Below are positions 1-64,000 of a stretch of DNA of 64,000 bases, in pieces. The stretch is taken from NCBI GenBank assembly GCA_965240325.2, contig OZ251227.1, positions 2,232,001 to 2,296,000 of the forward strand, read 5' to 3'. This DNA comes from Rebecca billardiae RCC1528. Taxonomy: Eukaryota > Protista > Haptophyta. A program made the position numbers and the translations under genes. The notes under the pieces were generated by a model that ran no database searches, was not told where the DNA came from, and was given only the letters and a program-made list of their open reading frames with translations. Position 1 is the stretch's first letter; each line of letters begins with the position of its first letter.

Positions 1-1730
1 ATGCCGCCGCTTCAAAGGCGCGCACCGAGTGCGTGCGCGACGGGTGCCGGCCGGCCGCTGGTCTCGACCTATCGCCCTCGGCCCTCCCCGAGCGCGCCTG
101 CAGGTACCTCCGGACGCGCATTCGGCTTGCTCACTCGATCAGCTCACTCACAGCTGCCGGTCACGCAGCCGCGCGGCGGCCCCGCGACCCGAGGTCCGCG
201 GCCCAAAGTGTGTGTGCGCGCCGCGCCGGTGCCCTCGCGCCGGTGGCGTGGGCTGGCTGGCCGCTGGTCTCGCCCACGCGCCCCACTCGCCCCAAGCGCG
301 CAACGCCTGCGGGAAGCGCCGGCACCATACCTACCTAACCCTGCGCGTCGACGCCCGTCCCGCCGCGGCCCGCGCCTCGATCGATCGTCGATCGGACCGC
401 GTGCGTGCGACTCCGTCCGCGCCCGCGCGCAGGGTGGGAGGGGCTGATGCAGGAGCAGATGCAGGACTACCTCGAAATTGCACGCGACGAGGAGGTGCCC
501 AGCGCGCACTTTACGCTGCGCGCATCATCGAGTGGTCGCCCAGCGAGCGCGGCAGCTGGCCACCGGGCCGGCTGACGGCGGGCGCAGCTGCCAGCTGCGG
601 ACGCGCAGCGGGCGCGGAGTGGAAGCCGGCGCAGCGGCCGGGCAGCGGCGGCCGGCGCGGCAGCACGCTCGTATACATCGCGGCAGCTACCGCCGTCGTG
701 CGGGGAAAGCACACGCTCTCGGCGGCTTCCAAGATGCCGACGGGCCACGGCGTGCACTCCGTGCAGGCTGCGTGCGCGCTGCAGTGGCTGTGTCGAGCTG
801 CTGCGGCGTGTGCTCGAGGCGCGGCGCTCGCACGGGCTACGCGGGCGCAGCGGGTGCGCGCAGCTGGCGCACGCAGTGCCACGTCCTGCGGCGCCAGTTT
901 GGCGGCCGTCCGCCCCCCCGAGCTCGAGTTCTGCGCGCTTTGCGACGGCGCGGCCGGCAGCGCCCATCTGCCTGCTTGCTTGGGCACGCCAGCATGTCCG
1001 CCGCCGGGCCTGCTGCGCGCGCCGAAGCTGGAGGGCGGAGGAGGGCGCTGGGCTGCTCCTACGGTGTGCTGCAGCCCGGGCAGGCTCTACCGCGGCGCGG
1101 CGAGGCCGTCGCGCCTGCTCGCCGCCGTCGAGTCGCCCGTGCTGCGTGACCCTCGGCCGCACGTGCTCGCTCGGCGGCACCGCAGCAGGCGTCCCATACC
1201 AGTATACTCGAGCCGCTGTGCGCACCCAAGGCGCGAGCTGCTCGAGCGGGCCAGGTGGGCCCAGGGGGTGCGTGCAGCTGGCACACGCAGCCCCGGCCCG
1301 TGTCATGGGGTGTCGGTTTGACGACAGACGGTCGCCAGCCCCTGTGGGCTCGAGCGCTGTGCGCTTCACCACGGAGGTGCTGGCAGCGCCCCGCGGCGCG
1401 CAACGGCGGGGCAGCATGGCCGCCGCCGGCGCCGCCGCACATGCCGCCGCTTACGGGCAGTCGAGAGCTTGGGGCAGCACCTACGGCGCATGCTGCAGCT
1501 CGGGGCGGACTCTGCCAGCCTGCTGTGGCGTGATCGCGCATTTTCCAGACCGTCGACTCGCCCGCGCTGCATAATATTCCATTATTCGTTTGCCGCGCGT
1601 GCTCGACGGCGCTCCGCGCTGCTGCTGCCGCTACGGCCGCGCGTTGGACGGACAGCATATGCCGACGGAGGGTGCACCGCGGGCCCCTAACTACGTTGGT
1701 TCTACGGAAGGACCGCGGAACGCGGTCATA
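1..1730 (+). mobile_element. Non-autonomous Helitron2-like element, family 1, 3' part (5' end probably outside the window)
   Basis: Ends in the sub-terminal repeat TGCACCGCGGGCC (1673-1685) and the hairpin GACCGCG-GAA-CGCGGTC-ATA (1711-1730). The same terminus occurs at 5713-5785 (minus) and 42690-42750. The left boundary is not seen. Confidence 0.55.
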
Positions 1731-2022
1731 ATTTATGAGACAATGATGACTATACTACGAGTGAACCGTGCCCTGACTGACTGACCTAGTATTAGCCTAG
1801 TAGTCTCAGTAAGAGTGGGCAGTGCCATCAGTCCTGTCTGAGTCCGCATCACTCCGAGACCGAGTGTCACTCATGCCGTGTGTGAGCCACTCGGAGTGAG
1901 TCTCTGCGGTCTCTGCCACGCGGACTGCCAGAGAAGGTCCGCCGCTGGCCGCGGCCATTCCGCCGTGCTAATACAGTTCAGAACTTATTGCCAAGACTCA
2001 CTGAATAATAATAAAGTCTTAC

Positions 2023-2332
2023 TGTCAAAGGAATCGCCAATCTACAGTGATTTCCAATTTCCAATCCAACATTTTACTCGCAGTCACACAGTGGCGGCGC
2101 GACCGCTGCGGCGGCGCTCGCACAAAATCCTCCAAAATCAACCTGAACCTCATCCTAAAATACAGCAGGACAGCATGGCTGGCGGCGGCATCTGGAAGCA
2201 TTCTAGATGCTTCTGAAACTCGTGAACGAAACATGAGCCGATCACACAAAACGAGCTGTGCATCACCACAGCAAGAGCCGAAGCTCGTCCACGACCTCGC
2301 GACCGTCAAGCCTCGAGACGCGTTCCCTGACA
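2023..2332 (+). repeat. 5' LTR of gag-only element
   Basis: Direct repeat of 5200-5509. Confidence 0.95.
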
Positions 2333-3452
2333 TGCTAGCACGGTGCTGGGAGAACTTGGGCAAGGATGGAGACGACGAGAACAGCGGCAAGGACGTGACG
2401 GCCATCAGCCCGCCCCAGTTGCTCCCCTCATTGGGTTGAAGCCAGGCGTGGCAGAGCGCCCGGCAATGCCGCGCAGCTCATCGGCGATCGCGCGCAAGCG
2501 CACGCCAGACTACCTCGCCGCTGCCCTGAGGGGCATGCAGGCTGAGAAGAACCGGCAAGGCGAGAAGCTCACGCTTCTCCGCAAGCCCATCTCCAGCGCC
2601 TACGGGCCTGGCAACACCGCTGACCTGAATTCAGGCAGCCACGCGTCGAGTGCGATTGCACCGCGCGTCGACTGGCTTCATGCCGAGTCAATCAAGGATC
2701 ACCTTGAGGAGGAGGTTCGCGCACAGCGCGGTGAGGAGGAGCGTTGCCGCTCGCATCCCCCGCCATCGCGCCACTCCATCCGCACGCACGTCGTTGCGCA
2801 GGGGATCTCAACCACTACCGCCCGGGACTTGGCGCCCGCAAGCGCGGCTGAGCGCGAGGCCGAGTGCCCGCAGCTCAAGGAGTGCCTTGCTGCCTCCGAG
2901 TCATCGAACGAGGTCACCGAGCGTTCCGGGGCAGATGTAGCGCTCGACGCTGCTGCCGCTGATGCCGCTCCGACCGTCGAGGCCCTCGAGCCTGCCGACG
3001 CTGCTCGGCGTGCTGGCCTTCTGGCCGCCGCCAATGACAGCGCGGTCGTGACCGCAGTCACTGTCAGTCTGCAGCCTCGCGCGCATGACACTGTGTCTGA
3101 GTCTGACCGATCGAACGATGACATTAGCACCGATGAGTGCGACTCAAACGACCTGTATGGTCTGGCAGAGCAAACTATGCTCCAAGATGCTACGACGCGT
3201 GACTCAGTCACCGCGAGCACCAGCCCCAATATTCATTGCCAGGGCCGAACCAAACCCATCGTATTTTTGGAGATGACCAACAAATATACGTTTACCCCAA
3301 AATTCACGGGGCCCTCGCAGGCCTCACGATGGCTTCCGAAGCCGAGCTGCTCGCCACGAGCGACACAAGCAGCCGCGAGATGACCGCCGCAGAGACGGCA
3401 GAGTCCTCGTCTGGCACGTATCGACTCGCGTCGAACGTAGGAAGCGCATACG

Positions 3453-4928
3453 ATGCAGGGGGGGGCATCATACACCTGCTTGACGGCAAAGCCGCAGCAA
3501 AACCAAGTTGGCGAGCGCGACGCGCGTGCGCATGCATCAGCTGCGTCAGCCATCACAACGCCACACTCTTGCAAGGAAGAGTATTCCGCCGAAGCTGCCG
3601 CGGATGCACATGCATCACCGCTGGACAGAACGAGCGTGAAGAAGCCCAAAGAAGGCACCACAGCCTCGACGAGGGTCACTCCTCGCTCGAAGGTAGAGCG
3701 CGAATCGCCACAGAGCGCGCGCGACACATCGACCAATGCACTTGAGTCGAAGAAACGTGACTGGATAGTCATCGAAGGAGGAGTCACAGACTCTAATCCA
3801 ACCAAGAAGGAACGTGTGTTCATGGCACGCGAATCCTCGGCAGGAGTGGATACACCCGCCACACACAAGCTGACACAGTCGGCTCTGAAATCCAAGCGCG
3901 CGGTACACAGCGCGATACGGGATGCACTCGCAGAAGTGAGCACCTACTACAAGGGCAAATCCTCAGATGTCACACCTGACATAATGGAGCCCAAGGATAG
4001 CAAGCTATCCGGCTTTCAACTCATTGCCAAAGACAAATGGGTGAAAGACGCAGCCAAAATCGATCCATACAAGGCTGACAACGCTGACGCCAACAAGATC
4101 GGATCGGTCTACGATCGATCTGCGGCAGCGATATTCAAGCAGCTGAAGGACTCTATCGAGCCTCAGTTATTCGCCTATCTGGAATCGAAGCTGCACATCA
4201 GCGATCCGACCAAGAACTACTTGGATCTGGCGCTGCTGCTACAGATATTTGAGCGCGAGCTCAAGATCACAACTATGTCCGAACTCAGGGATGAATTCCT
4301 GAAGTTATACCCGACAAAGGTGTCGCCCATTGGCGCATCGGATAATATCAAGAAATCCGTCGAGCAAGTCCGCTCATCTCGATATGGGAATCTGGACGAT
4401 GCTACGATGTTGGTCTTCAAGCTGTATAACAGCATGCACGACCATCCCCAAGTCTACGAGTCAGTTATCTCGCACTTCGGAGCGCTCACGCCCGAGCAAT
4501 GTGTGGATAACACTGACCAGATAATGGCCCAGATGGAAGATGCCTACAAACGGCACGGCTCAATGAAGCTACTCCATCAGAACAATACCAAGGGGAGAGA
4601 GACCGAAAATCATTCCAAGATACGCCAAAATGCTGATTATCAGCAAGGCACGCGGCGACGCGGTGACTTTGAGGGCGCCGAAGTCTTCGCCGCTCAGGCC
4701 CAAAAGGCTCCAGCCAATGGCGAGAGCGGGCCGAATAACTCGGACACCGGCAAACGGTGCACTCACTGTGGTCTCAAGAACCATACTGCCCAGCAGTGTT
4801 GGAAGCTCCACCCAGAGCTACGCCCCAAGGCCAACAATTACAACAAAGGCAAAAACAAGGGAGCCAACAAATTTCCCAAGGAGCGTATCCATTTCCTGGA
4901 TATTCCTGCTCCGGATGCCTATGATTAA
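3453..4928 (+). CDS. gag: Gag-like protein with CCHC zinc knuckle (N-terminus uncertain; upstream ORF 2343-3383 may be a frameshifted part)
   Basis: CTHCGLKNHTAQQCWKLHPELRP knuckle. Aligns by eye with the gag region of the Copia ORF at about 19900-20800 (LFAYLESKLHI vs LFSYLESKRHI; LDDATMLVFKLYNSMH vs LDDATLLVFKLYNGMH). Confidence 0.85.
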   Translation: MQGGASYTCLTAKPQQNQVGERDARAHASAASAITTPHSCKEEYSAEAAADAHASPLDRTSVKKPKEGTTASTRVTPRSKVERESPQSARDTSTNALESKKRDWIVIEGGVTDSNPTKKERVFMARESSAGVDTPATHKLTQSALKSKRAVHSAIRDALAEVSTYYKGKSSDVTPDIMEPKDSKLSGFQLIAKDKWVKDAAKIDPYKADNADANKIGSVYDRSAAAIFKQLKDSIEPQLFAYLESKLHISDPTKNYLDLALLLQIFERELKITTMSELRDEFLKLYPTKVSPIGASDNIKKSVEQVRSSRYGNLDDATMLVFKLYNSMHDHPQVYESVISHFGALTPEQCVDNTDQIMAQMEDAYKRHGSMKLLHQNNTKGRETENHSKIRQNADYQQGTRRRGDFEGAEVFAAQAQKAPANGESGPNNSDTGKRCTHCGLKNHTAQQCWKLHPELRPKANNYNKGKNKGANKFPKERIHFLDIPAPDAYD

Positions 4929-5199
4929 CTATCAAGGCAGGGCATGACCCAATAACAAGGTCCAAAATAAGGCCAAAGAGTGAACATATGGTGCAAATAA
5001 GCCCAGGACTGACTCGGGTTACCCAAAACCGTCACACGGAAGTCCCAGCACATGAGTCATGGCCCGTATCCTGGCATTGGCAACCATTACTGACTCCAAT
5101 TCACTCATGCACACAGATGCACAAACAATACCAAGCCCAAAATCACTCATAATCCAAGCTTAGTCCTCACAGACGAGCGCATATTGGATTGAGGGGGGG

Positions 5200-5509
5200 T
5201 GTCAAAGGAATCGCCAATCTACAGTGATTTCCAATTTCCAATCCAACATTTTACTCGCAGTCACACAGTGGCGGCGCGACCGCTGCGGCGGCGCTCGCAC
5301 AAAATCCTCCAAAATCAACCTGAACCTCATCCTAAAATACAGCAGGACAGCATGGCTGGCGGCGGCATCTGGAAGCATTCTAGATGCTTCTGAAACTCGT
5401 GAACGAAACATGAGCCGATCACACAAAACGAGCTGTGCATCACCACAGCAAGAGCCGAAGCTCGTCCACGACCTCACGACCGTCAAGCCTCGAGACGCGT
5501 TCCCTGACA
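5200..5509 (+). repeat. 3' LTR of gag-only element
   Basis: Direct repeat of 2023-2332, preceded by the PPT and followed by the TSD. Confidence 0.95.
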
Positions 5510-5712
5510 CTTACTACTCGTCTAAACCGCGAGTCTCGTCAGTCGTCACGCGGTTCACGCCGGCCTTGACTAGGCGTACTAGGGCTCGTCCGTATACGGT
5601 AGCTATTAGTAGTACGGCCGGACGTACTGCTGTCACCGTGGTCCGTGGCAGACCGTGCCAGTGTAATAAAAATATAATACCGTTCTGTATGATTAGTACT
5701 GTCCGAGTGTCA

Positions 5713-8478
5713 TATGACCGCGTTCCGCGGTCCTTTTCCGTAGAACGAACGTAGTTCAGGGCCCGCGGTGGCGGTGCACCCTCCATCGCAGTCGTCTATT
5801 GACAGACCCGGAGTTGCATGCCCGTACAACTAGACTCCAGCGGCGCGCCGCCGCCCGCCGCGCCCGGGGCGCGGGCCCATCGGCGCACTTCGCAGCCGCC
5901 GGCGCGGCGCCGATTGTGTACAGGCGGATGCGACGAGGCGTGATCGACGCATGAGCGCGACTCCACGTGCACGCCAGGCCACGCGAAGCTGACAGCCAGG
6001 GAGCACGGTGCGGGGCCGCGGATTCGTTCGGGCCGCTGCTGCTGACTGACCGCTGTCCCGCCGCGGGTCACCGCGCACCGCGGCAGCGCCAGGATAGTTA
6101 GGTGATTTGCACTGGTCCGAGTAGGGTTCGACCAGCGCCTGCGCGACGGCCGACAGGCGGGCGCGAGGCGTGATCGACGCATGAGCGCAACTCGACGTGC
6201 ACGCCAGGCCACGCGGAGCTGACAGCCCGAGGGAGCACGGTGCCGAGGTCGGAGGTGCGACTGGGCACCAGTCACAGATCGTTCGCGCACGCCGCGCGTG
6301 CACGGGCTGACACACCTCGATCAGGCTCGGCACGCGTTGCAGAGGCACAGCCAGCTCTGGGGACGTCACGCACCACCGTCGCCCGCGCAGCTCGTCCTCC
6401 TCGTAGAGTACCGTTCAGTTCCGAGGCGTAGCCCTCGCTCAGAGTCGACCGGTCGACGATGGACTCGGATCGTCGGCGCTCCCCGGAAAGGCATGGCAAG
6501 GGCGGCGCGTGGTGAAGTCGAAGACTCAGAGATCGATCAGTCCGGCATCAGGCGCCGCTGCCCCCGAGCTTGCGAGAGCCCGAATACAGGGCGGCTGCCG
6601 CGGCGCGGCCGGGGCGCCGCGGCGCCGACCGGCGCGCGGCCGCGCGCAGGCATCGACACGGGGCGGCGAGGGCGCGCGGAGTGAGCGGGGGCACGAACGC
6701 GATGTCGACGGCAGTCGGGACCCGCCGCAGCCGCGCGCTCCAGGCGCAACTCGCCGCGCGCACCTGCCCATCGCCGTCCTCACCCGTCGGTCGCTCGTCA
6801 GTCAGCTCGCCTCATCCTCTCGCGGTCTCGCCGCAGCCGTGGCGTAGAAAACGCGGGCCCGCCGGCGCCCCGGCTCCCGCTCCGGTGTCAGATAGTATTG
6901 AGATTCGCCGAGGTTGGCCCATCGGAGGCCGCTCGAGCGACTTCGTGTCAGGCGAGGCAGATCGCGCCAGTGCGAGGCGAGGCAGACGCTCGCCTGCCTC
7001 GCCCAGCAGGCGAGGCAGCTAAGCTAGTAAAGCCGCGGCCGAACTTTACGAAAGCCAAATGTCTGCCGGTGCGCCGCCCGTCTTTGCGCACGGTGACAAG
7101 GGCGCGCGAGGGCGCTTCCTCACGATCCCGAAGAGCGCTGCGCGCGGCGTCGCGTTGGCGGCGGCAGCGGCGCTGGGGTGTATCTTGCCCATTCTGCTTG
7201 GCGGTGCGCGCTCATGACGCCTCGGCCGCCGCCACGCCATGCGCGACCGGGCGTGTCGCCTTCTTGACGGGCAGTGCACACGCCCTTGCAAGCGCACAGC
7301 CGTGAAGAGCCGAGAGCGTCCGTCGCGCGCACGCCGCCCACGCGGGATGCTTTGTGTTATCAACGAAGCCACCTTGCCCATGCGCTCCGCCGAGTTCGCC
7401 ATGCGTTCAGAGCAGTCAAGATCGCTGAACGAGAGGATGTCATCGGCTGAAATGCAGGTGAGCAGTGGTCATCGTAGTTGCTACCCATGGTCATCATGGC
7501 TCGCACATGCCAGAGCGCGATCGCTCAGTGTCATACGAATAGTCCTGAAACCTCATCCCGCGTGGGCGGCGTGCGCGCGACGGACGCTCTCGGCTCTTCA
7601 CGGCTGTGCGCTTGCAAGGGCGTGTGCACTGCCCGTCAAGAAGGCGACACGCCCGGTCGCGCATGGCGTGGCGGCGGCCGAGGCGTCATGAGCGCGCACC
7701 GCCAAGCAGAATGGGCAAGATACACCCCAGCGCCGCTGCCGCCGCCAACGCGACGCCGCGCGCAGCGCTCTTCGGGATCGTGAGGAAGCGCCCTCGCGCG
7801 CCCTTGTCACCGTGCGCAAAGACGGGCGGCGCACCGGCAGACATTTGGCTTTCGTAAAGTTCGGCCGCGGCTTTACTAGCTTACTGTATCTCGCCTGCCT
7901 GAGCTGTGTGCGTCTCTTATTCTTAGTAAACTGTAGCTGCCTCGCCTGCTGGGCGAGGCAGGCGAGCGTCTGCCTCGCCTCGCACTGGCGCGATCTGCCT
8001 CGCCTGACACGAAGTCGCTCGAGTGGCCTCCATCGGCTACTGACCCTTGCCTCGTCGGCTCCTGATACAGACACGGCGCGATTGAATAGTTGATTCAACT
8101 GATTGATTCAAGGGACGTACATGGTCACATCGGTTCGCGGCAATCTCTATCTAGATACGTCATCGCTCCTTGGACCTTGCTGCAATCTCATTGGCCGGAA
8201 AAATCGCTTGTAACGGTTCGTTACGTTAGGGATCCTAAAGGGCGTGAAGTTTTTTGGACGGGCGTCACTCCACGCTTTACTATGAACTTGCCGTGGGCGC
8301 GACCTTTTTCGGCCGTGATTCATGTTAGAGAGGGTCTCAAAATTCGAAACTCGGTCTCCTCCAGCCATGAAAATCGTCCCCCGTCCCTTTTTTCTTGATC
8401 AAAGATCTTTTTGAAACGTTGTTCGGGCCCGCTGGTGCGGGCTCCACGCTGCGCGCTCCGCCCTGCACCGCGGGCCAT
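5713..8478 (-). mobile_element. Non-autonomous Helitron2-like element, family 1, complete copy (about 2.77 kb)
   Basis: The 5' about 140 bp (8340-8478, reverse strand) closely matches 41466-41630 (ATGGCCCGCGGTGCAGGGCGG...). The 3' end has the sub-terminal inverted repeat and the GACCGCGGAACGCGGTCATA hairpin. No TSD or transposase seen. Confidence 0.75.
6925..8030. repeat. Long inverted repeat (foldback)
   Basis: 7021-7349 is the reverse complement of 7554-7882 (329 bp, 204-bp spacer). Outer arms about 6925-7021 and 7934-8030 also pair. The ORF track shows identical peptides on opposite strands. Confidence 0.93.
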
Positions 8479-8871
8479 GATATAGTATTATTATAATAAT
8501 AATAAGTTTATTATTGCCATCAAGCCGTAAGCCCCGCGCTTCGTCCGCCGAGCACGGCAGCCCGGACGGGGACAGCGTCGGGGTCCGCTCGGACCGAATT
8601 ATCCCGCTGGGCCCGTTCAGACTCGGATGCAATGGTAGCCTGACGCCAGTACCCCAGGACCCGGCCCGGTCAGCCCGTTCGCCGCGCACTGACGGACTCT
8701 CACTGCCGCCGCGGCGCCGCCATCTGACGAGCCGTGCGGTTCGCTCCGATGCGCCAACGAAGCACTGCGGCTCCAGCCCGGGCCGGTCCAGGGGCGGCCA
8801 CGCGGCCGCCGCAGCGGCGATGCGATCCGACGTCATCCAGGAATCCCACCTCCAAACTGAGGCGAGCGCCC

Positions 8872-10698
8872 TCACTGGAACTCCAGCCTGCGTGACGTCT
8901 TGAGCGCGAGGTAGACGGCCAGCTTGAGGCCAAGCACGAACGTGGCAAGGACGAGCAGGTTGCCTGCGTCGGAGAGCTGCGAGTACCCCGTGGATGCCTC
9001 GCCGACCGCGGCGCGCATCATCACGGCCGTCGAGTAGTGCCACACGCTCAGCTTGGGCAGCCACGCGAACGCGGTCGGCAGCGTGCTCACGTCCACCAGG
9101 TAGCCGCCCGCCGTCATCTGCAGCGTCATCACCGCGGACGCGGCCGTGTTCGAGTCCGTCACGGGCGCGAGGATGGAGACGAGCATCCCGATGGCCGCGC
9201 TCGTCTGGTAGTGCAGCAGCGAGACCAGCCAGATCGTGACCGCCGCGAGCGGGCGGAAGCCGATCATGGGCAGGCAGATGACAAAGTAGACGCTCGGGCA
9301 GACGAGCTCCTGCGGCAGCTCGGACACGGCCTTGGCGAGCGCGTACGCCTCGATGGAGTACGTGCCCACGCGGCGCTCCTTCGCGAGGACGGCCTGCTCG
9401 GCGGGGAAGGAGAAGAGGTAGAGGAACATCGGCCACCACGACATGTGCGCGACGAAGAAGAAGATCGCGCCCTCGACGTTCTTGAGGTTGACCCCGCGCG
9501 CGCCGCCGCCGCCGTCGGCGCCGCCGCTCGCGACCGCCTGCTGAAACCAGATCAGCCCCGACACGGCGCCGACCAGCACGTTCAGCGTGATCTCGGTGCG
9601 CGAGAGGAGCGTGCCGCGCGACTGGCGCACCTGCCGGCGCATCAGCACGTACGCCTGCTCGAGGAACCCCGGGCCGTGCTCGCTGCGCTCCGGCGGCCGC
9701 ACGCCCGGGCCGAGCAGCGCGTGCGCGCCGCCCTCGCGCCGCGCCGTGTGCGCCGCCGCGTGCGCGGGCCACGCGCTCGCGAGCGCGCTCGCGGCGGCAC
9801 CGTCGGCGAGCAGGTCCATCGCGTGGTCCGAGATGGTGTAGTGCTCCCGCGCGGGGAACCCCCGCGCCGTGAGGTACGGCAGCAGCTCGGGCGCGCGGCC
9901 GCAGAACACCTGATGGCCGCCGGGCGCGAGCAGCAGCCACGAGTCGACCAGCTCGCAGATCTGCGAGGACGGCTGGTGGATCGAGCAGATGACCGCGACG
10001 CCGTGCCGCCGGGCGTGCTCGCGGAGGCCGCGCATGACGACGAGCGCGTACGCCGAGTCGAGGCCCGACGTCGGCTCGTCGCACACGAGCACGCGCGGGT
10101 GCGCGAGCACCTCGTTGGCGATGTTCACGCGCTTGAGCTCGCCGCCCGACACGCCGCGCTGCATCGTCGAGCCAATCGACGTGCCCACGGTCGCGTCGAG
10201 GCCGAGGTCCGAGACGACCTCGTCGACGCGGCGGGTCTTCTCCGCGAGCGACGTGCTGCGCGCCATGCGCAGCCGCGCCGTGAAGAGCAGCGTCTCGCGC
10301 ACGGTGAGCGACTCCATGAAGATGTCCTTCTGCCGCACAAACGCCAGGTCGCGCGCGCGGCGGGCGCGCGTGGAGGGCGGCACGGGGGTGTCCGCCGAGG
10401 AGAGGAGCTCGCCGTAGAAGTGCACGCTCCCCGTGGCGCACGCGCGATCGCCACACAGCGCCGAGAGCAGCGTCGTCTTCCCGGCACCGCTCGGCCCAAG
10501 GATGCAGAAGAGCTCGCCGGGGAACACGCGAGACTCTGCGCCGTGCAGCACGCGCTTCTCACCGGTGTCCACGGACAGGTCGCGCCACTCGAACGCAGGG
10601 GCTGCCCCAGACGCCGCAGGCGCCGACTGCTGGGCCCCGCTCTCAATATCCATCTTTGCGGCGGGCGCGATCCCGCGGGCGCCGTGCATCTCTGCCAT
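8872..10698 (-). CDS. ABC transporter G family half-transporter (White-like), intronless
   Basis: Walker A GPSGAGKTT, signature VSGGELKRV, VCDEPTSGLDS, H-loop SIHQPS, then a hydrophobic ABC2 membrane domain. Start at MAEMHG inferred. Confidence 0.93.
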   Translation of the reverse strand: MAEMHGARGIAPAAKMDIESGAQQSAPAASGAAPAFEWRDLSVDTGEKRVLHGAESRVFPGELFCILGPSGAGKTTLLSALCGDRACATGSVHFYGELLSSADTPVPPSTRARRARDLAFVRQKDIFMESLTVRETLLFTARLRMARSTSLAEKTRRVDEVVSDLGLDATVGTSIGSTMQRGVSGGELKRVNIANEVLAHPRVLVCDEPTSGLDSAYALVVMRGLREHARRHGVAVICSIHQPSSQICELVDSWLLLAPGGHQVFCGRAPELLPYLTARGFPAREHYTISDHAMDLLADGAAASALASAWPAHAAAHTARREGGAHALLGPGVRPPERSEHGPGFLEQAYVLMRRQVRQSRGTLLSRTEITLNVLVGAVSGLIWFQQAVASGGADGGGGARGVNLKNVEGAIFFFVAHMSWWPMFLYLFSFPAEQAVLAKERRVGTYSIEAYALAKAVSELPQELVCPSVYFVICLPMIGFRPLAAVTIWLVSLLHYQTSAAIGMLVSILAPVTDSNTAASAVMTLQMTAGGYLVDVSTLPTAFAWLPKLSVWHYSTAVMMRAAVGEASTGYSQLSDAGNLLVLATFVLGLKLAVYLALKTSRRLEFQ

Positions 10699-12288
10699 CC
10701 GCGCCCTGCGCCCCTGCCCCTGCACCGGGCTGGCGACGAAGGCCGAGATGTGACGATGCTTCTCGAAGGAAAGTTTGATGCGGTTCTGCTGCATACCGCC
10801 TTTAATATATATAATCATAACCGGCCCCTGCGACCGAGGTGGACCCAGCCGGGAGAGAGGAGTGGACCCACCTGAATGCAGAGACGCCAAGCGGCCAGTT
10901 GCCGGCTCGAAGTGCTGCGCGCAGCCTCGTCACAGGGATGAGGCCAACGTGGACTGACCACCCAGGTGTGCAGACGTGGCTGCCGTGCCACACGTCCGTG
11001 GACGATGTGAAAGGACTCTTCGCTCAGATACGTATGGGCTGTCCGTAGTGATCGGACCGACAAGGCCGACGAACGGCCCGTGCGCAGCGACTCAGGAACT
11101 ACTGAAGCCTGGCCGAGCTTCCGTGTGTCGCCGTTAGCGCAAAGAGCAGATTTCAGTTGTGCGTGCTGGCACTGCCATCACCACCCATCTCACGGCTGTC
11201 TAGAGTGCGCGGCGTGATGACCCGCGCGAGTCGGACGGGAACCTGTGCTTGGTATGATGTACAGCTAGTCGCCGCTGTGACGAGCCGAGTGCGTGGCCGC
11301 TGTGGCGGGCAGTGCGTCCGAGTGCACCACAGCTCGCCCCACCCGCCGGCCCAGGGCAGTCCCAGCTGACATGCCAGCCATCGGCCGACAATCAGTCAGC
11401 TTAGACACCGTCCGGTCAGCTGGCTGACAGACAGAGTCGGCTGACAGGCTCGGACCGAGTGTCAGCCGACCGCACTCCTCGTCACTGGTGAGTCCGGCTG
11501 GGCTGACTGACAGTGTCAGCTGGCCGCACATCGGCCCCTTGCCACACGGCTGACCGCCAGCCGGCGCTGTCAGCCGTCAGCTGACAAGGGAGCTCGTAGA
11601 TAGGCGATCAGACAGCCGGTCTGCGTGACGGACAAGGTGACCGATAAATCGGGCTCAGCGCGGCGCGCGCGCTGGGGCGGGGCGCAGCCGGCCCGACCCG
11701 TGCGTCGTACTCGCTGTACTGGCCGTCCTCAGAGTCAGAGTACCAACCAATCAGTCAGCTGCGCAGCTCGGCCCGCGGATGCCCGCGCGACGAGCTGGAC
11801 GCGCCAGCTGCATGTGTGTGTGCAGGTGGCAGGTGCTTCGTAGCTTTAAAAGTGTAGCAGCGCTCGCGGTTGGAAAAACGCAAGTACAGTTTACTATGAT
11901 TTAACGTGCACACTTGGTTAAGGCGTGATTTGAAATCTGGAGCGATCTCGCTTATTCGGAGTAGTATCCATATATGCTCATTGACGACGTGTATACTTGC
12001 ACAGTACTGTGCGGGTCCCAGTCGAAGGTACCGATCATCGACTCACACTAGCTATCAAGCAGTTTCTTAAGAACATAGCACGGAGTGCTACTGCGGCTCA
12101 TAATTAGTGTTGGCCATTTGTGAGCTTCGTCGTCGTTGACGAACGCACCCAGCGAAAGTTTCTCACCAGCTTTCTAGTAAGTACACCCCCATTCTCAGTT
12201 CGCACGACGCCACACTGCTCGGGGCATTTTTCCGCGTCGTCGACCGGGATCGACGGCCACACCAGGAAGACAGTGCGCACTGGCGGCC

Positions 12289-15200
12289 ATGGCCGACGCG
12301 TTATGGGTGGCTGCGCGGCGGCGACGAGGCCGCACCTTGAGCGGGCTTGTCCTGCTGCTGTCATTCGACCTTGCGCGCCCCCTCTCTGTTGGCGTGCTCA
12401 GCTCGCTGGGCTGGCGGAGAGGGGCCGAGGGCATGGTGGCGGCATGGCTCGCCGCACAGCACTTCAACGAGCGGAATGCGAGCATCGTGCCGCGCTTCGC
12501 GGAGCTGGGCGCATGTGACGTGCAGCTCAACCTCACACTGATCGACATCCACGGCGACCCTAAGGAGGCGATCGACAAGTACGTGCACGGGCGCGAGGCG
12601 TACGGCTTTGAGCTGATTGCGGGCGCATATCGCTCGGCGACCAGCCGGCCGATGGCGATGCTCTCGCCGTACCACGGGGTGCTGCAGCTCGGGCTCTCGT
12701 CTTCTTCGCCAGAGTTTGCCGACGCCTCGCTCTTCCCGTACTTCTCCCGCTGCCAGCCCGCGGACGACCTCTCCTCCGAGGTGATCATCGAGCACGTCCG
12801 GCTGCACGGCTGGCGGCGCATCGGACTGGTACGCGCGCGAGAGAGAGAGAGAGAGGGCGAGAGAGAGAGGGGGGGAGTGGGGAGGAGGGAGGAAGGCACG
12901 TGCGCACGGCGCGGGGACGCGCGGCGTGAGCGCGTGTGTGTGACTCATCCGCCCGACGCGCCGCTCGCACGCAAACGCGCGCCTGCGCCTCGCAGCTGTA
13001 CGCAGACGACGCCTGGGGCTCGGCGTTCGCCGAGGTGCTTCAGGAGGAGAGCGCGCGCGCGATGCTCGACATCGTGACGGTCCGCTTCCACCCTGACGAC
13101 GACGACTCCATCGTCGCGGCGGTGGAGACGATGCGCGCGGGCGGCGCCGCGGGCGAGCCCCCGCGCATCCTGATTGCTGTCGCCCTCTTCCGCGACCAGG
13201 CGCCGCTGCTCGACGCGGCCGCGGCCGCAGGGCTCGCCGGGCCCGAGTTCCACTGGGTGCTGGCGCACCCCTTCACCATACCCAACCTCGCGGGCGCGAG
13301 CGAGGGCGCGAAGCGCGCGCTCGACGGCGCGGCGCACGTCACGGCGACGCCGGGGTTTGCGGGCGACGCGCGCATCGCGCGGCTGCGCTCGGCGCTCGGC
13401 GCGCTCAGCCACGCCGATCTCGAGCCGGAGCTGGAGGGCGGCTGGGCGGGCACGTCTGCCGAGTGGGCCTCGTTCCAGGACCTGGCGGCGCGCGCGCACG
13501 TGGCGCCGTTCGGGTACGACGCGATGGCGGCGATCGGCCTCGCCGCGTGCGCGTGGACGGGCGAGGAGCGCGCGGGCGCGCCGCGGCGCACCGCGGACGA
13601 GCGCAACGCGCACGTGCGCGCGCTCGCCTTTGAGGGCGCGTCCGGGCCGCTCGAGTTCAGCGCGTCGGGCGACCGCAGCCGCGCGAGCGCAAAGTACGCG
13701 ATCAACAACTGGGTGTATGACGAGCCGAGCGGCGAGCTCCTCGAGCGCGCCGAGGTGCTGCAGTGGGAGGGCGGGCAGATCCGCCAAACAAACGCGTGGC
13801 AGTGGGCCAGTGGCGCAAGTGCGCCGCCCTCGGACGGCCTGGGCGACGGCTCGGGCGCGGGCTCGGGGGCGGGCCGGTCCGGACAGGTGGCGCGCGGCGC
13901 GGCGGGCGGCGCCGGGCAGCGGACCATCGTGCAGCACGCGCCGAGCGCGCCCGCGGTCGACGCGGCCTTCCTCGTCGGCGTGAGCCTCGGCTCGGCCTTC
14001 AGCCTCGTGCTGCTCCTCTTCTGCGCCGCGCGCCTCTACCTCGCGTACGGCCGGTTTGTCCACCTCGTGCGCGCGCGCGCCGCGTGGCGCGCGGCCGAGG
14101 TGGAGGCGGCGCTGTCGGACCGGCGGCGGCTGAGCTTCCCTCTGCACATGCTGCCCGCGAGCACGTTCCTGCAGAGCGGCCAGCTCCGCCGCTTCGAGGA
14201 CCTGCGCTCCGCCGCGTCGCACGTCGTGATCTCGCGGCTCGAGATCAGCGACGCCTTCTTCAGCGCCAACCGGCTCATCTTTGTGAGCCACCAGTGGCTG
14301 GGCGCGGCCGAGCCGGACCCGGCGCGCGTGCAGTACGGCGTGATGGCGCGGGCGGTGCGGCACGTCGCCGCGCTGAACGGCTGGCCTCTGGACATCGTGC
14401 ACGTGTGGGTCGACTACAGCTCCGTGCCACAGGAGCACCCGGGCACGCAGGAGTTGGTGCGCTGCGCGCCGCGCGCGTCGCCGGCGGCCGCGGCCGCGTG
14501 GCCGGCCGCGCGCGTCGGCTCACCCACCCACCGGCTTCGGATGGCGCGACGCCGCGCCGCGCCGCGCCGCGCGCCTTGCCCGCGCTACGCTCCCGCAGGC
14601 CATCGACTCTCTGGCGCAGTACGCGAGCATGGCACACGCCTTCCTGATCGTCGTGCCGGACGCAGTGCACGCGGAGACGGGAGAGCGCTGTGGCGTGCAG
14701 TCGTACCAGGTGTGCGCGCGCGGCGCGCGCGCCCGCGAGCTGCGGAGCTCGGCGCGCGAGCGCGACGCTGCCTCCCGCGCGCGGCGCAGGGGCTGAGCCG
14801 ACGGGCGGTGGCGCGCCGCCTGCTCTCGCCGGCGCGCACGCGCGCAGCGGCGGATGTGGACGCGCGCCGAACAGGTGGTCTACCTCTTTGCGCACGGGCG
14901 CGACAACATGTACATAGACGACGGCGTGAGCTCCGCGCCCGTCCTCGTCGACTCGGAGTGGCTGTCCCACTCTGCGTTTGTGTTCGAGGTGAGCGCGCGC
15001 GTGCGCGCGTGGTGGCACGGGCGCACCTGGCTGGCGCGGGCGCAGAGCGCGCGCGCAGAGCACACGCACGTGGCGACGCGCGAGAGAGAATGGGGAGGGC
15101 GGCGCAGCGCGTGCGCGCACGGCGGCGACGGGTGCGCGCAGGCCGCGCGTGCCTCGCGCGCGGCGCTCACTCACCGCTCCGCCCGCGCACGCCCGCGCGC

Positions 15201-16893
15201 GCGCGCCGCCCCGCGCCGCCCCAGGGCGAGTGCTCGTGCTGCGAGCGGCTGCACTGCTTCAACGGCGAGGACCGGCATTACTGCGACAGGCAGATGCTCG
15301 TCCGGCCGCTGATCGGACTCTACGGCGAGGCGCTCGCCGCGCACCTCAAGGCGCAGGATGGAGGCGAGGGCTTGGCGCGCATCCGCACCGTGCTTGGCGC
15401 GCTCGGCCAGGGGCTCGGCGGCTCGTGGCGCGGCAGCGCCGGCGGCGGCCTCGAGAGCACGCACCTGCGCCCGGGCGAGTTCTCGGGCAGGCACGGGCAT
15501 CGGCGCGCGTACCGGCTGCCGATAGCGGCCAGCCGCGCGCCCTCGCGCCGCTCGACCGCCTCCTCCGACCACGAGGGGCAGAGGCTGGCGCGCGCGTGCG
15601 CGGGCATGGGGTTCGCTGGCCTCACGCCGACGCGCCGACCGACCGCCTCCTCCGACCACGAGGGGCAGAGGCTCGGGCTGGCGTGCGCCGGGCTCACGCG
15701 CCGGCACTCGGCAGACCCGGAGCTCACGTGCCGACACACGCCGGACCCCGAGGGCCAGCGCTTCGCGGCCGCGTGCGCCGGGCTGGGCTCCCCCCGAGCG
15801 GCGATGCCAGGCGCGCCGCCGCCGGCCGCGAGCTGCGCAGAGTCCGATGCGGAGCGCGGGCAGTCTGCCTCGTGGCGGCACTTTCGGCCCGGGCCCGAGC
15901 CTGAGCCCATCCCCACGCTCGACCTGTCGCGAGGCGCCGGCCCTCCTCCCGGCCAGGCGGCGGCCGGGGCGAGCACGCCGGGTGGCGGCGCGGCTGCGGC
16001 CCCGCCCGCGGCCAAGGTGCAGCACTTCAGCGTCGCCGAGTCGGAGGCGGACTGGGAGCCGCCGACGCCGCGCAGCTTCGGGCACTCGATGAGCCGTCGG
16101 CTGGGCCTTGCGCACGTGCGCGACCTGCCGCCGCCCTTCCTGGATATCATCGTGCGCGCGGCGCGGCGCGGCGCGCGCCGACTCGCGCGCCCACTCGCGC
16201 GCCGCGCCGCGCTCTGAGCGCACGCGACCACGCGCGCGCACCCGCTGCGCGCAGGAGGGCCGCGACCCAGAGGCGATGGCGCGCATGTTCCCGCCTACAC
16301 TCGAGCTGCGCACGCGGCACGGCAGCGAGACGGTGGAGCTCTTCGGCGATCTCGTCTCGGAGATGACGAGCCGGCAGCGCGCCGTCCACGCCGAGGTCCA
16401 CGCCGGCGCGCACTCGCCCGCCGCGCCGCACGGCCAAGCACGCGTGCTCGGCGCCAACGGCGGCAAGGGGGGCGGCGGCAGCGAGCTCAAGCGCTTTCGT
16501 GACATGCACCTCGAGCGCGCGCGCGAGCGGCTCAGCAGCTGCAGCCGCCCTTCCACGCGCAATTCGGGCGCGGGGCCCGCAGAGAGAGAGAGCCCACGTT
16601 TGAGCGCTTCGGGCAACCAGCGCGCGGCCGTCTCGCCCACGATCGTGCAGGTCTCGGCCACGGCGCCGAGCTGCGAGGCTGTGCTCGGCGGCGGCACGCG
16701 CTCGTCGTCGCGGCCGGCGGCGCTGATCCCGCCGGCGTCGCCGCATGCCGCGGCGGCGCAGCTGGGACGCAGCCCGTCCGCGCTGCTGCCTCGTCCGCCG
16801 GCACCGATGGCGCTGTCCATGCTGGCGCCGTCTACTGGCGCTGGTGCGAGCAGGCGGGTGACTCCGGCGGTGATGACTGTGGCCTCGCCGTGA
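12289..16893 (+). CDS. Multi-exon single-pass receptor: ANF-receptor/Venus-flytrap-like ectodomain + TM + HET(TIR-like) domain + disordered tail
   Basis: Ectodomain motifs IAGAYRSATSRPMA, SSSSPEFADASLFPYFSRCQPADD, GWRRIGL-LYADDAWG, FGYDAMAAIGLAAC, FEGASGPLEFSASGDR. TM at about 13968-14048. Cytoplasmic IFVSHQW...DP...VWVDYSSVPQ...AIDSLAQYA...SYQRRMWTRAE. Inferred introns 12829-12995, 14457-14598, about 14710-14848, about 14989-15223 and about 16152-16253. Confidence 0.75.
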
Positions 16894-17213
16894 CCGCGCT
16901 GGACGAGTGTATACGCCCATCGACGCCTCATCGACGCCGCGACGCGGGTCCCCTCTCAAGAGAGTATATCGAGTGGCTGCCTGATCGAGACTCGGCACCG
17001 CGGACTGTGGGAATGCATCACTATAGTACCGTATTAATATTATCATCATCATCATCCGCCACGACCGATGACAACCGTGACGACGACGACTGCCGCCGAT
17101 GAGGTCCTGCCGCCGATGAGGTCTCGCGACGATGATGATGATGACATGCAGCTAGCATCGACGCATCGTCACGCAGTCGTAGATATAGATTATAGTCGTT
17201 ATCGTACTGTATC

Positions 17214-17774
17214 TGTCAAAGTCCAAGGCAGCCATCGGCGCCATTCCCCAGCTCGAGACTTTAATTCCAAGGCGCTGAGCAATTTCAGCCGCCAAGCTAC
17301 AGACTTTCATCATGCAATTCAATCGGTTTCACCATTCAAGAGCAAGGCCAACAGCAGCCATTGTTCATGCAAGTTACTACTCCAAAGATAAGGAGCATCG
17401 GCACACACATGAGGTCTTCGGACTACACATCCAAGGGTCCAGGGATTCTTCACCACTTGGGAAGGTACCCTGAACTGGACCAGAGACTACCATGCAGTCA
17501 TCAGAACTTTCTTTTCATTTCGAGGAGACGTCCCGATCATCACAGGAAGCTTTCGTGCAATGACCCGAAGGCAATCAACGGAATTCCGAGAGCATTCCGA
17601 CCGAGGGAAGCAGGCACACGAAGATTCCAAAATCTTCGATGCCACTTCCATCAGCTTTCACCAGACTGAAACATCAGCTTACTTGAAACCAGCCATCACT
17701 CATCAGCAAGGGGGACGCCCCTTCGCCCCACGAAACACAGTAAGGACCGCACGACACGCGCGAAGCGCCAATCA
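17214..17774 (+). repeat. Copia 5' LTR
   Basis: Direct repeat of 24441-25004. Confidence 0.95.
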
Positions 17775-20700
17775 TGAGCTCACGGGTGCACAACGTCGTC
17801 CGATCCTACGATCAGCGCAAGCGGACCCGCATCGATCGGCTCCGCCACCACGGGAGCCCCATGCTCCTCGACATTGACTTCGGCGACAGCGCCGGATCGG
17901 CACGGAACGACACCGGCCGCAAGGAAGACATCGAGTTCCCATCCTCGCGATGGTACGACCAGGGCGGGAGCCCGCGTACCTTCTACGAGGACCGTCGCAG
18001 CTCCATCGAGAAGCGCGACCGCCACGACGGACACTACCCGCGTGGCGAGCAAGGCCCCAGTCGCCAAGGCAACGGCGGCGGCCGGCATCACGCACCGACC
18101 GAGTACAAGCACCACCGGCGGAGCGACGACAACCTCGTACCCTACGACGGGACGCGGTTCGCGGAGAGCACAAGGCCATCCAACTCCGCGCATGCGCACT
18201 GGCACCCGCCCCACTCGCGGGGCCACCGATACCATCCCTCGCATCACTCGCTGAGCGAGGCCGAGCGCGCCGCGCCGCGCACCGGCGCGCGCGCAACTGA
18301 ACCCATGACGATCCCCAGCGCGCAGGAGCGATCGTCGGCGCACGACAAGTACCCAAACGGCCCGCGGCCCTCCGGCACACTGGGCTGGGACTACAAGCAG
18401 CCCGTCGTGCTCCCTGAGCAATGGCGAGTGCCCCCGTCCTCGCAGAAGGACGACTCGCCGTCGTCGCAGTCGCTGCATCGCGACGCTACGACACAGACGG
18501 AATCCCCGGACTCGGCGTCGCCGACTGCGACTGGACACGACCAGCATGGAGGCAGCAGCGTCGCAGCGCCGGAGGCGGGCGCGATGGCGGGCGACCTCCC
18601 GACCATCAGCGTCGTGACCGACTTCAAGGAGCCGCACAGCCACTACCCCTTCGACCCGGGCCAGATCCCTGGCGAAGAGCGGTCGGAGCCGTTCGAGGAG
18701 TTCGCGCCGCAGCTTGACGATCTCGCGCGCGGCTCGACCCCGCCGCTGGACGCGTTGAGCCTCAATGATGTCCTCAGCGTGCTCACCGATGCGGCCATGG
18801 ACATCAACGGACTCGTCTACCAGGATCCGATGGACATGGGAGACGACATCCTCACCATTGGAGGTATGTGCAGCGATCCGACTGATCGGCCCCAATCCAT
18901 CTTGTGCTGCAACAAGGCAGCATGGGAACACGCTGCGCGCGACAAGCATCGCATGTCCTCATACCTGTGCACTTACCCCCTCCTGGCTGTCAGCAGTTGG
19001 TATGGTGTAGGCGAGACCTTCGATTGCATCATCCCGGAGATCCCGGCGCGCAAGAACATGGGCAACGGCATCTACTGCAGCCAGTGGAGTGAGATTGACG
19101 ACGATGATCCGAAGTCGCGCCAGCCATGCGACAATCAGTCGTGCACATCGATGCATTGCACCCTCGAATGCATCATCTGTGGGATGGGCAGAGTCTGCAG
19201 CTACCGATGCGCAGACGCCATCCAAGTTCAGCATCAGCTCGAATGTGAGCAGATTATCCAGTTTGCAGCGATGAACGACGGGATTGACATCGATGATGAT
19301 GGCATTCACTTCCACCGGCAGGACGGACCCGTCGCAGCGGCTGATCGCCGCAGCCTGAGCGTCGTGAACGACGCAGGCGCCAGCCTCGATGATATTTGCC
19401 CTTGGCGGCCATCCAAACGATGCACTATCTACTCGGGAGGCTTCATCGCAGCAGCCGCAGAGCGGCAAGGTCACAACTACACAGTTGGAGACTATGTGCG
19501 GGAGAGGGACGAGCTTCACCAAAGCAAGTTCGATCTCATGTTCCATTGTAATGACGCACTCCTACAGCCAGGTGTCGCATGCTTCCTGCACAAAGAGTTC
19601 TATGGGCTGACTTCTGAAGCGAGCGAGGGACACTCGCCGGCTGACGACGGCCCACCTGGTGGTGTCACAAACTACCCACCTGCCACGACTGGTGACGACA
19701 ACAGCGCACAGCAGAGCAGCGATGGGGACGAGTCTTCTACATCGTCGGACATGGGCAGCTATGCCACAGCAGAGGACCACATTGAGACAAGCTTGCTCGA
19801 CGCGTCACCACGAACGCGCAGAAATGGAGGCAAAGCTTGCATCACCTACTTGCCCGACGCACATGCAATGATGGCTGTGCAGACAAGCCAGCCTGGCGTC
19901 GGAAGCTACAAGCTGAATTTCTTCACAATCAAATCGAAAATGGCCATCCACGGAGCGATCAAGGACGCAGTCACCGAGGTCAAGGCTTCCTTCAAGGGAA
20001 GAGCGACCGACACTACGTCGTCCATGGTCACCCTCGTCGAGGCCAGGCTCTCCGGATACGCGCTGGCCGAGGCCGCAGTGTGGACAGCCGAAAATGCTAT
20101 TCGGGAACCGTACGCTAATGCATTCGCAAACATGGACGCAGACACCACCATCATGCAGATGACGATCGTCTACGAGCGATCGGTGGAAGTACTTTTCAAG
20201 CGTATCAAGGACATGATGCTGCCGAGTCTCTTTTCGTACCTCGAGTCGAAACGGCACATCGTGAACCCGAATGAGAATTTCCTGAATTTACATACTCTGC
20301 TCGAAATCTTCGAGCACGAGCTGAACGTATCGACCATGTCGGAGCTCCGAGCTGAGTTCAAGAAGCTCTACCCGGACCGACCGACCCCGGTGAGCGGCCC
20401 CGAGATGATCAAGCAAACGGTGGAGATGGTACGCGCATCACGCTATCGAGAGCTAGACGACGCCACACTCCTCGTTTTCAAGTTGTACAACGGGATGCAC
20501 GAGCACCCAGAGGTCTACTCGACCGTCATCTCTATTTACGGTTCAATGTCGCCCCAGCAATGCGTGGCGCAGACCGAACAGCTCACCGCCCAGATCGAGG
20601 ACGCATACAGGCGTTGGACTCAGTCGCCCAAGGGACGACAGGCAACGCAACGTGACCCCAAGCGGGGCGGTCCCGCGCACGCTCTCAATACTGAGGAGGC

Positions 20701-23700
20701 GGACCGCCGACAACCAGCCGTCACGTGCTCGCACTGCGGGCTGCGCAATCACACCGCAGAGCGGTGCTGGAAGCTACATCCAGACTTGCGGCCACCCAGG
20801 CCGCCCGGCGCACCAAGACAGGGCAACTTCAGGCCGCCCGCCAAGCCCGGCGGGCGCGACGGCAAGTTCATCAAGGTACCTCCGCCCCCAAAGCGGGCGG
20901 GGAGGCCGCGGGCCCAGATGGTGCAAGACGAGGACATCGACCCGGAACCCGATGATGCAGATCTCGAGCCGACGCAATACGCGTATCTGGACTCGGGCGC
21001 GTCCCAATCATTTGTCGATATCAACCTCGGCCTGCTACACAATGCTCACCCGATCAGCATGTCTGTCAAGGTTGCCAAGCGCGACATTGAGCTACACGCA
21101 TCCAAGGCAGGCGACATGTACGTATACTTACTCGACGCCGACTCAGACACAACCGTGCCGGTGTGCCTGGAAAACGTCGTCGGTGTCGAAGATCTCGATA
21201 CTACTCTCTTTTCAGTCAACGCGTTCGCCGCGGTCGGAATGGCTGTGGTGTTCGACGAACGACCATACATCCGCATCGGCCCCAAGAGGGTTCATTTGCG
21301 CCCCGACAACACCGTCGGATTCAAGGCAGTCGTACCCAAGGCCGAGACAGCCATGCCGGCCACCGCGGACGACGTGCCACCAGACGTCGACCCGATCAAG
21401 AACGGGCGGAAGATCACGCTCTGGCAATCCAGACTAGGATATGCCGATATCAAGCGTGTACGCGCAACCTACCGCGCGAACGACAAGATGTCGGAGGCAT
21501 CGCCCTGCACGTACCAGCCCTCCGACGTTGCCAAGTTCAAGGCCAAGCCGTTCCCGGGCACACGTGAGAGAACAACTCGACCGCTCGAGATGCTCCACAA
21601 CGATGTCATCGGGCCCATCAACGGGCTGCCCGCAAAGACTCCAAGGTGGGGAACTCTATTCATCGATGATTTTTCCGGATACATGCGCTTCTACGACATG
21701 CAAAACAAGGCTGAAGCGCCGGAGAAGCTCGACCTCATGGCCAGCGAGATGGGAGCCAACTCTCTATCCGCCACCATGCAGAACAAGGGCATCGCCGGAT
21801 GCACCATTCACCTCGACGGAGGCCGAGAGTTACACTCAAAGAATTGGAACCGAGTCCTTCGCAGGTACGACATGCTATGCAACTACATGTCGCCCCCCCA
21901 CACGCAGCAGCTGAACGGCGTCGCCGAACGTGGCCTCGGAGTCATCATGAATGACGCCAGGACAATGCTGTACCTCTCAGGCGTACACCACAAATGGTAG
22001 TATTGGGCAGCCAAGTGCGCTGCCGCGCAACGCAACCTGATGAGCAAGCATCCTACCAGCGATGGCAAGCTGGTTTCACCGCACGAGCTGATGTTTGGCA
22101 CCTCGCCCGGGCCCTTCCTGCAAAAGCTGAGAGTTTGGGGCTCGCCCTGCATCTACCTCGTACAGTCGATCAACAAGCAGAACAAGCTACTCCCGCGCGC
22201 GCGGGAGGGCATCTTACTGGGATACGGATTTGACGGTATCTTCGAGCGAGGCACCATCAAGCGATCGCACGGATACATCGTTTTGAGTGCCGACGACGGG
22301 AAAATCGTCATCACTCGGCACGTCAAGTTCAACGAGCAAGTCATTTTGGATCGAATCTCTACGCATTTCAAGGAGATCCGCGAAATTCGGGACCCCCTGC
22401 TGGCGTGGAGCGCTCGGCGACCTCCTCAAGGTGCAGATGCTGGTAAGACCCGTGACAGCAACACCAACGAGGAGGGCGACGAAGAGTTTGCCAGCAGCAG
22501 CAGTGACGCCGACAGCGACTCCGAGCGCGGAGGAGACGATCCGCCATCGCCGGACGAGGAATCAGACGACGATGACAAGGACGACAGGGACAAACCCGAC
22601 GACGACGAGAAGGGAAATGATGGCGACGGCGACGACGGTGATGGAGACGGCCCCGGAGCTGGAGGCAGACCATCGCAGAGCAATACGCCACCGCAGCCAA
22701 AGCAGCCTCCTCCCTCCGCCGATCGCCGCCCACAGCGGACTCGCAACATGACTGGCAAGTCATACTTCCCGCCGACGCGGCGCGCGCGCGCGCGCGCGCA
22801 GCTCGCGCAGCTCGCATCAGATATCCCGGTACCTACATCGTTCAAGGAAGCGATGGAGAGCAAGCAAGCATCCGATTGGACAAGGGCTATCATGGAAGAA
22901 TACGAGGCCCACGACAGGCTGGGCACATTCACGCCCGTCATTGTTCCCAAAGGGAAAGCAATTATCCCATCGAAGCTGGTCTTCAAGGTCAAAGCCAATC
23001 CAGATGGTACCATCGAACGGTACAAGGCAAGATTGGTTGGTCAAGGCTTCCGCCAGATTCAAGGAGTCAATTACGACGAGGTGTTCTCGCCTACTATCCG
23101 GTACGAGAACGTACGCCTCCTATTGGCACTGACGACGGAGCTACGAACACCAGAAAGACCTTGGATCATCCACTCCGCAGACGTGAGTACGGCGTACCTC
23201 CAAGCCCCATTGGAGGACGGCCTGAAGATCTACACTACGCTACCCCCGCTGTACCCGTGTGCCCTCAAGCCACCCGAGGGACACGTGGTCGCGGCTGACT
23301 GGGATATGGCCCTTCCAGGATTTAAGCAGAGCGGCAGACGATGGCACATCCGCCTCAGCCAGAAACTGCGAGAGAAAGGATTCAAGAAACTCACACAGTC
23401 GGAGTGCATCTTCGTCCGCACCTCAGGAGACATCATCGACGTCATCGCAGTGTACGTGGACGACCTGCTTATTCTGAGCAGCTCCCCCGACAGCGCAAGA
23501 CCCAGCTCGATTATTGAGGAAATTCGAAAAGAATTCACCCTCCGGGATCTGGGACCAGCAACGACTTTCCTAGGCATGAGTATCGCCCAGGGGCCCAAGT
23601 CGACGACTATCTCCATGTCACAGTACATCACCGATCTCCTCAAGAAGCACGACATGAGCGACATTACGCCCGTCGACAACCCGTGCAGATCGGCAGCAGA

Positions 23701-24433
23701 GCATCCGACAGCAGTCGAGACAGACGATTCATCATCGTGCTCGCCGGAGGAATCAAAGACCTACCGAGCAATTGTCGGAGCGCTACTATTCATCATGAAC
23801 ACCTGCCGACCCGACATCAGCTATGCAGTCAATATGTTGGCAAGGCACATGGCGAGCCCAAGCTCGAACGACCTTAAAGGTGCCAAGCGAGTGCTCAGGT
23901 ACTTGGCAGGGACAAAGAATTCCGGCATCACTTTCACATCAACGGCTACTACTCAGCCACGAACGGAGATGTTTGTGGACTCGGACTGGGCCAACGATAC
24001 AAAAGATCGCCGCTCGACCGGAAGCTATATCTACTTCCATGCTGGCGGCCCAGTATCGTGGCGCACCTTCAAGCAGTCAATCACAACCCTCTCATCATGT
24101 GAGGCCGAATATGTCGCACTCGCGGAAGGAGCCAAAGAGGCAGTTTACCTACGCGACGTCATCAGCGATATCCTCAACATTCCAAAGACTCCCATTGTGA
24201 TCCACGAGGACAACAAGGGGGCGATTGATCTCTCAAAGAACAGCATTCATCATAAGCGCACCAAGCACATCGACGTACGACACCATTTTATTCGAGATTG
24301 TGTCGACCTCGGTGCAGTCAACATCACCAAGGTGCACACATCGGAAAACATCGCCGATTGTCTGACCAAGGCGCTACCCAAGGACAAGTTCACCAAATTT
24401 CGAGACATCATGGTTACACCAGTTTCGAATTGA
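17774..24433 (+). CDS. Copia gag-pol polyprotein interrupted by one in-frame TAG (21998-22000)
   Basis: ORFs 17774-22000 and 22040-24433 share a frame. Knuckle CSHCGLRNHTAERC, protease YLDSGAS, integrase LHNDVIGP/HLDGGRE/NGVAER, RT YKARLV and VYVDDLL, RNase H FVDSDWA and RTKHIDVRHHF. Confidence 0.93.
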
Positions 24434-24440
24434 GGGGGCG

Positions 24441-25004
24441 TGTCAAAGTCCAAGGCAGCCATCGGCGCCATTCCCCAGCTCGAGACTTTAATTCCAAGGC
24501 GCTGAGCAATTTCAGCCGCCAAGCTACAGACTTTCATCATGCAATTCAATCGGTTTCACCATTCAAGAGCAAGGCCAACAGCAGCCATTGTTCATGCAAT
24601 AAGTTACTACTCCAAAGATAAGGAGCATCGGCACACACATGAGGTCTTCGGACTACACATCCAAGGGTCCAGGGATTCTTCACCACTTGGGAAGGTACCC
24701 TGAACTGGACCAGAGACTACCATGCAGTCATCAGAACTTTCTTTTCATTTCGAGGAGACGTCCCGATCATCACAGGAAGCTTTCGTGCAATGACCCGAAG
24801 GCAATCAACGGAATTCCGAGAGCATTCCGACCGAGGGAAGCAGGCACACGAAGATTCCAAAATCTTCGATGCCACTTCCATCAGCTTTCACCAGACTGAA
24901 ACATCAGCTTACTTGAAACCAGCCATCACTCATCAGCAAGGGGGACGCCCCTTCGCCCCACGAAACACAGTAAGGACCGCACGACACGCGCGAAGCGCCA
25001 ATCA
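24441..25004 (+). repeat. Copia 3' LTR
   Basis: Direct repeat of 17214-17774, followed by TSD GTATC. Confidence 0.95.
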
Positions 25005-25202
25005 GTATCATATTAACGACGACGCGCGACTACGCGCCCGCAGCATCACCTGGAACGCCGCGGGGCCCGCGATTCCAGGCGCTCTATCACCCATCAGACC
25101 CCGTCCAGCGCCGCGAGCGGTGCGTGCGGGCCCAGCCGGCCCAGCCCAGCAGGTCTGCAGCAGCAGGGCTCCCTCCGCACGTGCGGATATATCACATTGG
25201 AA

Positions 25203-26162
25203 CTAGAAGGTGCGGTCGTCGATGGCAGCGCTGGCCTGCCGCGACCACTCGTTCCACGAGGCGAAGTAGAGCTTGGTGTTCTCGAAGCCGGCGGCGCGCA
25301 GCGCGAGCAGCGTGTTCGACGCGCGCGCCCCCTTGAAGCAGTACAGCACGATCTCGTCGCTCGGCTCGAAGCCGCGCTCGCGCATGAGCGCGCGCACCTC
25401 CGCGGGTTGCTTGAAGACGTGCACATCCTCGGCGCTGTCGGCAGACGCGCGGCCGTCGGCCGTGAGGAAGTCGTACCACTCGACGTGCGTCGCGCCGCTC
25501 AGCCTGCCCTTGCGCGGCGCGAAGTCCACGCCGTACGGCGAGGACGAGAGCCCGTCCCACTCCACCTTGTCGCGCACGTCCAGCAGCTTGACGCCCGGCC
25601 GCTGCCCGGCGAGGATGGCCGACACGTCGCCAAAGTCGGCCCAGCTCGCGCGGTCGAGGGCGGCGGTGAAGGCGCCGGGCGCGTGCGCGGGCTCGGGATC
25701 GGTGCTCACCGCCCGCCCCTCGCGCAGCCACTTCTGCCACCCGCCCTCCATCACCTGCACGTTGGCGTGGCCAAGCGTGCGCAGCACGTACCAGCCGCGG
25801 CAGCTCGCTCCAAACATCGTGTGGAGCGTGTCCTCGTAGGTGATGAGCCGCTCGTCGCCGTTGATACCCTTCTCGCGCAGCAGCGTCTGGAACGTGCGCG
25901 TCATGTGCTCCACGCCCTGGGGCGAGCTCGTCGCCAAGTACGTGAAGAACTCGATGATGTTGCTCGCGCCAGGCACGTGGCCGGCGTCAAAGCGACGCGG
26001 ATCGCGGATGTCGATGAAGCGCACGCCCGAGGCGCCGACGAGCCCGGAGGCCTCCTCGGTGCTCACGACGTGCGACGAAGGCGGCGTGGACGCCAGCCCG
26101 CGCGTCGCCGCTGCGCGCCAGGCCGGGCGGAGGCCGCGAGCCGCGCGAGCGGCCGTCGACAT
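25203..26162 (-). CDS. Tandem-rhodanese thiosulfate/3-mercaptopyruvate sulfurtransferase, probably mitochondrial
   Basis: FIDIRDPRRFDAGHVPGA, MEGGWQKW, LLDVRD, active-site YCFKGARAS, LYFASWNEWS. Arg/Ala-rich N-terminal presequence. Confidence 0.9.
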   Translation of the reverse strand: MSTAARAARGLRPAWRAAATRGLASTPPSSHVVSTEEASGLVGASGVRFIDIRDPRRFDAGHVPGASNIIEFFTYLATSSPQGVEHMTRTFQTLLREKGINGDERLITYEDTLHTMFGASCRGWYVLRTLGHANVQVMEGGWQKWLREGRAVSTDPEPAHAPGAFTAALDRASWADFGDVSAILAGQRPGVKLLDVRDKVEWDGLSSSPYGVDFAPRKGRLSGATHVEWYDFLTADGRASADSAEDVHVFKQPAEVRALMRERGFEPSDEIVLYCFKGARASNTLLALRAAGFENTKLYFASWNEWSRQASAAIDDRTF

Positions 26163-26691
26163 TGTCGATCGTCGGCGAAGATGCAGTCCGCGGACGAAGG
26201 CTTTTCGCATCGATCCTTGCTGACCTTGCACGACAAGGACACTGATCAATCATGATGATGGCGCATGCGCATGCCCAGCCTGGCAAGGCTGCCCAGCTTC
26301 GCACCCGCGGTTGCTCACCCAACGGCTTTGGTGCCACCTGGTTCACAGTTTATCTTCACTGACAATCACTGCTACAATCGGAAGGCGGCTTGATGGCACT
26401 GCCGCACTGTCGTCTGTCTAGGCATGCTTAGCAGACAGCCGACAGCGGCCAGCCTAGTGGCCTGAGTCCAGCGACAATGCAGCCTGCTCCAGGATGGCAG
26501 CATCGAGCGACGGCGCCGAGATGCCGTGGTGCAGACAGCGAGTAGTGACGCTGATGGCGACGCGGGCCGCGCGCATATTGTCGATTAAATATTATCCGCC
26601 GACAGACGGACAGTGCTGAGTGCATCTCACGCGCTGTCAGTCACACGCGCACGCATATTCGCGGGATGACGACTGAGGCGGCTACGCGCGG

Positions 26692-29600
26692 TCACCAGTG
26701 CGCGTCCCGCCGCAGCGGCGTTCTCCTTGACGCGGCCGCCTCCTCGAGCGCACGCAGGGCGCTCGCATCGAGCTGGTTGCCCCTGCTCGCACCGAGCGCA
26801 TGCGCAAGGGGCACCGGGCGTGATGAGTCACGCTCCCGCTGGCCTCGTGCGGAGGGCGCGGCGCCTCGCGCGCGCCTGGCGCGGGTGAGCTCGCCCGCCG
26901 CCTCGCGCGCTCGCGCGCACCCGACGTCGAGGCAGGCGAGCGTTGGGCTCGTGCGCACGGCCTGCGCCAGGGCCTCGCCCCCAGCAGCCGTGATGCGATT
27001 GCGCCGCAGGTCGAGCACCTCGAGTGCGCAGCTCTCCCCGAGCGCGTGCGCAAGCGCGACGGCCGCGGCGTCGCCCACGCGGTTGCCGCGCAGCTCGAGA
27101 GCCGTGAGCGTGGAATTCTCGTGGAGCGCGCCGGCGAGCGCGGCCACGCCGGCGTTGGTCACGGCGGTGCTCCTACGCGCGCGAGAAGGGGGGGCCAGGC
27201 ACGTGAGCGCGGAGCGCGGCACCGCGCGGCACTGCCTGTTGCCAGGGCGGCGCATGCCTGCCGCGCTCGGTCGGACAGGTCGTCTTGCGCGCGCGCGCCG
27301 CGTGTGCGCGCCCCGGGGGCGGGCCGGGCAGCACGGTGCGGTGCGGTGCGGGGCCGCGCGGGCGCGCGGGCGCGTGGCTCACCCGAGGTGAAGGAGGCGG
27401 AGGGCGCACGGCTCGCGGAGCGCGCCGGCGAGGGCGGCCGCGCCCGCGGCGGCGATCTCGTTGCCGCGCAGATCCAGCGCAGTGAGCCGCGTGTTGCCGC
27501 GCAGCCCAGTCGCAATCGACACCACGCCCACGTGGGTAATGTCGTTGTCCCTGCGAGTGGTAGGAGGTGGTTCGTGCAGTGCAAGCCGTCACCGGAGCGA
27601 CGCGCGCGGCGCGGGGCGGCGCGCGGCCAATGAGAGAGCAGGGCGCGCTGGCGGCGTGCGTGCGCGCCGGCTGGGCGTGCGCGCCGGCTGGGCGCGCGCG
27701 GCGCGGGGCGCGCGCGGCGCGGGGCGCGCGCGCACACCCGAGGCCCAGGTGCACCAGCTTGCAGTGCTCGTCCTGCAGCGCCGTCGCCAGGTCCGCAACG
27801 CCGTCGTCCCCGATCCCCGTGGCCGCGAGCTCGAGGCTGCGCAGGCCCGCGTGCCCGTGGAAGGCGCCGGCGAGGGAGATGGCCCCGCCGTCACCAAGTT
27901 CATTCTCGCTGTCGGCGCGCGGCGCACGGCGGGGCACGGCCGCGCGCGCGGGGGCGGCAGGATAAGCGCGTGCGCGCCCCGCGCGCTCGCGCACGTACGC
28001 ACGCCGCGCGTGCGCGCGCGCGCGCGCGCGCGCGCGCAAGACCGGACGCGCCCCGAGTCCGTGTGCGCGCGCGCGCGCACGTGAGGTCGAGCTCCTCGAG
28101 ACACCCGTTCTCGCGCACGGCGCCGGCGAGCGCGCGCGCGCCCGTCACGCGGATGTCGTTGCGGCGAAGCCGGAGGCGGCGCAGCCGGCTGTCGACGGGG
28201 ATCGCCGCGGCGAGCGCCTCCGCGCCCGGGTCGCCGAGCTTGTTGTGCCTGCGCGCCGCGGGGCGCACGCCGTGCGCAGCGCGCGGGCGCGGCCCCAGGC
28301 TGAGCCCGCGCGGCGCGCGGCGCGCGGCGCGCGACACGGCGCGCGGCGCGCGGCAGGCTGGCGCGCGGCGCGCGGGCAAGGCAGCGTACGCGAGTGTGAG
28401 CGAGGTGAGCGGCGCGTGCGCGGGGCTCGATGCTGCATGCGCGTCGGCGCCGCCACGCCCAGAGAGCAGCCGCGCAAGGGCACCCACGCCCGCCACGCCC
28501 AGCGCGTTGCCGCTGCGCGGAGGAGACAGGAGCGCGCGCGCGCGCGCACAGCACGCGCGCGCGCGTGAGCCACAGCGCGCGCGCGCGGCTGGTTGGGCGT
28601 GTAGGAAGGTCGCACGCCCGGCCGGCGCGCGCGCGCGCGTACGTGAGGTCGACGCTGCCGAGCGCGCGGAACGGGCCCGCCGCGGCGCACGCGCGCATGC
28701 TCGGCAATGGCGTCGGCTGCGTGCCCGGCCCGGCGTCCGCGGCGGCGGGCGCAGGCGCGGCGTGCTGCAAGCGCTCTGCGAGCGCGTGCGCGACAGCCGG
28801 ACCCCAGCCGCTGAGCCGGACGGTGCGCACGGACGCCGGCAGCGAGGAGACGAGCGCGTCGACGGCCTCCTCCGCCGGCGGCGCGCCCGACGCGCGAGTG
28901 ACGCACACACGCGCAGCCGCTGCGCCAGAAGCTGCCCCGAGCGCGCCGAGCGCGCGCGCGCACGCCCCTGTGGCGGCCGAGCTGTCGGCCTCGGCCGCGG
29001 ACGTGCCCTCGCGCTCCCTGAGCAGCTGGGCGAGCGCCGGCATCAGCATGAGCGCGCACACGGTGGAGTACCCGCCGTCGAGCGCCTCCTCGCCCTCCCC
29101 CGGCGTCGGCAGCGCCGGTGGCGCCGAGGGCGGCCCGAGGGCCAACGCCTCCAGGGCAGCAGACGCGAGCGGGAGCGCGGGAAAGGCCGCGCCCGCGCGG
29201 CCCGCCGCAGCAGCGGTGCGCGCGCTCGGCAGCACGTCCGCGTCGTCGGCGTCGTCCGTGCCCGGCGGCACGCCGTCCAAAAGCCCCACCGCCTGCGCCG
29301 CGCCCGAGCCCGCCGCGGGCAGCAGGGCGCACAGGTCGACGGAGAAGCCGTCGGACGCGCGCGCGGCGACGAGCGCGTCCGCGGCGCAGTGCGCGTCGCG
29401 GAGCCACGCCTTGGCGGCGGGCGCGGCGCCGCGGACGACGCACACCCAGCCTCGGCTCTGCCGGTGGGCCGCCTCGAACGGGCTCTGGGGTGGCGCGCGA
29501 GGCTCGCCGTCCGCGGCCGGTGCGTTTTCCGGCGGCGCTGCGTCGCCGCCCGCGGTGAGCGCCGTGCTGCTCAGCCAGTACGTGGCGTGCTGGCCCAGGC

Positions 29601-29895
29601 GGCGATCGGCTGCATGGCGCTCGAGCGCGGCCAGCACGTCCCACGCGGTCTCCTTCGGCGCATGCGTCGCCACCCAGTCCGGGGGCTGCGGTCCGAGCGC
29701 CACGAGCTCAGCGAGCGAGCGCTGCGTCGTCTCGCACTCCAGGGCGCTCGCGACCTGCGCGAGGGTGAGGCTGTGCGCGACGGCGGGGTTGGAGCGAGCG
29801 GCGGCGTGCTCGATCACACGCCGAAGCTGCGCGAGGCTGATCGCGCGATGCGCGACATCGCCGATCGTGCAGCCGTCGCCGAGGTCGGTGGCCAT
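26692..29895 (-). CDS. Multi-exon protein: degenerate HET-like N-terminal domain + ribonuclease-inhibitor-type LRRs
   Basis: LRRs such as LTALELRGNRVGDAAAVALAHAL and LEVLDLRRNRITAAGGEALAQAV. N-terminal HRAISLAQL...PQPPDWVATH...LERHAADR...TYWLSS. Inferred exons 29895-28643, 28512-28390, 28248-28081, 27908-27738, 27550-27383, 27172-26921, 26782-26692. Confidence 0.75.
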
Positions 29896-30130
29896 TTGGG
29901 GGATCAAGAGGCTGCCGACGAGGTGCTGCGGTGGGCTGCCGGCCTGCTGCTGCGCACCTGTGACTGTCCCTGTCTTCAGCACCGGCCGGTCCCGGGCGAA
30001 GCTGGAAAAGCGCGAGGCCACCGTGCCCGGAACAAGGGACACCCTTGCCCGGAAAATAATGGTCGGCCGACGACGAAATCGACGATCCGGCACAGCGAGA
30101 TCAAGCAGGAGATCGAATTATCGCGGCGCG

Positions 30131-32753
30131 ATGCGCGGCACGCGGCTGACGATGGCGCTTGTGCTGGTCGCGGCGCGCCCCGCACGATCGACCCCACCGC
30201 ACGTCCTCTTCCTCCTCGCCGACGATTTCGGATGGGCCAACCTCGGCGTGCACATGCGCGCGGCGACCGGCGGCGCCGACCCGCTCGTGCACGGCGTTCA
30301 CACGCCCACGCTCGACGCGCTGATCGGCGAGGGCATCCTGCTCGAGCGGCACTACGCGTACAAGATCTGCTCACCTAGCCGCAGCTCGCTGCAGACAGGC
30401 CGGCTGGCCATGCACGTCAACTCGAAGAACACGGGCGTCGCCGCGCGCAACGCGGCAGACCCCGTGTCCGGCTACGCGGGCATCCCGCTCAACATGACGG
30501 GGCTGGGGCACAAGATGCGAGCGGGCGGGTACGCCACGCACATGGTGGGCAAGTGGGACGCGGGCATGGCCACGCCCGCGCACACGCCCGAGGGCCGCGG
30601 GTACGACTCCTTCTTCGGCTTCTTCCAGCACGCGTCCGACTACTGGTCCTACTCGACAGGGCTGCTGGTGCGCAGCGCACGTGCGCACGCGCGGCTGTGC
30701 GCGGGGATGCATGCGTCCCGCTCCGCGGGGCTGCTGGTGCGCAGCGCACGTGCGGCTGCACGTGCGCCGGGATGCACGCGCGCGGCAGGGCGCTGAGGGG
30801 AGCGGACCGTCCGCCGGACCGTCCGCGTGGCATCACCTGCCCGCGCACCGCGTGCGCACCCCGCCCCCACAGGCGACGGGCGAGGTGGACAACTGCCTGA
30901 ACGGAGGGCCGCGCCCGTTCCGCGATCTCTTCCGGACGAACCGCACGCACCGCGGCGCCGTCTCCGACGCCGAGCTCGCGGAGCTGACCGGCGGGCTGTA
31001 CGACGCGGCGACGGGCGCGTGCGCGCCAGACCCAGAGGCGGGCGCGTGCTACAAAGAGGAGCTATTCAAGCAGGAGTCGCTGCGCATCCTGCGCGGGCAC
31101 GACCCGCTGGGCGAGCGCCCCCTCTTCCTGCTGCACGCGTTCGGCGCGCTGCACACGCCGCTGCAGGTGCCCGCCGCGCAGCTCGCCGAGCTCGACGCGC
31201 TCGTGGCTCGCGCGGGCGGCACGTTTGAGACGCGCAACCAGCGCCTGTACGCGGGGATGGGCATGCACATGGACGGCGTCGTGCGCGATCTCGTCTCGGA
31301 GATGAAGCGGCTCGGGATGTGGCGGGACACGCTGCTGGTGTTCAGCTCGGACAACGGCGGGCCGATCTACCAGCCGGGCGGCGCGAACAACTACCCGCTG
31401 CGCGGCGGCAAGTACTCCGACTTCGAGGGCGGCGTGCGCACCAACGCGTTCGTCGCGGGCGGCTGGCTTCCTGAGCGCGTGCGCGGCACGGCGCACGCCG
31501 GGCTCGTCTCGATCGCGGACTGGTACGCGACGCTGCCCGCGCTCGCCGGCGTGCCCGCGCGCGACACCGCCGCGGAGCGCGCCAACGCGTGGCTGCGCGC
31601 GCGCGGGCTGCCGGAGCTCCCCGCCGTGGACGGCGTCGACCAACTGGACGCGCTGCTGCGCGGGAAGGAGGGCCGTCCGCGCGGTCTGGTGCTCTCGACG
31701 AGCGCGGCGCTCGGCCGCGTCGACGGCTCGCTGTTCAAGCTGGTGACGGGCGTGCAGCCGTACGCGCGGCACAGCAGCGCCACCTCGCCCAACTGCTCCG
31801 CCTACTGCGCGCCCTCGCCGGACTTCCTCGAGGACGGGCCGGACTTTGTCGACCTCAAGTGCGTGGACCACCCGCTCCCATCGCGCGCCGACCCGGCCGA
31901 GGCGGCGCGCGCGCGCTGGGAGGAGGACTGCGCCGAGCAAGGCTGCCTGTACGACCTCGACGCCGACCCGACCGAGCACCGCGACCTGCTGCGAGCGCGC
32001 GGCGGCGCCGGGCGCGCGGCGGAGCGCGCGCACGCGCGGCTGCTGCGCGAGCTGCGCGCCGCGCGCGCCACGGCGTTTGAGCCTGAGCGCGGCGCGCTCT
32101 CGTATGCCGCGTGCGCCGCCGCCGTCGCCAACGGCGGCGTGTACGGCCCGTTTGCGTCCGTGCCCGAGTTTGGGATGAATGTGTCTGCGTGGTACACGCA
32201 GCCCCGCCGCCCGGAGCCGAGTGCCGCGCAGGCGAGGCGGTTCGGCCTCGTGCTCGCCGCGGCGCGCGCGATCGAGCGCGACGGCGCGCGCGTGCTCACG
32301 GCCGTCCTGCGCCGCCTCGTGCCGCTGCTGCTGCAGCTCTGCGCGAAAGCGTCGCCGCTCTCGCGGCTCGACGAGTGCCTCGCGCGCCCCGACTGCAATG
32401 ATGGCATCTGCATTGGCCCCGCGCAGCTGGCCGCCCGGCTCGAGGCCAGCCGTCCGGGTGCGGGGCTCTCGGCCATCGGCGACGACTCGGCTGGCCACAC
32501 CCCAGCGGGCGCCCTCGGAGATTGCTCTCTGACGCTGCTGCGCTCGCTCGTGGGGGAGGCCATGGCGGAGCATCACGCCGCCGCTGCAGCAGCAAGCGCT
32601 GGCGGCGGCGGCCATGCCGGGCTCGCGCCGCGCCGCGATTCATCGGCCGTGTCACCCCAGGCGGGGGGTGAGGCGTGGTGGGCAGAGCGGGATGACGATG
32701 CAGCAGCAGCATACCTCGCCGCCACGCTGCTGCAGGACGATACGTCGGAGTGA
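30131..32753 (+). CDS. Secreted formylglycine-dependent arylsulfatase (ARSB-like)
   Basis: Signal peptide, PHVLFLLADDFGW, CSPSRSSLQTGR, GYATHMVGKW, VFSSDNGG, NYPLRGGK...FEGGVR. Intron 30668-30872. Confidence 0.92.
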
Positions 32754-33179
32754 CTAGCTACCTGCCATGCATCACATGGTGCCAGTACGACAGTCTCTAC
32801 GGACGAGCCACGCGAGGTCCGCGCTGAAGCCGAGCCGCCCGAGCCCGAGGCCGACTCTGCATTATATCATCATATCGCGGTTATATTGTGAAGTGTCAGT
32901 GAGACAGAGTGAGTGAGTGACGAATTAATGTCCGACACTCCGAGTCCGACTCGGACGTCATCAACGGTACACGGCAGCGCCAGTTTGACGTGCCTAGCGG
33001 CTCGGTCCGAAGCTCATGACCATTATTCATTCGTCATCTGTGATCTGAAAGCTGCGGCCATGCTCGCCTCATTGCGGGCACGCGGCGCTACCTGCCTGCA
33101 GTTCGGACTCGGAGCCGCACTCAGCGACACCGGGCCCGGGCCGCCCGGCCCTGCCCCCCGCAGGCCGACGACGCATGCG

Positions 33180-33823
33180 TCACCGCGTGTTCGAGACTGA
33201 GTCTGCGGCTTGTGGCATCCCCGGAGCAGGCGATGCGGATGATGCATCGCCCTCAGGCTGAGCCGGTGCCTCAGGCGCACCACCGCTGATGGGTCCAGAG
33301 ATGTTGACGCCCATGGACTTGGCGCTCCCCACGACCATCCGTGCCACGCTCTCAAGTGGGATGTGCGCGAGCTCAGCGTCCTGCTGCTTCGCCCTCGCGA
33401 TCTCGTAGACTGCCTCCGGGGAGAGCTCACCGACCGATGGCGCTCCCGGTGCCCCTGGTGTTTGGCTCCTGTGCGCGCAGCCGTCGGCGGGAACGTGCTG
33501 TGAGAGTGAGACGCGCGCCGGGCGCGCAGCTGTCGCTTGCGCGCGATCGTGACACACCCTTTCTTGAGACCCAAGGCTTTCTTGATGAAGAAGGAGACAG
33601 GCGGTGTTTTGATGTCGAACTCAAAAGAGCGGTCCTTGAACGCCCGGATGAACACCGGCACAGGCGTCTCGGGCATGTACTCGCTCGTGCGCTCGTTGAA
33701 CTCTTTGCAAAACTGCATGATGTTCAGGCCGCGCTGGCCCAACGCGCTTCCGACGGGCGGCTGCGGCGTGGCCTTGCCCGCTGGGATCACCAATCGTATG
33801 GTGCCGACGACTCCGCGCGACAT
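33180..33823 (-). CDS. MRPL11: Mitochondrial ribosomal protein uL11m
   Basis: [53 protein letters not shown]. Intron 33469-33557. Confidence 0.92.
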
Positions 33824-34761
33824 CCTGGCCGTGTCTTCGTTGACCCTCGTGACCTCGTCGTCAAGTCGTCGTCGATCGGCGCTCGGCACAAAATCGCGCG
33901 CGCTGATGATGACGCGATGGCGGTAAAACTACGACATCAGTATGGGGGTATAAAAACCGCCCCAAGATGCTCTTCGCCCGCGCGCGCATGGCGCACGTGC
34001 GCCCGCCCGCGCACGCGCCCGCGGGGGCGCTGCGCACGACGACTACTTCGAGACGATGGCTGACGACGCGTGGCACCGCGACCACCGCGGTGGCGCGCGC
34101 GCGTCGACGCCAGACGGTGCGTCGAGCTTCCGCTCGGGGATCGGGAGTGACTTGATGGGCGACTCACGAGGGGGGCGGCGGGACGACGGCGAGGAGGCGC
34201 TGATCCTGGTGTTTGTCCCTGCTGCTCGATCTGCTGCTACAGCTTGCTGACTCTGACTCGCCTGCCCGTTGCATGCCACGTCGTTAAATATAAAAACCGC
34301 CCGTCTGCTGAATATTCACCGAGTCATCAATATGAATATCACGGCGCGTGCCAGGCCTGACGCTCGCGCGGCCCCGCCGGCGTGCAGCGCAGTGAACTTT
34401 CTGGACCCGAGGTGCACGCCACGGGGGAGGCGGCACGCGGTGACTACTTCGACGGGGCACATCTGACGATGCATGGCAGTGCCGTCAGCCGTGGCACCGC
34501 GAAGTCACGACGGGACCTGTGTGAACCAGTTCACTCAGTTGACAGTGTAACTCACTGTGGCGCGCATGCCCGACTCGCGCCGGGTCACGGCACCGGTACG
34601 TACTTACTCACTTAGTCTTATAATTCATGTACTACAGTAGTAGAGAACACGCGCCTGCTGCTGTGGCGGTGTCACGTCATCCTCAGATGAACAAAGTTAT
34701 TCAGCATACCGGAACGTTCAACGTCTTATGTCTGGGCGATAGATCGCGAGCCCGAGAGAGT

Positions 34762-34763
<2 letters not shown>

Positions 34764-34850
<87 letters not shown>
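34764..34850. repeat. Compound microsatellite (GA)n(TG)n
   Basis: Seen directly. Confidence 0.97.
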
Positions 34851-34853
<3 letters not shown>

Positions 34854-34911
34854 CGTATATCGTACTGTAGTAATATTGATGATGAATATCTGATAGCTAA
34901 TGGACAAATGG

Positions 34912-36078
34912 TCACCAGAACGCGCGCGGCCCCCACGTGCCGTTCCTCAGCTGCACGCCGGGCTCGAGCAGCACGCCTGATACCCACGGCACGCCGTCGC
35001 GCATCTCCTTGCCGTGCCTCCGCATGTACGGCCGCGACATCGGCATGCGCATGTTCACCTCTGGCGCCTCCGGCTGCTCGGAGAACTTGAGCCAGCAGTC
35101 CCCGAACGAGTGCTTGTGCGCATCCGGCTCCCAGCACGTCTCACGGCCGCACCACGTCCACACGTTGCACGGCAGCGCGTGGAACGGGCCGCCGCTTGGC
35201 GTGGGGCGGTGCGCGATGCACGCCGCCTCGCACTCGCTCCAGTTGGCCTTCTTGTGCCCGATACCCCAGCGCACGCCCAGCCCGTCGTAGTCGGCGCCCG
35301 ACTCGGCGAAGGGCGCGAGCTTCACGCCGCGCGAGATCAGGTCGAGATACACGCGCGCGTCGCGCGAGCGCTCGAGGCAGCCGGTGTCCACGTGCGAGTA
35401 GCCGTCGATGGCCGGCGAGCCGCACTCCCGCGTCGTGTTGCACAGCGTCTTGGAGACGCAGCCGTAGTACGTGGACGGCAGCGTGCAGTCGTCGCACGGC
35501 CGCGTCGGCCCAGCATACACGCCCGAGGTCCACGGCACGCGCTCGCCACGCCCGGGATGTGCGAGGTGCTCTTGGCGCGAGTTCTTGAGCCAGCACGCGT
35601 GCGTCGTCGGGTTCCACACAAACGCGTTGCACGCGTGGCCTTCGTTGATCTCGATGGTCGGCTCGTAGTCGCGGCACGCCTCGCAGCACGCGCGCGCAGA
35701 GGGCGCGCTGTTCTGATCACCGTTCTGCACCACGCCGCCCCAGAACTCGGTGTGCTCCATGTAGGTCGCGTTGAGCACGCACGAGTCCTCGCTCGAGTTT
35801 GTTGGGACAAGCACGGGCAGAGCTCTCGCCGCGCCCGAGGCAGCACTGTGCCCATGTCGGCGCCGCCGCCACCGCGACCGGCCGGCCGACTTCTTCGACG
35901 GCTGAGAGCCGCGGGCTTCCTCCAGCTGGTCCTCGAGCAAGTAGTAGCTCTGGTGTTTTCTGACTTCCTGCCGCGTATGCAGATCGGCCGGGTTGTGCAG
36001 CGTGAAGAAGGTCAGCACGAAGAAGGTGAAGAGCACCATGGACAGGAGCCCCACCTGACTCGACAGCGGCGCCGCCAT
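34912..36078 (-). CDS. Type II membrane/secreted protein with two PAN/Apple-like domains
   Basis: N-terminal TM ([17 protein letters not shown]). SARACCEAC...CNAFVW...CWLK and WSECEAAC...CNVWTWC...CWLK. Confidence 0.75.
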
Positions 36079-36203
36079 CGTGTGACGACTGCCAGTCAGG
36101 AGACACCGGCGCGGGCGAAGCGGAGCGGGACCGAGCGAGCTTCGTCTCAGCGTGGCCGTGGATGCGCAAGCACTGCGAACACGTGGTCGCGGAAAAAGCA
36201 GCC

Positions 36204-39200
36204 ATGGCGACGACACGGCGCGACGAGCTCATCCGGCTGCAGCACGCCGCGCAGGCGAAGTGGGACGTGCGCGCCTGCGCCCGCGGCACGCAGCGATCGG
36301 CTCGGTCCTCGCGCGTGCGCGCGCACTGCGCACGGCGACCGCGGCGATGCTCGCCACATGCCGCCGACGTGGGTGGGTGCGTGCGTGCGCGCCCACGGCG
36401 CGACGCAGGCGTGCAAGGCGTTCGAGGTGGACGCGCCGGAGGGCGCCGCGGGGACATCGGACGAGAAGTTCCTCGTCACCTTCCCGTACCCGTACATGAA
36501 CGGCCGGCTGCACCTTGGCCACGCCTTCACCGTCACCAAGGCCGAGTTTGCCGCCGGGTACCAGCGGATGCAGGGCAAGCGCGCGCTCTTCCCGTTCGGC
36601 TTCCACTGCACGGGCATGCCGATCAAGGCGTGCGCGGACAAGCTGAAGAACGACTACGAGAAGTACGGCTCGCCCATTCCCAACTTCCCCACGGCGGCGC
36701 CGACGATCGGCAGCGTCGACGGCACGACGGTGCACCTGGTGCGCGCGCGCGCGCTCTCGCGCTCGCGCGCGCGTGTGGCCGGCGCGCCGTGCGCGCACGC
36801 GCGCGCGCGCTCACGGCGTGCCCGGCGTGCCGCCCGTCGCGCGCCCTCGCCGCCGAGCGCGCGCAGCAATGGAACCCGCCCACCTCGACGGGCGGGCACG
36901 AGCTCGTCGGCTACGAGCTCTACGTGCGGCAGCGCGTCGGCGACGCGTCGGAGGCGGGTGCAGAGTGGGTGCTGCACGCAGAGGGCGCGTTTGAGAGCGC
37001 GGAGGACCCGGCGGGGCCGCGCACGGCGAGCGTGTCGGGGCTGACGACGGGCGCGCGCGCGTCCTTCGCCATCGGCACCAAGCTCGCCGGCGGCGTCGCG
37101 GGGCAGCGCTCCAAGGGCACCGACGAGATCACGGTCGGCAAGGAGGCGGCGGCGAGCGCGGACGCGGCGGCGGCCAAGGGCGGCGGCAAGGGCGGCAAGA
37201 AGGCCAAGTCGAAGGTGGCGGCGAAGACGGGCGGGCTGACGCACCAGTGGGACGTGATGCGCTCGATGGGCATGCGCCCCGACGAGATCCTCCCCTTCGT
37301 CGACCCGTACCACTGGCTGAAGCACTTCCCGCCGCTCGGCGCGACCGACCTGAAGCAGTTTGGCGCGTGCATCGACTTCCGCCGCTCCTTCATCACGACG
37401 GACATGAACCCGTACTACGACGCGTTCGTGCGGTGGCAGTTCAACAAGCTGCGCGCCGCGGGCAAGGTCAAGTTCGGCAAGCGCCCCGCCGTCTACTCGC
37501 CCGTCGACGGGCAGCCGTGCATGGACCACGACCGGCGCTCTGGCGAGGGCGCGGCGCCGCAGGAGTACACGGGCATCAAGCTCAAGCTGCTCGAGCTGCC
37601 CGCGTGCATGAAGGCGCTCGAGGGGCGGCCGGTGTACGCGATCGCGGCGACGCTGCGCCCCGAGACCATGTGCGGCCAGACCAACTGCTGGGCCCTCCCC
37701 TCGGGCACGTACGGCGCGTACGACGTCGGCAACGGCGCGCGGGACGTGTACGTGCTCTCGCACCGCGCGGCGCGCAACATGGCGTTCCAGGACATCTTCC
37801 CCGAGTTCGGGAAGAGCTCGTGCCTGATGGAGGTGCCGGGCTCGGCGCTGATCGGCGTGCCGCTCCACGCGCCGCTCTCGCCGTACGAGCGCGTGTACAT
37901 GCTGCCGCTCCTCTCGATCAAGATGAACAAGGGCACGGGGATCGTCACGTCGGTGCCGTCAGACTCGCCTGACGACTACGCCGCCTTCACCGAGCTCAAG
38001 AAGCCGAAGAAGCAGGAGTACCACGGGCTCAAGCCGGAGTGGGTCGACCCGTTCGAGCTGGTGCCGATCATCGAGATCCCCGAGATCGGCAAGTGCGCCG
38101 CCGAGGCCATCTGCCTCAAGCTCGGCGTGCAGGGCCCGGGCGACGCCGAGCGCCTCGCCGAGGCGCACGACATCGTGTACACGCAAGGCTTCTACAAGGG
38201 CGTGATGGCGGCGGGGCAGTTCGTGGGGCGGAGCGTGCAGGAGGCGAAGCCGCTGTGCAAGGCGGCGATGGTCTCCGCGGGCGACGCCTTCACCTACCTC
38301 GAGCCCGAGCGCGAGGTCATCTCCCGCTCGGACGACGAGTGCGTGGTCGCCTTGGTCGACCAATGGTACCTTGTGTATGGAGAGCCTTCTTGGAAGGGGG
38401 CGGTCATGCGGCACGTCAAGGAGACGATGGACATGTACAACCCGCTGGTGCTCGCCTCGTTCGTCGACACGCTCGAGTGGCTCTCCGACTGGGCGTGCTC
38501 GCGCTCCTTCGGCCTCGGCACGCGCATGCCGTGGGACGCCCAGTTCCTGATCGAGTCGCTCTCCGACTCGACCATCTACATGGCCTACTACACCGTGGCC
38601 CACCTGCTGCAGGGCGGCGACATCACGGGGCAGAGCGTGGGGCCGGCGGGGATCAAGGCGTCGGAGGTGACGGACGAGCTGTTCGACCACGTCTTCCTCG
38701 GCAAGCCCGCCCCGCCCGCCCTCCCCGCCGCGCCGCTCGCCGCCATGCGCCGCGAGTTCCTGTACTGGTACCCGCTCGACCTTCGCGTGTCGGGCAAGGA
38801 CCTGATCGGCAACCACCTCACGATGGCGCTGTACAACCACGCCGCGGTGTGGGCGGAGGCGCCGGAGCTGTGGCCGCGCGGGATGTTCACGAACGGGCAC
38901 GTGCTCGTCGACAACAAGAAGATGTCCAAGTCCGAGGGCAACTTCCTCACGCTCACCGACGCGTGCGACAAGTTCTCGGCGGACGCGACGCGCTTTGCGT
39001 GCGCGGACGCGGGCGACGGCACCGACGACGCAAACTTCGCCTTCGAGACGGTGGACACGGCGATCAAGAAGCTGGTGAAGGAGCTGGACTGGATGAAGGA
39101 GTCGCTGGCGGCGGAGGCGGAGCGCGCCGCCGACGCCGCCGGCCGCGGCGCCGCCTCGCCCGCCGACGCCGCCTTCGCCGACCGTTACTTCAGCAACGAG

Positions 39201-41288
39201 CTGCTTCGGCTGGGCAAGGCGTGCGCGCACGCGTTCGAGCGCATGCAGTTTCGCGACGCGCTCCGCTTCGGCTTCTACGAGCTGCAGGACGCGCGCGACC
39301 GGTACCGGCTGCTCGCGCCGGGCGGCGTGATGCACCGCGCGCTGCTGCTCCGCTTCATCGAGTGGCAGGCCCTCCTCCTCGCGCCCATCTGCCCGCACTG
39401 GGCGGAGGCCGTCTGGGAGATGCTAGGCAAGCGCGGCTGCATCGTGCACGCGCGCTGGCCGGCCGAGCTGCGCAGCGCGGAGGTGGACAAGGTGCTCGAC
39501 GCGCAGGGCGCGTACCTGCTCAAGGCGACGCGCGCGATGCGCGCCGAGCTCGACAAGCCGAAGAAGCCCACGAAGGGCGGCGGCGCGCCCCCGCCGCCCG
39601 CCAAGCCCACGTGCGTGCACGTGTACGTCGCGCGCGAGGTGCCGGCGTGGAAGCGCGTCGTGATCGGCGTGCTCAAAGAGCACTTCGACGCGGCGACGAA
39701 CGAGGTGAGCAACGAGGCGCTCAAGGCGCTCGGCGGCGTGGAGGAGCTGAAGCCGAAGGGCAAGCACCCCGCGCAGTTCGCCGCCGTCGTGCGCGCCGAG
39801 CTCAAGGAGCGCGGCCCCGCCGCCTTCGACCTGACCGTGCCGTTTGACGAAGCCGAGGTCCTCCGTGAGAACGCAGAATACGTCACCAAGACCCTCGACG
39901 TGGGCGCGATGGTGGTGGTGGACGCGGCGTCGGCGGAGGCGACGGACGCGAAGGCGGCCGAGAGCGCGCAGCCGCTCGCGCCCGCCGCCGTCTTCTCCGC
40001 CCCCGCCGCGCGCCTACCCGCCGCCGAGTACGTCGAGCGCCACGAGCTCGCAGCCGTGCTGCACGCTGCCGTTAACGAGTGCGTGCGCGAACAGCCCGAG
40101 CGGCCTCTCGAGTTCCTCGCCGCGCAGCTGCTCGAGCGGAGCAAGGGGGCGGCGGGGAAGGGCGGCGCGCCGGTGCCGAAGGGGGCCACGCCGCCGCCCA
40201 AGCCGCCGCCCAAGGACGCGCCCAAGCCCGCCAAGGGCGGCGGCGCAGCCGGGGGCGCGCCCAAGCCGGCGGCCGCAGGCAAGGTGTGCGCACGCGCGCG
40301 CGCGGCGTGCGCGGAGCGCCCAGCGTGCGCGCGCGCGCGCGCGCACGCCGCCGCCGCTCGGCCCGAGCCTCGCCTCACAGCACGGCCGCGCGTGTCGCGC
40401 GTGTCGCCCCGCGCCCGCCCCTCCGCGCCTCGCAGCCCGCCGACGACGGCCGCGCCAAGGCGCTGAAGGCGGCGGTCAAGGAGGGCGGCAAGAAGGCCGT
40501 CGACATTGCGGGCGCGGCCGACATGACGCTCGGCCTCGAGTTCTACTGGTGCGCGTGTGTGTGTGCGCGTGTGTGTGTGCGCGCGTGTGTGTGCGCGCGT
40601 GTGTGTGCGTACGTGTGTGTGTGTGCGTGCGTGTGTGTGTGCGTGCGTACGTGTGTGTGTGTGTGTGTCGTGTGCGTGCGTGTGTTCGCGCGCGTGTGTG
40701 CGCGCGCGTGTGCGGGTGCGGGTGTGTGTGCGCGCGCGCGCGCGCGCGGCGCCGACGCCGACGCGCCGCCGCCTCCCTCCTTCGCGCCACGCGCCGCGCA
40801 CCCGCCACATCCGCCGCACCCGCCGCCCGCGCGCCGCTCGCAGCACTTCCATCGACAGCGCGGGCGGGGAGCTCGAGCTGCTCGACGCCGCGATGGGCGC
40901 GGCGAACGTCGAGGTGGACCCGGCGGCGGAGGAGCGCAAGGGCGGCTCGGGGCACATCGGGAAGGCCTTCTTCTCGGCGGGCGACGGCGCGCTGGTGATC
41001 TGCGCCTACTGCCCCGCGGACAAGCAGGCCAAGCTCGACTGCGCGCACTGGCTCGGCGCGGTGGTGAAGGCGGTGGGCGCGGGCGAGGTGCGCGCGGATT
41101 CGGGCGCGGCGTACGCGCGTGCAGTGGTGCCCAAGGACGAGGGCAAGGGCAAATTCCCGCTCAAGATGAAGGAGGAGGGCATCGCCGCCGCCATCGCCTA
41201 CCTGAAGGAGCGCGGCCTCTTCCCCGAGACGAACGACGACTCGGACGACGAGCCCGCCTACGGCGACGACGCCTTCGACGACCTGTGA
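36204..41288 (+). CDS. LARS1: Cytosolic leucyl-tRNA synthetase with FN3 insertion and C-terminal extra domains
   Basis: [64 protein letters not shown]. Inferred introns about 36267-36408, about 36739-36866, 40284-40435 and 40549-40843. Confidence 0.95.
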
Positions 41289-41465
41289 GGCTGTTGGGGC
41301 AGTAGACAGACGCGCCAGTAGTATAGTGTTTCACGTCAGTAACAGTACTGTCCGGCGGTGTCCTACTCACTACTGGAACCGCGCGCTGGGCATCATAGCA
41401 GCATATTGACTGCGCGCTATATATACTAACTGCCGTATCTGCATGCGACTATAACGACGCGCATA

Positions 41466-44899
<3,434 letters not shown>

Positions 44900-45604
44900 A
44901 ACTCACTGATGACGTAGTACGTAGCAGTACTAAGCGAAGCCTATACTCACTCCGGGTCCGGTTCCGCAGGCGTTCCGACGCCGGCTATAATAAACGGCAA
45001 CTACGCGGCGATATCGTAGTCGCTGCTGCTGATGATTATTAGGCATAACCACTACGACACCAGCATCGACGATCGTCGTCGTCATCATCCGAGATGACTG
45101 CTGCTCATATAACTGATATAACATGCACTTGATGAGATGTGATCCGGGACTACATGCCTGATGATGTCGCGCATGATGACTGCTAGTGTAAGTGATGCCG
45201 ATCGTCGTCTCGGCTCTCACGTTCGTCTGCTGACAGCGTGTCACAGACCGAGACGTCTGTGTCACACTCACAGTAAGCGCAGAGTAGTAGTTAGTATGTC
45301 GTCGCGTATATACGGCGGTATATAGTACGTGACTGACAGTCGGCTGTCGTCCGATGAAGCTGGCTAGTAGTAGTGGCTCTCTCGGACTGACTGACTAGTG
45401 ACTGGCTCACTCTCAGTACCGTCAAGTACGCGCCGTGCGCTAAGTTACTTTATTTACAAGTGCGCGAGCTCACGACTACTTGACTCAAGGGTCACAAGCG
45501 CACCATCACCAACGTTCCTGCGTGTCGCGGCTGCTTTAATTCACTCGTTCGTATCACCTCGAGCGTCGGGGTCGGGAGATGCACTGCCGGCGCGGGGTCA
45601 CGCG

Positions 45605-45853
45605 TCATAGCACACGGCCCGCGGTGATGTTGTTCTTCTTACTCGCGAGCGGATCGACGCCCGTCTTACGCAGCCGCGCGGCGCCGCCGTTGCGGATCGC
45701 GTCCAGCAGCTCGTCGCGGTGGTCGCCGCCTCCACCGCCGGCGGGCGGTCTGGGCGGTGGCGGCCGGGAGGGGCCGCCCGCCGGCGGCGGCGGCGGTGGC
45801 GGCGGGCCGCCGCCGGGCGGCGGCGGCGGCGGCGGCGGCGGGCCGCCGCCGGG

Positions 45854-45884
<31 letters not shown>

Positions 45885-48800
45885 GGCCCACCGCCGGGCA
45901 TCGGCGGCGGCGGTGGCGGCGGCGGCGGCGGGCCGCCGCCGGGCATCGGCGGTGCGGGCGGCGGCGGCGGCGGGCCTCCGCCGAGCGCTGGTGGGGGCGG
46001 CGGCGGTCCGCCGCCGAGTGTCGGTGGCGGCGGCGGCGGTCCGCCGCCGAGCGCTGGTGGGGGCGGCGGCGGTCCGCCGCCGAGCGCCGGTGGGGGCGGC
46101 GGCGGGCCACCGCCGAGCGCCGGTGGGGGCGGCGCCGCGGCCGCAAGCGCGGCCGGCATCGGCGGCGGCGGCGGCGGCGGCGGCGGCGTGCCACGGCCCG
46201 CAGCAGGCGGCGGCGCCGCCGGCGCCGACGGCGCCGCCGCCGCCGCCTCAGCCCTCGCCGCTCTGCTGGCGGCGGCGGCCGCGAGCCCCGCGCCGAAATC
46301 GGCGCCGCCGAGCCCGGCGGGCATCGGCGGCGGCACGGGCGCCGGCGGCGCTGCGCCGTCGTCGCCCAGCTCGAGCTTCATCGGCAGCTCCCCGCACTTG
46401 GTCTGCAGCACGTTGAGGAAGCGCTGCGCGTCCGCGTTGGCGCCGAGCTTGTCTGCCGCGTCCTGCATCACGTGTGTGATCGCGCGAATCTCGACGTGCT
46501 TGAGCCCCGAGGTGCCGAACGACTTGTACTGCCCCGGCGGGATGGCGCGGCAGTCCGCCGGCTGCATCAGCACGATCCGGACCTCGGGCCGCTTCATCAG
46601 CCGCTGCGCGAGCTCCTTCTGCTCGCCGCTCAGCGTCGCCGGCGGCACGTCCTGCACGGCCAGCAACTTCGCGTAGAGGTGCGTGTACGCCACAGCGTTG
46701 AGCTCGCGGTGCTTGGCGAGCTCGGCGCGTGCGCGCTGGTTCGACGCCTGCGCGCGCTTGCGCTCCTCCTCCTGCTGCTTGCGGTCCTCCTGCTCCTTCT
46801 GCATCCTGAGTGATGCGGGGCAGCACGGCCGCGGAGGTGCGCGCGCGGCCAGCCGCGCGCGCGCACATGCGCGGGCGGGCGCGGGCGCGCTTGAGCAGAG
46901 CCAGGCAGGGCACACGGCGCAAGCGGCCGCGCGTGCGCGCCCGTCCCGCGCGCCCGCCGCAGCAGCCCGCGAGCGCGCGCGTTGCGCGCCGCGCCGCGCG
47001 CCGCGCGCCGCGCGCCGCGCCCGCGCCCGCGCCGCGGCTGCGCACATCTTGAGGCGCACATGCCGCGGCTTGTCAATCATTTCTCCGATCTTGATGGAAA
47101 GGCCCTCTGCGACGCCGCGCAGCTTGGGCGAGACGGTGTCGCTCTCGTCGAGCAGCAGCTTCATCATCTCCACGTACACCTCCTGCAGGTCCACGTCGTT
47201 GAGCCGCAGCAGGATGTCGTAGAGCTCCGGCATCAGCTGCGCCGTGCGCGGCCGGGCCGTCTCGAGTGACGTGATGATCTGAAGCCAGGGGCGGCGCGGG
47301 GCGGGGGGCGGGTGAGCGGCGCGCGCGCGCGGGCGCGCGTGGGCGCGCGGCCGCGCATCACCGCACGGCGCGGAGGGCGGAGCCGGAGCCGGAGCCGGGG
47401 CGGGCGCCGCGGGCACACCCCCCGCCCGCCCGCGCGCGCCCGCCCACGCGCTGAAGCGCAAACAGGTGACAGCGGACGGCGGCGGCGCGCGCGACAACGC
47501 GCGCGCACCGCGTGGTACGTCTCGGCGTAGCGCTGGCGCAGCTCCGCCTCCTCGTCCTGCGAGACGTAGAGGTCGCCGACGATCTTCTTCATCTCGCCGT
47601 TCTGCGACTCGAGCTGCGAGTGCGCCTTCTTCAGCTGCTCCATCTCCTGCTCGCGCGGCCGCGGGGCGCGGGCAAGGGCGCGGGCGCAGGGGGCGGGAGC
47701 GGGGCGCGGGCGTGAGCGCGGGGCGCGGGCAAGGACGGGCGCGCGGCCGGGCGGCGCGGCGCGACGTCGGGGTCGCGGCTGGCTGGGTACCGGCTGGCGC
47801 GGCCGAGGGCGGCGCGGCCGAGGGCGCGCGCTCGCCGGCGCGGCTGGCGCGGCCGAGGGCGCGAGCGCGCGCGTTGGCGGCAGCGCGGCCGTGCCTTCTT
47901 AATGCGCTGGTACTCAGCGTGGACGCGCGCGAGGTCGCGGATGGTCTTGGCGTTCATGCGGTTCTTGCCCGGGCCGGAGCGCGCGGTGTACGAGCCGTCG
48001 CGCGGCGTGGCGGCGGGCTCGGCCGCGCGCGCCTCCTCCTCCTCCTCCGCGCCCTCGTCCTCGTCGTCGCTGACGGGCGACACGAAAATGCCTGCCGCTT
48101 CGAACGTCGCAATCACCTCGGCCGGGATTGGCTCCGAGGAGCGCGCGCCCGGCGGCGGCGTGCCGCTGCGCGCCTTGGACGCGGCGGCCTCCTCCACGGC
48201 CGCCGCGGCCGCGCCGCCCTGCTCCGCCGCTGCGGTGCGCAGCTTGCTCGCCGCGGCCGCGTCGGCGTCGGCGGCGTCCGCGGCCGCAGGCGAGCCCGCG
48301 ACCGCGCCCGCCGCGCCGCCCGCGCCGGGGCTCCCCAGCGGCGAGGCCGCGCCCTCGCCCTTCTTGGGCAGCGAGTCGTACGCGCTCGCGTCGAGCCCGC
48401 CGCCGCCGATCGGCGGCGCGTCGACGAGCGCGCGCCGCGCCGTCTCGCTCCCGCCGCCGGAGACGCGCGGCGTGCGCGAGGTGCCCTTGGTCGCGCCAGA
48501 CGCGCCGGCCTTGGCGGCGGCGGCGCCGCCCGCCGCCGCCGCCGCGCGCCGCCCCTTGCTCGTGCGGCGGCGGCGCTCCTTCTTGTTGTCGGGCTCGAAG
48601 GTGATGGCGGTCGTGAACGCCGCCGAGCCGCCCGCGCCGCCCTCGCCCTCGTCCTCCGACGAGTCCGCGCCCTCGGCGATCTCCGTGTCCGCGTCCGACG
48701 CGGCGCGCTCCTTCTCGGCCGGCGCGACGCTCTGCCGCTTGCGCTCGTGCGACTTGATCTTCACCTCGACGTTCATGAAGAGCTTGAAGTAGGAGTGGAG

Positions 48801-50150
48801 GTTGGCGGAGACCTCCCAGCCCTGCTTGGACGTGAGCGCGTACTTGACCAGGTGCCGCCCCTGCTGCTCCACCGGCAAGAAGTCGCACCGCGTCGACCAG
48901 AAGCAGAACTCACGCGGCGTGTACTCCCATTTGGTGATCTCGTCGAAAAGAAACGGCGAGTGCACCGCCTCGCGCGTGACCGGGTGCATCATGTTGATGC
49001 CGGCGGCGTGGCAGCCGAGCAGGAAGTAGCCCGCGTGGAAGAGCTTCGGGTTGTACACGCGGAAGATGTTCATGCCGTACATCGGCAGCCGGCGCACCTT
49101 CTTCAGGTACGTCCGCTTCGCGTCCGCGCGCGTCGCCGCCTGTGACGCGTCCACGCCCAGCCGTGCGAACACCTCGGACACCTTGGCGTGTGCCTCGAGG
49201 ATCTTGGTCGCCCAGTCGTAGTTGGCGGCGTGCTGCGCGTACAGCGTGGAGGGGAGGAGCGCCTCGACGAGCCGCGCCTCGCGCACGTACGGCACCAAGA
49301 ACTCGCGCGCGTCGTGCCGCGCCGGCCCGTGCAGCACGTAGTAGTAGATCGCGGCCAGCTTGACCGCGTCGTGTTTACTCACGTTGAGTACGCCGCGCAG
49401 CACGTCGTCGACCGCCTGGATGAAGACGAGGTGGAGGAAGGCGTCGCTCGACTCCATGAGCGCCTCGTCGGCCTTGACGAAGAGCCGCTTCTTGAACAGC
49501 AGCCGCCCCGGCCCGGCCGCCCCCTTCTTCAGCAGCTGCCGCCCCGGCTTCTGCCGCGGCGGCTCAATAATCACCTTGATCGGCAGCTCGTCGCGCAGCA
49601 GGAAGTGCGTGCCGTCCGGCTTGAGCTCGAAGAGGGCGAAGGTGGAGTGCTCGCCGTCGCGCAGGCCGAGGTCGGCGGCGCACTGCGAGACGAGCTGGCT
49701 CACCGACGTGTGCACCTGGTACGGCAGCACGCGCGACTCGCCGTCCACCGTGTACACGCGCAGCGTGCCGGGCGGGAGCGTGTCGTCCGCGCCGGCGCCG
49801 CGCGTGCCGCCGCGCGAGAGCTTGCGCATGAAGGAGGGGCGGCGGCCGGCGCCGCTGCCGCTGTCATCCTTGCCCATGGACGCAACGTCAAGCTCGATCG
49901 GCACCTGCGCCGAGAGCCGCCGCGCCGACACCGAGCCCTCGTTCACGGAGGTCGACACGGAGTTGGTCACGGAGTTGGTCACGGAGCCGTCCACGCTCAC
50001 TGTGTCGTCGTTGACCGTGCCCGAATTCTGGCGCGCCAGCTTCTGGCGGCGCGTGAAGGAGAGCGAGCGGCCCACCGTGGCTACGCGCTGCATCAGCGAC
50101 TCCCCATTCTTCGACGAGCTCCCCTGCCCTCCGCTCGCATCGACCGGCAT
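45605..50150 (-). CDS. FERM domain + coiled-coil + polyproline + WH2 actin-regulatory protein
   Basis: FERM motifs LRVYTVDG, FALFE, LLFKKRLF, LVFIQAVDDVLRG, AVKLAA, YLKKVRRLPMYG. Poly-Pro GGGPPPPPP repeats. WH2-like RDELLDAIRNGGAARLRKT. Inferred introns 47647-47894 (GC-AG), 47279-47508 and about 46806-47045. Confidence 0.8.
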
Positions 50151-50534
50151 CTCGCCCCTGAGAACTCGCGAGTTCCGGACGCGCGCGCCGCCCAGCTACG
50201 GGCGGGTGGGCGCGGGGTGGTCGGGCGAGGGAGAGGGCTGCGATGAGAGCAGGCCGACCGCGCGCGCCGACGCGGCCCGAGGCGCACGCGGGCTCACCTC
50301 ACGGCCGGGAAGCGCCGAATCCGCCGCGGACCCTGCGCACCACTTGGTGCCCGGGGGGGCGGACGAGGAGCCCACAAGAGCACTGCGCTGTGCCCAACCC
50401 CACACGCTTTGAGCTTTGCTGGCTTCTTCACAGCCGCCGCGCCCGAGATGAGGCCGGAGATCGAGAAATAGGCTGTGGCGCGCCGGACTCGGATTTCGAT
50501 CCGCTCTTCTTTCATTATTCGTCGCCGAACAAAG

Positions 50535-51263
50535 ATGGCGTGCTGGCTGGTGAGGTGCGGCGTCCTCGGGTACGCGGAGGCGCTACGGCTTCAGCACCGC
50601 CTGGCTGCTCAGCGCCGGGCGCGGGCGCTTCCAGACATGCTGCTGCTCCTCGAGCACCCACATGTCTACACGCTCGGCAAGCGTCGAGAAGCCGCCCAGC
50701 GCAACATCCTCGCAGATGACGCTGCGCTGCGGGCCATGGGCGCGACTGTCGAGACTTGCGACCGCGGGGGCGACGTGACATACCACGGGCCCGGGCAGCT
50801 GGTCGGCTACCCGATCATGGATCTACGCGAGCTGCCGCATCGAAGCGTGCGCCGGTACGTCGAGTCCCTCGAGGACATCATGATCGGTTGCGCGGGCGCA
50901 TACGGCATCCAGGCGCACGGCAGGCGGCCAGAGGAGACGGGCGCGTGGGTGGGCGACCGCAAGCTGGGGGCGATCGGGGTGCGCGTGCACCGCTGGGTCA
51001 CGACGCACGGCTTTGCTCTCAACGTCAGCACCGACCTCGACGCTTTCCGTCACATCCTGCCCTGCGGACTTGCCGACCGCGGCGTGACGTCGCTCCACGC
51101 CGAGCTGACCCGGCAGCGAGCGATCAGCGCGCCGAGCGTAGACGAGGTCGCGGCGACGGCCGAGGGGCTGTTCTGCGACGTCTTTGATCGTCGCCAGGCG
51201 CACGTGCCGTTCGCTGACCTGAGCAATGAGCTGGCTCGGGTCGAAGCTGCGAAGGTGGTGTGA
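50535..51263 (+). CDS. lipB: Octanoyl-[ACP]:protein N-octanoyltransferase (LipB/LIPT2)
   Basis: LLLEHPHVYTLGKR, DRGGDVTYHGPGQLVGYPI, RKLGAIGV, HGFALNV, ILPCGL. Confidence 0.95.
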   Translation: MACWLVRCGVLGYAEALRLQHRLAAQRRARALPDMLLLLEHPHVYTLGKRREAAQRNILADDAALRAMGATVETCDRGGDVTYHGPGQLVGYPIMDLRELPHRSVRRYVESLEDIMIGCAGAYGIQAHGRRPEETGAWVGDRKLGAIGVRVHRWVTTHGFALNVSTDLDAFRHILPCGLADRGVTSLHAELTRQRAISAPSVDEVAATAEGLFCDVFDRRQAHVPFADLSNELARVEAAKVV

Positions 51264-52194
51264 CGAGGTCTCGCGGCCGCGCTGATGATTTTCATCTGCG
51301 GCGGCGGGGCCGGCTGACGCGTGCTGTCTAGAATGACTGTCACTCTGATGACGTTGCACGGTCCGAAGACTACATGTGACATCAGTTTTCAGAAAGCTTT
51401 GCAAGCACATCATGCATACTGCCACTGGTTAGCCCGTGCCCGCGCGGCCCGGCCGGCTGCACCCGCGAGTGGTCCGCCACTCCCGCGGGGCTGCCGAGGC
51501 CTTACTCCTTAGGGGCATACTCATAAGTCTTAGCAGGGCTCCTGACGAAGTCGAAGTCGAAAGTTTACGGTAAATACGGCGGATGAATGGCAGTAAGCGC
51601 TTGCCAGTAGTACAAAGTACCGGAGCCGACTACTACGACGACATCATCACAGTACCGACGCGATATACCGACCGTACGTACCGTACTACCGAGTACCGGG
51701 GCGTACGGTACCGTCGACGACTCGGCTCACTTATCACTACAGTTTACTAAGAATAAGAGACGCACACAGCTCAGGCAGGCGAGATTACAGTACAGTACAG
51801 CGGCTTAGTCAGCATGCCGGCGAGCCACCGTTAGTGACTTCGGACCGTCTGAGAGTGAGTGCCCTGCTCACAACGTGTTGCACAGCGCCCTGGCGTTGCA
51901 CAGCGCCCTGGCGTCATCGATCGTCGGATGAGTCGCCGGCACGTTGCCTGCGGCAGAGGCTGCACCATTGGCCACACCGGACCGGTGCGGGCCGGCCCAG
52001 TGGCTCCAAGGCCGGGCTCTGTTGACTGACTGTTGCCCGTGTTGGGAACGGCGACGAACGGCGTCAGCGACTCAGCGAGTCAGCGCCCGCCTTTTATTCG
52101 GCTTTTTGGCTTTTTCGTCCAAAAACTCGGCGGCCTACGAGCCCAGCAAAAATCTCCGCGCATCAAGCGCCCGAGGACCAGGGCGCTCGCCACG

Positions 52195-52686
52195 ATGTCG
52201 ACGCTCAAGACCATCTCGCGAGGCGTTGTCATCGCCTGCATCGCGATCATCATCAACGCGGCGCTTGATGGCATCCGGCGTACGCGCCAGCGCGTCATGC
52301 GTGGACCGCAGTCACCCTCATCCGCGCCACTCGCTCGCCCTCATACGCTGATCCTGAAGCCGCGATTGCCGCCGCGCCCCGCCTGACAGACCGTGAATAC
52401 CTGCACGCTACACATCAGGCATTCACACGGCCACCGATGGTCATCATTGCGCAGTGCCTGTTCGTTCTCGTGGCCTGTACCTGGGGCATCGTGTATGTGA
52501 ACCCCGGCTTGAAGCCGATCCGCATCGTCAGCGGGCAAGACATCAGGTGCGCGGCGGAGACTGCAGAGCGGTGGCACTCCCCTTGTCTCCTCACATGCCC
52601 TGCCCCTCTCTCGTCCTCGCAGGAACTTTGATTACTACATGTCGCGCCCAGCGTTCACGACGTTCGACCACCGCGCTTTCAGGTAA
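52195..52686 (+). CDS. EMC5: ER membrane complex subunit 5 / membrane magnesium transporter MMGT1
   Basis: After removing introns at about 52280-52389 and 52547-52622: ...IINAALDGIRHREYLHATHQAFTRPPMVIIAQCLFVLVACTWGIV...LKPIR...FDYYMSRPAFTTFDHRAFR*. Two TMs and an RPxFxxFxHR motif. The 3' end could continue if GTAAGC at 52683 is a donor. Confidence 0.75.
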
Positions 52687-54119
52687 GCCCCGAGCACCGC
52701 CCTGCCTCGCGGCCGTCTGGTGCGGTGACCAACTTCGTGCTGGCCGGCAAGCCTGCCGTGGCGGCGCCGTTTGGCTGCCGACGGCGATTGAGCCGGGCGC
52801 ACTGGAATGTGCTTGGCAGCCCTGCGTGGGAGCGGCTTGTGAGCGTGTGCGATGAGCGGCCTGCCCACATGGTTCGCACGTCTGCTGCTGCCTGATCTGG
52901 GGCCGTCGGTGTCGCAATCCGAGACTGGGCTAGTGGGACTGCATACAGGCTCAGCGGCATCCTGTGTTGATGCACTGCAAGCTCCAAGTTGCCGTGGTAC
53001 TCAGCCCGCTGATGGATGAGCACATACTACTATGCTCCATGGATTCGGTTACGCCTCACGGCCACGGGTCTGACTGAGCCGTGCCGCCCGCGCCACCGCG
53101 CGGCCGCGCTCTTCAGAGGTCCACGTGAGCCACGTGAGGAGCCTGTGGTGAGTGTGGGACGGCGCGACTCGGCCTTGGGGCTCGTCGTTGGACGTTCGGA
53201 CTTTGCCTTTGACAGTCGCGCAGGCTCGAACGACCCGAACGGCCGCTGTACCGCGGCCAGCGCAGGGTGAGGCCGAATCACCGGCACCGGGCCGGGCGGA
53301 CTGTCACTGACTGTCCGACTGGTTACGGTGCCAACCGTCTAAATCGTACCGTAGACTCCGTAGTCTGAACTCACTGGCTCAGAATTATAATCAGTTATTT
53401 AATAAAAGTATAACACGTGTGTCACGCGTATAGCAGCTAGTACGTTGAGGATGACTCCCGGACTGTGTAGTCCGCCGTATACTGTCTGTATCGATCACGC
53501 AGCGTTTCTGTACCGCTTGCCAAACTAACGTGCGAGATCGGCACGCCGAGGCCCCCAAAAAAACATTTTCTGTGCTTCGTCGGACCAATAGACTAAACGA
53601 AGATCGGCTAGGAGATCGGAAGAGAATCAGCTTTGCAGCCGAAGGCCCTCTTGGGAGTCGGAGCTCCTTCCAAGCAGGGCGGCGCGGCCTCACCGCCGCC
53701 GCCGCGTCTGGGAGAGGAATCTCGGAATTCCTCAACGACACCATGAGCACGCTGCCCGGCGTCGCCGGCGCCGCGCACGTGGCGTTGCCCTCGGCGCGCT
53801 CCTCGGGGGAGCACGACGAACACGCGCTGCCCGCACCCGTCGACGCCTTCCTCTTCGCCTTGGGCGCGCTCGTGCTATGGAACCTGCGAGTGCAGGAGCA
53901 GAAGCTCTTTATCTAAATGTCGTGCGGCACCCGTTGGCCCGAGTGCACGCCGCGCCGCGCCGTGCTGAGGGGGCAAGCATGCGCGGCTGGGCGCCGCTCG
54001 GCCGGCTGCTGAGGTCGCGCAAGTCGGTGAATTCGGCGCGCGACCCGAGGCTCCCCAGCGAGGAGTCGAGCAGATGGATGTCCCATCTGCGGCTTACGGA
54101 GAGGCTGAACCGTTATGCG

Positions 54120-56345
54120 GTACGATGACGAGCACGCATGGCGATGTTTACAAGGTCGTCGACACCCAGGGTGGGCTGGCTATGGTGAAGCTCACACGAC
54201 GCGCGTCCGCCGAGAACAGCACAGCCCGATGCAAGGCCCAGCTTCTCAGGAAGCTCAGGTACGCGTCCGGCGCGCTGCCTGGATGCAGCACGCACATCAC
54301 AGTGCCCCTCGTCGCCCGCCGCCGTTCGCTTGTACGCCTGCAGGTGGAGGTGTCCACTGCGTACCAGTATTCATTGGGACGGGCGACGCCCGAGGACAGA
54401 GGGCGATGGGCATATCCTGGCACGGCAGGGTTCCATTCCAATTCAGCCCTCGCGGCACGCGCGCGCGCCGTACGCGCGCGCAGTTCTTCACGATCACCTC
54501 ACGGCCGGGGCGCGACGCGCGCGCGCCCGGCGGCCTTAGTCAGGAGGCGGCGTGACTCTGACGATCGTGGAGACGGACTTTGTATACCTCTGTGGATGGC
54601 GGCATCGGACGCAGCTGAGTGACTTCAAGGTCCGGACCCGGGCGCCGAGACCGCGGACAGACTCGTAGATTTTGGACGCCGGACGCGGTCCTGACCGCTG
54701 ACACCCTGACGAGTGACGGCTGACCTGCACCGGCCGCGCCGGAGCCTGGTGCCGGGCGCGGCAGCGCCGGGCGCGCCTCAGACAGGAGTCAGCTGGCATC
54801 AGGCTCCCGCTCAGGGCCGCGCAGGCGGCCTACATCAGCCTTACTGCTGCGGTACGGCTGATGCTATCTATATACTTATATGATCAGCATGCTGCTATAT
54901 ATGAATATGATGCCATCTGCTCAGTCTCAGTAAGTCAGATCAGATCCGCCGGCGTCTTCTCACGACTTCTGTCTTGCGCGGACCGACTTAGGCCGGGCGT
55001 CACGGTGTAACTGCTCGGACCCGCGTGCCACTCGGACAGCGGCTCCGGCTCCCGCCCCGGTGCCGCACTCGACTGGCGACCGACTGGCGCCGCTGTCTCG
55101 TCACTGACGCGTACGGCGGACGGTCTGACGGACTGACACGTCGAGTCCGACTGTCCGAGCCCTCGTCGGCTACTACGGAGTACGGTGCTATGACTGTCTC
55201 ACGTTATCGAACTGACGCGTGTCTCAGTCTGGCTCTCCTGTCTCCGTCGATCCGACTCGTCTGTCGGACCGTGCGGTCATCCGTGCCGGTCCGGAGAGTA
55301 CAAGTCACGCACTGAGTCTGAGTCCGGCGGTCCCGGAGTGACCGTCGGACTGACAGTCTGACTGCTGGAGCAGTATCTGAGCGGTACTAGCCGACGGTAC
55401 GGACGTAGTTTAAGTTTTGAATAAGTTTGCAATGGCGACGGCGCCCGTTGGCCGTTTAGATTATTAATCGATCGACGACGATAATATTTAGCGCGCGCGG
55501 CATGACAGCCGGCATGACGATCGAGCCCGACGCGCCGAACTTCTCGGAGGAGGCCTGAGCACTGTCGTGACCGTTGCCAACGGTCACGACTCCGGACACC
55601 CTGGGACTGGCTGGGTGGGCGGCCGCGGGCCAGCCCGGTCATTACGCGGCAGCCGTCGTCCGTGTGTGACTGAACGACGCGGACTCGTCAGCCGGACGAC
55701 TGACTGGCGGCGGCACCGCGTCCCGCACTCCGCCGCGCCGGCGGCGCGTCGGCGCGCGGCGACGCAGGCTTGGTGCACGACCGCGAAGGCACGGCAGCCG
55801 AAGCCAGTTGCGTAGGCGACTGCGTCAGCACGTGTGCGCCCCGGACTCGACCGTCTGCCGCACAACGGAGCCTGTTGCCGCCACGCAAGCCCAGCGGCGC
55901 GCGCTGCGCACGCTCGGACCGCGCGGGCTGGCTTGCCCTCAGCTGTCCTCGCGCATCGCCTGTCCCAATCAATACGGGTACGCCGTGGACGCCTCCACAA
56001 GCCGAAGGCGAAGGGCGTGATCATCGAGTGCCTCGGATGCCAGCAGAAGGAGTTTGGCATCGGCACGGACGTCGGTGGGTGGACGTTCGACGGCACCGAC
56101 AAGCACTCCATGACCGAGTCTGCCAGCTTCATGTACCGCCGCTTCTGCTTCGGCCCGATGCGTGAGACGACGTACGTGCTGAGCGGGCCGCAAGCCACTC
56201 GGCGGCCGGTCCACGCCGCACGCGGGGTGCGGCCAAGCTCGGCCTGACGGCGGTGTGGTTGCCAGCGGTCGGGCGTCGTGTGAGTTTCACCGCAGGCCGC
56301 CCACCCTGCGCATTGACGACCATGCAAACGTCGCCGTACGCGCCC
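54120..56345. repeat. Two diverged, inverted copies of an unclassified repeat (about 54120-54410 and 55930-56345)
   Basis: Conceptual peptides GDVYKVVDTQGGLAMVKLTRR vs GDVCMVVNAQGGRPAVKLTRR and VEVSTAYQY vs VEASTAYPY lie on opposite strands. Confidence 0.65.
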
Positions 56346-58464
56346 GATCCCGCACGAGTTGCCTTGCACAGTAAGCCGTATGGCCCATCGTGGACGCCCT
56401 TCGCAAGCTGTCGCCACTTCGCCGCGGTCTCCTAGTTTTCCGCTCCCGCAAGCCTTCAACTTTGCTTGAGACCCCTTCGACCGCTGAGAAACCCGCACAA
56501 ATCCAGCGAACAGTGGCCGAGATGCTAACAAGATTGCAGCTAGGCCGAATCGGCATCATCGTGCCTTTCGGGATGACGATTGGCTCTTTCAACTTTGATT
56601 CCAAAGATTCATAAAGATGCTATTGAGATAATATGTCTCACTTTGTCCCGGGAGAAGTTGAGATGATCCATCGACCGACCAATGGGAAGGCAGAACCGCG
56701 GGCATCGCGAAAAAAAGCGTGAATTGTTCGCGGGTTGCGGCCCAGGCCCGACAAAAAACGCAGCGTATAGTTGTACTACTACCGGGCCTCGCCCTCCGCG
56801 GAGTATACCCGGAGTCCCGCTAACCCGGTCTCGCGGGGCGCCGCGGGCTGACGCCGCCGGCGGCCTGCTCGGCAACTATCCGCAAACAAAGTGTCGCGGT
56901 CCGGCACCGCGGCCGTCACACTCACACCAGACAGTCACCGTCGGATGGAAATTGATGGATTCAGCAGATGAGTGAGATGGCGTAGTGACTTAGGATATGA
57001 AATTACGACAATAGATACTGTAACTACTACCCTGTAAGCTAGCAGTAGCTGTAGCAGTGTCTGTTTTATTTAGATGAAAACTGTAAAATTATATAAATAA
57101 AATAATCAATAAAATCACATCAATGATAATTCGGTCTGCTCCGAGACTCGGTGGGCGTCACTAACTACAGGCAATCGCGGGCACTATAAGGAGCTGTCAC
57201 GTTAAGAAACTGGGGCTTGCTATCTGCGGATCTGGCCTCAGAAACTGAGACTAGAGCGATTGCCGGATTGGCTGGTTCGCTGTACGGCTAGTAGTTACGC
57301 ATAGGCACACTAAGCACGGAAACCGGGACTACTGTAACTACGTCGCCGGTCGCGGCTGACAAGTGGTCCGCCGAGGCGCCGTGCCGCCCGTGGGACGCGG
57401 CGCGCGGCCCGACTACGAGTACAGGCTGCCAAGTCCCGACTTCTCCTGATTGATGACTGACTCCTGGCCAGTGCACCGCAGCGTCCATGCAACATCGATC
57501 ATGGCCAGATTTGCTCCAAAATGGCCCAAAATTCTCTCCGGCCTCCGCCTCGCCGGCCCGGGGCCTAGTGAATAAAGACTCAGAGGGGCCCTCTGCGGCC
57601 CCCTGACTCCCCTGCGCCCCCGGCCGCGCAGCCTGCGCGGCAGGCGCGGACCTAGCTAAGAAACTGCTAAGACTCCGTCCGCCAGGCGCTCGGGGCTACC
57701 GAACTCAGTCCGCGAACCCGGGGCTAAGAAACCGAGACTAGCCGTTAGCCGTAGTTACGAGATCTCTGACTCGTCTTATTGCCCGCCGCTTCGAGGCCTG
57801 CTAGTCGGCTGTCCGTACCGTGCCGTCTTAGCACCGTTCAGTCAAGTCAGAGTGTCATCTGACATCTCCTGAGGCTGAGACTTCAGACGGACTCTTCAGA
57901 CTCGCGATGAATCGTCCGCGTCCGGCGTCGGACTCAGCCGATCGATGACGATGGTGCCGGCCGGGCCCGATCCGACGGGCCGCGCCGCACAGCGCCGCAC
58001 CGTAGCCGAGTTAGGCCCGGCCCATCGGCGGTCGCGGATAATTTATTAATTAGTCATTATTAGGCGTGCGGGACGATCAATGACGGCGGGAATCATCAGG
58101 GCACGACCAACCAGGCGCTGCTGCTGCCAGCACCAGCACTGTGAGCGGCCAGGCTGACGAGGCTAGCTGCTGAGCGCCTGAGTCTGAGCCTGAGGCTATG
58201 TGGCGAATGTGGCCAGCGCGGTTGGTCACTCGCGGGCCGCCAACGTCGAACGTGACGTCACTGACTCATCGCCGCGCACCGTGCCCCAACTCGGGCGGGC
58301 CCACTCGCCGGAGTCCGCGAGGCCGCTCCCAATGACTAATGGGCTGACTCGGCTTGTTTGGATGGTTAGCCCACAACCACCGGCGAGCAGCAGAAAGTCC
58401 CTTCGCGCGAGTTGTCGAGGACACTGCTCCATGCTCCACACGCACTCATGTTGCAACGCAAAGG

Positions 58465-58750
58465 TCACGATCCTGAGGTGATTCTGTCGATCTTCTTGTC
58501 TCGGCGGAGCAGCATGCGATCCCATGTGTCGACTTTGGTGTGCCGTTTCTGCGCAGCGCGGGGTGGCGGGCACGGACGCAAGAGTCAAGCGGGAGTAGGA
58601 GGTGATGTGCCCTTTCGCTGCTTGTTATGCACGCGGCTTTGTGTGCCGCACCTCGCCGGTGCCGATGTAGTGGACGACGGGAAGGATACCGCCAACGATG
58701 CCCATGATGGCCGTGATGATGCCAAAAGGCACCGCTGACTGAAGAGGCAT
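58465..58750 (-). CDS. NDUFA1: NADH dehydrogenase complex I subunit NDUFA1 (MWFE)
   Basis: With intron 58549-58651 removed: MPLQSAVPFGIITAIMGIVGGILPVVHYIGTGEKRHTKVDTWDRMLLRRDKKIDRITSGS* (60 aa), showing the PxxII and WDxxxxxRD motifs. Confidence 0.85.
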
Positions 58751-61700
58751 GTCGAGATCGCTGCTCGACGCCCCGCACCCCTTCTTCGCCGAGGCACGGC
58801 TCTCTGCCGCTGCTTGGGTTGCCGAACCGCAAAATGATGGCCGCCCGGGGCCCAGCGAGCGTGCGTCCGGCGGCACGAATTATTTGCAATAAGTCCAGAA
58901 TTGCGAGAAGTGTCATCCGATAGTGAGAATTCAGAGAATTCAACACCATCAAGGGCGGCGGTTGATTCAACGCAGATGTCGTCACTTTGACACTTATTCT
59001 GGTGAACACAGCTTTAAACAATTTTAATTCGTGAGAAAGCCCTGGGAGACCCAGCTCCGACCCCCTTTAATTGTGTGTGACGTACTGATGGGGAGAGTAA
59101 TACCGGAGTAGGAATACGAAGAATGGGGCCTCAAACGTTTTTTGATTAGGCACGCCTCGGGAATCGAGAACGCACTTGGTTAATTTTTGCGCCAATTAGG
59201 GCACGCCTCGGGAATCGAAGCGCATGTGGTTAATTTTTGCGCGCGCCGCATAGAGATGTCGTTGCGATTCCCACAAATCTGGCGGCGATCTTAGCGGTAC
59301 CCCCTTCTTACCCAGTTCATACCGCCTATACAATACGGTAACGGTACGGACCTGGCGCGCCTCGCCGTGCACCCGCACGAGGCCACGCCCCCCGGCGCGC
59401 GCGCGCCCGCGGCCTCGCACCCAAACTGCGAGACGCCGGCAGCGCTCGACGCGTGCCTCGCGCAGCGCGGCTGGCGAGCACGCTGAACGGCGTGGACGAG
59501 GCGCGCAACGCGGAGCGCCGCGAGGGTCACGCCGCGCGTCGAGCCGAACCGCGCGCGGCGCGCGAGGCCGCCGCAACCGACGCGGTCGCGCGCCATCTGG
59601 GCGTCCGGCGGCAGCAGCGCGCACGACGTGCGGACTGCAGTTGCTGCACGACTACCACGCGTCGATGGCCGACGCGCGCACGCACGGCGTGATCGGTGCG
59701 TGCCGTTGCCGTGCCGCCGTGCCCGAGCGGCCGTGCGCAGCGACGACTGCATCGACTGCATCGACGCGCGCCTCGCTGGCGCCTCGGTGGGCCTTGCAGA
59801 ACTGGGAGAGCCACGCTGCCGCACCTGGCTAATGGCTAAATCGCACACGCGACGCGCGAAGACGCGGCAGCTTGGATGATACCGTTAGTCAGCGCTGAAC
59901 TACGGCCAACTCGTCTCATCGTCGTCGGGTCTGCCGGCCCTGGCAAGCTTCTCCGTCGCGTCCTAGACGCGCTGTGTTCGACCAGCCCCACCGGGAAAAG
60001 GCCGCTAGGCCCCCGCTGTTTATATTTAACGACGTGGCAGCATCGGACAAGCGTCAGGCTCAGAGTGCAACAGACACATAGAATGCGTCCGCGCCTTCCG
60101 TCCAGGTCAGACAGTGCGCCACCCGCAGCCCTGCCCCCCTACGGGAGCGGGGCCGGGATGGAGCACCGCCTCGGCCTGGGGCACGCGGCGGCGACGGCAG
60201 ATGCCGCCGCGGCCGAGCGCCTTCCGGAGCACTTGGATGAGGGTGAGGTCGTAGTCGATGTCGCCGCCCGCCGACCTAGCGGCGAGCAGCTCCGGCAAGC
60301 GGCAGCCGCGGCTGTCGCCCCCGTGCGCCCGCGTGGGCGCCTGGATGAGGATGAGGTCGTAGTACGCGTCGCCGCGCGCCGGCCAAGCGGCGCGCAGCTG
60401 CAGAAGAGGGGCTTGGAGAGTGAGCGCGCCGCCTAGCGCGCTCTGGGCGATGAAGCAGATGAGGTGGTAGTCGATGTCGCAGCCCAGCCCGCCGGCGGGC
60501 TGCTGCAGATGCAGTGCTTGATGCTGGGGAACCTGGCCCCTGGGCGCGTCACACCCCGCACCCCCTGCTCCACCTAGGGTGGAGCGAAGGGCACGGAGGA
60601 GGCCAGCGCCAAGGGCCAGATGGGTGCAGCGGCGTCCACCTGCTGCATCGCCCCCCGAGGCGATGCAGCCGGCGGCCGGCTGGAGAAAGAGGGTGCCAGT
60701 GCCTATCCCGGACCCGCTGCGTGTGGTTGATCTCCGCGTGCACGTGCCAGCGCAGAGCAGTCGAATCGAACGTCGCGGGGTCAGCTGGCGACCCGCGCGC
60801 TCGGCCCGCCCGCCGCGAGACACTCCTGGCGGTGCCCCACCGAGTCCCCGGGAAGGGGGAGCCGGCCGAGGGCCCGTCGGCCGCCGAAGCGACCGGCTGA
60901 GCCGGGACAACCTGAAGGGCGCGTGGGGAAAGGCGGCATGCCTCGTCGCAGGTCCGTGCCCAGTTGCTGTTGGCAATGAACGGTGGCAGAACCCCGCCCC
61001 ACGCGCACGCATCCATGGAGGCTCGCAGGCAGGCAGGCCGAGCGCGCTGGCCGCGCTCGTGCCGCCACCCACGCCGCGTCCGACTGGCTCTGCGAGGGCC
61101 AGCGCGTGCGCACGAAGGGAGGAAGAAGTGGTCGTAGAGGTCGTAGAACTAGTCGTAGTCATGTCGCAGCCAAGCAGGAGTGCCGCGAGGCCGACGAGCG
61201 CGCAGGAGATTGCCGAAGATGAGCATGGGGGAGCACCACAGGCATGCGGCCCCCGCCCCACCAGCCCCGTGTGCTTCGCACCCGGGGCCAGCGAGCGGGG
61301 CGGGGGCCGCGTCGGCGGGCACCATCGCGACGTCGCCAAGGCGTGAGTAAAGCAGAATGGCGCAGGCGCGCAGCCTACTTGGTCATGGGTTCAAACCCCC
61401 AGTTTCCAGGTCTCTCTTCGGAGAGCGTGCGATGAAGGATGGCGCGGCAACCTGCCACCGTGAGCCTTACGCACGTTAAAACAAATAAACTGTATGGCGG
61501 CAGGCATGCACACCACTGAGCCCCTTATGCACACGGGCAGCCTGGTTCGGACTTTTATTACTAGTACGCACTAACTTACGAGATACGGGACTTGTGCTGC
61601 CCCCCTCCAGCCGCTTCAGAGTTCAGGGCGGCGGCCTGACAGTGCGGAGCGGCGCCGCCGGGGGCCACGCACGGCGCGCGCTCGGGCGCGGCCCGTTGTC

Positions 61701-61768
61701 AGAGATGGATGCGGCCGCGCGTCACTCGGCGCAGGCGGAACCACATCAAGCTGTGACCGGGACCCCGC

Positions 61769-63289
61769 TCATCGCTGCACTCGTCGCGCCGAAGGTGCGC
61801 CGGCAGCGCTGCCGGAAGTCGCCCTTGGCGTTCCGCGGAGAGGCCTCCACACCGGCGGGCCCCGCGGCGACGGCGCCCCCGCGGGCTGCAGGAAGGCAGC
61901 GCTGGCCGTGTCGTGCCACGCGGCGGCGCCAGGCTCGGACACACGCGCGAGGCCTGCGGCGTCAGCCTGAAAAGCTCCGTCGCCTGGCCTGCCGGCACGT
62001 GGCACCGCGCGTGCAGCGCTGCCTGGGGCCACGCCGCGCGCGCTCGCTGCCTTCCGCCCGCCCGCACCAGCCGCAGGCGGCGAGCTCCTGCGCATGCCGC
62101 TCCTCACCGGAGCGCCCACTTCCGCGGACAAGCGGCTGAGCTCGCGCTCGGTTGCCGCCAGCCGGCGCGCGAGCTCGTCCACGCGCCGCGCGAGCCGCTC
62201 GGCGCGCGCGTGCTCCGCGCGCCACCGGTGCTCCGCGTTGCGCACCTTGGCGCTGGCGGCGCGCTCGACGACGCGCGCTAGCTGATCGGCCGGGTCGTCG
62301 AAGCGCGGATGGTCGAAGCGCTGCATCGGGGGCTCGTCGGCGTTCGCGCGAGCGTCAGCCGGCGCACGCGATGCCCCAGACGAGCGCGCACCCGCCGCGG
62401 CCGAGGCGGTCGGATGGCGCGCCCCAGTGCCGGCCGCAGCGCGCCCGGCGTCGGGCTCGGGCTCCGACCTCTGATCGACCGGCACGGTGATTGAGAGCTC
62501 GCTCGCACCGGCGGCCGCTGTGTCCGCAGAGGAGGTGCCGGCATGAGCGCAGGCGTACGGCTGGTCACTGTCGCCCCGTGCGGCCCCGCTCAGCTCCGAG
62601 CCGCCATCGAGGTCGTCCAATGCGCCGCCGCCGACGTCAGCGCCGCCGGTGCGCAGCTGGTCGTACCCGCCATGGGAAGCGGCCTCAGCGCGCATGGCGC
62701 CCGCCGTCGCGCGCGCGCGGAGAAGCTCGGCCTCGAGGTCGGCGACGCGCTGCGTGCGCGCGTCAAGCGCGATTGAGACGTGCTCTGAGAGCACGAGCAG
62801 CTTGGACAAGGCCGTGTCGGCAAGCTGCTTCTCCGCGTGGCGCAGGCGCAGCTGCTCGGTGAGCACGTCGACTCTCGCGGCGAGCGCGGCGTCAGCGTCG
62901 GCGGCTCGTGGCGGCGGCTCGGCAGGGGCCACCAGCGCCTTCGGAGCTGCAGGCTCGCTGGCAAGCAGGCGAGCCTCGAGATCATCGATGCGAGCATCCC
63001 GCCGCGCGAGGTTCTCGCGCAGGGTCGTCATGCCCGCCTCCAGCTCCTCGAGCGTCTGCATGAGCGCGTTCAAATCGCCCACCTCCATGTAGCCCCCGCC
63101 GAGCCGGACGCCCGCGTCGGCGTCGTCGCGGGCGGCGTGCTCGCGGCCGGCGAGACGCAGGGCGCGCTGCATCCAGAAGAAGGCCGCCCGCTGCCACAGG
63201 GTGTCCAGCCGCGCCGCCTCGGCGCTGATGGGCGGCACGGCCGGCATCATCGAGCCCGACGAGGAGGCCATCATTCTCGCCCGTCGCAT
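61769..63289 (-). CDS. Hypothetical coiled-coil protein (3' exon structure uncertain)
   Basis: 506-aa ORF with heptad stretches ([29 protein letters not shown]), divergent from RAD51. Confidence 0.6.
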
Positions 63290-63466
63290 CGGTGATCGGT
63301 CGCTTGCTCTACAAAGAAAAGGACAGTCAGGTCATTCACTGTTTCAGGTGAGTCAGTCATGGTGTCTACCTGGTACAGGACGAGGACAGCTGGCGAGGAG
63401 GGAGGCCAGTCGTTCGTCCCCTTGGCGGAGGACGGCACCCGCCGTTTGCCCTCAAATCACTGCGTC

Positions 63467-64000
63467 ATGGCGCAGGCCATGGAAGTCGCGCAGGCTACGA
63501 ATGGGGCGCAGACCGAGGCCATGGAGGTGCGTGGCGAGCGTGCGCCGAGCTTGTCCCTCCTCGCATGACGCGCGTCGCGCGCGCTCACGCGCTCCGGTCC
63601 GGGCACGTGCGCGCCGCGCCGGCGCGCGGCCGCAGCCGCAGGAGTCGGGCCTGCTGCTGATCGAGAAGCTCGAGGGCAACGGGACCGGCGTGACCGCCTC
63701 GGACATCAAGAAGCTCAAGGAGAAGGGGTACCACACCGTCGAGTCCGTGATGCACGCGCCGAAGAAGGAGCTCTGCGAGATCAAGGGCCTGAGCGAGAAC
63801 AAGGTCGACAAGATTCTCGAGGCGGTGTACAAACACATTGGCATCGGCTTTCAGACGGCGACCGAGCTGCACCGCACGCGGAAGGACGTGATCTACGTGT
63901 CGACAGGGTGCAAGGAGCTCGACGACGTCCTGCAGGGCGGCATCGAGACCGGCTCGATCACCGAGATGTACGGCGAGTTCCGCACAGGGAAGACGCAGAT
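63467..64000 (+). CDS. RAD51: RAD51 recombinase (5' part, truncated by window end)
   Basis: After intron 63527-63635/63641: [67 protein letters not shown]. Confidence 0.92.

Follow-up and report, generated by a model that had tools for sequence, protein, structure and literature searches.

A single intact spliced gene on the forward strand, at positions 12289-16893 of the Rebecca billardiae window (the whole 64,000-nucleotide stretch of DNA analyzed here), encodes a type-I single-pass membrane protein with a Venus flytrap outside the membrane and a conserved alpha/beta domain inside. Our favored explanation, with a probability of roughly 0.5, is that this is a one-gene flytrap receptor with a HET/TIR-class enzymatic output, which would serve general chemosensing of dissolved compounds. 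The gene has five certain exons and a probable sixth, and its predicted product is ~1270 amino acids long (1272 with exon 6; 1081 if it ends at 16217). Its features are as follows.

12289..12828, forward strand: exon 1, with the start codon, a signal-like hydrophobic N-terminus and the first part of the ANF_receptor domain (PF01094, E 9e-10, profile 24-125)
12523..13715, forward strand: ANF_receptor/Venus-flytrap ligand-binding domain, split by intron 1 (own-genome profile matches at 12523-12843 and 12993-13715)
12829-12995, forward strand: intron 1, interrupting the ANF_receptor domain, with its GT donor at 12829
12996..14456, forward strand: exon 2, with the remaining ANF_receptor (to ~13715), a Gly/Ser/Ala linker, the transmembrane helix, a juxtamembrane helix and the N-terminal half of the HET/TIR-like domain; motifs FVSHQW, PDP and WVDYSSVPQ (PF01094, E 3e-10, profile 124-351; family profile 6-133 at 14073-14456, E 8e-37)
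13962..14036, forward strand: transmembrane helix, residues ~503-527 (Kyte-Doolittle, 19-residue window, maximum 2.36), followed by Arg-rich positive-inside residues
14073..15356, forward strand: HET/TIR-like cytoplasmic domain of ~250 amino acids, called by family profile matches, with three introns inside
14457-14598, 14710-14847 and 14989-15224, forward strand: introns within the cytoplasmic domain
14599..14709, forward strand: exon 3, AIDSLAQYAS...VVPDAVH...C..SYQ, corresponding to helix B and strand C (profile 129-170, E 1.2e-8), in a different frame from exon 2
14848..14988, forward strand: exon 4, RRMWTRAE and the next strand, with the Glu codon at 14869-14871 (profile 170-222, E 3.4e-6)
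15225..16151, forward strand: exon 5, with the Cys/His cluster (15231-15287), the LIGLYG domain end (~15356) and a low-complexity tail that contains an imperfect repeat (profile 217-257 at 15222-15356, E 1.9e-5; codon-position GC compatible with coding)
16255..16893, forward strand: probable exon 6, with an FP..(16)..LFG motif, a disordered tail and a stop at 16891-16893 (AG acceptor 16253-16254, phase 0)

Translation of exons 1 to 4 and of exon 5 from 15225 onward reproduces the reported protein string exactly. Introns between exons 1 and 5 are all GT..AG, phase 0 and 138-236 bp long, and intronless paralogs, exon-by-exon profile matches and collinear foreign homologs back the exon joins. Paralogs L002 and L003, both intronless, carry the same motifs contiguously; the family profile matches the four cytoplasmic exons in order and in two reading frames (profile 6-133, 129-170, 170-222 and 217-257; E 8e-37 to 2e-5); and full-length foreign proteins are collinear across the exon 1/2 and exon 2/3 joins (e.g., P0090 at 249/249 and 706/707). 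Foreign homolog matches stop at 12831, by the end of exon 1, and exon 3 is 54% identical to foreign proteins P0025, P0090 and P0168 over exactly 14599-14709. The original prediction of one spliced gene, in the order PF01094, one transmembrane helix and HET/TIR-like domain, is thus upheld by joins, profile matches, paralogs and foreign homologs alike, and every motif it listed (FVSHQW, PDP, WVDYSSVPQ, AIDSLAQYA, RRMWTRAE and GECSCCERLHC..HYCD) is found in the translated protein.

Uncertainty in the gene model is confined to its 3′ part, namely, the last exon at 16255-16893 and the size of intron 5. Exon 5 may end at a phase-0 GTGCGC donor at 16152 (as in introns 2 and 3), at a donor at 15390, or by read-through to a stop at 16215-16217. 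The sequence of the probable exon 6, MFPPTLELRTRHGSETVELFGDL, fits the family consensus FPxxF...GxxxExRxLFGxL, which is conserved 3′ of the domain in the family. GC content stays at ~0.75 as far as 16900 and drops beyond; the host genome, that of a haptophyte-type alga, is very GC-rich. A fusion artefact, in which one receptor was read from a pseudogene or from two adjoining genes, one for a binding protein (secreted or anchored) and one for a HET-like protein of the cytoplasm, is extremely improbable, since the ANF C-lobe, linker, transmembrane helix and first 130 domain positions lie in the single uninterrupted exon 12996-14456, the same fusion recurs in at least seven R. billardiae loci and many foreign proteins, and the exons are free of stops with all invariant residues intact.

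Both PF01094 pieces exceed the Pfam gathering cut-off (38.6 and 40.1 bits versus 25.4) and cover consecutive parts of the profile (24-125 and 124-351), so both lobes of the ectodomain proposed at the outset are accounted for. The ANF_receptor domain is of the periplasmic-binding-protein type 1 and, by its predicted topology, extracellular in this protein. Venus-flytrap ectodomains act as dimers that close on their ligand. Residues ~503-527 form the sole strong hydrophobic span in the 1272 residues, the signal-like N-terminal stretch being weaker, in agreement with the single transmembrane helix first called. The PF01094 ectodomain is shared with class C GPCRs, natriuretic peptide receptor guanylyl cyclases and ionotropic glutamate receptors, but the algal protein has one transmembrane helix in place of a seven-helix bundle or pore and no match to NCD3G, kinase-homology, cyclase or channel domains. 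A class C GPCR was ruled out by the one hydrophobic span and by the lack of any 7tm_3 or NCD3G match to the window protein in the Pfam scan. An NPR-type receptor guanylyl cyclase was likewise ruled out: the region after the transmembrane helix is occupied by the HET-like domain, and neither a kinase-homology nor a guanylate cyclase domain was matched at E ≤ 1 in the parts that the scan covered, namely, exons 2 and 4 and the initial 90 residues of exon 5. Nor is the protein a Toll-like receptor in the strict sense, its ectodomain being PF01094 and not LRR and its cytoplasmic part giving no TIR HMM match.

The cytoplasmic domain belongs to a family that has no name, with 4498 representatives at E ≤ 1e-3 and 420 at E ≤ 1e-30 (clusters at 50% identity) and with members in haptophytes, diatoms and dinoflagellates. 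Relatives in E. huxleyi (EMIHUDRAFT_108458), Polarella glacialis and the diatoms Stephanocyclus, Coscinodiscus and Cyclotella cryptica are all labeled "hypothetical." The R. billardiae genome holds ~32 loci with the domain, of which at least seven are immediately preceded, on the same strand, by ANF domains. Across 112 family sequences, E48, S78-H79-x-W81, D88, Q126, R173-x-W175-x-R177-x-E179 and D252 (numbering of paralog L003) are invariant and W118-x-D120 is kept in 111. A C-C-H-C cluster is kept in about 80% of the family, so the Cys/His cluster noticed at first sight is real, and the window protein retains both this cluster and all the invariant residues. The charged and polar character of the invariant set gives it the appearance of an active site, and on this pattern of conservation the cytoplasmic domain is probably an enzyme.

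An alternative hypothesis is that the domain is a noncatalytic adaptor which, like the TIRs of animal Toll-like receptors, responds to clustering by recruiting partners that also carry it; candidate partners would be the soluble relatives fused to Ank, TPR, LRR or MORN. Many soluble haptophyte proteins do have the same fold fused to repeat domains, MyD88, TIRAP and IL-1R-family TIRs are among the structural matches, and Dyrka et al. proposed such a role for HET (PMC4986451). We nevertheless consider an adaptor improbable, as eleven invariant, mostly charged or polar residues in 112 diverse sequences (S-H-x-W, D, Q and R-x-W-x-R-x-E among them) are more in keeping with an active site than with a protein-protein surface. 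The homodimer prediction favored neither view.

The sequence link of the domain is to fungal HET. PF06985 is the only recurrent Pfam match in the family (44 of 112 members at E ≤ 1; best E 5.8e-5), and its alignments keep a constant register, with profile positions ~30-106 of 146 on the WVDY..PQ block, helix B and strand C and the end blocks uncovered. By eye, we take SHQW and RxWxRxE to resemble those end blocks. The family members score 13-18 bits against a gathering cut-off of 22.5, and PF06985 matched neither the exon pieces of the window nor L003 (blank even at E ≤ 10), nor anything else in the R. billardiae genome. The HET assignment made originally therefore stands as remote homology, resting on recurrent subthreshold matches in one register, but not as membership by the Pfam gathering score. 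Like the HET domains of HET-E/D/R, TOL, PIN-C and HET-6, the algal domain is multicopy, fused to variable sensor modules and apparently built of blocks in the same order (the aromatic-rich end of strand A, W-x-D...Q after strand B, an L..Y..A helix and Y..R.W..xE). Unlike them, it lies C-terminal to a transmembrane helix on a surface receptor, whereas HET is N-terminal on NLRs or stands alone; it adds an N-terminal strand-helix extension with an invariant Glu, the C-terminal C-C-H-C cluster and a D...LGLY helix; and it occurs in haptophytes, diatoms and dinoflagellates, not in fungi. Fungal HET domains suffice for cell death, yet HET itself has no established activity (PMC12881547, PMC10197012), and homology to HET therefore supplies no chemistry.

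TIR families (PF01582, PF13676 and relatives) gave no match at E ≤ 1 in the 112 members, none at E ≤ 10 for L003 and none in the exon pieces of the window, and canonical TIR_2 domains are encoded separately in the R. billardiae genome. In an hhalign comparison with those TIR_2 domains, at a probability of 4%, the invariant Glu residues of the family and of TIR coincided and strands A, B and C lined up. The W-C-x-x-E motif at the start of helix C resembles the S-x-W-C-x-x-E of plant TIRs. An AF2 model was built on paralog L003 (pLDDT 94.6, pTM 0.90), which is 44% identical to the exon 2 part of the window's domain, and not on the window's spliced protein. Compared with the PDB, this model matched the TIR of SARM1 (Z 6.5, 105 aligned residues, rmsd 3.6, 17% identity), C. 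elegans TIR-1 (Z 6.4), the SPARTA TIR (Z 6.2), the MyD88 TIR (Z 6.1) and nucleoside 2-deoxyribosyltransferases (Z 6.3), all below the Z of 8 under which the tool cautions that a match may be just a common Rossmann-like arrangement. The SARM1, TIR-1 and MyD88 matches align 105-108 residues at rmsd 3.5-3.8. Foldseek returned nothing for the domain model at E ≤ 0.001 (E ≥ 0.11). In the Atlas, with predicted models on both sides, the domain matched two Ascomycota clusters, one 100% PF06985 (TM 0.51, 176 residues) and one TPR/Ank (TM 0.67). No solved HET structure was found (PMC12881547 lists ND), and the PDB searches gave no such relative. The modeled fold resembles TIR/NDT at a middling Z of 6-6.5, below Z 8 and with no Foldseek match at E ≤ 0.001. 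We infer a remote relationship to fungal HET and, for the domain as modeled, a place in the TIR/nucleoside-deoxyribosyltransferase fold class. Catalytic TIRs (SARM1/TIR-1, plant TNL, bacterial Thoeris/SPARTA) appear to share with the modeled domain a three-layer alpha/beta architecture and the same strand/helix order over about 105-110 residues (Z 6.2-6.5), although the algal domain is about twice as long and lacks a TIR HMM match.

The same comparison raises the question of whether the domain is a Rossmann-like nucleotide- or nucleotide-sugar-binding module whose function is unrelated to TIR or HET, for instance, a regulatory domain that binds a ligand, or an enzyme of glycosyl or nucleotidyl transfer. 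The GDP-fucose-binding half of the fucosyltransferase NodZ was the top VIA match (Z 6.8), and halves of FUT8, AtFUT1, POFUT2 and trehalose-6-phosphate synthase (Z 5.2-6.4) span model residues 22-228, a wider coverage than that of the TIRs. These Z scores are effectively tied, however, with TIR, NDT and GT-B halves within 1 unit of each other; Pfam gives no glycosyltransferase family signal, HET being the sole recurrent one; and a cytoplasmic site on a plasma-membrane-type receptor would be unusual for such transferases. We regard this reading as very doubtful.

What the receptor is for is best approached through its relatives. PF01094 was found in 6 of 52 and 10 of 50 long relatives in two overlapping samples, and the same output follows Ephrin_rec_like, dCache, LRR, Phosphonate-bd, SBP_bac_8, MHYT, 7tm_1 and NCD3G domains in long relatives, as well as OpuAC, Peripla_BP_4, Cache and the nucleoside-type sensor Bmp/PnrA, while Atlas clusters with the domain carry HNOB, Ank, LRR and MORN. 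Sensors of the nutrient-type, solute-binding kind (phosphonate, betaine, nucleoside and sugar/polyamine SBPs) thus stand in front of it. Because the same domain follows so many nutrient-type and chemical sensors, we read it as a general receptor output module. A comparable design, by analogy only, is found in bacterial histidine kinases, chemoreceptors and GGDEF proteins, where one cytoplasmic output serves many extracytoplasmic solute sensors (SBP, dCache, MHYT); the algal proteins are eukaryotic and use another output domain.

The original prediction was of a candidate small-molecule-gated immune or cell-death receptor. On such a reading, a small molecule from a pathogen or from damage would dimerize the flytrap of a receptor dedicated to this role, and the cell would be killed or arrested by the HET/TIR-like domain, for example, through NAD+ depletion as by SARM1, plant TNLs and fungal HET. 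The predicted domain order, flytrap, transmembrane helix and HET/TIR-like domain, stands. An immune role would suit the only recurrent Pfam relative being one sufficient for cell death, the NAD+-cleaving TIRs of SARM1 and TIR-1 being the best structural matches by identity, the multiplicity of domain loci in the genome and the LRR- and NLRC3-like fusions in the family. Virus addition to Gephyrocapsa huxleyi induces, at 0.5 h, receptor-like transmembrane proteins called TIR, of which one has a leucine-binding-like ectodomain (PMC12489294). That one, cogent1101_i1, was described in 2025 as a virus-responsive, receptor-like protein with a leucine-binding-like ectodomain, a transmembrane helix and a TIR domain called by an HHsuite probability of ≥50% to TIR Pfam families (PMC12489294). 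It shares a transmembrane-TIR design and a haptophyte host with the window protein, a likeness by description alone. The identifiable sensors of the family are mostly nutrient or solute binders (phosphonate, betaine, nucleoside, amino-acid-type, SBP_bac_8), which speaks against a specifically immune role; its dCache, MHYT, HNOB and 7TM partners are an ordinary chemosensing repertoire; and no PADLOC defense model matched. A dedicated immune function therefore appears rather unlikely.

For the favored chemosensing receptor, we propose that a small solute closes the flytrap, that closure rearranges a receptor dimer or oligomer, and that this rearrangement turns on the cytoplasmic domain as an enzyme whose substrate would be a nucleotide, NAD+ being the candidate to try first. 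In this scheme, the W-x-x-x-E Glu would stand in for the TIR catalytic Glu. The role of the family would then be to sense dissolved compounds generally, with defense or death signaling possibly one use. Such a receptor would be like Toll-like and IL-1 receptors in joining an ectodomain, one transmembrane helix and a cytoplasmic TIR-superfamily domain, but its ectodomain is a Venus-flytrap small-molecule binder in place of LRR or Ig and its cytoplasmic part is HET-like with enzyme features; nothing points to common descent of the whole architecture.

The suggestion that no characterized example exists holds for biochemistry, as no bench study of any family member was found in the literature searched, but HET homologs in Haptophyceae were already reported in 2014 (PMC4986451) and the G. 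huxleyi transmembrane-TIR protein has since been described (PMC12489294). The gene cleanly represents a very large family linking small-molecule sensors to one HET/TIR-related domain. Should that domain be an adaptor only, the design would still be Toll-like, independently assembled from different parts. Should it be an enzyme, it would define a new receptor-enzyme class and provide tractable relatives, with obvious candidate ligands, for the enigmatic fungal HET, making HET chemistry directly testable.

To our knowledge, the means by which marine phytoplankton detect pathogens, infochemicals and nutrients in solution are still poorly understood. A broader proposal, which we offer tentatively as a possibility, is that haptophytes, diatoms and dinoflagellates possess a major unrecognized class of eukaryotic receptor-enzymes with the HET/TIR-like module as their catalytic output, in which bacterial-type solute-binding proteins, flytraps, Cache, LRR and 7TM sensors would switch on one enzyme that processes nucleotides and so produces or removes a second messenger (e.g., an NAD+-derived, cADPR-like one feeding into Ca2+ signaling). 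If so, these algae would use TIR-type chemistry to sense dissolved compounds such as amino acids, phosphonates, betaines and nucleosides, of which death and immunity would be a special case.

The gene at window 12289-16893 (+) is predicted to encode a receptor in which a Venus-flytrap ectodomain is joined by a transmembrane helix to a cytoplasmic domain of about 250 residues, remotely related to HET and TIR domains. The gene region has a GC content of 0.67-0.80 between poorer flanks (about 0.49-0.51 at 11800-12250 and 0.50-0.55 beyond 16900), which delimits a single block the size of a transcription unit. Joining window 12289-12828, 12996-14456, 14599-14709, 14848-14988 and 15225 onward yields the spliced open frame claimed in the original prediction, including every motif string quoted there. 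The first four introns measure 138-236 bp, run from GT to AG and interrupt the frame in phase 0. GC content is high (0.75-0.87) in every intron of the gene, the donors are of GTGCGC- or GTGAGC-type, and intron 1 contains a (GA)n-rich microsatellite (window 12838-12875, +).

The splice model was tested by homology only, and three such tests support it. First, L003 and L002, paralogs from this genome, encode the domain without introns, with the motifs contiguous and in the same order as in the window's gene. Second, the domain profile A3 (112 members; whole genome, six frames) matches the gene exon after exon, in four successive segments with minimal overlap; the profile segments are consecutive even though the reading frame of exons 3 and 4 is not that of exons 2 and 5.

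Matches of the A3 domain profile to the gene
14073-14456, +, exon 2: profile 6-133, E 8e-37
14584-14709, +, exon 3: profile 129-170, E 1e-8
14845-15003, +, exon 4: profile 170-222, E 3e-6
15222-15356, +, exon 5: profile 217-257, E 2e-5

Third, full-length proteins of other organisms are collinear with the gene, and residue numbering continues over the joins (e.g., 121-249, 249-472, 591-706 and 707-743 in the alignment of P0090, one of these proteins). Within the domain, intron positions vary among paralogs, with frequent breaks at profile positions ~79, ~118 and ~170; the window's gene has only the ~170 break in common, directly before the R-x-W-x-R-x-E motif.

That the fusion is an artefact of two separate genes is very unlikely, because the C-lobe of the ectodomain is encoded in one exon together with the linker, the transmembrane helix and the N-terminal half of the cytoplasmic domain. 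An unspliced reading of the 12936-16217 ORF was rejected: the stretches between exons are Arg/Ala-rich and lack homology, and the conserved motifs are found in a different frame. The 3' end is predicted with less certainty. In the likeliest structure, a GTGCGC donor at 16152 is spliced to an AG acceptor at 16253-16254, giving a 103-bp intron and a predicted protein of 1272 aa; a family-conserved motif 3' of the domain (F-P, then L-F-G some 16 residues later) was seen only in the 16255-16893 frame. Alternatively, the gene could use a donor at 15390 or terminate at 16217. The low-complexity tail carries an imperfect direct repeat of ~30 residues (window 15545-15700, +; R-R-S/P-T-A-S-S-D-H-E-G-Q-R-L..A-C-A-G), with a third, degenerate copy near 15740-15790. 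Downstream, an ORF of >1400 aa (window 17774-22000 and beyond, +) resembles, by eye only, a Ty1/Copia-type retrotransposon polyprotein with a long, unusual N-terminal extension and a Gag-like part bearing a CCHC-type knuckle, followed by integrase-like motifs.

The flytrap ectodomain and single transmembrane helix of the original prediction were both recovered. Pfam ANF_receptor (PF01094) scored above its gathering threshold on both ectodomain pieces, and the two matches follow each other along the model (24-125 and 124-351 of 353), which also supports the join of exons 1 and 2. By hydropathy, only one membrane span is strong, residues ~503-527 (window 13962-14036), and Arg-rich sequence follows it; a weaker, signal-like hydrophobic stretch lies at the N-terminus. 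Sequence searches of the PDB with the ectodomain and with profiles A1 and A3 returned no meaningful match.

A profile of the cytoplasmic domain built from own-genome paralogs and scored against 1.84 billion cluster representatives identified 4498 proteins at E<=1e-3, 420 of them at E<=1e-30. Where a member's source is named, it is Emiliania huxleyi, the dinoflagellate Polarella glacialis or one of several diatoms, and all these members are annotated as hypothetical. Eleven residues are invariant in the 112 aligned domain sequences (E48, S78, H79, W81, D88, Q126, R173, W175, R177, E179 and D252, numbered on L003); 111 of them share W118 and D120, and C236, C237, H241 and C251 occur in about 80%. 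The window's protein retains every one of these residues, its sole departure from the consensus being a Thr in place of the near-invariant Cys beside W175, a change that 4 of the 112 show.

Pfam assigned no family to the cytoplasmic region, either in the window's pieces or in a paralog (for the latter, none even at E<=10), and a search of the whole genome with PF06985 gave no match. When members were scanned individually, HET was the only recurring family, found in 44 of 112 with a best E of 5.8e-5. The register is constant, with HET profile positions ~30-106 aligned to the W-x-D..Q, helix B and strand C part in every case, but all matches fall below threshold (13-18 bits against a cut-off of 22.5). 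We take them as real but remote homology, so that the predicted HET domain stands as a distant relative rather than a member of the Pfam family. PADLOC returned no meaningful match to any defence model.

Structural modeling suggests a similar placement. AlphaFold2 modeled a paralog domain poorly from a single sequence (pLDDT 37); the 112-row alignment was used instead (pLDDT 94.6, pTM 0.90), giving an alpha/beta sandwich extended by a strand-helix element at its N-terminus, with a long helix at the C-terminus. In Foldseek no PDB entry reached E<=0.001; the weak matches at the top of its list were plant TIR domains. VIA-align matches included several TIR domains, but every Z lies below the caution line of 8 and thus indicates fold class, not family.

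VIA-align PDB matches to the domain model
NodZ fucosyltransferase half-domain: Z 6.8
SARM1 TIR: Z 6.5, 105 aligned residues, rmsd 3.6, 17% identity
FUT8 fucosyltransferase half-domain: Z 6.4
C. elegans TIR-1: Z 6.4
Nucleoside 2-deoxyribosyltransferases (NDT): Z 6.3
SPARTA TIR: Z 6.2
MyD88 TIR: Z 6.1

The ESM Atlas clusters matched by the model were haptophyte ones with fusions to Ank, LRR (NLRC3-like), MORN and HNOB domains and two from Ascomycota, one of TPR/Ank type (TM 0.67) and one with PF06985 in 100% of its members (TM 0.51 over 176 residues); Atlas feature searches gave, as leads only, one ANF cluster and MORN-fused relatives. Profile-profile alignment with canonical TIR_2 from the same genome was weak (probability 4%), and it matched strands A, B and C and set the family's invariant Glu on the invariant TIR Glu. 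Taken together, sequence and predicted fold point to a remote relation within the HET/TIR neighborhood. Dyrka et al. (2014) placed HET near TIR and noted HET homologs in Haptophyceae (PMC4986451). TIR_2 scores above the Pfam cut-off at no fewer than 10 loci of the genome, which therefore contains canonical TIR alongside the HET-like family. Two TIR_2/TIR matches lie on the gene's contig (G000:C10:2301163-2301417, +; C10:2307700-2307900, -), about 55-60 kb downstream of the gene and 5-12 kb past the window's end.

The domain occurs at about 32 loci in the genome. At least seven, including the window's gene, have ANF_receptor just upstream on the same strand, several with two in tandem (G000:C24:1433582-1437524, C29:1321258-1324916, C30:43531-47618 and C10:56532-60359). 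L002 (G000:C7:136078-139398, minus) and L003 (G000:C20:785612-788929) instead carry a Bmp/PnrA-type ectodomain (PF02608), whose starts lie outside the loci as examined; PF02608 is a family of nucleoside-binding lipoproteins. Paralog L009 (G000:C12:756657-759827, minus) appears by eye to combine a multi-pass, GPCR-like hydrophobic N-terminal half, the domain (FVSHRW, WIDFACVDQ) and an LRR-like C-terminus; the public protein P0002 is 100% identical to it. Another, P0001, shares the sequence of paralog L010, including a read-through segment after FVSHQ, and was rejected as transcript evidence because reading through an apparent intron marks it as a genomic call.

Sensor families in 52 long relatives (Pfam)
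Ephrin_rec_like: 7
ANF_receptor: 6
dCache_1: 4
Ig-like (HYDIN/VesB type): 4
LRR_8: 2
Phosphonate-bd: 2
SBP_bac_8: 2
MHYT: 1
7tm_1: 1
NCD3G: 1

A second list of relatives adds OpuAC (betaine-type), Peripla_BP_4, Cache and Fea1-like domains. In the pairs compared, identity is about 25-35% in the ectodomain and 35-54% in the cytoplasmic domain, a pattern of conserved output behind diversified sensors.

The component parts of this receptor are already known, and a similar TM-TIR design was reported in 2025 from G. huxleyi (PMC12489294). The literature searched neither named the domain family nor described the combination of flytrap, transmembrane helix and HET-like domain in itself, and it contained no bench experiment on any member. 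By what is established for flytrap receptors, the ectodomain would bind a small solute and work in a dimer. Judging from its invariant residues and from the TIR/NDT fold class, the cytoplasmic domain may be an enzyme with a nucleotide substrate, NAD+ being the leading candidate, and the Glu of W-x-x-x-E would be the catalytic residue; rearrangement or clustering of the receptor could then switch this activity on. For HET itself, no chemical activity is established (PMC12881547, PMC10197012). The original prediction interpreted the protein as a candidate ligand-dimerized immune or cell-death receptor; it is partly supported, in its architecture and in a remote homology to HET/TIR. An immune role would fit with the killing of cells by fungal HET domains (PMC12881547) and with receptor-like transmembrane proteins of G. 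huxleyi, called TIR, whose induction follows virus addition within 0.5 h and one of which has a leucine-binding-like ectodomain (PMC12489294). Many of the sensors coupled to the domain, however, are binders of nutrients or solutes, and we therefore consider general chemosensing a more likely role for this receptor than a dedicated switch for cell death.
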